From contig OZ024758.1 of assembly GCA_964016885.1 (NCBI GenBank), positions 3,720,001-3,784,000 of the forward strand: a stretch of 64,000 bases of DNA, read 5' to 3'. Source of the stretch: Eledone cirrhosa (Eukaryota). The notes below the pieces were generated by a model. It was given only the letters and a program-made list of their open reading frames with translations, was not told the origin of the DNA and ran no database searches. The translations under genes and the position numbers were made by a program. How positions within the stretch are numbered: the first letter of the stretch is position 1; every line of letters begins with the position of its first letter. Below are positions 1-64,000 of the stretch, piece by piece.

Positions 1-161
1 GATAAATCGACCACAGTACGTTACTGTTACTTTATCTTATCGACCTCGTAAGGACAAAAGGCTAAGTTAACCTCAATGGAATTTGAACTCATGAAGGGCC
101 GTAATTCTATGTTGCAAAGCATGGCGTCCGACCCACAACCAATACTGCCAATCCACCGCCC
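1..161 (-). mobile_element. tRNA-derived SINE family A, truncated by window edge
   Basis: Reverse complement begins GGGCGGTGGATTGGCAGTAT, has B-box-like GAGTTCAAATTCC and the central ...CCTTACGAGGTCGATAA block shared with the other copies. Confidence 0.85.
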
Positions 162-896
162 TTATAAGAAATAAAGCAGACCATTATTTGTTTTATCGAT
201 ATCCAGCTTTTACTCATTAAATGTACAACTCAATTGAAATGACTAGTATTACCGTGAATTAAACTCATTGTATTAGTTATGCCTTTACATACATTGAATA
301 ACCATCAAAACTTTTATTTACAAGCGAGTTTATAAAATAGATTCATAAAAGAAATTATCATAAGAATAAACAGACAACGTCACAATGGAAATGCGAAATG
401 ATTAAACTAGACATAAATATATGAACTGTTGTATATATATAGGGTTATAGGTTATTTTATTGTTGTATCAGTTAATATAAAATTTTACTAGCTATACTTA
501 CATTATAGTCATGATAATAATTCCTATCATATTCATAGGGTGTAGTCAATTCAGTAAATGTTCACAATACCACTGATGTTTATCGATCCCGAGTGATAAT
601 AGGCAAAGTTAATACACACTTAGACATAGAGGAACATAACTAAATGCCGAAATATATTAATTTCAACACTATATATTTATGATAAGAATAATTCCAAATT
701 TAGCTGCATGATATCGAGAGAGAGTGTTATGTTCTATTGAATAAACTTACATCTGTCATTGACCGCTACTCCTTTGTAAAACCTTTTTTAACCCTTAGAA
801 TTAAACGTCGTGTTTGAAACTAACGTGGTTTTAACTCAAAACCTAATATAACAAAAATCTAATTCTAGAGAAATTTTGCCATTATTTATGATAATA

Positions 897-1302
897 TTGA
901 TTTCTGATTTGGGCACAATGCCAACAATCTTGGGGCAAGGGAAAGTCAATTAAATCGACCCAGTGCCTGACTGGTACTTTATTTTATCAACCCAGTAGGG
1001 ATGAATGGCAAAGTTAACCTCGGCGGGATTTGAACTTAGATCATAATGGGCTGTAACTCTATGCTGCAAAGAGTGACGCCCAACCCTCTACCGATACTGC
1101 CAATCTACTGCCCTATTATAATAATAATTGTTTCTACTTTTGGCACAAGGCCAGCAATTATCCCAATGCATTACTGGTCCTTTATTTTATCGACCCTGTA
1201 AGGATGAAAGGCAAAGTTAACCTCGGCGGGATTTGAAGTTCGTAACTCTATGCTGCAAAGCGTGACACCCGACCCTCTGGCGATACTGCCAATCCACAAC
1301 CC
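897..1302 (-). mobile_element. Two tandem family A SINEs (long variant 897-1113, short variant about 1127-1302)
   Basis: Both show the A/B-box head, AACTTTGCC(T/A)TTCATCC core and TTGTGCC..AGAAA(C/T)CAAT tail; joined by a TTA-rich linker. Confidence 0.9.
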
Positions 1303-2162
1303 TATTTATAATAATAATTAGTTCTAATTTAAGCAAAGTGTCACTTGTTTCACAGAGAATTGCAGTTGATTGTATCAATTGAAGTCCTTAATAGCTACAT
1401 ATGTTATCTACTAAGGGAGATGAAAAGCAAAGATAGCACAATCAGGAGTTAAAGGCACAATTATTTAAAGAACAGTAACTAAATACTGCAAGACATTTAA
1501 TACAGCACTCTGCTCCTTCTATTACCCCCACACAGCCCTATACTTATAATAATAATTTTACACTGTGAACGGATGCAACATTTATAAGTACACAAGGGAA
1601 CAACTTGATGCGGCCATCCATTTTAATTGGAATTTCTATAGCTCCGTCTTTTGACAGAAAGTTGTATTTAACTTAAGAAAGGAAAGGAAAGACAAAAATA
1701 AATTTGTCCTTTAGAGAAAGAAACAGCAATTAAAACTGTCTTAAATGTCATATTTGACATACATTCTATGTGACCATATGACATTCTCCCTATTTCAATT
1801 GCCAGCATCGCATCAGATATTACCTCAAATTTCTTTATTGGCAAATATATAGAAGGACATATATGGGCAGTGGTGGTCAGAGTAAATAGATTTGAATATT
1901 TATCTGAGTTCAAATACTACTGAATTGACTTTTGCTTTCATCCCTCCAGGGTCGTTAAAATCTAAACTGGTATCACGTCATTCGACATCTCTCATTTAAA
2001 TATATGATGTTGCATCTATGTCCGACAATTTATAGTCATAATTAATGATGGACCAATTTCCGTCGCAGTATTTATTTGAATTTGTACGTTTATTAACTTA
2101 ATTTAAAATCTTTTAGTTCAAAACTTGCCGAAGGTTAACCATTTATTTTTCATCCTTTTAGA

Positions 2163-2164
2163 AT

Positions 2165-2246
<82 letters not shown>

Positions 2247-3130
2247 CTGCCCATGTACATATATGTATATACATACGCGCACAGAGACACACATATATAT
2301 GTATAAACGATACTTTATCGTTTTTTTTTACATATATATGTACATATATATATATGTGTATATATATATGTATATATATATGTGTATATATATATGTATA
2401 TATATATGTGTATATATATATGTATATATATATATGTATATATATATGTATATATATATGTATATATATATGTATATATATATGTATATATATATGTATA
2501 TATATATGTATATATATATGTATATATATATGTATATATATATGTATATATATATGTATATATATATGTATATATATATGTATATATATATGTATATATA
2601 TATGTATATATGTATATATATATGTATATATATATGTATATATATATGTATATATATATGTATATATATATATGTATATATATATATGTATATATATATA
2701 TGTATATATATATGTATATATATATATGTATATATATATATGTATATATATATATGTATATATATATGTATATATATATGTATATATATATATGTATATA
2801 TATATATGTATATATATATATGTATATATATATATGTATATATATATGTATATATATATGTATATATATATATGTATATATATATGTATATATATATGTG
2901 TATATATATGTATATATATATGTATATATATATGTGTATATATATGTGTATATATATATGTGTATATATATATGTGTATATATATATGTGTATATATATA
3001 TGTGTATATATATATGTGTATATATATATGTGTATATATATATGTGTATATATGTATGTGTATATATATATGTGTATATATATGTGTATAGATATATGTA
3101 TATATATATGTATATATATATCTATATATA
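2163..3130. repeat. Compound (TA)n/(TATG) microsatellite
   Basis: Direct reading; accounts for the YI/MY/CV ORFs in all frames. Confidence 0.98.
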
Positions 3131-3255
3131 TCACAGAAAGGTGTGATCACCATATCGATCGTGCCTCGAGCTGGTCGCCCGAGAAACATTTGTAATATGT
3201 CCAATAAATTCCTTTCGTCGCAACACTGATTCTCTTTTTTCTGTGATATCATACT
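3131..3255 (+). mobile_element. TA-flanked repeat with decayed hammerhead-like 3' half (family F); paralog at about 5398-5521
   Basis: Shared GATCGT.CCTCGAGCTG.TCG, GAAACAT(TT/AA)GTAATATG and GCAACAC.GATT between the two loci. Confidence 0.5.
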
Positions 3256-3348
3256 CTGCTCTACGAGGGCATTGAGTACTCATACGGTCTGTCGCATACA
3301 GCGTGTTGGACGCTTTAACCATCCAACACCAATTATATATATATATAT

Positions 3349-3498
3349 CGGGTTCAACAGTAAGTAAGGTAGTCAATACATTAATAGAGTGTATACAACT
3401 AATTTAATATAGAAATGGCTTTTACAGGACTAAAACTGTTTACATGGTGATTTCCTTCGTATGTAACAATTCTAGTCCTGTAGAACTTCTATATTAAA
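3349..3498 (-). mobile_element. Foldback element family C, diverged copy
   Basis: Homologous to 30400-30595 (CAGTAAGTAAGGT..TCAATACAT, TACAGGACTA.AACTGTT); imperfect hairpin 3403-3498. Confidence 0.75.
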
Positions 3499-4360
3499 TG
3501 TGTTACCATTAAATTTGGTACTATGCTAGTATATAGAAGATAGGTTGTTTTCGATCCAGAAACTTCTTAATTGTGATCAGAAGATAAGCTCCATTGTAGA
3601 ACATATGCTTACGACAATAGACTATTTCTCTCGTACCGGAAATGGTGCAGCTGTTACAGACATACTCCCACAATTAGCACATCCATATAAACACACACAA
3701 ACACCACTCCCACGCACAAAAGAAACAAAATAGCAACATTCTTATCTGATTGCTTCAGAAATTTCACGAACCATTCTATATTGTTATTAATCATATATAA
3801 AAAAAAAAGGTACCACAAGACGTAAATAGACATATTTTTTTATTTTCATTGAAATAGCATTAAGCTCTCCAATGGATCTCATTCTGCCATTTAAAACATA
3901 AATGGAAATATATCATTTTTTACTAGAGAAGATATGTCTGAAATTTAGATGTGATTGTTAAGCCAGTTGAGACATTTAAGTTTAGTTGTTTATATCTAAA
4001 CAATATATATGTTCGTATACATGTTTGTAGGTAGGTAGATACGTAGGCGTGTAGTTATGTGTGTATATGTATATATATATATGTGTGTATATATCTATCT
4101 ATATATATATATATGTATATATGTATGTATGTAGGTAGGTATATATGTATATATACCTGCAGGATGTCCAAAATCACCCACCTCGCCAAGTAAACTTTGT
4201 GGGGTTGCCGGTTTAGTCGCCGACGAATAAAAACAAAACCTGACAAAGGGCGGAAGAACTCATAAGAGTCAACGGCCATCCAAAAGTGTGTAAATATGTG
4301 TATACACATGTACATGTGTGTGTATATGTGTGTATACATGGGTGCATGTGTATGTATATG

Positions 4361-4716
4361 CGCGGGGGCATAGAAATAGTCGGGCTGGACACCCGATCGC
4401 GCGGTTAAACCACTGGATGTGAAGGACCCCTAGCATTTCTCAGGGCATTCTTCTAGGAGAAGGCAACTCAGGAAACTGGGATAACTCCGATGTAAAACCT
4501 GCGGCTCAGTAGTTACCGATGATGTTCACCTTTTCTTCTTTTCGGGTTATAGCTACTGTCGCTCAGAGAGTGGGATTGGCTCAGTGCAGTCTTTCGTCAC
4601 TTTAAAAAATATCTTCACGCACAGGCATTGCACGATAGAATTAATTAATTATTATTAATAATGGTATATCGTGCAATGGTCATACACGATAACGAGGAGG
4701 CAGCCATCATCATCAT
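4361..4716 (+). mobile_element. Non-autonomous RTE-derived element (5' UTR-like part plus 3' tail)
   Basis: GGGCATTCTTCTAGGAGAAGG RTE 5'-like motif; ends ACGAGGAGGCAGCCATCATCATCAT; shares two blocks with 33318-33603. Confidence 0.6.
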
Positions 4717-5161
4717 GTATATATACATATAATATATATATATATGTATATATACATGTGTGTTTGTGTGTGTGTGTATTTGTGTGTGTATCGACGCCAG
4801 GGTTCTTTATATCTCAAGTGACATATCAAAGTTTCGTAGGCGTGTCCTTTTCAACAGATGGAAAGTTCATGAACGACAGTAGAAAACTGAATGGCCTCGA
4901 GAATAGAAATTATCTGGAAGTATAGAATGAAATAGAACTACAAGAAACTGAAGATCAGTTAATGATAATTGATAGTTGCTAGCTGATGGATGACTTAATG
5001 TGGAGGTGTTGTTATGACACGTTCGCTACAGATGTCTTCCTACTCCTCGGTGCAGCTGCCTTTCTGTTAGATAATACGTGTGTGTACGTGTGTTTGTATG
5101 AATATAATGTATATAATATATGATGTATGATGTATATGCATACGTATATAGAGACGCACAT

Positions 5162-5276
<115 letters not shown>

Positions 5277-5302
5277 ACATATATATATATATATATATAT
5301 GA

Positions 5303-5335
<33 letters not shown>

Positions 5336-5721
5336 AAGATAGAGGGGGGAGAGACGCGGCTCCACACGTTAAAACATATCTGAGGAGTTTCCAATTCCAC
5401 AGTGACGTTCGATCATTAATAGATCGTTCCTCGAGCTGATCGACACAGAAACATAAGTAATATGTAATTAAATATGTATGTGATGCAACACAGATTATTT
5501 GTTCCCTTACATATTAATACTATATATAGAGAGAGATATATAGATATATATACACAGTTCAAGTGTAACCAATCTTAAAGAGAGAGATGGAGATAGGAGA
5601 GGAGAGATTGGTGAATTAATTAGAAGCCAATGTCGTAAAGGCATGTGCTCAATGTGCAATAGGCAGTGGAAGGCAGCTAGGTGGCTGAGTTCATGCGGAG
5701 GTTAGGTGCACAGAGCTGGAA

Positions 5722-5868
5722 ATATTCATTAGTTAAGCAAACCAATACCACAAATTTCGCAAGGAAGACATTATTAAAAGATTGTTAACATATTTTAGAT
5801 GTTGACAATCTTTTAATAATGTCTTCCTTGTGAAATTTGTGGTATTGTTTTGCTTAACTAATGAATAT
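5722..5868. repeat. Near-perfect hairpin, about 70 bp arms, 7 nt loop, abutting (TA)n
   Basis: 5722-5791 is the reverse complement of 5799-5868 with a few mismatches. Confidence 0.92.
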
Positions 5869-6033
5869 ATATATATATATGGAACGGGTTGCAGTTTGCT
5901 TTGGTCACTATTGCTATCAGAGTTAGCAAACATAATTTCTCCCCTTTGCTTCAGTTTATCTAATTTCATTTTGTATTCTTATTTATTCAAATATATACTA
6001 ATACAAACTCCACATACATACACACACTCACAC

Positions 6034-6087
<54 letters not shown>

Positions 6088-6748
6088 GTGTACACAGTAA
6101 ATTAACCGGCGACTTCATGTAAATGTACAAACACATATATCACTATATGAACTTTTCCCGAAAAAAAAAAAAAATCTAATACAGTTTTAAATACAGGTCA
6201 GAGTTTGTTGTAAAATCAATAGGCAGGCAGTGCTTACATACTCTTATCACGCCAAGAACATCTTTTTTAATTAACACTTTCACCAACAGGCCAAGGTAGC
6301 AGAAAGATTGAAGTGCTCTTTGCCACCATTAAGGAAGTGTTACAGGTTACGTCTTCTGCGAATTTTCTCTTCCTCAATACATAGTAAAGTTTGATCTTTT
6401 TTGTTTGAGCTTTTTTTTAGTCGTACACACACAATTACATGAAAACAGGAACCCATATGCACATATACAGAGACATACAAACAGAGATACACACGCAAAC
6501 CTTCACATATACAAACTCATATAAATGATAGTTGTCAATTTATACATATATATATGTTTTGACTCGTAATTCGAGGTGGGTTCTTAGTGTCATGAAGTGT
6601 CATGAGTAATAAAGCCTGGTGGAGACCATCCTTTCCAGGGAAAGAAAGAGAAAAAGTGCTAAATGATGTGACAAAGAGATATAGAGAAAGATTCAACCTC
6701 AGTGGTTGAGTGATATTTTATTTATTACCATTGTGAGTCTAACTAGAA

Positions 6749-6940
6749 GGGCGGTGGATTGGCAGTATCGGTAAAGGGTCGGACGCCATGCTTTGATGCA
6801 TAGAGTTACGGCCCTTTCCATTCTGAGCTCAAATCCCGCCGAGGTTAACTTTGCCTTTCATCCTTACGGGGTCGATAAAATAAAGTACCAGTAATACACT
6901 GGAATAATTGCTGGCTTTGTGCCAAAAGTAGAAACAATTA
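6749..6940 (+). mobile_element. Full-length family A SINE (short variant) with TSD TGAGTCTAACTAG
   Basis: GGGCGGTGGATTGGCAG head to GAAACAATTA tail; TSD at 6734-6746 and 6941-6953. Confidence 0.95.
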
Positions 6941-7033
6941 TGAGTCTAACTAGTATCTTATGAGTCTAACTAGTATCTTATGAGTCTAACTAGTATCTTA
7001 TGAGTCTAACTAGTATCTTATGAGTCTAACTAG
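6941..7033. repeat. 20-bp minisatellite TGAGTCTAACTAGTATCTTA, 4 full copies plus one partial
   Basis: Perfect tandem copies at 6941, 6961, 6981, 7001 and partial at 7021. Confidence 0.97.
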
Positions 7034-7950
7034 TATCTTATGAGTCTAACTAGCATCGACACTAGTAAAGCCTGCGACTATTTCTATTATATTCTTATAC
7101 AAAAACGACATCTGACGTTTATATATTTAGATATGCTTATCTTCAGATCAGATCTGATTGAATACGTGTATGACTAAACACACTCTAGACACGATCATTT
7201 ATCTTAAGTTCATGTTCAACATCCGAAGTTCTGTTTTATATTACAAACAACTCCTAATTCATTCATCGGCCTGTCAGCCAGTGTAAGCCACAATACAGTC
7301 ACGTTTCACTAGAAATAGAGGACAAAACCTCATCAAACTTTACTCTAGAGTGGGAAAAATGGATAAATTAGGTATGCTTGATCTGTACTGACCAGTGGGG
7401 GTACGGAAGAACAAACTAAACAACAACAAAAACCAGCAGTAACAACATATTAAGCTGACATAAATGATGAAAACATCGCAGACATAGATGAAAACATCGC
7501 AAAAATAGATGAAAAGACGAGAAAAATATATTGAGGCTATATTTGAACATTAGAAATATTATAAGTGTAGTCTAACGAAGGTGGCAATCAAGTCTCCAGC
7601 TAATGTAAGTGTCTGGTGTAATGTTGTTGTAAGAGATGACTATTTGATGTAGAACTTTCAGGAATTTTACACTGATTGTATGTTTACTTAAAACAATAGG
7701 TGCATTCGATCACAATTAGTTATTGTAATTTCCATTGGACTCTGGATGTAACTACAGGCTACCTACTGATTTGGAAAACTTGTGCAGAGATAATTATATG
7801 TAACCACAGATATCTAAGTGTCTCAATTAATTTTGAAGTGAAAGAATTTAGTATAACAATTTTAATTAGAAATTTCCATACCTGCTTTTGTCTAGACACG
7901 GTTTTTTTCTTTTAGCTCGAACGATAAAACGATGACTGTATTAGAAGTAT

Positions 7951-8141
7951 AATTATACTTTCTGCTTTTGGCACAAAGCAATTATTCCAGTACATTACTA
8001 GTACTTTATTTTATCGACCCCGTGAGGATCAAAGGCAAAGTTAACCTCAGTAGGATCTGAACTCAGACCATAAAGATGCGTAACCCTATGCTGCAAAGCA
8101 TGGCATCCAACTCTCTACCGATGCTGCCAATCCACCGCTCG
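7951..8141 (-). mobile_element. Family A SINE with TSD TTAGAAGTAT
   Basis: Family motifs on minus strand; TSD at 7941-7950 and 8142-8151. Confidence 0.9.
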
Positions 8142-9649
8142 TTAGAAGTATGTGTATTAAGACTGAGAAAGATTTATTTAATAGCATTTCGGTATTCCAG
8201 CTTGTACTGCAGTTTGTGTCATGTCGACGGCATAGGCAACTCTGTTGTGTATCACAAGAATGCATTGTTAATCGTGTTTCTTGAGCTCCACAACAAGTTC
8301 AAGTCTTTCTGTAAAATAGTTTCCTAATTTAGTAGGAAATGGAATGTACGAATCAGCAGTTATCACGTAAAGCTTCAAAATGTTGCAGAAGCACTTAAGA
8401 AAAGAGAGAGGAAATTTTGTTGATATTGGTGTTGTGTTTAACTGAAGGACAGCTAGAATTTCACAAAAATTACCTGCTGTTTCTAGAAAGTAAGCAAACA
8501 GGTAGAGGATGTTTCTGATGGTTAACTGGTTGATGTTGATGTTGGTGTTGTTTAAATCCAGGACATTTCCAATTGCACACAAATTTACTGCTTTTTCTAG
8601 GAAGTCACCAAAGCACATACAGAATCTCTCTGATGGTGTTATACTTGGGAAATATATCGTTGAAGAGAGTGATAGACAGTAGATACGGGTAAGTCGAGGA
8701 ACACGTAAACTAAAAGGAAGAAATTAGATCGACACTAAATTACATGTGACACAAACAATATAGCCGGACAATCTATCACGCGAAATAATGAGTCAATGAC
8801 AGAACCTCGGCGTGGTCGCTCGACCAGCTAGATATAGCAGTACAGTTAGCCTCAAATCATACTGTATCTATATATCTATATATCTAGGGTAGGTAAAATT
8901 CCCGAAGTTATGTTTCTTTTCAATAGCTGATAATACCTTACCAGTACCACTTGAATAAGGTAATTATTTAACCCATAAATGGGGCCATAACATGTACTAC
9001 TGTTTTGGGCCAGAGCAGACCTGGGAGTGATAGCAACCAAAGGGTAACTCCACATTACCCACAGCTCCTGAACTCCCGAACTGGGGCCTTACCACTTGAT
9101 GCATCTTAATGTCATACCCATATTCTACTGTCTAAATGTAAGAGAAAAAGGTAACATACATTTTCTAATATGTTCGTTGATACAGAATATCGGATACAAA
9201 AATAAAGGAAGCTCACATCTGGATAGTATTTGATCGGGATGTTGTACACGATCAATGCTGACCTGAGGCTTAACCAAAATAATAATAATAACTACAACAT
9301 AAAGAACAACAAGATTGGGAAACGATACGAGATGATAAACCTGTCTGATCCATGTCAGTACGAAAAGTTACGCGTTCAACTAGTGTTCATATTGTTTACG
9401 CACACATTAATGTAGATACGGGATTTTGATATGAAGAAGTATTCTTAACTAGTTAATCTGGATTAAGCGCGTGATAGGAAAATTCGCCGACAACTGACGT
9501 ATAAAAGATGTTCGCAAGGAATTTTACTAAGCCGACATGACACGTACGAGTGTGAAAAAGAAAATATGTATTAAGATCCGGAATCACTCTCTATATCACC
9601 CTCACACTTTCCCCCACACATTTCCGTCCCTCTCTCCCTATCCCCCCAG

Positions 9650-9681
<32 letters not shown>

Positions 9682-9684
9682 AAA

Positions 9685-9689
<5 letters not shown>

Positions 9690-9719
<30 letters not shown>

Positions 9720-9730
9720 ATATATATATC

Positions 9731-9772
<42 letters not shown>

Positions 9773-10108
9773 TGTCTATATATGTGTGTATATATATATG
9801 TGTGTATATATATATGTGTGTATATATATATGTGTGTATATATATATATATGTGTGTATATATATATATGTGTGTATATATATATATGTGTGTATATATA
9901 TATATGTGTGTATATATATGTGTATATATATGTGTATATGTGTATATATATATGTATATGTATATATATATGTATATATAAATGTATATGTATATGTATA
10001 TATATATATGTATATATATATGTATGTATGTATATGTATATATATATATGTGTATATATATGTATGTATATGTATATATATATATGTGTATATATATGTA
10101 TGTATATG

Positions 10109-10141
<33 letters not shown>

Positions 10142-10548
10142 GTATATATATATATGTGTATATATATGTATGTATATGTATATATATATGTGTGTATATA
10201 TATGTATATACATGTATATATATATGTATGTATATATATATATGTATATATATGTATATATGTATGTATATATATATATGTACATATATGTATGTATATA
10301 TATATATATGTATATATGTATGTATATATATATATATATGTACATATATGTATGTATATATATATATATATATGTACATATATGTATGTATATATATATA
10401 TATATATATGTACATATATGTATATATATATATATATGTACATATATATGTACATATATATATGTACATATATATATGTATATATATATATGTATATATA
10501 TATATGTATATATATATATGTATATATATATATGTATATATATATATG

Positions 10549-10593
<45 letters not shown>

Positions 10594-10975
10594 GTATATA
10601 TATATATATGTATATATATATGTATATATATATATATGTATATATATGTATATATATATATATGTATATATATATGTACATATATATATATGTATATATA
10701 TATGTATATGTATATATGTATATGTATATGTATATATATATGTATATATGTTTATGTATATATGTATATGTATATATATGTATATGTATATATATATATG
10801 TATATATGTATATGTATATATATATATGTATATATGTATATATATATATGTATATATATGTATATGTATATGTATATATATGTATGTGTATATATGTATA
10901 TATATGTATATGTATATATGTGTATATATATGTGTATATATATATATATATATGTGTGTGTATATATATATATAT
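9690..10975. repeat. Compound (TA)n/(TATG)/(TG) microsatellite
   Basis: Direct reading. Confidence 0.98.
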
Positions 10976-11656
10976 TCGAGATACGTTCCACTCACACATT
11001 CTCACACGCGCGCTCATACACACAGCACACACCACACACCTCACACCACACACTTCACACCACACACCTCACACATATACACATACATACACGCATGCGT
11101 GAGAAATATAGCAAAAATTGAAAGCTGATATTTCTTGAAACCTTGATAATTTCTTTATCAAGAAATACTTCCGGAAAATATGTGTTTCCGTTAGCAAATC
11201 TTACAGATAGGAAAAATAACATCCCTGTAACATTTCTATTACAATTGTATATAGGGAGCGGGGTGGCTTAAAATCAACCCGACTTGAGAAACATCCAACA
11301 AATCCATAGAGAAACGGTTGTGATAATGCAAGCTTGGTGTCGAACTGAAAGCGACTGTCTTAAAGGGATATTGTTATAATTCCAGCAGCTTTCTATTTTT
11401 CGATGTTTCTATATATATATATGTATGTATTTATTTATTATCATACTAACATATATCGCTGAGATAAACGGAAGGGGATTTGCTTTTATTCTATTTTAGT
11501 CTAGTTTGTTTTGTTTCTATATTTTTTTGTTTAATTTCTTTGTTTTATTGTTTTCTTATTTTAGCAGTTAAGCCGTGATTTAACTCGGAAACTATTGAAT
11601 CAGTTTTTCAGTGCTCTTCAAGCCAAATACATTTTTAAATTTATTCTCATGAATAA

Positions 11657-11730
<74 letters not shown>

Positions 11731-12249
11731 AGGGAGGAGTGTAAAGTAACCGAAGAAAAAGAAGAGGGGAATATATATTCATATATATATATATTCATAT
11801 ATATATATATATATTCATATATATATGTGTGTATGTATATGTATATATATATGTGTGTGTGTGAAAGAGAAAGTCGGTTTGGTTTTAGAAGCGAGATAAA
11901 CAGAACGTAACGCATCAAACATTGTATATATAAGTGAGGCAAACAGCTAAATTCCTGTATGTTGCTTCATAGATAATACATTATATAAGATGGAATAAAT
12001 CACCATTTAGAAAGATTCGATTTTATTGTCATTGATATTAATATCATATTAGACACTTAAACGTGTAGTTATCCTATATTTATTGAAGGTTCGTTAGTTT
12101 ATCATTTAAAATATCTTATTAATATTAACCACATACACACATGCATACATATATCTATAAATATGTGTGTGTGTATATATTCATATATGTTTATGTGTGT
12201 GTGTGAGTGTGTGCCTTATTCAAAGCTCCTCACTAATTTACTACCAACT

Positions 12250-12700
12250 TAACCACCACAACGACGAGTACCAAACTTCTTATTATCACCATTACCACAA
12301 CCACCATCACTACAACCACCATTACCACAACCACCATCACTACAACCACCATCACTACAACCACCATCACTACAACCACCATCACTTCAACCACCATCAC
12401 TTCGAACGGCCTAAACTAATCACCCCACACCACAATTATATGAGTCAACACCAGCGGGATGGTATACTTTGGTGTTGCTGTTGTTGTAGCTTTTGATGCT
12501 GTAATTGTTGTTCCTGTTGTTGCTGTTGATGCTGTATTAGATATTGCTGTTGTTGCTGTTGATGATGTAATTGTTGTTGCTGTTGTTGCTGTGGGTGTTG
12601 TACGTGTTATTATTGTTGTCGTTGTTGATGCTGCATATGTTGTTAGTGCTGTTGATGTTGTATTTGGTGTTGGTGCTGTTGTTGTTGTTGTTTTCACTGG
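12250..12700. repeat. Low-complexity CAC/AAC repeat (15-bp ACAACCACCATCACT units) followed by a GTT/GCT tract
   Basis: Direct reading. Confidence 0.9.
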
Positions 12701-13098
12701 TATTTCTCTAACAAGCCTGCAAATATCCCTCCACAAGATAACACCTTATCTCTAGCAGCACATTTTAAAAGCAAGGCTGGTTCGCTTCTCTACCCCTACC
12801 TTTCCCCTGACCTCCAAATCTTCATCCTCCTCATTTACAATTATCTAAGATGGTCGTTGGCAGAATGCCTTCTGATATTTAGGTATGTTCTGTTATGATT
12901 TGAGTACAAATGCCGCTGGGGTTGACTTTGTCTTTCATCCTTCAGGACGCTTTGAAAGAAGTAACTATGAAGTCAAATACTGATGTTGATTAAATCCATT
13001 ACACGCTACCACCCAAATCTGTGCCCTGCTTCTAATGTTAGGAATTTTGATTAATAATATAACTCGGTGTTGGTAGAATTAGTTGAGCAATGTGTTGG

Positions 13099-13280
13099 TA
13101 ATATTTAGGTTTGTTCCTTTGGTTTTATGTTCAAATCAGATAAAGGGTTATTAATATTTAGGTTCGGTCCTATAGTTTTATGTTCAATTTAGACAAAGTT
13201 TTAGTAATATTTAGGTTTGTTCCTTTGGTTTTATTTTCAATTTAGACAAAGGTTTCGCAAAATTTAGGTTTGGTCCTTTA
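13099..13280. repeat. About 52-bp diverged tandem repeat (TAATATTTAGGTTTGTTCCTTTGGTTTTATGTTCAA...), 3-4 copies
   Basis: Unit restarts near 13100, 13152, 13205 and 13260. Confidence 0.8.
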
Positions 13281-14993
13281 TATTAAGGCCATGTTCAATT
13301 CAAGCCATGTACAATATTATCAGGCTGGTGCTGGTTAGAACTTAAGAGAGTATACTCTCCTCCAAAATACAAATCCTTTGTGATTATAGTAAAAATTTCA
13401 ATTTGTCGGGATTGTTTGTCAAAATATTTGAGCGTTGGACAAATTGACTGCGGTATTTAGATCCGTTCTGATTACAAATTCTACTGAGCCGTTCTTTATC
13501 TTTCATCCTTCGAAGATCGATAATTCATGCTTCAATATTATTCCGAGTTCAAGTTATATCCTTTGACCTCAACCTTATAATTTCTATCAGTTTGTCAGCG
13601 CTAGCAATCAATACTATTAATTATTGGATAACTGAATCGATGGATTAAAAAACGAATCCTTTGCAGTTTTGAGTTACATACATTTTCGATGTGCTAAGGT
13701 CAACTCCATCTTAATATAATTGATCATGTCTCTACTTGTAGTTATAGCAAAAGTCAATATTTATTGGGTGGTGATTAGGAGACCTATTAGATTACGGACG
13801 TAAATGACTTTTCGTACGCTATTTTACTCTTTACGACGTATGTTCAAATTCTGCCAGTGTCGACAATAAAATAATTATTGGTGATATACGATTAACGATG
13901 AAATTAAATGTTCATTTCCTTCCATCTTTTTATAGTTGTAGCAATATAAATTCTACTTACTGATATTAGCCGTTGCCTGAGTCAGGTATATCAAAAAAAC
14001 TCTTCCAGATTTAGGGAGAAAGTTTCTTTTAAATGTAAGTTGGTTTTCTCTCTCATTGAATTTGAGACACACTAAATTACTAAGAATGGACATGGGAGTG
14101 AAAGTTCTCCTCTATTTGAAATACATTTGAAAATTCCGTTTTGTTTACCAATAAGTTAGACCAATATATGTTACTTATACTAAGCTCGAGTTGACCTTAT
14201 CACATCAAAAGTTTGATTGAGCTTCAGTACTTGTTTCAAGTGTAAGTAAAGAGTAAAATGAACAACCTTCCCCATTTTTTGTTGCAGTAAAAAATGAGGG
14301 GAAGTATATAAACCTCAAAGCAATTTCCCATAGAAATTAGTCAATTCTTGGTCCATGTGTGTTTAGGACACTGGAGAAATATTGTAATATAAACTAAATG
14401 AATTAATGATGTGCTGTAGGAATTCCCTGAATACATTTGTTATGCAACTGAAGTAACAGCAAAACTGTTTCTATAAACAAAGAAAGTATAAATTGCCAAC
14501 TCTATCGGCAACACTAACTCTACCACTACCACCTCAAAAGCAAAAGTAGATGTACAAGGAGAAGATATGGAAGAAGATGTGGCCGCTTAAATCACTCCAA
14601 CAGTAGTTGATGGAGAAATAACCAACACATCTAAAGTAACAACAACCACAAAAGAATTTTAAAAAAACCTCGATCTGTTTACTTGAAAAGCACGAAATAG
14701 CAGTCAAGTATCCCCCAAACCAAACCATAGTATCTTTAAAATAAAAGGAGGATCACATTCAGCAATATACCTTTTAATAGGACGTAGAAATGAAATAAGA
14801 ATGAATGTGATGCTGCTATACAAAGAAAATAATAAATAATCCTTCAAGGCGTGAATCAGTATTAGGCTGTAACATATATAAAAACGAGTGTTTTAGCTAC
14901 GTCTTCATTCCAGTTTGTATTTCATTGTTAATACAACTACATGAAGGTAGATAGGTTGTACATGATAAAATGACAAGTCAGTCAATCATATTG

Positions 14994-15150
14994 ATGGCCT
15001 CCCCACAGCCCCGGTGGACAGAATGGAGAAGGCGTTTCCCCGGAGGACGGTAAGGGAGACACGCTGGAAGAGCCATTCCAACTAGTGAGGCTAACACCTG
15101 TGGCTGGCCTGCTCACCGCCTATGGAGGTGGTGTAAAGGCCTCTCCAAAA
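14994..15150 (+). mobile_element. GC-rich dispersed repeat, probably a retroposon 5' region; paralog at about 36175-36250
   Basis: CCCCACAGCCCCGG.GGACA.AATGGAGAAGGCGTTTCCCCGGAGGA.GGTAAGGGAGA present at both loci. Confidence 0.7.
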
Positions 15151-15619
15151 TTAGCTAATGTATTCCCAAATACTTTGTTTAGATGCAAGGGCGGGATATT
15201 CACATCTTGGATCCCTCAGGCTAAAACTGGTATCCAGCTAAGTAACAACAACAATAAACAGCTGCCAAATACGATGATTTTATCTAAACTGCAAGATATA
15301 ATTAGAACCATCGGAAAGTATCTCCGCAGATCAGATGAAAACGCTATAGGCTGACCAAGATACTCTCATGGAATGACCAAAGGAGGGTTATTTTTCAAGA
15401 TAGTTTCTGGAAAGAAACAATGCAGTTATTAATAAGAATATTTTGAATCAACCTATAAAATTTTAGGTCGAGACTCATATTTAAATACAGTAAAATATAT
15501 CTATTGCATTTCTGTATGACAGAACGTAGGATTTCCACGTTGAGTGGTTCGCTGTTCTTTTCTCTGTCTAGCAAATATATTCGTATTTATTTTCTTTCTA
15601 CAATGTACATAGTGGTATG

Positions 15620-15880
15620 TTGTTGTTGTTGTTTTTACAGCTCACACCTATGCAGGTTTAGCTGGTCTCCTCCAAGGTATATCTCGTTGGAGGTGTCTTG
15701 AATGATTTAATGATAGGGACCCAAGTCCTATCATCTCATTTCTACGGCTGAATAAACTGGAGCAACGTGAAATAAAGTGTCTTGCTCAAGGAAACAACAC
15801 ATCACCCGGTCCGAGAATTGAAATCACAACCTTCGATTGCAAGCCCAATGCTCTAGCCACCAAGCCATGCGCTTTCACAT
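15620..15880 (-). mobile_element. tRNA-derived SINE family B (V-domain-like core), tail type 1, TSD ATAGTGGTATG
   Basis: Head GCGCATGGCTTGGTGG, core TCCTTGAGCAAGACACTTTATTTCACGTTGCTCCAG, (CAA)n tail; TSD at 15609-15619 and 15881-15891. Confidence 0.88.
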
Positions 15881-16014
15881 ATAGTGGTATGGGACTGAAT
15901 TTTAAGCTAATTTCAACAGTCACATACCACTTAATACAATGGGATAATGAAATAAGAATGAATGTATTACTACAATACGAATAAAAGAATAGAACATCAA
16001 TATGTTGTAGACAT

Positions 16015-16326
16015 CGAAAAAGCCTTTTAAACCTATTGGCAATATTCCAACCATTTCTCGAAGACATTTCGCAGTGTGAATATTTGGTCACTTGTGTTTT
16101 GTCCGGGGCAAAAACTGCACCATTTGGAAAATTGGGATTATCAATCCCGGTTACCATTGTTTAGATGGCTTTCTAGAGATCCAGGCCACCCGGCACACAA
16201 GAGTCACTTTATTTAAGGCTTTTTACATCGCAGGCCGGATTTAATCTTTCCCAGAGGACCTGATATATTTGAGCTTTTTAACTGCTTTTGTGACCTCAGC
16301 CTCTGAGAGATTAGTCTCTGCTCCCT
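16015..16326 (-). pseudogene. RTE-clade LINE reverse transcriptase fragment (degenerate)
   Basis: Translates to LSEAEVTKAVKKLK..SGKD*IRPAM*KALN...W*PGLIIPIF and, after a deletion/frameshift, FCPGQNTSDQIFTLRNVFEKWLEY, matching the RTE motifs AGxDxIxPEMLK and GFRPGRSTxDQIFTL. Confidence 0.85.
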
Positions 16327-16329
16327 TAT

Positions 16330-16386
16330 ATTTTACTGCTGCTACTACTACTACTATTACTGTTGCTGCTGCAGCTGCTGCTGCTG

Positions 16387-16425
<39 letters not shown>

Positions 16426-16453
16426 TTACCACTATTACTACTGCTGCTGCAAC

Positions 16454-16517
<64 letters not shown>

Positions 16518-16749
16518 GTTGTTTCTACTGTTGCTACTGCTGCTACTACTACAATTACCGTCTCTGCTGCACGTTCTGTTGCGACACATGCAGTAGACAC
16601 TGCTGTTGCTAGCTGCTGCACCTGCTGCTACTTTTGCTGCTGATTATGTCCATAATTCTGCATCTGCTGTTGTTATTAGGACGGCTGCCATTTTTGTTGG
16701 CATTGTTCCTCCTTCAACTACTGCTGCGACTGCCGCTGTTAATTCAATG

Positions 16750-16782
<33 letters not shown>

Positions 16783-17340
16783 AATAATAATTCAGTGGCT
16801 GCTACTACTGGTGCTGCTGCTATAATGCTACTGCTTATTCAGTGGCTAATGGTGCTGCTACTACCGCTGCTGCTACTGCTGCTGATAATGCTGCTGCTAA
16901 TGTTACTGCTACTGCTGCTGAAACTGTTGCTACTGCTACTGCTAATTCAGTGGCTGCTAATGCTGCTGCTAATGCTGCTGCTACTGCTGCTGTTGCTACT
17001 GCAGTTACTTCTGTCACTACTGCTTCTATTGCTGCTGCTTTTGCTACTTCAGTCACTGCTGCTGTTGCTAGTGCAGTTACTCCAGTCACTGCTGCTGTTG
17101 TTAGTGCAGTTACTCCAGTCACTGCTGCTGTTGTTAGTGCAGTTACTCCAGTCACTGTTGCTGCTATTGCTGCTGCATCAGCTACTTCAGTGACTGCTGC
17201 TGATGGTAGTGTTGCTCTGTTTCTGGTTGCTGCTGTTGTTACTTCTGTGATTGTTGCTGTAGTTGCTGTGGTTGCTGCAGCTCCCTGTAGCTACTGTTAC
17301 TGCTGCTGTTGTTACTGCTGGTGCTGCTATACTGCTACAT
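16330..17340. repeat. (CTA)n/(CTG)n trinucleotide low-complexity tract
   Basis: Direct reading; gives poly-T/A/L/V/S ORFs in all frames. Confidence 0.93.
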
Positions 17341-17438
17341 CAGTGCTCCTAATCATGGTTTCTAATTTAGTCAAAAGGTCATCAATATGGCAGGGAGTGA
17401 AATCTGATAAAACATACCCCATTATTTAAGTGGTACAA

Positions 17439-17655
17439 GGGCTGTGGATTGGCAGTATCGGTAGAGGATCAGATACCATGCTTTGCAGCATAGAGTTATG
17501 GCCCTTTTATGATCTGTGTTCAAATCCCGTCGATTTTAACTTTGACTTTCATCCTTACGGGGTCGATAAAATAAAGTACCAGTCTCGCACTGGGCTCGAT
17601 TTAATCGACTTTCCCCTCTCCCGAAAATGCTGGCCTTGTGCCTATATAAGAAAGC
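17439..17655 (+). mobile_element. Family A SINE, long variant
   Basis: Full head and core plus the CACTGGGCTCGATTTAATCGACTTTCCCC segment that the short variant lacks. Confidence 0.9.
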
Positions 17656-18363
17656 TTTATTTAAGTGGTAAGTTATTTTATCAATCTTGTGAATATTAAA
17701 CATAAATTTGACTCCGGTGGGATTTGAATCCAGAAAATAAATATCAGGTAGGGATCAATTAGTTTTCGTAAGTGCTATCGATTCTGCCAACCTACTGGCC
17801 CTTTTTTTTTTCTGCTAAGAATAATTATGTCTGACATGGATACCTGGTATGAACCTGTAACACCTAAGTGTGTCGTTGGGTCGCCATATTAATGTACGGC
17901 GTTCATAGCATATATCAAAACCTGGCGGAGACCAGCTTTTCGCCAAGTTTTGATATATGCAATGAACGCCTTTCTCCACATTTTGGGGCACATTTTTATG
18001 GGATTTTAGATGTTGGCAGGTCCGTATCACCAATGACTTTCCAGTAGTACGACCCCGTTATATTATCAATTATGTTTCTTATTTTAGATGATAATGTGTG
18101 ACTTGAAGATTTGGATTGTATTCCTAAAAGGTCGACAAACTTTATAAAGAATCCGTAGGATCTCAAGTTTGGTAGGAACATATAAGTGATTAGATTAGAT
18201 ATATTATCAATCCAAGGAAACTTAAGGCATGTTACTTCCCACTCTCTCACTTACTCTCTCTCTTTCTCTTTCTCTCTCTGTTTCTCTCTATATATATATA
18301 TAAATATATCTATATCTCTATATAAGTGTGTATGTGTGTGTGTATAAATGTGTATGTATTTGA

Positions 18364-18901
18364 ATGTAAAACTTGTTGAAGCCTATATATCAAGTGGACA
18401 ATGCCGAGGGATATTCTTCCAATCCAGATAAAATTACACATTACCCTTTATCGGTAACCATCATATGCCATTCATGTGGGGTAAGGAGCTACTGCTCACC
18501 TAGGCTGTTTCATTAGAAGATTTCAGTCACACAACCGAAAAAAAAAAGAAAAAAAAAATGATCCTACCAACCAAGGGCTCGTTCCCTTATTTTCTCCTCC
18601 ACTACTTATAGTGATCATTGTTTATTATGTTCAGTGTACCTAAATGCACAGAGTTTGAATTTGAAACTTCACAAAGCTCCTTAAGTCAACTGCTTTGTTT
18701 ACACACAAATACAAACACCCGCACCCACATATATATGTGTACACATATATTGTTGATTTAAGTTGACTTAAGGAGCTCCTTACCCCCACATGAATGGCAT
18801 ATGATGGTTACCGATAAAGGGTAATGTGTAATTTTATCTGGATTGGAAGAATATCCCTCGGTATTCTTCACTTGATATATAGGCTTCAACAAGTTTTACA
18901 T
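18364..18901. repeat. About 127-bp inverted repeat (18364-18490 / 18774-18901) with about 280 bp spacer
   Basis: Arms are reverse complements with few differences; nested 17-bp IR AGCTCCTTAAGTCAACT / AGTTGACTTAAGGAGCT in the spacer. Confidence 0.93.
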
Positions 18902-19375
18902 CTATAATAATTACTCGAACAACGCTCACCAAAATCTATTCATTCTTAGCGTGAGTTTTCAACGTCTCAGTATAACCAGTTCCGTACAACAGAATGGGTT
19001 TAAAATCCACATCAACCCACAATTAGCCAACTGTAATGAGTACGAGCAACTCCTTGAACACCTTAATAAAACCCAAACAGTGTAGGTCAACCGGGGAGGG
19101 GTTTCTCCAATATGAGTGAGAAGAGCCTATATTTAATTAGATTGGACATGTGCATGTGCATGAACATAGGTATGTATATGTGTATGCGTATTCATATGCG
19201 TGTGTATATGAATACATATACACATATATATATATGTGCATACTTGCATGCAACTTATACATCTGTGAAAGATTTTCTATACTGGTTCCTTTACATTGAC
19301 AATATTTAAGTTAAATATTCTGTACTTAGGCTGCGAATTGGCAGAGTCGTTAAAACGTCGGATAGAATATTTGAT

Positions 19376-19579
19376 GCGGCCCGCGAGCCGCATGTGGCCC
19401 TTTTCAAACACACCTGCGGCCCTCACAAATGTTTTTATAGCGCGAGAATGTTTTATCTTAGTAATAAAAAATTTTAAAAAAGTGTTGTAATTTGCGCATT
19501 TAGTTGTCGTGTGTGGCCCTCACACATCACATATGTGACCCATGTGGCCCTCTGGGGGACCCTCAGTTTCACATGCCTG
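19376..19579 (-). mobile_element. hAT-type MITE fragment nested in an old family A-like SINE (about 19328-19690)
   Basis: Terminus CAGGCATGTGAAAC on minus strand and GCGGCCC motifs; SINE head to the left, SINE B-box and core resume at about 19580; homologous to 45941-46180. Confidence 0.7.
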
Positions 19580-20553
19580 CTTTAAGGTATTCCCTCCGGC
19601 TCTCTGGTCTCTGAGTTCAAATTCCGCCTAGGGCAACTTTGCCTCTCATCATTTCGAGGCTGATAAAACAAGTACCAATCTAGTACTGGAGGTGGATTCT
19701 TCCTCTCTCTGGAAGAAATCTACTCTACTCAGGCCTGGAGCGGGATGGACTCCACCAGGTTTTATAAAATACTCAAGAAACGCCGTATGTCAATACAACG
19801 CCCTTACGAGTCTATCAGGAGTTACGACACCAAACAAGAAGTTAGACAACAGCAACGCTATTGCTCTACAATAGGAAATAAATACAAATAATTAATTAAT
19901 GAAATAAGTGAAAATTAATACGACTCTTCATACGAAAGATAAGCATTTCAAATCCAAACAAAGGGCTAGCTATTATTTTTTCTAAAAAATATTTTAATGC
20001 ACAATATAAAGCATGTTTTCCATTCAGAATAAATTGTTTATCATCTTCCTTTTTATTTCAACATTATTTATTTATTCATATATTATATTTGGTTGTTTTT
20101 TGGGGGGTTTTATTTTTCATTTATTTTCAATTTCCAGCTCTAAAGATCGAAATGTCACCTTTATATGTCACAGCTGCAAGATTGTAGATTAAAAGGTCTT
20201 CTTAGTCATCATTCAGTACATGAGCAATCACTGGAACAATATCGCAGGCTAAGCCGCTATCTCTCCCCTTTCTCCTTCACACACTTCCTCCTTCTATCAC
20301 CCCATTATCTCTCAACACGCAAACACACAGACAAACACACATACACACATACATATACATTAACACCCACATACCTACATACACAGACACGCAAACACAC
20401 ACACACACACGCAAACATATACAGACACACACAGATAAAGACGCGCAAACACACACACACAAACATACACAGACATGCAAACGCACACACATACACACAC
20501 ATACACAGACACTCGCACTAACAAAAAAACATACTCACACAAACACTCATACA

Positions 20554-20554
<1 letters not shown>

Positions 20555-20600
<46 letters not shown>

Positions 20601-20708
20601 GTAGATATATATATATGTATATACAGAGAAAGAAGTAAAGAGGTGTATTAATATACACATATATATGTGAATATATATGTGTATATGTATGTGTTTGCCC
20701 GCGTGTGC

Positions 20709-20753
<45 letters not shown>

Positions 20754-20833
20754 TACATATGTATATACACATATGTATATATATGTATATATGTATATAT
20801 ATATATACATATATATATACATATGTATATATG

Positions 20834-20866
<33 letters not shown>

Positions 20867-21063
20867 GTATATATGTATATATATATATATACATATATAT
20901 ATACATATGTATATATGTATATATATATATATGTATATATATATACATATGTATATATATATACACATATGTATATATGTATATATATATATATACATAT
21001 ATACATATGTGTATTTATATACATATATACATATGTATATATATATATATACATATATACATA

Positions 21064-21095
<32 letters not shown>

Positions 21096-21265
21096 CATAT
21101 GTGTATATACATATGTGTATATACTTATGTGTATATATATATATACGTATATACATGTGTGTATATATATATATATATATACATATATACATGTGTATAT
21201 ATATATACATGTGTATATATATATACATATATACATGTGTATATATATATACATATATGCATATG

Positions 21266-21311
<46 letters not shown>

Positions 21312-21320
21312 TATATATAT
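20555..21320. repeat. Compound (TA)n/(TACA) microsatellite
   Basis: Direct reading. Confidence 0.97.
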
Positions 21321-21727
21321 ACTCACATATACTACTTACTATATCCATTACATTACCTCCCTTCAGTATTGTCACTAATTTATCATATACTTTTTTTTTC
21401 TATAAAATTCTGTTTTATTTGTCCTTCATTGTCTTTAAATTCTATATGGCAGTGTATAGTATTGTAGCTGTTGAGTCACCGCATGTATTATATATATATA
21501 TATGTATATATGTTTACTGTATCTCCTGGATCAGCTGCGTGTGATTCAGGTGTGTACAAAGCTGTTCATATATTGTAGGATGTGTTTTTCATTGTGTACA
21601 CATGAATGAGTTTGTCTATGATTTTATAGGAAAACTAGCATTATTTTATTTTTACGGCTGAGGACTCCCGTAAGAAATGATGTCACTATCTATGTGAACA
21701 TATACGCAAACACACAACCCCCCCCCC

Positions 21728-21776
<49 letters not shown>

Positions 21777-21924
21777 TGACGTCGATAACCAGCGGCCAAT
21801 CACAGGACGCGCGAAGAGGATGAAGTTTTTGACGGTACTGGCCCACAGTGTCAGATACCCCAGTGAGAGAATATGCTCCGAAATCGTTAGACGTATCCGA
21901 TGCATCACTGATTTTTCGTTTTCT

Positions 21925-21958
<34 letters not shown>

Positions 21959-21961
<3 letters not shown>

Positions 21962-22161
21962 GAAGGAAATGTGGTAAGGAACCAAGTGGACCATAACGCA
22001 CCAAAGTACTCAATACTTAGGGTTGTATAGTGGGTAATAGGAACGAGTACGACCCCGACGGCTGAGCTCAAGCCGTTTCGACGGCTAATTCTGGACTAAA
22101 TTTAGTTCAGAATTAGCCGTCGAAACGGCTTGAGCTCAGCAGTCTGGGTCCTACTCGTTCC

Positions 22162-22163
<2 letters not shown>
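21959..22163 (-). mobile_element. Foldback element family D with hammerhead 3' half; hairpin 22038-22163
   Basis: 63-bp arms meeting at AAA|TTT (22100/22101); GAAACGGCT-TGAGCTC-AGCCGTC gives stem III plus a GUC site; (TA)n on both sides; paralogs at 53693 and 62767. Confidence 0.85.
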
Positions 22164-22197
<34 letters not shown>

Positions 22198-22446
22198 AAA
22201 AGAAAGAAATAGATATGCATACATATATTCTTATGTGTCAACTAGATATAAGAGGTCGATTACTATAAATCTTACATTTAGAAAATGTTTTCCTAACAAC
22301 AATTATTATTGGCACCCGTTTTACGTGTGTTGTATTGAAGCGAAAAACTATGTTTATACTCTGGCAATGTATCTTACATTGCCTATTGAGTACGCTGAGA
22401 TACAACCGGTCCTGGCATTGATAAATATGCTGGGTCCGTCAACTCC

Positions 22447-22478
<32 letters not shown>

Positions 22479-22479
22479 G

Positions 22480-22793
22480 CTTTGGGAGGGTCATGTTGCC
22501 AATAAGAAACACACGCACCAGTTGCTTTCACTCTAATTTATTATAAATTAAATTTATAACTTTAAGAATTCATAAATTTCCGGTTGGTTGGTTGGTTCCA
22601 TAACCGGACGGTTGTTCATATGTGTGACGAAAGAACTTTGACAATATATGAACAACCGTCCGGTTATGGAATCAACCAACCAATCGGAAATTTATAAATT
22701 CTTAAATTTATAAATTTAATTCATAATAAATTGGAGTGAAAGCACTGGTGCGTGTGTTTCTTATTGGCAACATGACCCTACCAAAGTATAACA

Positions 22794-22797
<4 letters not shown>
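22480..22797 (+). mobile_element. Foldback element family E; about 140-bp arms around the 3' half of a hammerhead
   Basis: 22480-22621 is the reverse complement of about 22646-22786; spacer TGTGTGACGAAAGAACTTTGAC matches the ribozyme at 55055-55099; (TA)n on both sides. Confidence 0.9.
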
Positions 22798-22826
<29 letters not shown>

Positions 22827-24059
22827 AATTTGGTATAGTTACATTGTTGTTGCTAGGAGGCTGCCACAGAAAATTCAGGAAGATTTGCTGTCAACCTTCA
22901 TTGTAATATTTCGGAAATTAAGATACATGAGTCAAAATTATGTTCAACCAACAAAACAGAATTAAGCGTAAATAAACAAAGCTTCAAACTTAATCACTTA
23001 CAAACTTAATCATTTGTGCAGTGGAAATGAGAAAACTGATAGTGTTGTCAACATTGATTTAAAGGAAAAGCAAATAATTTGAACATTATCACGACCACCG
23101 ACACAACCACTACCAGAAACAGAAACCTTCAAATCTTTAGAAATAATCAAAACAAGAAGAGGAATGACCGAGATATGCCAGGAAAAGTCAGGGTTCCTCA
23201 TTTTACAAATTTATCAAGGAAAAAAACAAAAAGTCAAATGGCGTGTTATGTTGTCAAATTTTAGTTGAAAAACGTTGTAGAATAAGTAAAATGTAATTTG
23301 TAGAACTGGTTAGCGTTATTACCAGAAGCAGTTTATTTCTACTGAGCTGACGTTAGTAGGTTGTATGTATTAGTAGCTATTAGTGTACACACACACACAC
23401 ACACTCACTCACTCACTCACACGCACACATAAACACACACACTCACTCACTCACTCACTCACTCACTCACTCACTCACACACATACAGAGAGAGAAACAC
23501 ACACATACACATACATACACACACTCACACACACAGGCACACACATACATACACACACTCACTCACACACACACACACACATACATACACACACTCACAC
23601 ACATACATACACACGCACGCACGCACACAGTCACGCACACATATATTTATATATATATATATATATACTCTTTTACACTTTTGCCTGTTGCAGCCATCCG
23701 GCTGAGGCCATGCTGGGGCACCGCCCTTGTTGCTAAATATTCTATATCCAGCCTGTATTGGATGTCCATTGGTGTGAGGGTTGGTTGCTGCTGCCCTTAG
23801 GTTACCTTCGTTACCTTTAATTTACCTTCAAGTCAACCTATGAACTTTTCAGCCGACTGTCGTATGAATTAGCTGGAAACTGGTATATGTAAATATACAG
23901 ATACATTTACGCTGAAGCACAAACACACACACACACTCACACACTCATACACATACACGCTCACAGATACACACACACATAAACACAGAAAGAGAGAGAG
24001 AGAGACACACACACACAAATAGAGAGTGACAGTGATATATACGCAGTGAGAGAGAGAGA

Positions 24060-24171
24060 AAAATAGCGATACACATACAGAAGAAGGGAGGGAGAGAGAG
24101 AGAGGAACAGCGATACAGAGAGAGAGGGGAACAGCGATACACACACAGAGGGAGAGAGAGAGAGAACAGCG

Positions 24172-24203
<32 letters not shown>

Positions 24204-24520
24204 CAACAGCGATACACACACAGAGGGAGAGAGAGAACAGCGATACACACAGAGAAGGAGAGAGAGAGAGAGAGAGAGAACAGCGATACACACAGAGAGG
24301 GAGAGAGAGAGAGAGCAACAGCGATACACACACAGAGGGAGAGAGAGAGAGAGAGAGGACAGCGATACACACAGAGGGAGAGAGAGAGAGGGGACAGCGA
24401 TACACACAGAGAGGGAGATAGAGAGAGAGAGAGAGAGAGGGGACAACGATACACAGAGAGAGGGAGAGAGAGCGAGAGAGAGAGAGAGGAACAGCGATAC
24501 ACAGAGAGAGGGAGAGAGAG
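24060..24520. repeat. Satellite of ACAGCGATACAC cores separated by variable (GA)n
   Basis: About 12 recurrences of CAGCGATAC. Confidence 0.9.
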
Positions 24521-24710
24521 AGGAAATATAGATAGTCAGAAACACAACTATCTAATATATTTTTACACACACGCAAGCAAAAAACTGAACAACACACGTG
24601 CAAAAGCACAGTATATGCATTGATGCGAACACACACACACATATATATATACACACATACACACAGAGAGACACACACATACACACGCATATATATATAC
24701 ACACACATAA

Positions 24711-24745
<35 letters not shown>

Positions 24746-25437
24746 TACAGTCATACAAACACGCAATCACAAATATATATGTGTATATATAAATACGCAC
24801 GCACACACAGACACAAAACGCGCGTACGTGCATTCTTATATTATCACCACATACACACATTTCCGCATGAAGTCACACACACAGACACAATATACGCGCA
24901 CTTACACACTTACATCATCACCACATACACACATTTCCGCATGATGTCACACACACACACACACAGACACAATACCCGCGTACTTACACACTTACATCAT
25001 CACCACATACACACATTTCCGCATGGAGTCACACACACACACACACTCACACACTCACACACACACTCGCACACACGCACACACGCACACACGAACACAC
25101 ACACACAATACCCACGCACTTACACACTTATATTATCACAACATACACATATTTCCGCATGAAGTCACACACAGATACAATAAAATCACACATATACACT
25201 TATATTATCACCCCATACAACATTTCCACATGAAGTCACACACAGACACAATACACGCACACATACACATACACTCACACAACAGCCGCGCACATTCACA
25301 CATATCACAACACACAATATTTCCGCATGAGCAAACACACACACATATACAATCATAAACGCAAAATAATATAAATATATATATATATAATATTAAATTC
25401 AAATATTAATAAAATAGATGTTCTTGTGATCAATTAA

Positions 25438-25503
25438 ATTTTATTATACATATTTCAGAGGTACGTGAATCAGGTTCAACGGTAAGTCCTCATCAGATAA
25501 AAT
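25438..25503 (-). ncRNA. Minimal type I hammerhead ribozyme (family G)
   Basis: Minus strand: AUUUUAU-CUGAUGA-GGA(...)UCU-GAAA-UAUGUAU-A|AUAAAAU; 7-bp stem I, near-palindromic stem III, AUA site between 25445 and 25444. Confidence 0.8.
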
Positions 25504-25718
25504 AAAATGATACATGGCATACCCTGAGATATTAGATGGTTAAGATTTAATCAAGGTAGTTAATCAATAAAATTTAATTGATCACAAGAACATCTATTTT
25601 ATTAATATTTGAATTTAATATTATATTAATAACTCTGGAAAATATTATTAACTGTAGAGTGCTTCCAATCTACTGTAAAACTCATTCTTTGATGTACTCA
25701 TTGAATCTTGTTTAACTC

Positions 25719-25786
<68 letters not shown>

Positions 25787-26465
25787 TCACACAGATACAC
25801 TTTCAATCAAAGTCAGACACACATACACAGATACTCCAACATATACACATACAGAAATACTCATACACACAAACAGAAATTCACACAAGCATACATACAC
25901 ACAAACACATAGACACACACACAGAAACACATACTCGAACACGCACACAAAGACACATACACAATGGACGATACAAATCACACAGACACTAATACACATA
26001 CACAAACACATACTGCAACAGACACACCAACACACACATACACAAACACACATACACTAATACACATACACACACATTCTCAAACACACACACACACACA
26101 CTTGACCGTTTTAATTTCATTTCCACGAAATACGTTTTGTTTTCTTCTTTCTTCCCTCTTCTTCCTTTCTTTACTCCTTCTTCCTTTCTTTCTCTCCTTC
26201 CTTTTCTCCTTCTTTCTTTCTTTCTCATGTCCATAATATGTTGTTGTTGTTGTTTTTCTTTTTCTTTTTCTTTTTCTTTTTCTTTTTCTTTTTCTTTTTC
26301 TTTTTCTTCTTCTTCTTCCGCCTTTCTTCCTCTGCTTCTTCCCTCCTATATTGTCTCTTATTTTAGTTATCATTCCATCTCTCATTCATTGCACCTCGCA
26401 TCTCAATCTTTAGGGTCCAGACTTGGGTATATTTTACATATATATATATTTAATAGTAATAATAA

Positions 26466-26632
26466 TTGTTTCTACTTTAGGCACAAGGCCACCAATTACT
26501 GGTACATTATTTTATCGACCTCGTAATGATGAAAGGCAAAGTCAACCTCGGCGGGATTTGAACTCAGATCGTAAAGGGGCGTAACTATGCTGGAAAGCAT
26601 GGCGTCCGATCCTCTACCGATACTGCCAATCC
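26466..26632 (-). mobile_element. Family A SINE with TSD AATAGTAATAATAA
   Basis: Family motifs; duplicated target on both sides. Confidence 0.9.
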
Positions 26633-27587
26633 AATAGTAATAATAACAAATTTGAAGACTAAAATCCAAAGAGGGCTCGATAAGGATAAATATATATCAG
26701 ATATATAAGAACCGTAGAGCAAATATTTATTAAAATAACAGATTAAAGTTTAAGCAAAGAATCGCTGCTTTCACCCTTAACGGGATCTTCTGGAACTAAA
26801 AAAAAAAATCTTACGTCCCTTTTACGTTTTGTTTTGAAATCTCAGCGAAGTTAGCTTTGCCTTTCATTTTTTTGGTGGTCAATAAAATCTTTATCTTTAT
26901 AAAATGGTTTCAGTGTATCAAAAAAATTTCGTCTATGAATCTGACAGTATCTCTTTCTAGATTAACACCCGAAATGGTTCAATATGTTACTGCATGTTGT
27001 TCGGTATTGCTCCGCTCTGGTTCATCAGTTTGGCTCATCAGTCTCTATCCACAGTACCGAATTTAGGACAAATGAGGCCCCGTGCTAGTTAATAGTTAAG
27101 TTATGCGGTCTCTTGCTTGGGCCCTGAAGGAGATAAACATTTTTTTTAACAGGAAGATGAACGCACCTGGCCAACGAGGCCATGTATTTAAGCACAATGA
27201 TAAATACGGCACTGGTCATACGACAAGAAGAAGAAAGAGTTACATATTTCCACAATGTTTTCAATACTTTTCCATAGTTACGATTCTTCATACGTTAAAT
27301 ATCGAACATATCTTTTGTTACAGATTTCGATTATGTATTTCGATCCATAATGAGATGTTGTTAAAAGCCTAACTCTTGAGCTCATGTGACAATACATAAT
27401 TCCATGGACCAGCTTTGTCACACAACGTGTCCCAATTATCCCACATTAGGTGTAGGTTGTTACTATATAACTATCTCAATAATATGATGACTAATACGTC
27501 AACTTGTCATACTAATCAATCACGGAAACAAAATGAAATCCTTTCTAGAATCTCTCTCTCTCTCTCTCTCTCTCAGATTCACAAGCC

Positions 27588-27660
27588 CGACGGGCTGAGC
27601 TCCGGCCGTTTCGAGAGCTGGATCCGAGGTCGGATCGAAACCGCCGGAGCTCAGCTGTTC
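27588..27660. mobile_element. Family D-related short foldback
   Basis: GCTGAGCTCCGGCCGTTTCGA ... TCGAAACCGCCGGAGCTCAGC, between (TC)n and a TA-rich tract. Confidence 0.7.
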
Positions 27661-28209
27661 GATCCTGAACTTATATACATATATCTGGAAAAATAATATG
27701 TATATAATGAGAATTCTGGTAAAATCTATGTGCATTTTTCTTCAAACTTCTATTTTTGTACCTAAGTCCGTGTAGTTAACTATTTGTCTAGTCAATTCTA
27801 CAGGCTACAAAAAATAATTAGATAAGTGTCATATGCTGTACATCGCGGAAAATAATCTGTATCATTTGTCTAGTATTTCTTCATAAGTACATTTTAATCT
27901 TATAGCCTCGCTTAAATGATTTTTTATGTGGTTAATTTATACTGATTGGAGATGAAATACAGTATATATTTTATCTAATGATTCTTTGGACTTACATTTA
28001 TATATAATATATATTGATATATTATTGATATATAAGTTAACGAGATATCGTGTAAGGTAATACAAATACAGCCGACCACGTTATTCTTCACTCATTTACT
28101 TTATATATATATATATGACTGTGTTTGTTTCGTTGTTTATATGTGTGTATGTGTAGGTGTTTAATTATACATTGTTTGTGAAAGTGTTTACGTGTTTTTC
28201 ATTATGTGT

Positions 28210-28409
28210 NNNNNNNNNNNNNNNNNNNNNNNNNNNNNNNNNNNNNNNNNNNNNNNNNNNNNNNNNNNNNNNNNNNNNNNNNNNNNNNNNNNNNNNNNNN
28301 NNNNNNNNNNNNNNNNNNNNNNNNNNNNNNNNNNNNNNNNNNNNNNNNNNNNNNNNNNNNNNNNNNNNNNNNNNNNNNNNNNNNNNNNNNNNNNNNNNNN
28401 NNNNNNNNN
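28210..28409. other. Assembly gap (200 N)
   Basis: Run of N. Confidence 1.
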
Positions 28410-28826
28410 TCTCTGTATGACTGTGGGGTGAGCAAGTATGAGAAATTCGCCATCAAGTTCAGTGTCCGAAATTTGCTGACTAATGGAGTTATATCGAAGA
28501 GCTGTTCTCATGCGAAAGCTGGATCCGGCTATCAGCCACATTCATCATTTAAGATAACCCCATCACATTCCTTTAACAAGAACCACGTAAGTGGATACAG
28601 TTTTCCTTTGGCCGTTAGCTATGACGAAGAAATGGCGTGCTGTACTGTACACGAATATGAATAAGGAGGATACGGCATTTCCCCTTCGACCAAATTGTCA
28701 TCGTCTATATCAAGTGCCACTTAAAAAGTTTGTATCTCTCTTCTCTCTATCTTTCTATCTCTTTTCCCACTCAGCTTCTCGGTCCCACTCTCTTTACCCC
28801 CCCCCCCCTCTCGCACTCATTCTCCC

Positions 28827-28870
<44 letters not shown>

Positions 28871-29040
28871 TTATTTATTTATTTATATATGTATGTATTT
28901 AGAAGAAAGACAGGGAGAAGATATAGAGCTCAGCCGACGGGCCCCGAATCTTTCTTGTATAATCTCACTCTACTATCCCAAGTATCGTGTTCACTGTTAA
29001 AATAATTGCCTAACTAGTTTTAAAATGGTTCAATCCTGAA

Positions 29041-29073
<33 letters not shown>

Positions 29074-29380
29074 GCAGATGAAAAGACGACGAAATAGATT
29101 GGACAAAGTAATAAAATCATATTCCTTATCGGACATCCTAGTCACGAAAAAAAAAAAATATATATATATTAACGTAATCTAACTCTATATACAATAGTTG
29201 AAATATTAGAAAAAGGTAAATGTGGATTGATTCGTCTAAGAAGTAGTGAACACAGTCTCACTCAAATACCGTACGGGTGGGTTACCATTACTCTAAAGGG
29301 TGGCTGGCGCTGTCTCTTGTTTATTTGATAGTATGTTATACAGCTTGGTGCTAGAATGTAGCTTTGTGTAAACAATAATT

Positions 29381-29427
<47 letters not shown>

Positions 29428-30269
29428 GAAAGGTATAGAAAGTATTGTAGCAAGAAGCCAACAGTATTCCATAATATATATATGTATATATATATATATA
29501 TATATATACGGCTGAAACGCTAAGAGCTCAGCCGTTGAGCGCTGGCATGATGCCCTATTCTATATCATAGTATACAAAACATGTATATATATAGTACAAA
29601 TAGATAGCAATGATCAGGAGGAAGTAAGTGTAAGAAAGAGAGAGAAATATATATACACCTATGCAGCATAAACATGCATGTATATATTGCACACAGAAAA
29701 AGACACACATACACACACACACACTCATAAATATAGGTGTGTCTGTGTGTATTTTCTATGCACGCATGTAGATATTCATGTACGAAGTAATGTGTAAGTG
29801 TGTACATCCGTTTTACAAGTCGTTAAGAGTTTGGTAGGCAGGCAATCCCAGGCCTTTACACTCCTACTTCCCCCATAAAGTACAAGCTATTCACAATTCT
29901 TTTATACTTCTAAACGCATGCATGCACTGAAACACACCCATAATCACCCACACGCCATTATACCTCACCCACGAACATACAGAAACAGGCACTTACACAC
30001 ACACCCTTACGTACGTCTAATATGAAAGCGCTAATCATGGACGCATGCACATATACATATAACTATACAAACATACGTGCATAGAAACATGGCGAAGTTT
30101 CCTTTTATATTCAAATAATTTTCAATGCTCATGCGCGTGAGTGAAACATTCGTTGAGACACATGCAGCTTTACACAGAAGTTGGTCTTTATTCAGCAGGC
30201 AGACATGATAGCTTCTCTACACATTGTACATCTATATGTGTGTTTGCGTACGTCTCTATGTGCGTTTGC

Positions 30270-30304
<35 letters not shown>

Positions 30305-30320
30305 AACGCACACATATATA

Positions 30321-30399
<79 letters not shown>

Positions 30400-30400
<1 letters not shown>

Positions 30401-30595
30401 GTTATTCCGGGTTGAATCGGAGGTAACCTCAGTAAGTAAGGTGCTCAATACATAGCAGAGTATAAAAGTGTTAATATAGATGAGATTCTACAGGACTAGA
30501 ACTGTTTTATTCTTTAAAAATCATCAGGAATCTCCTGATGATTTCTAAAGAATGAAACAGTTCTAGTCCTGTAGAATCTCATCTATATTAAAACT
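30400..30595 (-). mobile_element. Foldback element family C with back-to-back hammerheads; hairpin about 30467-30595
   Basis: (TA)n on both sides; paralogs at 3349 and 31285. Confidence 0.9.
30482..30580. ncRNA. Divergent pair of type I hammerhead ribozymes (minus 30482-30534, plus about 30533-30580)
   Basis: Consensus GAGAUUC-CUGAUGA-UUUCUAAAGAAU-GAAACAG-UUCUAGUC-CUGUA|GAAUCUC; minus copy has the full 7-bp stem I but GAAA>AAAA, plus copy has the intact core but a shortened stem I. Confidence 0.8.
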
Positions 30596-30945
30596 ATATA
30601 TATATATATATATATTGTTATACTTGGGGAGGATCATATTGTTGTAATAATATTACCAGAAATAATAACAGAACACACTCACTGTTTGGTTGGTTTTCAC
30701 TTCTGTATCTTTTATATCTCCATAGTTAATTTATTTGGCAATCAACGTTTATCATTATATATTGGATATGAATCGAAGTTGTAGCTGTCATGTAGTAGGT
30801 ATTAATCTAGTTGTTTGAAGCAATCGCAAAGCAGTCGATAGATCGATAAGCTAAACATTATCGCTAAGAGGAAAACACAACAGTTAAAACGTGTGACACC
30901 AAGAATGTAATGAAGGCTTAACAATTCGTCCTTGTATTATAATAT

Positions 30946-31130
30946 TTGTTTCTACTTTAGGCACAAGGCCAGCAATTACCCAGTGCATTACTGGTACTTT
31001 ATTTTATCGACCCCGTAAGGATGAAAGGCAAAGTCAACCTCGGCGGGATTTGAACTCAGATCATAAAGGGACGTAACTATGCTGGAAAGCATGGCGTTCG
31101 ACCCTCTACAGATACTGCCAATCTACCGTC
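30946..31130 (-). mobile_element. Full-length family A SINE with TSD TTGTATTATAATATT
   Basis: Family motifs; flanking direct repeat. Confidence 0.93.
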
Positions 31131-31244
31131 CTTGTATTATAATATTACACTCTGTTTAGCTCTACACATCTCCACTGAAGTTAACCTAAACATCGAGTGC
31201 TCACCTGGGTGAACCTACAGTAACTTCAAGTTACACTCCGTGGA

Positions 31245-31284
<40 letters not shown>

Positions 31285-31290
<6 letters not shown>

Positions 31291-31421
31291 TGAGATTCTA
31301 CAGGACTAGAACTGTACAGTTGTAGTCCTGTAGAATCTCATCTATATTAAAACTTTTATACTCTGCAATGTATTGAGTACCTTACTTACTGTGGTTACCT
31401 CCGATTCCACCCGGAATAACG
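31285..31421 (+). mobile_element. Foldback element family C, pivot at ACTGT|ACAGT
   Basis: Reverse complement of 30400-30505 plus a short inverted arm; (TA)n on both sides. Confidence 0.9.
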
Positions 31422-31531
31422 TATATATATATATATATATATATATATTTGGTCTACGGTTCTTATATATTTTACATATATTTATCGTTATCGAACCCTC
31501 TTTGGATTTTAGTCTTCAAATTTATTATTAT

Positions 31532-31579
<48 letters not shown>

Positions 31580-31585
31580 ATATAT

Positions 31586-31720
31586 AGGAAAAGAGTCAGG
31601 ACCCCGACGGCTGAGATTCGGCCGTTTCGACAGCTAGATCTGAACTCAGGGGTCGATAAAATAAAGTACCAGTAATGCACTGGTTAATTGCTAGCCTTGT
31701 GCTAATAGTAGAAACAATTA
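31586..31720. mobile_element. Chimera of a family D hammerhead remnant (minus) and a family A SINE 3' end (plus)
   Basis: GACCCCGACGGCTGAG...CCGTTTCGACAGCTA...CTCAG runs directly into GGGGTCGATAAAATAAAGTACC. Confidence 0.8.
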
Positions 31721-31721
31721 C

Positions 31722-31797
<76 letters not shown>

Positions 31798-32292
31798 GGC
31801 TTGTGTGCGCTGTAATGCGAATCTGCTGTCGATTATCTTCGTTGGTATAAGAGCCGTTGTCGGTTAGAACAATCTACTAACCATGCCTCATATATTACTG
31901 GTATATTATATACAATCTCCACGAACTTCAAATACAAAAGGTGAAGTAACAAGCAATGCGGAACTGCCTTGAATCTGATCCTTCTAACGATGCTTTCAGT
32001 TACCACCTCCTCCACTTACCAACCCTGTCGCAATAAATCAAAACTGAGGTAACTGCAGACATGTATTTTAATGTGTCGTAATATGACTATACGGTTTTAC
32101 AACTGTATTAGTTTCAAACATACAATCTGAGATCAAATCTCTTGTCTAACATATGTAACTAAAGATTACGAACGAATAGGTTATATCGCAATGTCAATGC
32201 TGAATACACACACATATGTACATACATATACGCATACATATAACAAGCTTACACACTTATATATACATATATATAGTTGTGTGGGGGTGTAT

Positions 32293-32381
<89 letters not shown>

Positions 32382-32577
32382 ATATATACACACACACATA
32401 TATATATATATATTTATATATATATGTGTGTGTGTTTACGTGTGTGTGTGCTAACGTGTATGTGCGTGAATTTGTGTATTTTTTCTTGAACATCTCTGGC
32501 TTAAAGAATAAGAACAAAAATCAAACCATAATTTAAGGCAAAGTACTGAATACATAGAAGTAAAGAATTAACGTGAA

Positions 32578-32579
<2 letters not shown>

Positions 32580-32625
<46 letters not shown>

Positions 32626-33003
32626 GTATGTATATATATATATGGATGTATATGTATATATATATATATATTATATATATATGTATGTATATATATATAT
32701 GGATGTATATGTATATATATATATGGATGTATATGTATATATATATATGGATGTATATGTATGTATATATATATATGGATGTATATGTATGTATATATAT
32801 ATATGGATGTATATGTATGTATATATATATATGGATGTATATGTATATATATATGTATATGGATGTATATGTATATATATATGTATATGGATGTATATGT
32901 GTATGTATATATATATATGGATGTATATGTATATATATATATGTATATGGATGTATATGTCTATATATATATATATGGATGTATATGTATATAGATGTAT
33001 ATG

Positions 33004-33058
<55 letters not shown>

Positions 33059-33158
33059 GTATGTATATATATATGTATGTATATATATATATGTATGTAT
33101 ATATATATGTATGTATATATATATATGTATGTATATATATATATATATGTATGTATAT

Positions 33159-33236
<78 letters not shown>

Positions 33237-33277
33237 GTATGTATGTATATATATATATATGTATATATGTATGTATG

Positions 33278-33305
<28 letters not shown>
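32580..33305. repeat. (TA)n with repeated TATGGATGTATATG units
   Basis: Direct reading. Confidence 0.95.
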
Positions 33306-33309
<4 letters not shown>

Positions 33310-33317
33310 TATCATCT

Positions 33318-33603
33318 TGGTTAAGAGAGTGGGACTGGCTTTGTGCAGTGCCTTTGCTCACTATAAAAGCTTCACGGCACAGGCATTGCTTTATATCTGG
33401 AGATCTCTCTGCACTTGTTGTCACATGGTACCATGGGTCCAGCACTATGTGTCAATAATTGTCACAAGTGTAGTGTTTGTACCAGAGGTTTCAAGTCGCT
33501 GGTTGGACTAAAAAGTCACACTTGTTCAGCGCATCGGTAAGGGTTCTCCTACATGGATATAAGGTAGTGGCCGTACTCGAAAACGAGTTGGCAGCCACCA
33601 CCA
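33318..33603 (+). mobile_element. RTE-derived element retaining a C-terminal C2H2 zinc finger and 3' tail
   Basis: 33460-33540 translates [26 protein letters not shown] (C-x2-C-x12-H-x4-H); 3' ACTCGAAAACGAGTTGGCAGCCACCACCA resembles the tail at 4680-4716. Confidence 0.7.
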
Positions 33604-33715
33604 TATATGTATGTATATATATATATGTATGTATGTATATATATATATATATATGTACGTATATATATATGTATGTATATATATATATATATATATATGT
33701 ACGTATATATATATG

Positions 33716-33774
<59 letters not shown>

Positions 33775-34922
33775 CATCTGCCGAAACCATCGCCAGTAGT
33801 ACTATCAACACTACTGCTGACAAGAACAGCAAAAACACCACCAACAACCACAAAACAATAACAATAAAAACAACTAGATACATAGTAATAGATGAACATC
33901 GCTGCCAAAATATGTTAGTATGAGTTATATATTCAACAAATTTTAGCAACAACCACAACAGCAACAGTAAACAGTAAAATACCTAAAAAATCAACACGAA
34001 CCAGTACAACATCGCAACACAACGAAACAACAGCAAGATTAAAATCCTAAGAAGAAAATGTTAACAATAAATAGACAGAACAAAGAAGAAATAAGTAAGC
34101 GAACATCTATAGTACGAACACAACTACATAGAGAATAACAGCTAGAATCTGTGTATTTTATTGTCTGGTCTTTTTGCATGAGTTACGTTGTAGACAAACG
34201 TCTAGCAACGTTATGTTATAATGAGTGCTTTGCCTCCTGGTGATATAAGCGGCCCATTTGTTTAGCTTTTGTAGCTCTAGGTTAGCAAAGAAGCTCTGCA
34301 AAAGTCATTTAATGGTATACGGATTATGGATTTTAGAAATAAGTAAGGTGGGAGGAAATACCGACCAGCATTGCTTTCATATATCACTATGGTAACTTCA
34401 TTGGTTAAATGCGCAGCTAGTGCTCTGTTTTGTACATAACTTTCTCACTCTTCCCCTTCTTTTTCCCCTTTTCGTTCTCTACACACCCACTGGGCGAGAG
34501 ATAGTATATTTATATGAATCTGATGATTCCCTTTATCATTATGGCAAGAATTACAATTTGAGAGATAATGAGGCGAAGAGAGAATAGTGATAAAGTATAA
34601 AAAATGTGATTAGGGTTAGAAAGGTAAGGATGTGGAGGATTATGTGAGAAGTTATTGTCAGATCATGGAAGGGGGTAGATGATTTTAGTCCTTGTTTTTC
34701 CATAAATGCAGGTAACTAACTGGAACAAGACCGTTGTCATCAGCCGTATCCGCCATGACGTAATATGAGTATACTCATAAACATGTGCACGGATATTTAC
34801 GGCTTGTATTGAATTATAGGTGAATATTTTCTTCAATTGTGGTTTAATATGTCTTAAACAGTGAGCACAAGATCGCGGATACACAGGGAATTGGAAAGAA
34901 GCCACTGTTCCACTTACATTTC

Positions 34923-35086
34923 ACCTACTATGTGTTGCCACGTGTGCAGAAAGTATAGAAGTGTTAATATTTCATCTCCTTAGACGAGAGAGCTATCCCG
35001 CCATTACACCTACTATGTGTTTCTACGTGTGCAGAAAGTATAGAAGAGTTAATATTTAATCTCTTTGGACGGGAGAGCTATCCCGA
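34923..35086. repeat. About 85-bp tandem duplication
   Basis: CACCTACTATGTGTT..ACGTGTGCAGAAAGTATAGAAG.GTTAATATTT...GAGAGCTATCCCG occurs twice. Confidence 0.9.
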
Positions 35087-35519
35087 CCTTGAAATTTCAC
35101 GATACCTCGATCATCGCAACAATAATTACCACACGTGTGCGGCAAATCAATGATCCATATTGTGGGAGAATATATCTGCATAATGATATTTGTGAGTATG
35201 CATTTCCTAACATATTTGTGAGTATACATTTCCAACTACCTTCTATTTGAAGTTAAATCCAATGAGAAGAGTGACCTAAGAAGTCTGATCCTACCTCTCT
35301 TCAGAAACTCCAGTCTGTGGGAAACCACAGTTTGTTTTTGATTCAGAATGCACTTCCCTTATGCGTTGTCTTTGGGAGCCCAACCAGAAGGCAACAAATC
35401 TGTGTAGATAGGTCTTTCAAACCATGACGAGGCAGCTGTTTCAAAACCATTTCAAGGCAGGTGATCTGATAACCACTAAGGGTCTATCACTAAATTTTCT
35501 TGAATTTAGGATGTCAACT

Positions 35520-35975
35520 CACTCTTCAGCTGTATAACTACCTAAAACGGAGGAATTTAGAGAACTTGATGCGCCTGGTAAGAAAATAATTGCAGTGAAG
35601 ATAGGAGTGGGAGTCCCAGGGTCTGTAGTAAAAGGTGTTGGATAGCTTGATGCTGTATATACAGGTGTATATATTTAGTAGATTGATGTAGGTATCATAT
35701 TCAGAAGAATGATACTAGAACAACATGAAATGTGGGAGTGTAAGGGACGAAGAAAACGAGTTGATATTTGTGGGTGTGAGAGGGCCGATGCAGTTATCAA
35801 TATAGTCACCTTAGTTATCCATGGCTGATTCCATAAACCGGCAGAATTCTGTGCCTAAATGTATCCTACAGAGGGGTCCGTTTAGTATAGACCCAGCTTA
35901 GTTCCTATAGCGCTCCCGCCGAGTTGATGAAACGCACTAGATGGGAGACATTAAATAAGAATGAGGATGGGTACA
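35520..35975 (-). pseudogene. Degenerate Penelope-like element reverse transcriptase
   Basis: Ordered motifs on minus strand across frameshifts: HQLGGSAIGTKLG (35890-35929, QxxGxAMGTKMGP-like), SVGYI*, YIDNC (35790-35804, YIDD-like), YYRPWDSHSYLH (35595-35630, YxKPTDSHSYL-like), FSKFLRFR (35541-35564, YSQFLRLRR-like). Confidence 0.8.
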
Positions 35976-36530
35976 ACATGATATTATGGATTAAGTTGAC
36001 CACCCAGGTAAATGGAGAGGGGAAGGATGTTATTTAGAAAGATACATAGACAAGATCCCACATGACAGGTGCAATGTGTCCGAATACGGAAGAGCCGAAC
36101 TTCCACACTCATCGCCTCCATCTCTCTCGCCCTCCCCATCTCTCTGTATAGTGAGCAAATGGGGTACCACGTTCTGGCCGCCCCACAGCCCCGGCGGACA
36201 AAATGGAGAAGGCGTTTCCCCGGAGGATGGTAAGGGAGATAGGCTGGAAGGTCGATTACGGTTAGAACAGAACAATAAAAAAAAAAAGACGTGTAATATC
36301 ATTAGGAATCTTAATCGAAGTTCAAACGGTCGTACCAGTCCACGTCACTAGACTGATACTTTAGTGATCACGGAAGTATGATAAATAGGGTTGTCGGGGG
36401 TGAGATGGGAGCAGAATAAATATCGTAAGTTCTTTTGTTCTCCAGTTTATTGCCGTTAACGTTGTTGTACATAGCAGATCTTTCAACTCTCCCGTGAACA
36501 TGGCTATATCTTTCATTATGTAAAACCTCA

Positions 36531-36588
36531 CAGTACCAGTAATGCACTGGGTAATTGCTGGCCTTGTGCCTAAAGTAGAAACAATTAT
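36531..36588 (+). mobile_element. 5'-truncated family A SINE with TSD ATTATGTAAAACCTC
   Basis: Only the 3' tail is present, flanked by the direct repeat. Confidence 0.88.
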
Positions 36589-37152
36589 GTAAAACCTCCC
36601 AAATTTGCTTCATCTCTGCCCTATTTGGTGCATTTTTCAAAATGGTACTCCCCATTCAGGTTTTTAGAGGTTGACAGGTCTAACATAACCACGGAGCCGT
36701 ATTAATAGAGGAGGACATAGGATGGACCCTAGTCTAGCCAGAAACGCCATCATCTTATATTATTGTATTATATTGTATTCAAGACTCTACTATATCCTAT
36801 ATACATGTATCTTTTCTGTTTAAAATGTGATTGTGGATACTATTTCTAGTAGATCTTGCTTGTAATTTTATTGGCGAGACGAAAATATATTTTCTATGCT
36901 TATGAATAAGCTGTTTTGTTTTAGTTGCTTATAATTCGGTGTATTTATGTGGGAACGATGTCTAGTATAACATAATTTTGTTCCTGGAAGTGTTCCAATA
37001 TTGTCATGCTTCAAGTGATTGTTACTTCATAACTCCCCGATCTCTTCCCACATACCTGTATTTCCACATCCTTCCTTTTCTCACAAAGGGCATCGAACGA
37101 AAGGCTACTATCGACTAATACTGACATTCCGGCATACATACATAATTTTCAT

Positions 37153-37194
<42 letters not shown>

Positions 37195-37353
37195 TCTCTC
37201 CTCTCTCTCTCCTCTCTCTCTCTCCTCTCTCTCTCTCCTCTCTCTCTCTCACTCGCTCTCGCTCCTCTCTCTCGATATCTATATATATGTGTGTGTGTGT
37301 ATATGTATATATGTGTGTACGTATATATATATATGTGTGTGTATATATATATA

Positions 37354-37501
<148 letters not shown>

Positions 37502-37581
37502 AGAGAGAGAGAGAGAGATTCACGCGGTACTGAGACAAGCATAAGCTTATAGCTGATTCTTGCCTCGGTAGTGAGTATTAA

Positions 37582-37628
37582 AATGTCAACGATGACAGGC
37601 AAAAATCCAGAAACACGTGTCTGGCATT
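37582..37628 (+). ncRNA. Minimal type I hammerhead with mutated core (family H)
   Basis: AAUGUCA-ACGAUGA-CAGGCAAAAAUCCA-GAAACACGUGUC|UGGCAUU; 7-bp stem I, perfect palindrome ACACGUGU, GUC site; core CU>AC. Confidence 0.7.
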
Positions 37629-37846
37629 CTCATACGGCTAACTGAAGTACCTGCGACATGACCATAGCTTAAAATATTCAATGCGGGATTCTTGTAAAGT
37701 TAGTATGCATAAATAATATGAACCTGGTTATGTTACTGGTACTGATATATATATATATATAAATATATATATATATGTGTGTGCGTGTATGTATAAGTGT
37801 GGATGTGTTTCTATATCTTTGTTTCTCTCTCTCTCCACACACACAC

Positions 37847-37903
<57 letters not shown>

Positions 37904-37907
37904 ATAT

Positions 37908-38145
37908 CTAAGGCGGGTAAAATTCCCGAGATCCATGGACGAGTTCTCTCCAGCGGTCTCTGTCCCTCATTATCGCTGCCATATCCTGCATCTCCAACAG
38001 ACCAGTGTCTGTCCTTAGGGCATCAACATATGTTAACCTTGGTCTTCCTCTTCTACTGTGTCCATGTAGGGGCTCCCAAAGGAGCACTGAGTGCAATGTC
38101 AACTCTGGATGTCGGTGAGCATGTCCAGCCAACCTCAGTCTCCTC
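37908..38145 (-). pseudogene. RTE-like LINE ORF2 C-terminal fragment
   Basis: RRLRLAGHAHRHPE...LLWEPLHGHSRRGRPRLTYVDAL..DTGL...MRDRDRWR, a typical RTE-group C-terminus; (TA)n tail. Confidence 0.88.
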
Positions 38146-38243
38146 TATATATAAAATTAAAAACACGAGGAATTATATACCTATTTTTTCTTCAATTCCC
38201 AACTGCAGTTTTGCCGAATCAGTTTGCAGCAATATTGCTTTGG

Positions 38244-38580
38244 CCCCACTCGGTCACGAATGACCAGGGTTTTGCACCAAGAAAGTTTCCCTCCGAGGCA
38301 CAAGCCTGGGCAAGGTTTGTTTTGTGGAAGACCAGCAGTCGCCCATGAATACCAGTCTCCCCTCTCCACGCCACCGATGATGTCCAAGGGAAGGCAATGG
38401 CTGATACAGCTTGGCACCAGTGACGTCGCAACTCATTTCTACAGCTGAGTAAACTGGAGAAACGTGAAATAAAGTGTCTTGCTCAAGGACACAACGCATC
38501 ACCCGGTCCGAGAATCGAACTCACTACCTCTCAATCTCAATTGCAAGCCCAATGCTCTAATCATTAAGCCATGCGCCTTC
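38244..38580 (-). mobile_element. Family B SINE, tail type 2
   Basis: Same head and core as 15620-15880 up to GTAGAAATGAG, then an unrelated tail of about 190 bp. Confidence 0.88.
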
Positions 38581-40754
38581 ACTTGCGCAACAATATATAT
38601 ACATATATATATAATTCTCTCTCTCTCTCTCTGCCCTGTAATACGCGACAAGACAAGAGATGACAGATGTACCAGACGTGAAAAATTAAATATTGGAGAC
38701 AATATCTCATCGTCTAAGTCATGGCAGTACACCAGCATGACCGCTGTCTAATCACTTAATTTAATAAAGGTATCAGACCATAACAGAATATACATACATA
38801 CACACACACAGACACACACACATATATATATATATATTAGTTAATTGTTCGTCATTATTTTTTGTTTCATTTTCATGGGGTCTACTCCTCGCCCCCAAAT
38901 TTTCATTATTTCCTCTTTCCCACATCTTACTTCCCCCCTTCCACATCACCCCATTATTCCTCTCACTTCTTCCTTCCTCCTACTTCTCCCCTACCCACGT
39001 TCACGTAAAGAACTCTCACGCCCACGTCGTCTTCCCCTACAGGCGTTTAATGTTAAAAGCTGAACTTTTAAAAAACACATGATAACGTCACAAGAACTGG
39101 TGTGTGTTGGTTGGTTTTTGGTTTGGTTTTTGGTCTGGTTTGGTTTGGTCTGATGGTGTCAAGGTGGTGAACACTGACGCCGGTTGGAGGGGGGTGCAAG
39201 GATTAAGTCTGTGGGGGAAGAACTAAGAAAAAGGAATTTCTTAGAAAAGGGGAGTGAGAGAGACAGGGACTATAGAGAGAGATAGAGATAAATATAGAGA
39301 GAAAAATGGGGGTATTTTTATGTTTTAGAGATTGTATGTGTTAGCTTGAGAGATACAGAGATAGCGAAAGAGGGAGAGAGAGAGAGAGTCACAGAGAGAG
39401 AGAGGGTCACAGAGAGTGTTAGTATGAGAAAGAGAGGGAGAAAGACAAAGACATAGAGAGAGACTGTGTAAACGTTAGTGTGTGTGCATGCGAATGCTGG
39501 TGTATGTTTGTAAGTGTTTATATATATATGTAAGCGCTTGTGTGTGTTTATATATATATATATATATATATATATGTAAGCGCTTGTGTGTTGTGTGTGT
39601 TTATGTATATATGTAAGCGCTGGCGTATGTGTGTGTGTGTGTATATACATATTTAAGCGCTTGTGTGTGGGTGTATGTGTGTGTATATATATATATGTGT
39701 GTGTGTAAGCACTAATGTATGTGTGTGTGTCGTGCGTCTACATGTAAGCGCTTGTGTGTGTAGGTGTGTGTAGGTGTGTGTAGGTGGGTGTAGGTGGGTG
39801 TTTGAGTGGTTTGAAGAAAGACAAAGAGGCGGAAAGGGAAAGGGGAATGGTTTGAGGTTAAACAATAGGAGGATGGTGATAAGGAAGGGGAGTCGGAAGC
39901 TGAGGAGTCGGAGGAGGTTGGTGGTGATGATGATGATGATGATGATTATGATGATGGGTTGGGGGATGAGGATAAAGAAATAAAGAGAGTGAGAGGTGGA
40001 AAGAGGGGGAGATGGGAGAGGAAGAAGACGCAGTAGAACCGAGAGAAATAACGAAGATAAAATACAGTAAAAAGGAGAAATATAATAAAAAGTATCGTTT
40101 TTTTACTTTTTAATTACAAAAACACGAGAAGGTTAAGTGAGATAAACAGAGAGGGGGAGGGAAAGAGAGAGTGTGTGTGTGTGTGTGTGTGAAAGAGAGA
40201 GAGTGTGTGTGTGTGTTGCTCTAAGATAGAGTGAGGGAGAGGCTGAGAGATTGGAAAGAAGTTTGGTCGACACAAAATGATAGAATGACAAGAGGGAAAG
40301 AAGGGCAAAGAGAGAGAGAAAGAGAGAGAGAGGAAGAAAGGGAGAGACTTAGAGAGAGAGAGAGAGAGAGAGAGAAATAGGGAGATACAGAGAGTAAGAG
40401 TAAGAGAGAGAGAGTGAGAAGGGAAGAGTAAGAGAGAGGGAGAGTGAGAAAGAGAGAGAGAGTGAGATGGAAAGAGTGAGAGAGAGTGAGAGAATGTGTA
40501 CACCGGGAAACAACAAAGGGAAAATTAAAGAAAATTACAACAAAGAAATGGAATACAATAAAAGAAAATGAGCAAAGAGAAGGAGAAAGAAAAAGAGAAG
40601 GAAAGTTTTGAAAAAAATAGAGAAAGAAGATAAAGAAAATTAGAGGGGGTGGTATGAAGGATTATGTTATGGGTGGGGGGACAGAAGAGTCCATATTGTT
40701 GGGACAATACATGGTCAAAAAACACCAGAATGTCGGATTTACAACAGTTATAAT

Positions 40755-41222
40755 AATTGTTTCTACTTTTGGCACAAGGCCAGCAATTATACCAGTGTGT
40801 TATTGCTACTTTATTTCATCGAAGCCCCGGCGGGATTTGAACTCAGACAGTAAAGGGGAGTAACTCTATGCTGTAAAGCATGGCCTCTGACCCTCTACCG
40901 ATACTGCCAATCCACCGCCCTCCATAATAATTATTTCTACTTTTGGCACAAGGCCAGCAATTATCCCAGTGTATTACTGGTACTTTATTTTATCGACCCC
41001 GTAAGGATGAAAGGCAAAGTTAACCTCGGCGGGATTTGAACTCAGATCAAAAGGGGTCGTATCTCAATGCTGCAAAGCATGGTGTCCGACGTTCTACTGT
41101 TACTGCCAATCCAAGGCCAGCAATTATCCCAGTACATTACTGGTACTTTATTTTATCGACCCCGTATGGATAAACGCAAAATGAACCTCGGCGAGATTTG
41201 AACCCAGAACGTAAAGAGCCAT
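40755..41222 (-). mobile_element. Cluster of three family A SINEs, head-to-tail, partly deleted
   Basis: Three recurrences of AAGGCCAGCAATTAT.CCAGT and GATTTGAAC. Confidence 0.9.
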
Positions 41223-41912
41223 AACTCTCTCTCTCTATATATATATATATAAATGTACGTGTATCTTACTCGTTATCTCTCAATCGATCTCTCTATATCT
41301 ATCTATCTATTTATCTATCTATCTATCTCGAGAGACTGATAGAGTAAAACAGATAGATATGTGTGTGTGTAAATATATGTGTATTTGTGAGTGTGTGTAT
41401 GTATGTATCTGTCCGTGTGCGTATGTATGTGTATGTATACATGTGCGTGTGCAGTTGAGCGTATCTGTGTGTATGTGTGTATGTGTATATATATATATAT
41501 GTGTATATATGTGTGTTTTTGTATGTATCTGTGTGTGTATGTATATATGTATATGTTTGAGTGTGCGCCTGTAGAATATATTGACAAATCATTGATGTTA
41601 TATCAGTTTAACACAGGAAAATATGACGTGGTAATTATTCCATGCAACTTACTTCCCTTTACCTCAAAGGAGCTCTTCTATTATTGATCAGTGTTTATCG
41701 AATACTTAAACAACAGAGAAAGTATGTGGATCGATATAATCGAATATTAAGCCCTAAAAGCAGTTACCTAGTATGGACACAGTTGAAAGAGTGAAACTAT
41801 TGAAATAATATAAGGATTCACAAGATGTAGACACAAACACTCCTGCATAGAAATGAAGGATAAAGAAGTGAGGTGATGGGGAGAGCCGTACAAAGGGAGA
41901 GAATGGTATGTG

Positions 41913-41946
<34 letters not shown>

Positions 41947-41996
41947 TGTGTATATATATATATATATATATACATACGTGTATGTGTGTGTCTATA

Positions 41997-42093
41997 GAGG
42001 GTGTCCCAACAAAGGTATACACATTTTCATTACTTGTACAGGCAATATGTTTTAGAGTGCTGTTGAAGTATTCATACATTTTTCGGGGACACC

Positions 42094-42096
<3 letters not shown>
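41997..42096. mobile_element. Tc1/mariner-type MITE (100 bp)
   Basis: TA|GAGGGTGTCCC ... GGGACACCCTG|TA terminal inverted repeats with TA target duplication. Confidence 0.75.
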
Positions 42097-42137
<41 letters not shown>

Positions 42138-42420
42138 AATGAGTTATATGGTTTGTTGATTATCATTCAACAAAGCTAATTTTATAACAGATTTGAAGCA
42201 TTCTACAATATATAGTATAAGCTCGCTACTGCCGTTAGCAAGCTTAAACTATTAAGTTTATGCTAAAGTATGTCAATGTATTAACACCAAATATTATATT
42301 TATCTAATGAAAGCACACCAACATTTGTGTGTTCTTGAAATACGTATAATAAAATAAATATGGTATTATAAAGATATTTTCCATTTATTAATATTGTTAA
42401 TATTATATATATATATATAT

Positions 42421-42637
<217 letters not shown>

Positions 42638-43017
42638 TCTTGCTCAAAATGCTGCGAATGCAGACTGAAATCAGTCACGTGACTGCAACCTGAACGCCAC
42701 GACCACCCCGCCATGTCTGTGTCTATTCACAAACAATACATAACACTACAGAGAGTAACAAAGAACGAATGAAGTAGAGTGTAATACAATCTACATGACA
42801 GAAGAATACAAACAAACTCAGAAACAAATACATAATAGATGTTACAGAAATGCTGGTTATGGAAAGACAGATGACATAAGACGACATTCAGAAACTTCCA
42901 GAAAACATTAACGAAAGAAAATTAGACAAAGAAACGATCGACTTTCGTCAAATCGGACCAAGGAAACAATGTTTCCGTTGGTCTTTCCAATTGGTAATAC
43001 TATCTAACGATCGCAAC

Positions 43018-43228
43018 TCCAGGTAGAAGGAGCAGCGTGAAATAAAGTGTCTTGCTCAAGGATATAACGCATCACCCTATGTATTTTTATAATCCGTGAA
43101 TTTCGTTATAACGGAATTTCACTGTATACGCAAACGTGAGGTTGTGATTTCGATTCGATTCCCGGACCCGGCGATGCGTTATGTCCTTGAGCAAGACACT
43201 TTATTTCACGTTGCTCCTTCTGCCAGGA
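43018..43228. repeat. Inverted pair of family B SINE core fragments
   Basis: 43018-43076 is the reverse complement of 43170-43228, including the non-SINE end CCTTCT.CC.GGA. Confidence 0.85.
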
Positions 43229-43562
43229 TATGCTAAAGGTTTGTACATGCTTGCATATATATAGTATATATAATATATTTTAAACTACCAGAAGTCAATA
43301 AAAGAAATAGAACTTATCCGCAAAATCCCATTTCTAAATTAAAGGCCCAGGCTTAATCATATATACGGGCCTGTGAATATCTGGTTGGTATGACCCCTAA
43401 TGTCTGGTCCATACAGCCACTGAATATCTGGTCCATATGGCTTCTGAATATCTGGTCCGTATGTAAATTGTAAGCCCTTAAAGTTGTTAAAAGAGCTAGA
43501 CCAGATGTAAATATTTGGGAAATGTTCTGTTATTTTTAACAGTTCCAGTGATAATAGTAATA

Positions 43563-43740
43563 ATTGTTTCTACTTTTGGCACAAGGCCAGCAATTACCAG
43601 TGCATTACTGGTGCTTTATTTTATCGACCCCGTAAGGATGAAAGGCAAAGTTAACCTCGGCGGGATTTGAACTCAGAATGGCAAGGGCCGTAACTCTATG
43701 CGTCAAAGCATGGTGTCCGACCCTCTACCGATACTGCCAA
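43563..43740 (-). mobile_element. Family A SINE, short variant
   Basis: Family motifs. Confidence 0.92.
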
Positions 43741-45940
43741 ATGAAATTATTGTGTACAGTGCTCAGGTGCACTACAACTCAAATGATGCGGAACCGTTTT
43801 TATTTGACCCGTGGATGGATGGATGGGTGCGAGTGTTGAGGTATGGAGCTATGGATGGGGTGTGGGGTAGTAGGTGGGTGGACTGCTTGCTGGGTGGGAA
43901 TAGCTGTGTTGGTGGATGAGTGGAAGGATGGATAGATGGGTGTGAGGGCTGAGGGATCGATGGGTGTGGGGTAGATGCATGAGAATATATTTTGATTGGG
44001 TGGATGGACTGCAGGATGGGAATATTTGTGTGGGTGGATGGGGTGGGTGGGGGGGGGGGTGCTCAGGGACGAAGCTATCAATGGAGTGGTGGGTTAGATG
44101 AACGAGAAGATATTTTAATGGATGGCTGGATGGGTTGAATGGCTGTGTTGGTGGATTGGTGAGGGGGTGGGGAGCATTGGTGTGTGGGTGGATTGGTGAG
44201 GGGTGGGCAGCATTGCTGTGTTGGTGGATTGGTGAGGGGGTGGTGAGCAGTGGTGTGTGGGTGGATTGGTGAGGGGTGGGGAGCATTAGTGTGTGGGTGG
44301 ATGTTTGGAGGAGTAGGTGATGGAATGGATGGACGGGTGTGTGATTGAGAGATCAATAGATGGTTTCTTGGATGGATGGGTTAATGAGTGAGTTGGGGTG
44401 ATTATGGGGGTATGTGTGGGGGGATGGTGGGTGTGTAGTTGGGTGTACGAATGGGTGGATGGATAGTTGGGTGTATGTATGGAGGGGTGGGTGGGTAGTT
44501 GGGTGTGTGTTAGTTGGGGGTAAGGAGGGGTGCCTGGGTAGTTGGGGGTATGGATGGGTGGATGGGTGTATGGAGGGGGGGGGGGGGGGGTATAAAGATG
44601 TAGATGGGTGTATGGAGATCTCCAAGCTACGCACTTTATCAAATAGCGTTATCCAAAGACCCTTCGGAGGAACCCTATTTCGGCCGCTTGTATTGGCGAT
44701 AGTATTTGTTCGGTGATTGATTAACTAATTAGGAAATCCACACCTGACGATGTCGCCAAGATACAATGTCTCTCAGTTGTTGTTTAGGTTCATCTCAATG
44801 AAGTTCAAGCGATTGTATACAGAGACAGACACACATAAACACAGATACACAGATATGTGCACACACACACACACACACACACATACAATGATGCGCACAC
44901 AGACACACACACAGATGCGCACACAGATGCGCACACACAGACACATAAACACAGGCATACATATACAGACACGCAGAAACACACACACATACACACAGAT
45001 GCGATATACAGACACACAATGATCAGCACACACACAGACACATTAAACAGAGGTACACAGATACAGAAATCCAGACACATACACAAGCACAAACACACGG
45101 AGATATACACTGACACGCACAGAAACAGACGGTGACACAGACACAGACACACAGACAAACAAACACACAGACACACACACACACACACACACATAAACAC
45201 ACATCCACATTCAGACACTGACAGACAGACACGCTGCCTCCCCTTCCCCATATATATATATATATTTACATAAGAGAGAGAGTGAGTGAGTGAGTGAGTG
45301 ACAGAGAGAGGTAAAAAGAGAGACTAAATGATATACAGATGGATTTGAAGGAGTAAGTATTGACAGAATGAGAGAGAAAATATAGTGGGAGTGTGTGTGT
45401 GTGTGTATGTGTGTGTAGAAGTGTATGGAAAAAGAGGAAAAAAGAAAGGGAACACTGTGTGTGAGTGAGAGAAGAGAGAGAGAGAGAGAGAGTCAGAGTG
45501 AGCGAAAGAGGGGAGAGGGAGTCAGAGTGAGCGAAAGAGGGGGGGGGGAGAAAGAGAGACAGAGTGAGCGAGATGAATTGAGAACGAAAAACACAGAATA
45601 AGAGAGAGAGTGAGTTAATGTGTTATTTTTACATTTGTTGTTAAGTGGAGGTCAGCCCTGATCCAGTAAAACTATGACAAAAGGCGCTCCAGTCGTGACA
45701 ACCCTGTCTGTTATTCTTACTATAAACAACGTATCTAAGACATTATCCAGTGTGTCCTTCCTTTCTAAAGACAGTAGCGAGTGATTTAAGTGAGATCTGG
45801 CTGTACTTTTTATTAGGGTGAGGGCATATATATAATGGTCTTTAATAAAGGCACCATATCAAACATTTTAAAAGAGAGATGTAGTATATAGTATAAAAGC
45901 TATTAAAAAACTGGTACTTATTCTAGTGAGCCCTGTAGAA

Positions 45941-46180
45941 CAGGCATGTCAAACTGAGGGTGCCCTGAGGACCACATGGGTCACATATGAGTTGTCTGAG
46001 GGCCACATGGGTCACATATGAGTTGTCTGAGGGCCACATACGACAACTAATTGCACACATTACAACAATTTTTCTTAATTTTATATTACGAAGATAAAAC
46101 ATGCTGGCGCTGTAAATATCTGTGTGTGGGCCGCAGGTGCGCTTGTAAAGGGCCGCAGGTGCGCTTGTAAAGGGCCGCAT
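45941..46180 (+). mobile_element. hAT-type MITE fragment with internal tandem duplications, inside an old SINE remnant
   Basis: Starts CAGGCATGTCAAAC; duplicated CCACATGGGTCACATATGAGTTGTCTGAGGG and GGGCCGCAGGTGCGCTTGTAAA; homologous to 19376-19579. Confidence 0.7.
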
Positions 46181-46361
46181 GATAAGGTTTGGGTTTAAAA
46201 CATAAAGGGACGTAACTTAATTTACAAATTATTTCAACTGTGACTCTAATAACCCTGCCACTGCACCACCTTAAATGTTACGTATTGATTAATATCTGAC
46301 ATAAGCACAAGGACATTAATTTAGATCGATTGGTATAGATTTTATCGATCCCAATAGAATC

Positions 46362-46409
<48 letters not shown>

Positions 46410-46694
46410 TGGAAGAGAAGGGGTGGGACATGAAATAACAGAAAAAGAAAGAAAGAAATAATCAAAGTTAGAGACAACAGAAATAATCGATTGAGGAAAA
46501 TGGAGATCGATAGAGAGAGAGGAAGAGAGAGAAAAAGATGGGTAGATAGATAGAGAGGTAGAGGTAGAGAGAGAGAGAGATTGGTAGAGAGATAGAGAGA
46601 GAGAAAGAGATAAAAAGATAGATAGAAGCTAAAAGAAAGAGAAAAATATAGAAAGATAGAAAAAAGAAAGAAAGGTCGGAATAAGAAAGAAATG

Positions 46695-47530
46695 AGAGTG
46701 GTGGAGGTAGTAATGGTGGTGGTGCTGGTGGTGGAGGTAGAAATGGTGGTTGTGATGGTGGTGTTGATGGTGTAGGTGATGGTGGTGGTGGTGGTGGTAG
46801 TGAGTGGAGGTAGAAATGGTGGTTGTGATGGTGGTGTTGATGGTGTAGGTGGTGGTGGTGGTGGTGGTGGTGGTTGTAGTGTTAGTTTTGCTGATTGTGG
46901 TGGTTGTAGTGGTGGTGATGTTAGTGTTGGAGGTGGTGGTGGAGGTAGGGTGGTGGTGGTACCAGTAGAGGTAGTGATGGTGGTGGTGTTTGTTGTGATA
47001 ACGTTTGTGGTAGAAGTGATAATGGTTGTGGTGGTGGTGTTTGTGGTGGTGTTTGTTGTGATAACGTTTGTGGTAAAAGTGATAATGGTTGTTGTGGAGG
47101 TGGTGGTGGTGGTGGTTTCTGTGGTAGAAGTGATAATGTTTGTGGTGGCGGTTGTGGAGGTCTTAGTGGTGGTTGTTGTAGTGTTGGTGGTAGTAGTGAT
47201 AATGGGTGTAGTGGCGGTGGTCGTGTTGGTGGTAGAAGTGATAATGGTTGTGGTGGTGGTGGTGGTCTTAGTGGTGGTTGTGGTAGTGTTGGTGGTAGAA
47301 GTGATAATGGTTGTGGTGGTGGTGGTGGTAGTCTTAGTGGTAGTTGTGGTGGTCATCAGTGTAAGTATGACAATGGTAGAGGTGCTGGTACCAATGTCAG
47401 CCAGAGTAGAATTATTAATGTTGGGAGCAGCAATTAGTAGAGATGAAATAGTCGAGCTAGTGATGATAATGGTGGTAGTATTGGTGTTGTTTTCAGTACT
47501 GCTGGTGATGATGATGATGATGATGATGTA
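46695..47530. repeat. (GTG)n/(GAT)n low-complexity tract with higher-order units
   Basis: Direct reading. Confidence 0.92.
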
Positions 47531-47641
47531 TTAGTGATCGCGGTCTAAATTAAAAAATATATATATATATATATATAAATAAAAAATACAAGCAACCCTC
47601 TAAAATTGATTGAAGTTGCATATATTTATTGCTTGCTATTT

Positions 47642-48045
47642 TAGCCCCAAGGAAAACCTTCTTATTCCAGCTCTGACCTTCCATACTTTTAGGAACATTA
47701 TCATTTCCGTATTTAAGGCAGTAGGGTTTAATATGGCTGCTATTTATAGCGGATAGATCTACCACATATGGAGCTCCCTTCCTAACCATAACCCTAACCC
47801 AAACCCCAGGGAAGTATTTCTAATTCCAGCTACGATCATCCATACTTTTATGGACATCATCGTTTTCGTATTTAAGGCAGTAAGATTTGAATTGGCTGTT
47901 ATATATAGCAAGTAGAACTACCACGTAGCAGCTCCCTTCCTAACCCTAACACTAACGCTAGCCCCAGGGAAACATTTCTCAGTCCAGCTACGATCATCCA
48001 TACTTTTAGGGACATTATCGTTTCCGTATTTAAGGCAATAGAGTT
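47642..48045. repeat. About 160-bp tandem repeat (about 2.5 copies) containing TAACCC runs
   Basis: CCAGCT..GA...TCCATACTTTTA..ACAT.ATC.TTT.CGTATTTAAGGCA occurs three times. Confidence 0.88.
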
Positions 48046-48698
48046 TGTATATTTGGTGTAACATGTTATATAATAAATTGGAAGTTTATAAAATATTAGT
48101 ATATTATAAGCAATATATCATATGAAATATTACAGTATGCTAGAGCATGTCTTAATTTTATATATATCGAGAATTATTTATATTATATGTTTATGTATTT
48201 AAAGTTATTTAAAATTTTATTTAAGGTAAAGTTAAAAAACATTTTTTTTTTAAATGTTTTAAAATCATATACACTCAGATCTTGAATAACCCCCCACGTC
48301 ACATCTGCTTATTAATTTTTCAAATTTTTTCCAACTACAACCCTAACTCGCTTATTAAATGTTGCTAATCTAACTCTGGCGAAATGTTATTGTAAGTGAT
48401 TCATCTTGATTCATCAGCTGGAGAATCTAATAATAATTTTATTTTACATTAAAAACCCCATTATATATGACAATAAAATAACATTACAAGAAATCCTATA
48501 TTTACGAACATACCCTATACATTTACCGATTCCCACCCCGTTTATCCCACCCTACCCGCTTATAGGAATTTAAGCAAATGTTCAAACTCCCCGGCTTATT
48601 TCACAAACTAACCTATGGGTTAGGACCCCAGAGTATTTGTTGCTATTGCTGTTACTGTTGTTATAGATGCTGTTGTTCTTGTTCTTATTGTTGTTGTT

Positions 48699-49093
48699 TG
48701 GATTGGCAGTATCAGTAGAGGGTCGGATGCCGTGCTTTGCAGCATAGAGTTACGGCCCTTTACGTTCTGAATTCAAATCCCGCCGATGCTAGCTTTGCCT
48801 TTCATCCTTACGGGGTCAATAATATAACGTACCAGTCACGCACTGGGGCGGATTTAATCGAATTTCCCCTACCCCAAAATTGCTGACCTTGTGCCTATAT
48901 AAGAAACTATTATTGTTTGGATTGACAGTATCAGTAGAGGGTCGGACGCCATGATTTGCAGCATAGAGTTACGAACCTTTACGGTCTGTGTTCAAATCCC
49001 AGCGAGGTTAACTTTGCCTTTCATCCTTACGATGTTGATAAAATAAAATACACTGGCTTAATTGCTGGCCTTGTGCCAAAAGTAGAAATAATT
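48699..49093 (+). mobile_element. Tandem family A SINEs (long then short variant)
   Basis: Two TGGATTG.CAGTATCAGTAGAGGGTCGGA heads. Confidence 0.9.
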
Positions 49094-49553
49094 ATTGTTG
49101 TACAGCCAGGTCGAACACACTTCTGATAAAATACTTAAATTGTAATCATTACGAAAGGTGTTTGTATATAGTGCAACAGAGAGTGTACTTATCCAATATA
49201 TATTAAAGGTGTAATATGAGTGGTATTTGACAGCTATTTCTAGCCTGCCAAATGCTCATTCAGTGACTTGGAAATTACACACTATTTTTATAGAAACGTA
49301 GTAATACTTAAGAACTATGAAATAAGATGGTTGTTATTAAGTCCCATATCAAATCTGATTGAGGCGTTCCAGACCTGACTATCACCCCCGTCTGTTTTTC
49401 CTATATCAGGGACAACGTAATACAATGTATGGAACAACAGCTTAGGCTGTGTTATATTTTAATTATTTCGAAAGTTAACTAAACTATTAAAGTACTATCA
49501 TGTATGTGTGTGTATATATATGTATGTATATATATATGTATGTATATATGTGA

Positions 49554-49608
<55 letters not shown>

Positions 49609-49642
49609 GGCGTATATTTATATAACTATAAAGTTTTCGTAT

Positions 49643-49861
49643 GTGTAGCTATGTAGGGCCACATGTAGCTATGTAGGGTCGCATGTAGCTATGCAGGGAC
49701 ACATGCAGCTGTGTAGGGCCCCATGTAGCTATGTAGGGTCACATGTAGCTATGTAAGGCCACATGTAGCTGTGTAGGGCCACATTTATCTATGCAGGGCC
49801 GTATGTATCTATGTAGGGCCATATGTAGCTATGTAGAGCCACATGTTTCTATGTAGGGCCG
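49643..49861. repeat. 20-bp minisatellite ATGTAGCTATGTAGGGCCAC, about 11 copies
   Basis: Direct reading. Confidence 0.95.
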
Positions 49862-50175
49862 TATTATTTATACTAATTTTAAGGGTCACTAAGATTTATA
49901 TATCTATTTATTTATGCACTTTGTTGCGGATGTATAATTGAAGTGCCTAAGGAGGACTGAAAACCTGAAAGGTTTGAGAGTGTTGATTAAACGATCCATC
50001 CTGTATATGAGTGTACATATGTATATGAGTGTACATATGTATATGTGTGTATATATGTATATGTGTGTATATATGTATATGTATGTTTTATTCGTTTGGG
50101 TCTTGCGCCTTTAGACTGAAGTTACCCTGGGGCGCTGCACTTTTGTGTATATTTGTAGATTTCTATCTATCTATC

Positions 50176-50215
<40 letters not shown>

Positions 50216-50627
50216 CATATATATATGTATGTATATAGGTATATATGGATGTATATAAGTAGACATGCCTGGCTGACGATATGTCTACAATTATGTATAG
50301 AGATGCGAGTATGTATTCTAGTATGTACGTATGTGTATAGATGCATACATATATATTCTTGTATACACATAGGTATGTATGCAGATGCATGCATACATTC
50401 TTTTATGTATATAGATATAGATATATGCACATATGAATGCATCTATGTGTGTGTATGTATTTATACCAGGTGTAAAATTCGTTATATATACGCAAATAGA
50501 TAGGGAGCATATATAATATACACCCCAGTTTAAAGATGATCTCGATGAAAAAGGATAAGTGACTAGACTGTACGACAGAACGTTTTCTGACTGACTGACT
50601 GACAGGTAAGTAGGTGTCTGGGTGGAT

Positions 50628-50925
50628 GTTGTATAAACTCTTTTTACAAGATGGCAGGCTGGTCGGTTGGGTGGAAGTTATTTTGTATAAACTCTCTTAC
50701 AAGATAGCTGTGTAGTTGGCTAGATGGCTGGTTTTTTGGTGTATAAACTCTTTTACAGGATGGCTGGGTTGTTGGTGTATAAACTCTTTTACAAGATGCC
50801 TGTGTGGGTGGCTAGATGGCTGGGCTGTTGGTGTATAAACCCTCTTACAAGATGGTTGGGCTGATGGTGTATAAACTCTTTTACAAGATGGCTGATTTGT
50901 AGGTGTACGAACTCTCTTACAAGAT
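50628..50925. repeat. Spaced repeat TGTATAAACTCTTTTACAAGATGG, 7 copies with GT-rich linkers
   Basis: Direct reading. Confidence 0.9.
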
Positions 50926-50979
50926 GGGGTGGGTGTGTAGCTGGGTGGTCGGATGGCTGACTCGGTGTGTGGGTGGGTG

Positions 50980-51215
50980 GTTGGCTACCTTGGTGGAAGG
51001 ATGGTTGGGTGTTTGGCTACCTGGGTGGCAGGCTGGTTGGGTGGTTGGCTACCTGGGTGGCAGGCTGGTTGGGTGGTTGGCTACCTGGGTGGCAGGCTGG
51101 TTGGGTGGTTGGCTACCTGGGTGGCAGGCTGGCCGGGTGGTGGGCTACCTGGGTGGCAGGCTGGCCGGGTGGTGGGCTACCTGGGTGGCAGGCTGGCCGG
51201 GTGGTGGGCTACCTG
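50980..51215. repeat. 31/32-bp minisatellite GGCTACCTGGGTGGCAGGCTGG(TT/CC)GGGTGGT
   Basis: About 7 tandem copies in two subtypes. Confidence 0.95.
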
Positions 51216-52050
51216 AGCGGTAGTGACAAGGGAGGAAATAGGCTGAATTTAAGAGGAAATATTTATAAATAAATAATTTTAAAATGTGCTGAATTAACTG
51301 GATTTCTGTTTGACCAGTCGGATGGTTAGATGGTTGGTGTACAGGCTGACTGGCTGGGTGGCTGACTAGGTGGTTGGTGTACAGGCTGACTGGCTGGGTG
51401 GCTGACTAGGTGGTTGGTTTGCAGGGAGACTAGCTGGGTGGTTGTGTAGGTGGTTGTTTGAATAGTACCAGGTTTGAAGAAAACTACCAGTAAAGAAAAA
51501 AAATGGAATTAAAGGAAAACAAATTTATAAAGAAAAAAAAATATATATATATATATATAAAGAAGATAAAACAAATATATAAACAAAAAAATATAAATAA
51601 TAAACAAATAATAATTAAATAAATAAATAAGTGTATATCATGTAGGATGATTTTCCCAGTCCGGCCAGTTGGTGGGCTGGTATAGAGAATAGCATGTAGG
51701 GTGGTGGTTTAATGGTAGAACAGTATTGTTGGCTGGTTTGTCAGGCTGGGTTGGTGAAGTTAGTCTGTTCGTGCGTTGGTTGGCTGGCTGGCTCACGTGG
51801 TGCTGGCTGGTTGTTTTCTTGGCTGTCCGTCTGGCTGGCTGCTTTGGCTGCTTGCCTGTCTGCCTGTAACTACCGGTCGTAGTAGTTTAGAGCAAAAGCA
51901 AGCGAGCTAAAAGCTAGGCAGTGAAAAGAACTTTAGAGTGGGAAGGAGGCTTTCTATACACATATAAACACAGGCACACACACGAAAAAAAAAACACTCA
52001 CACACACAGACATATATATATATATATATACACATATATACATATACATA

Positions 52051-52081
<31 letters not shown>

Positions 52082-52901
52082 ATATGTATGTATGTATATG
52101 TTTATAATTAGCTAACATCTATATATATTTTTTATATTTTTAATACTCATTATTACTATTATTATTACTATTATTATTATTATTAATATTATAGCTGTTG
52201 TTATTGATATTTATATATTTGAGTACGTTTAGAGTTAGTGTAGAGTAAAGATTAGTGAAGAAAATCAACCAAATACCAAATTTGAAGTTAAATATCAGTT
52301 GACGGGAAAAAAAAAATACTAAAAACAAGACGACCACCCCTGAAAAAAAAACACACAAACCCCTCCCCCCAAAAAAATATATAAAAAAAAGATATAACAA
52401 AAAACAAAACAAACAAAACAAACAAAAAATCAAAGAAAGAAAAAATACAACAACAAAAGCAAACAAACAAAAAGTGATGTATCTATAAATTCGCTGTGAT
52501 TATGTACCAACGACACCAGAACCACAATCGGAGTTACGTGCGCGTATTTTAAGCAACAAAAAATATAATGATATATTTATAGTTATATATCTATATCTAT
52601 AATATATATATATATATATACATATATATGATATTTTATATATGTATGTATATACATATATGTCTGTGAGTGCATATATATATGTATATATATATAAAGT
52701 TTTATAAAAAAAATTATCTATAAACACCCAGTTTGGATAGATGGATGTACCTACTGTTAATATTGATGTTCGCCGGGGAACGCTGGAGCCGTTTAGTAAA
52801 AGAGCAAGTCAAGTGAGGAACCCTTAGTACATAGATCAAATCAGGTAGGTTGTGAATGTCTCTCTCTATATGTTTATATATATGTGTATACATGTGTTTT
52901 A

Positions 52902-52948
<47 letters not shown>

Positions 52949-53078
52949 TTAGTACTTCACCAGTCCGGCCTGTTGTTTTAATCAAACCTTTATATATGTA
53001 TATATATATATGTGTGTTTACCAAACACGTTATATATATATGTTTTTTATATATTTATATATATATATATATATATAC

Positions 53079-53143
53079 ATGAATATTCTAACTCTATTTC
53101 AGTATTGAGCCCTCTTTTCTCTCAGCCTTCAATCATGCAGGGA

Positions 53144-53200
<57 letters not shown>

Positions 53201-53360
53201 GCATGATTGAAGGCTGAGAGAAAAGAGGGCTCAATACTGAAATAGAGTTAGAATATTCATTTTATAAAGGAGTTCTTGCCTGATGAACCTGTGATAAAGG
53301 GCAGACACTCCAAAGTAACAGGGTAACAAAATTCACTATTTAGCCTTATAAAATGAATAT
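53079..53360. mobile_element. Foldback element family I: perfect 66-bp IR around (TA)n plus a decayed hammerhead at 53270-53334 (+)
   Basis: 53079-53144 is the exact reverse complement of 53195-53260; GAGUUCUUGC-CUGAUGA-...-GACACUC...GGGUA|ACAAAAUUC. Confidence 0.8.
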
Positions 53361-53647
53361 ATATATCTATACACGTGTGTGTTTATATATATATATATAT
53401 ATATTTGTGTTTGTGTGTTTCTATGTATATAAATATGGATAGATAGATCTAACGATGAATAGATAGCAATGTATGTATATTATCTAAATATATATTTAGG
53501 AGCCTGGGGTGAAAACGAGAGGGGAGAAACGAAGAAAGAGAATTAACATGTTTGTGTATATAAGTATTAAGTGTGAGTTAGTGTTGGGTATAGAATGTGT
53601 AAATACAAGTTTGTGTGTGTATTGCAAGGTATATATGTGTATATAGT

Positions 53648-53692
<45 letters not shown>

Positions 53693-53696
<4 letters not shown>

Positions 53697-53885
53697 AAAG
53701 GAAATGTGGTAAGGAACCAGATGGACCATAACGCACCAGAGTACTCAATAATTAAAGTAGTAGAGTTGGAAATAGGAAAAAGTATGACCCCAACGGGAGA
53801 GCTCAAGCCGTTTCTGGACTCAAATAGTCCAGAGATAGCCGTCGAAACGGCTTGAGCTCTGCCGTCGGGGTCATACTTTTTCCTA
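53693..53885 (-). mobile_element. Foldback element family D
   Basis: AAGGAAATGTGGTAAGGAACC end shared with 21959 and 62767; hairpin about 53772-53885 with GAAACGGCTTGAGCTCTGCCGTC. Confidence 0.88.
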
Positions 53886-54447
53886 TATATATATATATAA
53901 GTACGTTTGTTTTAAAATGTTATAGAATAGAAATATAGTTAGAATTAATAAAGGTTTAGAAAGTAAGTCAGGATTGAACGATGCGAGGAACGAAAGACAA
54001 AAGTAAAAAGACTGATGGAGAGAAATGGTAAAATATAAGGAACAGAGATGTAGGGAAGTTGACAAAGAGGTAAGGGCGAGCAAGTATGAGAGATATTACT
54101 GTCAGGGAGTTATAGGTTATAAAGAAAGGGGTGTGTATGTGTGTGTGTGTGTCAGATCTATCCCTGCATTCACAATCAACAACCGAGCCAACAGGAGGGA
54201 CCTCCACACGGTTGCCCTATTTTCTAGAAAGAGCAGCTAAATCTGCTTTAAACCAAGTCCAACTATAGATCAGTGTATATTAGATAGTGTAGTCTGAGAT
54301 TCTTTAATTATTTAAACCTTCTTCTGGTTTCACTCGACAGATTACGGCCATGCTGGGGCACCGGTTTGGAAGGATTTACTTCATACAGACACCAAAAGTC
54401 ATATTTTCAAATCTGGTACTTTCTCATTGAGATGATATTGTTTACCC

Positions 54448-54486
<39 letters not shown>

Positions 54487-54492
54487 TATATA

Positions 54493-54539
<47 letters not shown>

Positions 54540-54576
54540 ATATTCATATATATATATATTTATATTTATATATATA

Positions 54577-54615
<39 letters not shown>

Positions 54616-54670
54616 TCATATATATATATATATATTCATATATATATATTTATATATATATTTATATATA

Positions 54671-54740
<70 letters not shown>

Positions 54741-54804
54741 TATATATATATATTTATATATATATATTTATTTATATATATATATTTATATATATATATT
54801 TATT

Positions 54805-54840
<36 letters not shown>

Positions 54841-54895
54841 TATTTATATATATATATATATTTATATATATTTATATATATATATATATATTTAT

Positions 54896-55131
54896 ATATT
54901 GTTATACTTTGGGAGGGTCATGTTGCCAATAAGAAACACACGCACCAGTTGCTTTCACTTCAATTTAATTTATTAAATATTTATAAATTTACAAATTTAT
55001 AAATTTCTGGTTGGTTGGTTGGTTCCACAACCAGATAGTTGTTTATATATATATAGTCATAGTTCTTTCGTCACACACTCTGTGACCTCTTCAGTGACTG
55101 GCAACATGACCCTCCCAAAGTATAACAATAT
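54896..55131 (-). mobile_element. Family E element with a complete hammerhead and an about 33-bp terminal inverted repeat
   Basis: ATATTGTTATACTTTGGGAGGGTCATGTTGCCA ... TGGCAACATGACCCTCCCAAAGTATAACAATAT; embedded in TA/TTTA arrays. Confidence 0.9.
55055..55099 (-). ncRNA. Minimal type I hammerhead ribozyme (family E)
   Basis: AGUCA-CUGAAGA-G-GUCACA(GAGUG)UGUGAC-GAAA-GAACUA|UGACU; 5-bp stem I, 6-bp stem II, 2-bp stem III, CUA site between 55060 and 55059. Confidence 0.85.
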
Positions 55132-55214
55132 CGGTTTCAACACACGATTTCAGATAAAGAATCTTGCTAAACAAATTCAGAAACGAAATATATTTATATA
55201 TATATATATTTATT

Positions 55215-55267
<53 letters not shown>

Positions 55268-55274
55268 ATTTATT

Positions 55275-55307
<33 letters not shown>

Positions 55308-55354
55308 ATTTACATATATATTTATATATATATATATTTATATATATATATATT

Positions 55355-55409
<55 letters not shown>

Positions 55410-55560
55410 ATATATTTATATATATTTGTATATATATATATATATTTATATATATTTATTTATATATATATTTATTTATATATATATATATATATTTATA
55501 TATATTTATATATATATATTTATATATATTTATATATATTTATTTATATATATATATATT

Positions 55561-55633
<73 letters not shown>

Positions 55634-55729
55634 ATTTATATATATAAATTAGTCTATAAAATTGTTTTGCAAGGTTTTTGATCGAAAAAAACCAAAATTG
55701 TTTTATATATATATATATATATATATTGT

Positions 55730-55760
<31 letters not shown>

Positions 55761-55761
55761 T

Positions 55762-55814
<53 letters not shown>

Positions 55815-56192
55815 AATGAATAAAAACAAATGCGATGGTCACAACGGGAAAGCCTTTCATTACGGTGTTGCTGGATCAGGCCTGACTTGGGTGTAAACAA
55901 CTACGAACATCCTTCAATAAAATTTGATTTAGTAGAAATGTTAACCTGTTATTTCTCACGATACATACATACAGGCACACACATAAACACACATACACAA
56001 ACATATATATATATATATGTGTGTGTGTGTCTGTGTATGTACGTGCAAGTGTGTGTGTGTATACGTTTGTCTGTGTGCGTGAGCATACGCCTCAATATGC
56101 TTTTATATGAATGCAGTAAAGTATTTCCTTATCTAATCACATGTGAATGTCCATTGGATCTATCTATCCCCCCTCTCTATCTGTATTATGAA

Positions 56193-56275
<83 letters not shown>

Positions 56276-56409
56276 ATATGTATACACACATATATAGTTG
56301 TGTGTGCGAGTGATACTGTATGTGTCTGTACAATAGAAAGTGAAAATGAACATGTGCGTGTATAGCCCGTAATATTCGTTTCAACAAGGTTGAGTTAGAA
56401 ACAGTTATT

Positions 56410-56472
<63 letters not shown>

Positions 56473-56659
56473 CACATCATCTATCTATCCATCTGTACAA
56501 TGTATATATATACACACACAGATATATATATATATATACAAACATATATATATATATATTTATATATATATATATATATATATATTTACACACACACATA
56601 TATATATTTATATATATATATATATTTACACACACATATATATATATATATATATATTT

Positions 56660-56722
<63 letters not shown>

Positions 56723-56845
56723 CACACATATACACACATATATATATATATATATATACATATACACACATATATATATATATATATATACATATACACG
56801 CATATATATATATATATACATATACACACATATATATATACATAT

Positions 56846-56898
<53 letters not shown>

Positions 56899-56983
56899 TA
56901 TGTATATGTATATATATATATACATATACACATATATATATATACATATACACATATACACATATATATATATACATATACAC

Positions 56984-57016
<33 letters not shown>

Positions 57017-57085
57017 TATATATATATATATATAAATATATATATATACACATATATATATATATATACATATACACATATATAT

Positions 57086-57134
<49 letters not shown>

Positions 57135-57163
57135 TATATATATATACATATACACATATATAT

Positions 57164-57216
<53 letters not shown>

Positions 57217-57263
57217 CACATATATATATATATATATACATATACACATATATATATACATAT

Positions 57264-57311
<48 letters not shown>

Positions 57312-57325
57312 ACATATACATATAC

Positions 57326-57413
<88 letters not shown>

Positions 57414-57509
57414 ATACATATACATATACATATACATATATATATATATATATACATATACACATATATATATATATATACATACATATACACATATATA
57501 TATATACAT

Positions 57510-57540
<31 letters not shown>

Positions 57541-57616
57541 CATATACACACATATATATATATATACATATACATATACACACATATATATATATATACA
57601 TATACATATACACACA

Positions 57617-57700
<84 letters not shown>

Positions 57701-57770
57701 CATATACATATATATATATATATATATATACATTGTATATGTATATATATGTGTGTGTGTGTGTGTGTAT
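56410..57770. repeat. Compound (TA)n/(CATA) microsatellite
   Basis: Direct reading. Confidence 0.98.
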
Positions 57771-58875
57771 ATATACATATTGGAGTGCATATAAATGTTA
57801 CACATACGGTGCTCCTACTGACAAACTAATATAGTACTCAAGGTGGTGGTAGATTACATATTTAGTAAGCTGCGTTATAGTTTCAGATCCTTCAAGTGTT
57901 ATGACCTGTCCCTGGATATTTCAGATCGATCTCTCTGATCGAAGAAATCCCCTCTTGATCTTTTGATGTTTCGACATGATCTCAATTTTAGTTTACATTA
58001 TTATTATTATTATTATTTTTTTTTTTTTTTTTTTTTGATAATTATACACTTACCCAAATTCACACACACACATGCGTATATATATACATTCGCACGCTCG
58101 CAAACACACATACGCTCACACATACACAACACACATACACGCTCACATACACACACACACACACGCTTATAAACACACTTACACGCTCACACATACACAA
58201 CGCACACATGCGCTCACACACACACACACACGCTTACAAACACACATACACGCTCACACACACACACACACGCTTACAAACACACAAACGCTCACACATA
58301 CACAACGTACACAGGTGCTCACACACGCTCACAAACACATGCTCTCTCACACAAACACACACACACAAACATGCAATATAATATAATATATAGCAAGGGT
58401 AAGGAGAGAAAGAAGGTGTCAATGGTGTAGAGAGCGTTAGAGGAATATTTTACGTGAGACAGTCTATACGTGTCTGCACGCTTATTCCAGTCTACCTTCT
58501 CATTCTTCCAATTATTATATTTCAAGTATGCACGCAACGATGCAGAGTTGCATGCATGCATGCTTAAGTGTGTATGTTATTTGTGTTTGTGTTTCAAAAA
58601 GGTTTTTTTCGTATTTATATTGCTTAAATGAGGAAGGGCTGGATGTCCAATATGCGTAATTATATAAGGCATTAAAAGCAGAAATATATGACAATTAGCA
58701 TTACAATAAATACATTTAAAGCTACATTTATAGCTGTGCCGTTATGTGACCTTCGTTGCACTCACATTGATCAAGGTTCGGTCTCTTTTCACGGCACTAT
58801 ATTATTGCCTTCTAATAGAGACTGGACAGTATCTTCTGCATTGAATCTGGGGCAATGAAACTACAGAATCCCGTA

Positions 58876-58914
<39 letters not shown>

Positions 58915-59067
58915 CTTATACATATTACAGAAGGGTCGACCAAATATCTTTCCCTAGGATGTACACAAACTCAAGCAATTTAAACGTAAGAAGCCTGACT
59001 AAAATCCCTGACCACAAAACAGTCCGTAAATTGAAAAAGATATATATATATATATGCATATATGTAC

Positions 59068-59251
59068 CTTCTTCTTTGCCAGCGCCGGCCTTCTCCAATT
59101 GTTCGAGCTGGATCGCGCCATGCGTGACCAGCCAAACTTATGGATGATATCCAAATATCTTGCTCCAATTTTACCTCTGGGTCTCGTTTTCCCCGTAAAA
59201 TCTGTCCAGCTATTCTTTCCTGAGACATCCTAACCACATGCCCGTCATACG
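59068..59251 (-). pseudogene. RTE-like LINE 3' fragment
   Basis: GHVVRMSQERIAGQILRGKR resembles the RTE ORF2 C-terminal GHVxRMxxxR motif; (GAA)n tail. Confidence 0.65.
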
Positions 59252-59293
<42 letters not shown>

Positions 59294-59341
59294 GGCACAC
59301 ATACATATGTCTATATGTACATATGTTTTTGTGTTTGTATG

Positions 59342-59571
59342 ACAGCTCACACTTATGCAGGTTTAGCTGGCCTCCTCCAAGGTATAACTCGTTGGAGGTG
59401 TCTTGAGTGATTTAATGATAGGGACCTCAGTCCTATCATCTCATTTCTACAGCTGAGTAAACTGGAGCAACGTGAAATAAAGTGTCTTGGTCAAGGAAAC
59501 ATCACATCACTCTGTCCGAGAATTGAACTCACAACCTTTCGATTGCTTTAACCACTAAGCCATGCGCCTTC
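59342..59571 (-). mobile_element. Family B SINE, tail type 1
   Basis: Closely matches 15637-15876. Confidence 0.9.
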
Positions 59572-60053
59572 GTGTGTGTTTGGCTAAGCGCATAACGTCG
59601 AATCGGCAGAAATGTTATTGATGACATAAGTACCAGAGATGGAGTAAATAAGCTTAGGCGCACTTTAATGACAGATACCTATAAACCAAAAAGCAAAAAT
59701 AAATACATAATATAATGCAACACGAGAGTAAAACCTTAGAATAGGGATCGATGATGAAAGTGGAGCCCCGCTCCCTCAATATATTTCTATAACCTATCCA
59801 AGAACGAAGTTAACGTTTGTAGTATACCTTTCATTGAATATATCCCTCATGGGTTAGATTTAAAACCACAAAAAATAAAACGAAGCATACATTAGACTCA
59901 TTTATAAAACTTAACTTTTAAGCCCCTTTCCTAAACATAGGCACACACACAAAGAGAAATCGATATATGTATTGCTATCTATCTCACTATCTCTGTATAT
60001 CTCAGTCTTCCCCTCTCTCCCTCTCTCTCTCACTCTCTCTGTCTATATATATA

Positions 60054-60092
<39 letters not shown>

Positions 60093-60799
60093 ATGTATAT
60101 ATATATATATATATCTATCGATATATATATATATATGTATGTATATGTATATATATATATCTCTATCGATATATATTTATATATATATATATGTATGTAT
60201 ATGTATATATATATATCTCTATCGATATATATATATATATATATGTATGTATATGTATATATATCTATCGATATATATATATATATATACACACACATAT
60301 ATCAGTAAATGTGTGCATGATAGGAAAATAAGATACATATATAGCTATTATACAATGGTAGGACTTGTGGCAGAATCAACAGAGCGTCGAACAATTTGAT
60401 TATCGATATTTCATTACGTTCTTTTGGTATATATGTTCAAATAGAAGCTTGGTCAATATACTTTCTGTTATGCACGAGCAGACAAAATATGAACCGATAG
60501 AGTGAACATCTCCTACTGAAAATATCTTGTGGTTTGGGGCACATCTGAAAATATATATTATTAACACACTTTATAAGGAAAGTCTAACATCATTAGAAAT
60601 AAAGATTTATTCCTTCTGAACTTCATATAGTCTAATGGGACATTAAATATGCAACAATCTGTCTATATATTTGCATTTTATATGAGTATCTAAATATGCA
60701 TCGAAGTACATAGAGATATATTATATGCATTTATGTATTCAAAAATTTAACAAAAATATTTTGTTGTGGAATAAACAAATTTATTAACATTTTATGAAT

Positions 60800-60816
60800 G
60801 TATATATATATATATA

Positions 60817-60907
<91 letters not shown>

Positions 60908-61267
60908 TATATATATATAGTATATGTATATATATAGTATATATATAGTATAAATATATATGTATAGTATAAATATATATATATTTAGTCTTCGAATTTA
61001 TTATTATTACTATATATATAGTATATATATGTATAGTATAAATATATATATGTATAGTATAAATATATATATGTATAGTATAAATATATATATGTATAGT
61101 ATAAATATATATATGTATAGTATAAATATATATATATGCATAGTATAAATATATATATATGTATAGTATAAATATATATATGTATAGTATAAATATATAT
61201 ATGCATAGTATAAATATATATATGTATAGTATAAATATATATATATATATATATGTGTGTGTATACA

Positions 61268-61309
<42 letters not shown>

Positions 61310-61314
61310 ATACA

Positions 61315-61382
<68 letters not shown>

Positions 61383-61455
61383 ATACAGTATATATATATA
61401 TATCTATATATATATGTGTGTGTGTGAATACAGTATATATATGTGTGTGTATACA

Positions 61456-61517
<62 letters not shown>

Positions 61518-61521
61518 ACAG

Positions 61522-61556
<35 letters not shown>

Positions 61557-61559
61557 ACA

Positions 61560-61625
<66 letters not shown>
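60800..61625. repeat. (TA)n with about 21-bp TGTATAGTATAAATATATATA units and GTGTATACAGTA units
   Basis: Direct reading. Confidence 0.93.
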
Positions 61626-61627
<2 letters not shown>

Positions 61628-61948
61628 GAAAATGAAATTATTTCAGTCATATACAGGCTAAAAACTGTTGAGTTTCATGTATAGAAATTATATTGGGTCG
61701 TCAAATATGAAATTTGTAGAAGAAAAATATATGACCATATACCTCTCCACAAATTTCATACTTGATTACCCAATAGTCAGGTATGATTATTTGGACTTTA
61801 TTAAACTTATGCATTGCAAGCAAAAGTACATTAAAAAAAAAACCTATATACCTTTACTTACAGATATTTGCTTATACCGTTCGGTTTCATTTAACAAATA
61901 TATATATATATATATATATGTGTATGTCTATGTATCTCTCTATGTATG

Positions 61949-62109
<161 letters not shown>

Positions 62110-62143
62110 AACAAAAGATAGTTACTTTAGATCATCTCTCTTT

Positions 62144-62218
62144 ATTTCATTATATATATTTCGAAGATGCAAGGCTTATATACAGCATTATCCAAATCAT
62201 GTTCTCGTCAGACAAAAT
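62144..62218 (-). ncRNA. Minimal type I hammerhead ribozyme with a long stem II insert
   Basis: AUUUUGU-CUGACGA-GAA(...)UUC-GAAA-UAUAUAU-A|AUGAAAU; 7-bp stem I (two G-U pairs), palindromic AUAUAUAU stem III; lies between two (TA)n tracts. Confidence 0.7.
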
Positions 62219-62289
62219 GCATAGAAGATGCAGTTTTCTTTTGAGATACTGGCGGTCAAACGAGCTGGACAGATCGGTGACAACCAAGC

Positions 62290-62320
<31 letters not shown>

Positions 62321-62766
62321 CTGGTTTCGTTAGGATTAGCTCTGAGATATGAAAATTGGCCAATGCAGGTAATATATATGACATGATCACATGACATCCT
62401 CTGTGTGACACAAGGTTTGTCTAGGAAGTGATAATGTGAGCATGTGCTATAATATTTATATATATTTACCTATATGTATATCTGTCTAACTTCCTTTTTT
62501 AAATATATGTTTGTCTGACAATCAAAATGTATCTCGAGTTGAAATGGGAGTAACACAAGTATATATATATTTATATATACGTACATATATACATGATGCA
62601 ATCCACCTACTGTTCTACTACGGCCACTTTTTAGAACAAAAACTAGAAAATGATTCTCAAACACATTTATACCTATTTCTAATCAATATATCCACGATAT
62701 ATATATATACCTATATGATTCTATAATACTATGTAATAACTTAAAGCAATATATATATATGTATGA

Positions 62767-62891
62767 CGAAGGAAATGTGATAAGGAACCAGATGGACCAT
62801 AATGCACCAAAGTACTCAATACTTAGGGTAATAGAGGTCCAGAATTAGCCGTTGAAACGACTGGAGCTCAGCCGTCGGGGTCCTACTCGTT

Positions 62892-62895
<4 letters not shown>
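62767..62895. mobile_element. Family D element, internally deleted (inverted distal end joined to the hammerhead 3' half)
   Basis: Matches 21961-22030, then 22104-22163. Confidence 0.88.
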
Positions 62896-62948
<53 letters not shown>

Positions 62949-64000
62949 CTTTATATTGGCTAATAAGTGTAGTATTGCCTTTGCAAAGTATATCGAGGAG
63001 TTTGAAATGCCGACCAAGAGAATCTTCGAAGTAACTCATTTAATTCGTTTAAAATGTCGAAACCTTTATTTAGATTTGTCTGTTTTCTATATAACCTAAA
63101 TGTAACACATCTATGTGTGTGTATATATATATATACATATATATGTGTGTGTGTGTGGTGTGCTTGTGTGTGTGCTTGTGCGTGTGTAAATCTGTTGCAT
63201 TTGTGTGGGTGTGCGTGCGTGAATCTTGCATTTGTGTGTAGGCTTAATACTTGTAAAACCTCGGCCAGAACTGTAAAGTATGTATATCCACAGGCATAAT
63301 ATTTCCTCCTAAGACTAGTATTAGCTGCATAGCTTATGCAACAAGGGTGTAGTTTACGGGTCTGATTGAAGTACTAGAAACAGCAGCAACATCCTAAGCA
63401 AATTCTTTCCTATGGTCTTAAACATAGTAGAAAGTCTTTGTGGGTTTTTTTTTCTTCTTAACAAGAGGAATCGGTGGTGCGAAGGATCCCCTTTTCTTGA
63501 CCCCCAATGCTGGTGCTGAGAAGGGAAAATATATCTTTAAATTGGGGTCCTTGCCGAAATGCTTGCAACGGAGTGGATGCCACAAAGGGTTGTCAATTTT
63601 TAATTGATACGGTTAAAACATATTCCCGATTAAGTCTTCCTCTCAAGAAGACCATTGCTGGATTTGAACTTCGAAGATAAGAGCCAGATCAAATATAATC
63701 TGTCTTTACTTTTGTTCAAAGTGGGAGGGTGTTCAGCAGTGGAATGTCCTGCACGAAGATTAACAATAATAACACAAGGAATAAGAAAAGCACGAGCAGT
63801 ATATTAGAGCAAATATATAGCAAGTACTTTAGAAGCAAATAATAATTACAAGGATATCGCTGATAATGATGATTTAATATATTGAGATATAGCCAAGTAA
63901 TTTGTTTATATTAATCTGTTGTACATAACAGACGCTCTTTTCTTCCTCGCCGAAGTGTAAAGTTTTAAGTTCTATTTCGATTATGGCGAGAATTGTACTC

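What the first reader, a model, noticed from the sequence alone, without database searches (positions are those of the whole stretch)
54896..55131. Cleanest ribozyme: a MITE look-alike whose apparent TIR starts exactly at hammerhead stem I
Seen: all three stems and the core are readable (AGUCA/UGACU, GUCACA/UGUGAC, CUA site; one extra G after the core; 2-bp stem III). The roughly 33-bp inverted copy of the element's 3' end begins right at the outer edge of stem I (55099). Inference: the apparent TIR is a retrotransposition inversion product rather than a transposase-binding end. The paralog at 22480 supports this, because its inverted arm is about 140 bp.
Basis: partly seen in the sequence, partly recalled or inferred. 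Interest (0 to 1): 0.78.

Follow-up and report, generated by a model that had tools for sequence, protein, structure and literature searches.

The report
Twice-primed Penelope retrotransposon mimics MITE
This 295-base insert is a truncated, head-to-head piece of a very abundant Penelope-like retrotransposon with that group's usual minimal hammerhead motif, and A-to-G clusters (likely RNA-editing marks) shared by both arms of other copies suggest that such arms are likely copied from one RNA molecule primed at two sites.

Summary
Not a MITE. The insert (54896-55190) is two 5'-truncated, head-to-head copies of the 3' repeat (pLTR) of an autonomous Penelope-like element (PLE; RT, CX4CX2C linker, GIY-YIG) whose end motif occurs 24,646 times. 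The hammerhead is real and is a typical PLE minimal type I motif that probably needs a dimer. The inverted arm is 92 bp, not 33: it runs through the 59-nt PLE 'tail', which is the start of the ORF. Arm lengths vary from a few bases to 3.9 kb, and this junction occurs once in the genome. The stem I coincidence sits on a 3-nt microhomology; a hotspot there appeared in one sample and not in a second. The anatomy is known. The family adds mechanism: 130 of 133 head-to-head pairs carry exactly one tail; in 5 of 8 informative A-to-G hypermutated pairs both arms share the same sense-strand changes, and the other 3 look like edited hairpin transcripts written back. This favours one sense RNA primed at two sites, a question the PLE papers I read leave open. 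Cleavage, transcription and the mechanism were not tested at the bench.

The parts
54896..55101 (-). Tail-less arm: last ~207 nt of the PLE pLTR (hammerhead, AT-rich spacer, ORF start codon at 54921-54919, internal end site)
   Evidence: maps to -211..0 of a real copy, L121; 99% identical to L002 and L003
55055..55099 (-). Minimal type I hammerhead motif (stem I 5 bp, stem II 6 bp, extra G after the core, 2-bp stem III with 2-nt loop; predicted cut 55060/55059)
   Evidence: sequence; fold; covariation with a sister family; conservation
55099..55101 (.). Junction microhomology TGG/CCA (3 nt; 4 if the template had G at the next position)
55099..55131 (+). Inverted arm, part 1: the 33 bp seen as a 'TIR'; end of the pLTR with ATG at 55106 and the first codons of the ORF
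   Evidence: [10 protein letters not shown]... is the N-terminus of the ORF in L123
55132..55190 (+). Inverted arm, part 2: the ~59-nt PLE tail (ORF codons ~9-29); last bases shared with the TA tract
   Evidence: 12,278 tailed ends genome-wide
54500..54895 (.). (TA)n-rich target tract, left flank (as far as read)
55191..55500 (.). (TA)n-rich target tract, right flank (as far as read)
22476..22797 (.). Paralogous head-to-head insertion: arms 22476-22616 and 22621-22797, truncated inside stem II, no tail visible on either arm

Best explanation
The insert is a doubly 5'-truncated, head-to-head insertion of an autonomous Penelope-like retrotransposon in a (TA)n tract, likely made when one uncleaved sense RNA was reverse-transcribed twice from the two nicked target strands and the two cDNA ends were likely joined at a 3-nt microhomology. 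Shown: parent element, arm structure, tail, overlap, one-tail rule, shared A-to-G clusters in other copies. Inferred: the element's GIY-YIG domain nicks both strands; one 3'-OH starts at the internal site (giving the 207-nt tail-less arm that runs through the whole hammerhead) and the other at the tail end 59 nt downstream (giving the 92-nt arm); the RT may act as a dimer. The hammerhead is a passenger in this copy: the arm contains sequence on both sides of the cut site, so the template was not cleaved. In the parent it likely works only as a dimer or with protein help.
For: Parent: L123 holds pLTR-ORF-pLTR, unit about 4.15 kb, with an inverted 5' copy; RT motifs and C-terminal CX4CX2C plus GIY-YIG/CCHH residues are read from the translation; 34% identity over 798 aa to P0095, which passes Pfam GIY-YIG. 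24,646 end motifs, 12,278 with tail, 49.8%. Exactly one tail in 37 of 39 and 93 of 94 adjacent pairs. Arms are not nested: the tailed arm reaches further 5' in only 18 of 37 and 32 of 93 pairs, which rules out fold-back copying of one cDNA for the rest, this copy included. Both arms share sense-strand A-to-G clusters in L123 (32 of 33/32), L094 (27 of 31/30), L292 (12 of 12/13), L341 (5 of 7/6), L343 (10 of 10/12). A lone A-to-G change was shared in only 1 of 7 pairs. Microhomology of 2 nt or more in 40 of 66 junctions without insertion, 18% expected. No excess of 5' ends at the cut site: 3 of 86 and 2 of 174. In vitro, the anole PLE protein cuts and extends both strands, starts at two internal sites that define the tail, is predicted to be a dimer and uses uncleaved RNA (PMC11167929).
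Against: This copy's arms overlap by only 33 bp and carry no edits, so its shared template is extrapolated from other copies. 3 of 8 informative hypermutated pairs (L295, L326, L347) show a different pattern, one arm A-to-G and the other T-to-C, so some units have another history. Shared changes could also come from two RNAs of one already-edited source copy, or from conversion between arms. 67 of 133 junctions have inserted bases, not microhomology. Pooled samples give a weak excess at the stem I edge (11 of 241, 5.3 expected, P about 0.02). The paralog at 22480 shows no tail on either arm. The direct Pfam RT hit is below the curated cut-off (19.5 vs 29.6 bits) and GIY-YIG was not hit directly. 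No RNA reads were usable.
Confidence: 0.7

Rival explanations
1. Same PLE origin, but the two arms come from two separate RNA molecules of one source copy (or are homogenised by conversion after insertion).
For: Two RNAs of an edited source copy would share its changes. Partner arms are usually closer than the median copy (34 of 36) but closest in only 12 of 36.
Against: No third copy with the same matched string appears in the genome-wide listings for the L123, L094 and L292 patterns. Lone changes are shared in 1 of 7 pairs, so conversion is not general. Independent RNAs would not by themselves give exactly one tail per pair.
Confidence: 0.15
2. Fold-back self-priming: one cDNA (or an antisense transcript, as proposed in PMC3846280) folds back and copies itself to make the inverted arm.
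For: Short overlaps at junctions; some pairs are nested, e.g. L292; proposed in print.
Against: It needs one arm nested in the other. Here the short arm has the tail that the long arm lacks, and the tail-less arm is the longer in 57 of 93 pairs. Shared changes are A-to-G on the sense strand, not T-to-C.
Confidence: 0.07
3. The hammerhead or an RNA 5' end at stem I fixes the inversion point.
For: 7 of 80 5' ends at -215..-205 in sample 1; pooled P about 0.02. In D. virilis Penelope an intron ends at the 5' edge of helix I (PMC4209133).
Against: Not replicated (4 of 161). RT meets the 3' strand of stem I first. The strong hotspot is elsewhere, -259..-280 (14 of 72; 48 of 147). A TGG/CCA overlap accounts for this junction and for L011 and L018.
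Confidence: 0.06
4. A true MITE with 33-bp TIRs that inserts at TA and captured a ribozyme-like sequence.
For: Perfect 33-bp inverted ends in a TA context.
Against: Junction unique; arm lengths variable; the 'TIR' is the start of an RT ORF; copy depth falls steeply towards the element's 5' end in run X3.
Confidence: 0.01

Closest known systems
EN+ Penelope-like elements with a CX2-5CxxC linker (Neptune or Nematis clades; PMC8557442)
   Same: Single RT + C-terminal GIY-YIG ORF, linker zinc-finger-like motif, pLTRs with hammerhead, 5' truncation, inverted 5' copy, tail at one end, (TA)n targets.
   Different: Tail about 59 nt against the 30-40 bp described; about 24,600 ends; clade not fixed by a tree here.
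Pen2a_Av of Adineta vaga (PMC3846280)
   Same: pLTR contains the first codons of the ORF, the tail extends them, the tail is on one of the inverted pLTRs, microhomology at junctions.
   Different: Low copy number with visible TSDs there; none can be seen here in TA tracts. That paper favoured antisense self-priming, which the data here do not.
PAc, Poseidon of Anolis carolinensis (PMC11167929)
   Same: Two internal RT start sites inside the ORF start define the tail; AT-rich target; uncleaved RNA used.
   Different: Poseidon lacks the linker motif; its hammerhead overlaps the start codon, here it lies about 135-180 nt upstream; the parts I read do not address how the two arms are paired.
Minimal type I hammerheads of metazoan PLEs (PMC4209133)
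   Same: Longer helix II, short helix I, unpaired base before stem II, G10.1-C11.1, palindromic 15.2-16.2.
   Different: Keeps a 2-nt insertion in helix III (AA or GA); activity untested.
L1 twin priming (recalled, not from a call)
   Same: Two target-strand primers on one RNA, joined at microhomology, give an inversion.
   Different: In L1 the two segments cover different parts of the RNA; here both cover the same 3' region from two fixed start sites.
Non-LTR retrozymes (bioRxiv 10.64898/2026.07.22.740005)
   Same: Type I hammerhead related to PLE pLTRs.
   Different: Retrozymes are tandem, non-coding repeats; this is a truncated copy of the coding element itself.

Membership tests
EN+ Penelope-like element | Single ORF with RT and C-terminal GIY-YIG endonuclease | tested here: met
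   Translation of L123, L081, L082; Pfam RT E=9e-4, below cut-off; GIY-YIG through homolog P0095. L123 has one frameshift.
EN+ Penelope-like element | Partial-tandem pLTRs flanking the ORF | tested here: met
   L123: pLTR-ORF-pLTR, about 4.15 kb
EN+ Penelope-like element | Inverted 5'-truncated copy and optional tail on one end | tested here: met
EN+ Penelope-like element | Hammerhead in the pLTR | tested here: met
Neptune clade | CX2-5CxxC linker before GIY-YIG, and CCHH motif | tested here: met
   CX4CX2C and C,C,H,H residues read from the translation; definition from PMC8557442. Shared with Nematis.
Neptune clade | RT groups with reference Neptune proteins | not tested
   No named reference set was fetched; no tree built
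PLE minimal type I hammerhead | Core, extra nucleotide, G10.1-C11.1, helix II 6+ bp, short helix I, unstable helix III | tested here: met
   two compensatory pairs in stem II between two families (rows were chosen by core and stem II, so invariance there is by construction); no subfamily-level change at 11 core sites, against 27 of 271 pLTR sites, not significant alone
PLE minimal type I hammerhead | Self-cleavage (dimeric or protein-assisted) | not testable with these tools
   No raw RNA reads; no excess of genomic 5' ends at the cut site
MITE (DNA transposon derivative) | Fixed-length TIRs across copies | tested here: not met
MITE (DNA transposon derivative) | Defined TSD | tested here: inconclusive
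   Both flanks are (TA)n
MITE (DNA transposon derivative) | Cognate transposase between the same ends | tested here: not met
   Long copies between these ends encode RT and GIY-YIG
Non-LTR retrozyme | Tandem non-coding units each with a hammerhead | tested here: not met
   Single head-to-head insert; parent is coding

The most novel reading that the evidence does not exclude
PLE inverted repeats are made by one RT-endonuclease complex priming a single sense RNA at both of its start sites, one per target strand. This family records it: one tail per pair in 130 of 133 pairs, and ADAR-type edit sets acting as single-molecule barcodes on both arms. The resulting MITE look-alikes are themselves transcribed as hairpins, edited, and written back into the genome.
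Probability: 0.6. Interest if true: 0.68.

Novelty: new member of a known kind. Interest (0 to 1): 0.45.

Why it matters
The locus itself is ordinary PLE debris and a warning for repeat annotation: thousands of such units would be filed as MITEs. The family matters more. PMC8557442 (section 15) names the formation of tandem/inverted structures as unexplained, and PMC3846280 leaves sense versus antisense template open. Here the copy number allows a near-strict one-tail rule to be counted, and natural A-to-G barcodes tie both arms to one sense RNA. That turns an open question into a direct genome-wide and in vitro test. It also points to edited RNA being fixed in the germ-line genome.

Tried and rejected
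Rfam, whole window and region: no hammerhead family, only microsatellite hairpin noise. The repeat finder was swamped by (TA)n. Single-strand folding z-scores of the hammerhead were not significant. Stem I edge as hotspot: seen in sample 1, lost in sample 2. Cut site as 5' end: no excess. Short ends near -35 as a separate family: of 20 loci inspected, most are micro-insertions in TA tracts and a few belong to sister families. RNA evidence: the 2 RNA runs found hold only small shares and are contigs; they show no start, end, cleavage or editing. Donor locus for L326: none of the 9 other loci fetched, from 40 scored candidates, carries PLE arms, so whole-unit remobilisation is not shown. Antisense-edit patterns: 0 and 1 matches, against 9 for one sense pattern; the patterns are not equivalent. 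Hypermutated arms without an overlapping partner (L291, L294, L315, L317, L321, L344, L346) say nothing about pairing and were left out of the count of 8; L290, L342 and L345 had few or unclear changes and were also left out. Earlier findings of the scan: three look-ups, nothing.

Full report
OBSERVATION. A relaxed descriptor found no other such motif in the window. Rfam does not recognise it, and folding gives stems I and II with an unremarkable z-score. Stem III has two pairs round a 2-nt loop and cannot close in a monomer. The 33-bp inverted repeat is perfect. But the 59 bases after it (55132-55190) are not flank: the same bases follow the end of many other copies. The inverted arm is therefore 92 bp and the insert spans 54896-55190, between (TA)n tracts.

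THE FAMILY. The window's genome (G000, 3.0 Gb) has 24,646 exact matches to a 29-nt end motif, 12,278 matches to the tailed form (49.8%) and one match to this junction. Of the 42 near-full-length hits to the 236-bp query, only this copy and L005 extend into the inverted arm; the rest start at query position 28-30. Long copies encode an RT followed by CX4CX2C and a GIY-YIG-type domain. L123 holds pLTR-ORF-pLTR of about 4.15 kb, with one frameshift and an inverted 5' copy. The 'TIR' plus tail translates as the ORF's N-terminus. Pfam hits the RT weakly (E 9e-4, under the cut-off) and not the nuclease; homolog P0095, 34% identical over 798 aa including the C-terminus, passes GIY-YIG. The top named homolog is an Octopus vulgaris protein at 70%, so the host is likely a cephalopod. 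In run X3 (kind not on record, possibly the same sample) depth falls about a hundredfold from the 3' end to the ORF's 5' end, as expected for 5'-truncated retrocopies.

ARM STATISTICS. Positions count from the tail-less end (0); the tail ends near +59, the predicted cut is -170, stem I begins at -209. Sample 1 was the first 100 listed end motifs on contig C1, stitched into 68 segments with 116 arms. Sample 2 was 158 loci anchored on 80 of 193 tail-less and 80 of 133 tailed ends with a set TA-run length; L129 and L157 were dropped as overlaps. Exactly one arm had the tail in 37 of 39 and 93 of 94 adjacent head-to-head pairs. One further pair, split by a 3.9-kb insertion, was not counted and also has one tail. 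The three exceptions had two tails; in L123 one 'tail' is simply the ORF running on. The window paralog at 22480 shows no tail and was in neither sample. Shorter arms ranged from 7 to 1,877 bp in sample 1. The tailed arm ended within 60 nt of position 0, or inside the tail, in 35 of 93 pairs, so the window's short tailed arm is a common type. 5' ends at -259..-280 were in strong excess in both samples (14 of 72, 2.6 expected; 48 of 147, 7.0 expected). At the stem I edge: 7 of 80 (1.4 expected), then 4 of 161 (3.9 expected); pooled P about 0.02. At the cut site: 3 of 86 and 2 of 174, no excess. Of 133 refined junctions 67 had inserted bases; of the other 66, 40 overlapped by 2 nt or more (18% expected) and 22 by 3 or more (6% expected). 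The window junction overlaps by TGG.

THE RIBOZYME. In arms aligned without regard to the core, 193 of 231 keep all 11 core positions. Subfamily-level variation falls at loop II, the helix III insertion, position 17 (U/A) and the outer pair of stem I, and at none of the core sites; with 27 variable sites in 271 this is suggestive only. A sister family has the same core and two compensatory pairs in stem II, though those 12 rows were chosen by core and stem. Every feature matches the PLE minimal hammerhead of PMC4209133, where a single motif did not cleave and dimers cleaved weakly. This copy spans the cut site, so its template was uncleaved, as in the PAc experiments.

A-TO-G BARCODES. A scan of 435 arm segments for clustered transitions of four kinds found only A-to-G clusters, in 4 segments from 2 insertions. 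Pattern searches found more. Eight head-to-head pairs overlap in the mutated stretch. In five, both arms share the same sense-strand changes: L123 32 of 33/32, L094 27 of 31/30, L292 12 of 12/13, L341 5 of 7/6, L343 10 of 10/12. A sixth pair on C4 shares its matched string in the listing but was not fetched. In three (L295, L326, L347) one arm has A-to-G and the other T-to-C, which is A-to-G along one genomic strand. None had one mutated arm and a clean partner. Four of the five search patterns were built on sense A-to-G changes or on a fragment already seen, so the class ratio is not an estimate. As control, a lone A-to-G at -191 was shared by both arms in 1 of 7 pairs. That these clusters are ADAR edits of the RNA template is inference from their kind, strand and density. 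In L123 the upstream pLTR is mutated in both arms and the downstream pLTR is not, which fits one tandem RNA primed at the downstream internal site and at the upstream tail.

MECHANISM. Shown: parent, arm geometry, one-tail rule, non-nested arms, overlaps, shared changes. From print: a PLE protein cuts and extends both strands, starts at two internal sites that define the tail, and is predicted to dimerise (PMC11167929). Inferred: both starts are used on one sense RNA, one per target strand; the trailing RT displaces the first cDNA; the 3' ends are joined by microhomology or with inserted bases. Fold-back copying needs nested arms; the tail-less arm is the longer in 57 of 93 pairs and in this copy. 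The -268 hotspot is likely RT run-off at a transcription start in the pLTR; a motif there resembles a YY1 site (recalled, not from a call) and is kept in the sister family. The one-strand class likely reflects hairpin read-through transcripts that were edited and recopied, but no donor was found, and in-place change is not excluded.

COMPARISON AND NOVELTY. pLTRs, the inverted 5' copy, a tail often at one end, (TA)n targets and pLTR hammerheads are all described (PMC8557442, passages, section 15; PMC3846280, passages; PMC4209133, parts 1-2 of 4; PMC11167929, parts 1-2 of 4; bioRxiv 10.64898/2026.07.22.740005, part 1 of 5). So the locus is a new member of a known kind. I found no paper that counts the one-tail rule, uses editing marks to pair the arms, or applies twin priming to PLEs, in seven searches judged from their listings. 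The library lacks most subscription papers, I did not read the older Penelope papers cited in these works, and I read no supplements; any of these may already state the model.

VERDICT. PLE identity about 0.97; one-RNA double priming about 0.7; a special role of stem I in the inversion under 0.1. Interest 0.45: an ordinary locus in a family that makes an open mechanistic question testable.

Noticed in passing
L123:4320-4805 and 6108-6597; L094; L292; L341; L343: Dense A-to-G clusters on the element's sense strand, mostly between -295 and -95, shared by both inverted arms; the last ~95 nt and the tail are mostly spared, perhaps because the protein-binding region must stay intact.
   Followed up: yes
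L295:1480-2260; L326:4369-7209; L347:1276-2037: Head-to-head units with A-to-G along one genomic strand across both arms; in L326 the pattern spans 2.8 kb and the TA tract between arms has 58 C to 3 G. Likely edited hairpin transcripts written back; no donor found.
   Followed up: partly
family position -259..-280 (e.g. L023, L026, L090): Strong hotspot of 5' ends at an AARATGGCG motif, YY1-like by recall, also kept in the sister family; candidate transcription start.
   Followed up: partly
window:30609-30641; L128, L151, L232, L093, L195: Sister PLE family sharing the ~30-nt end, with a different pLTR interior and a covarying hammerhead.
   Followed up: partly
L127, L153, L199, L204, L219: Solo 35-bp micro-insertions of the end motif with TA repeats on the 5' side.
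   Followed up: no
L121/L122 (G000:C1:13.32-13.34 Mb): Two near-full-length arms, 99.8% identical, head-to-head across a 3.9-kb unrelated insert: a young 12-kb inverted unit.
   Followed up: partly
L107; L007; L179 upstream of the short arm: Other PLE families nearby: separate RT ORFs with PLE-like motifs in L107 and L007, and a different hammerhead-like motif in L179.
   Followed up: no
window:30535-30560 and 21658-21677: CUGANGA...GAAA strings that did not pass the stem II test; the first lies just beside the sister-family end.
   Followed up: no
L123:3329-3700 (minus strand): Asparagine-rich low-complexity stretch in the ORF's N-terminal part, where frameshifts occur; N-rich inserts are described for Adineta PLEs.
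   Followed up: no
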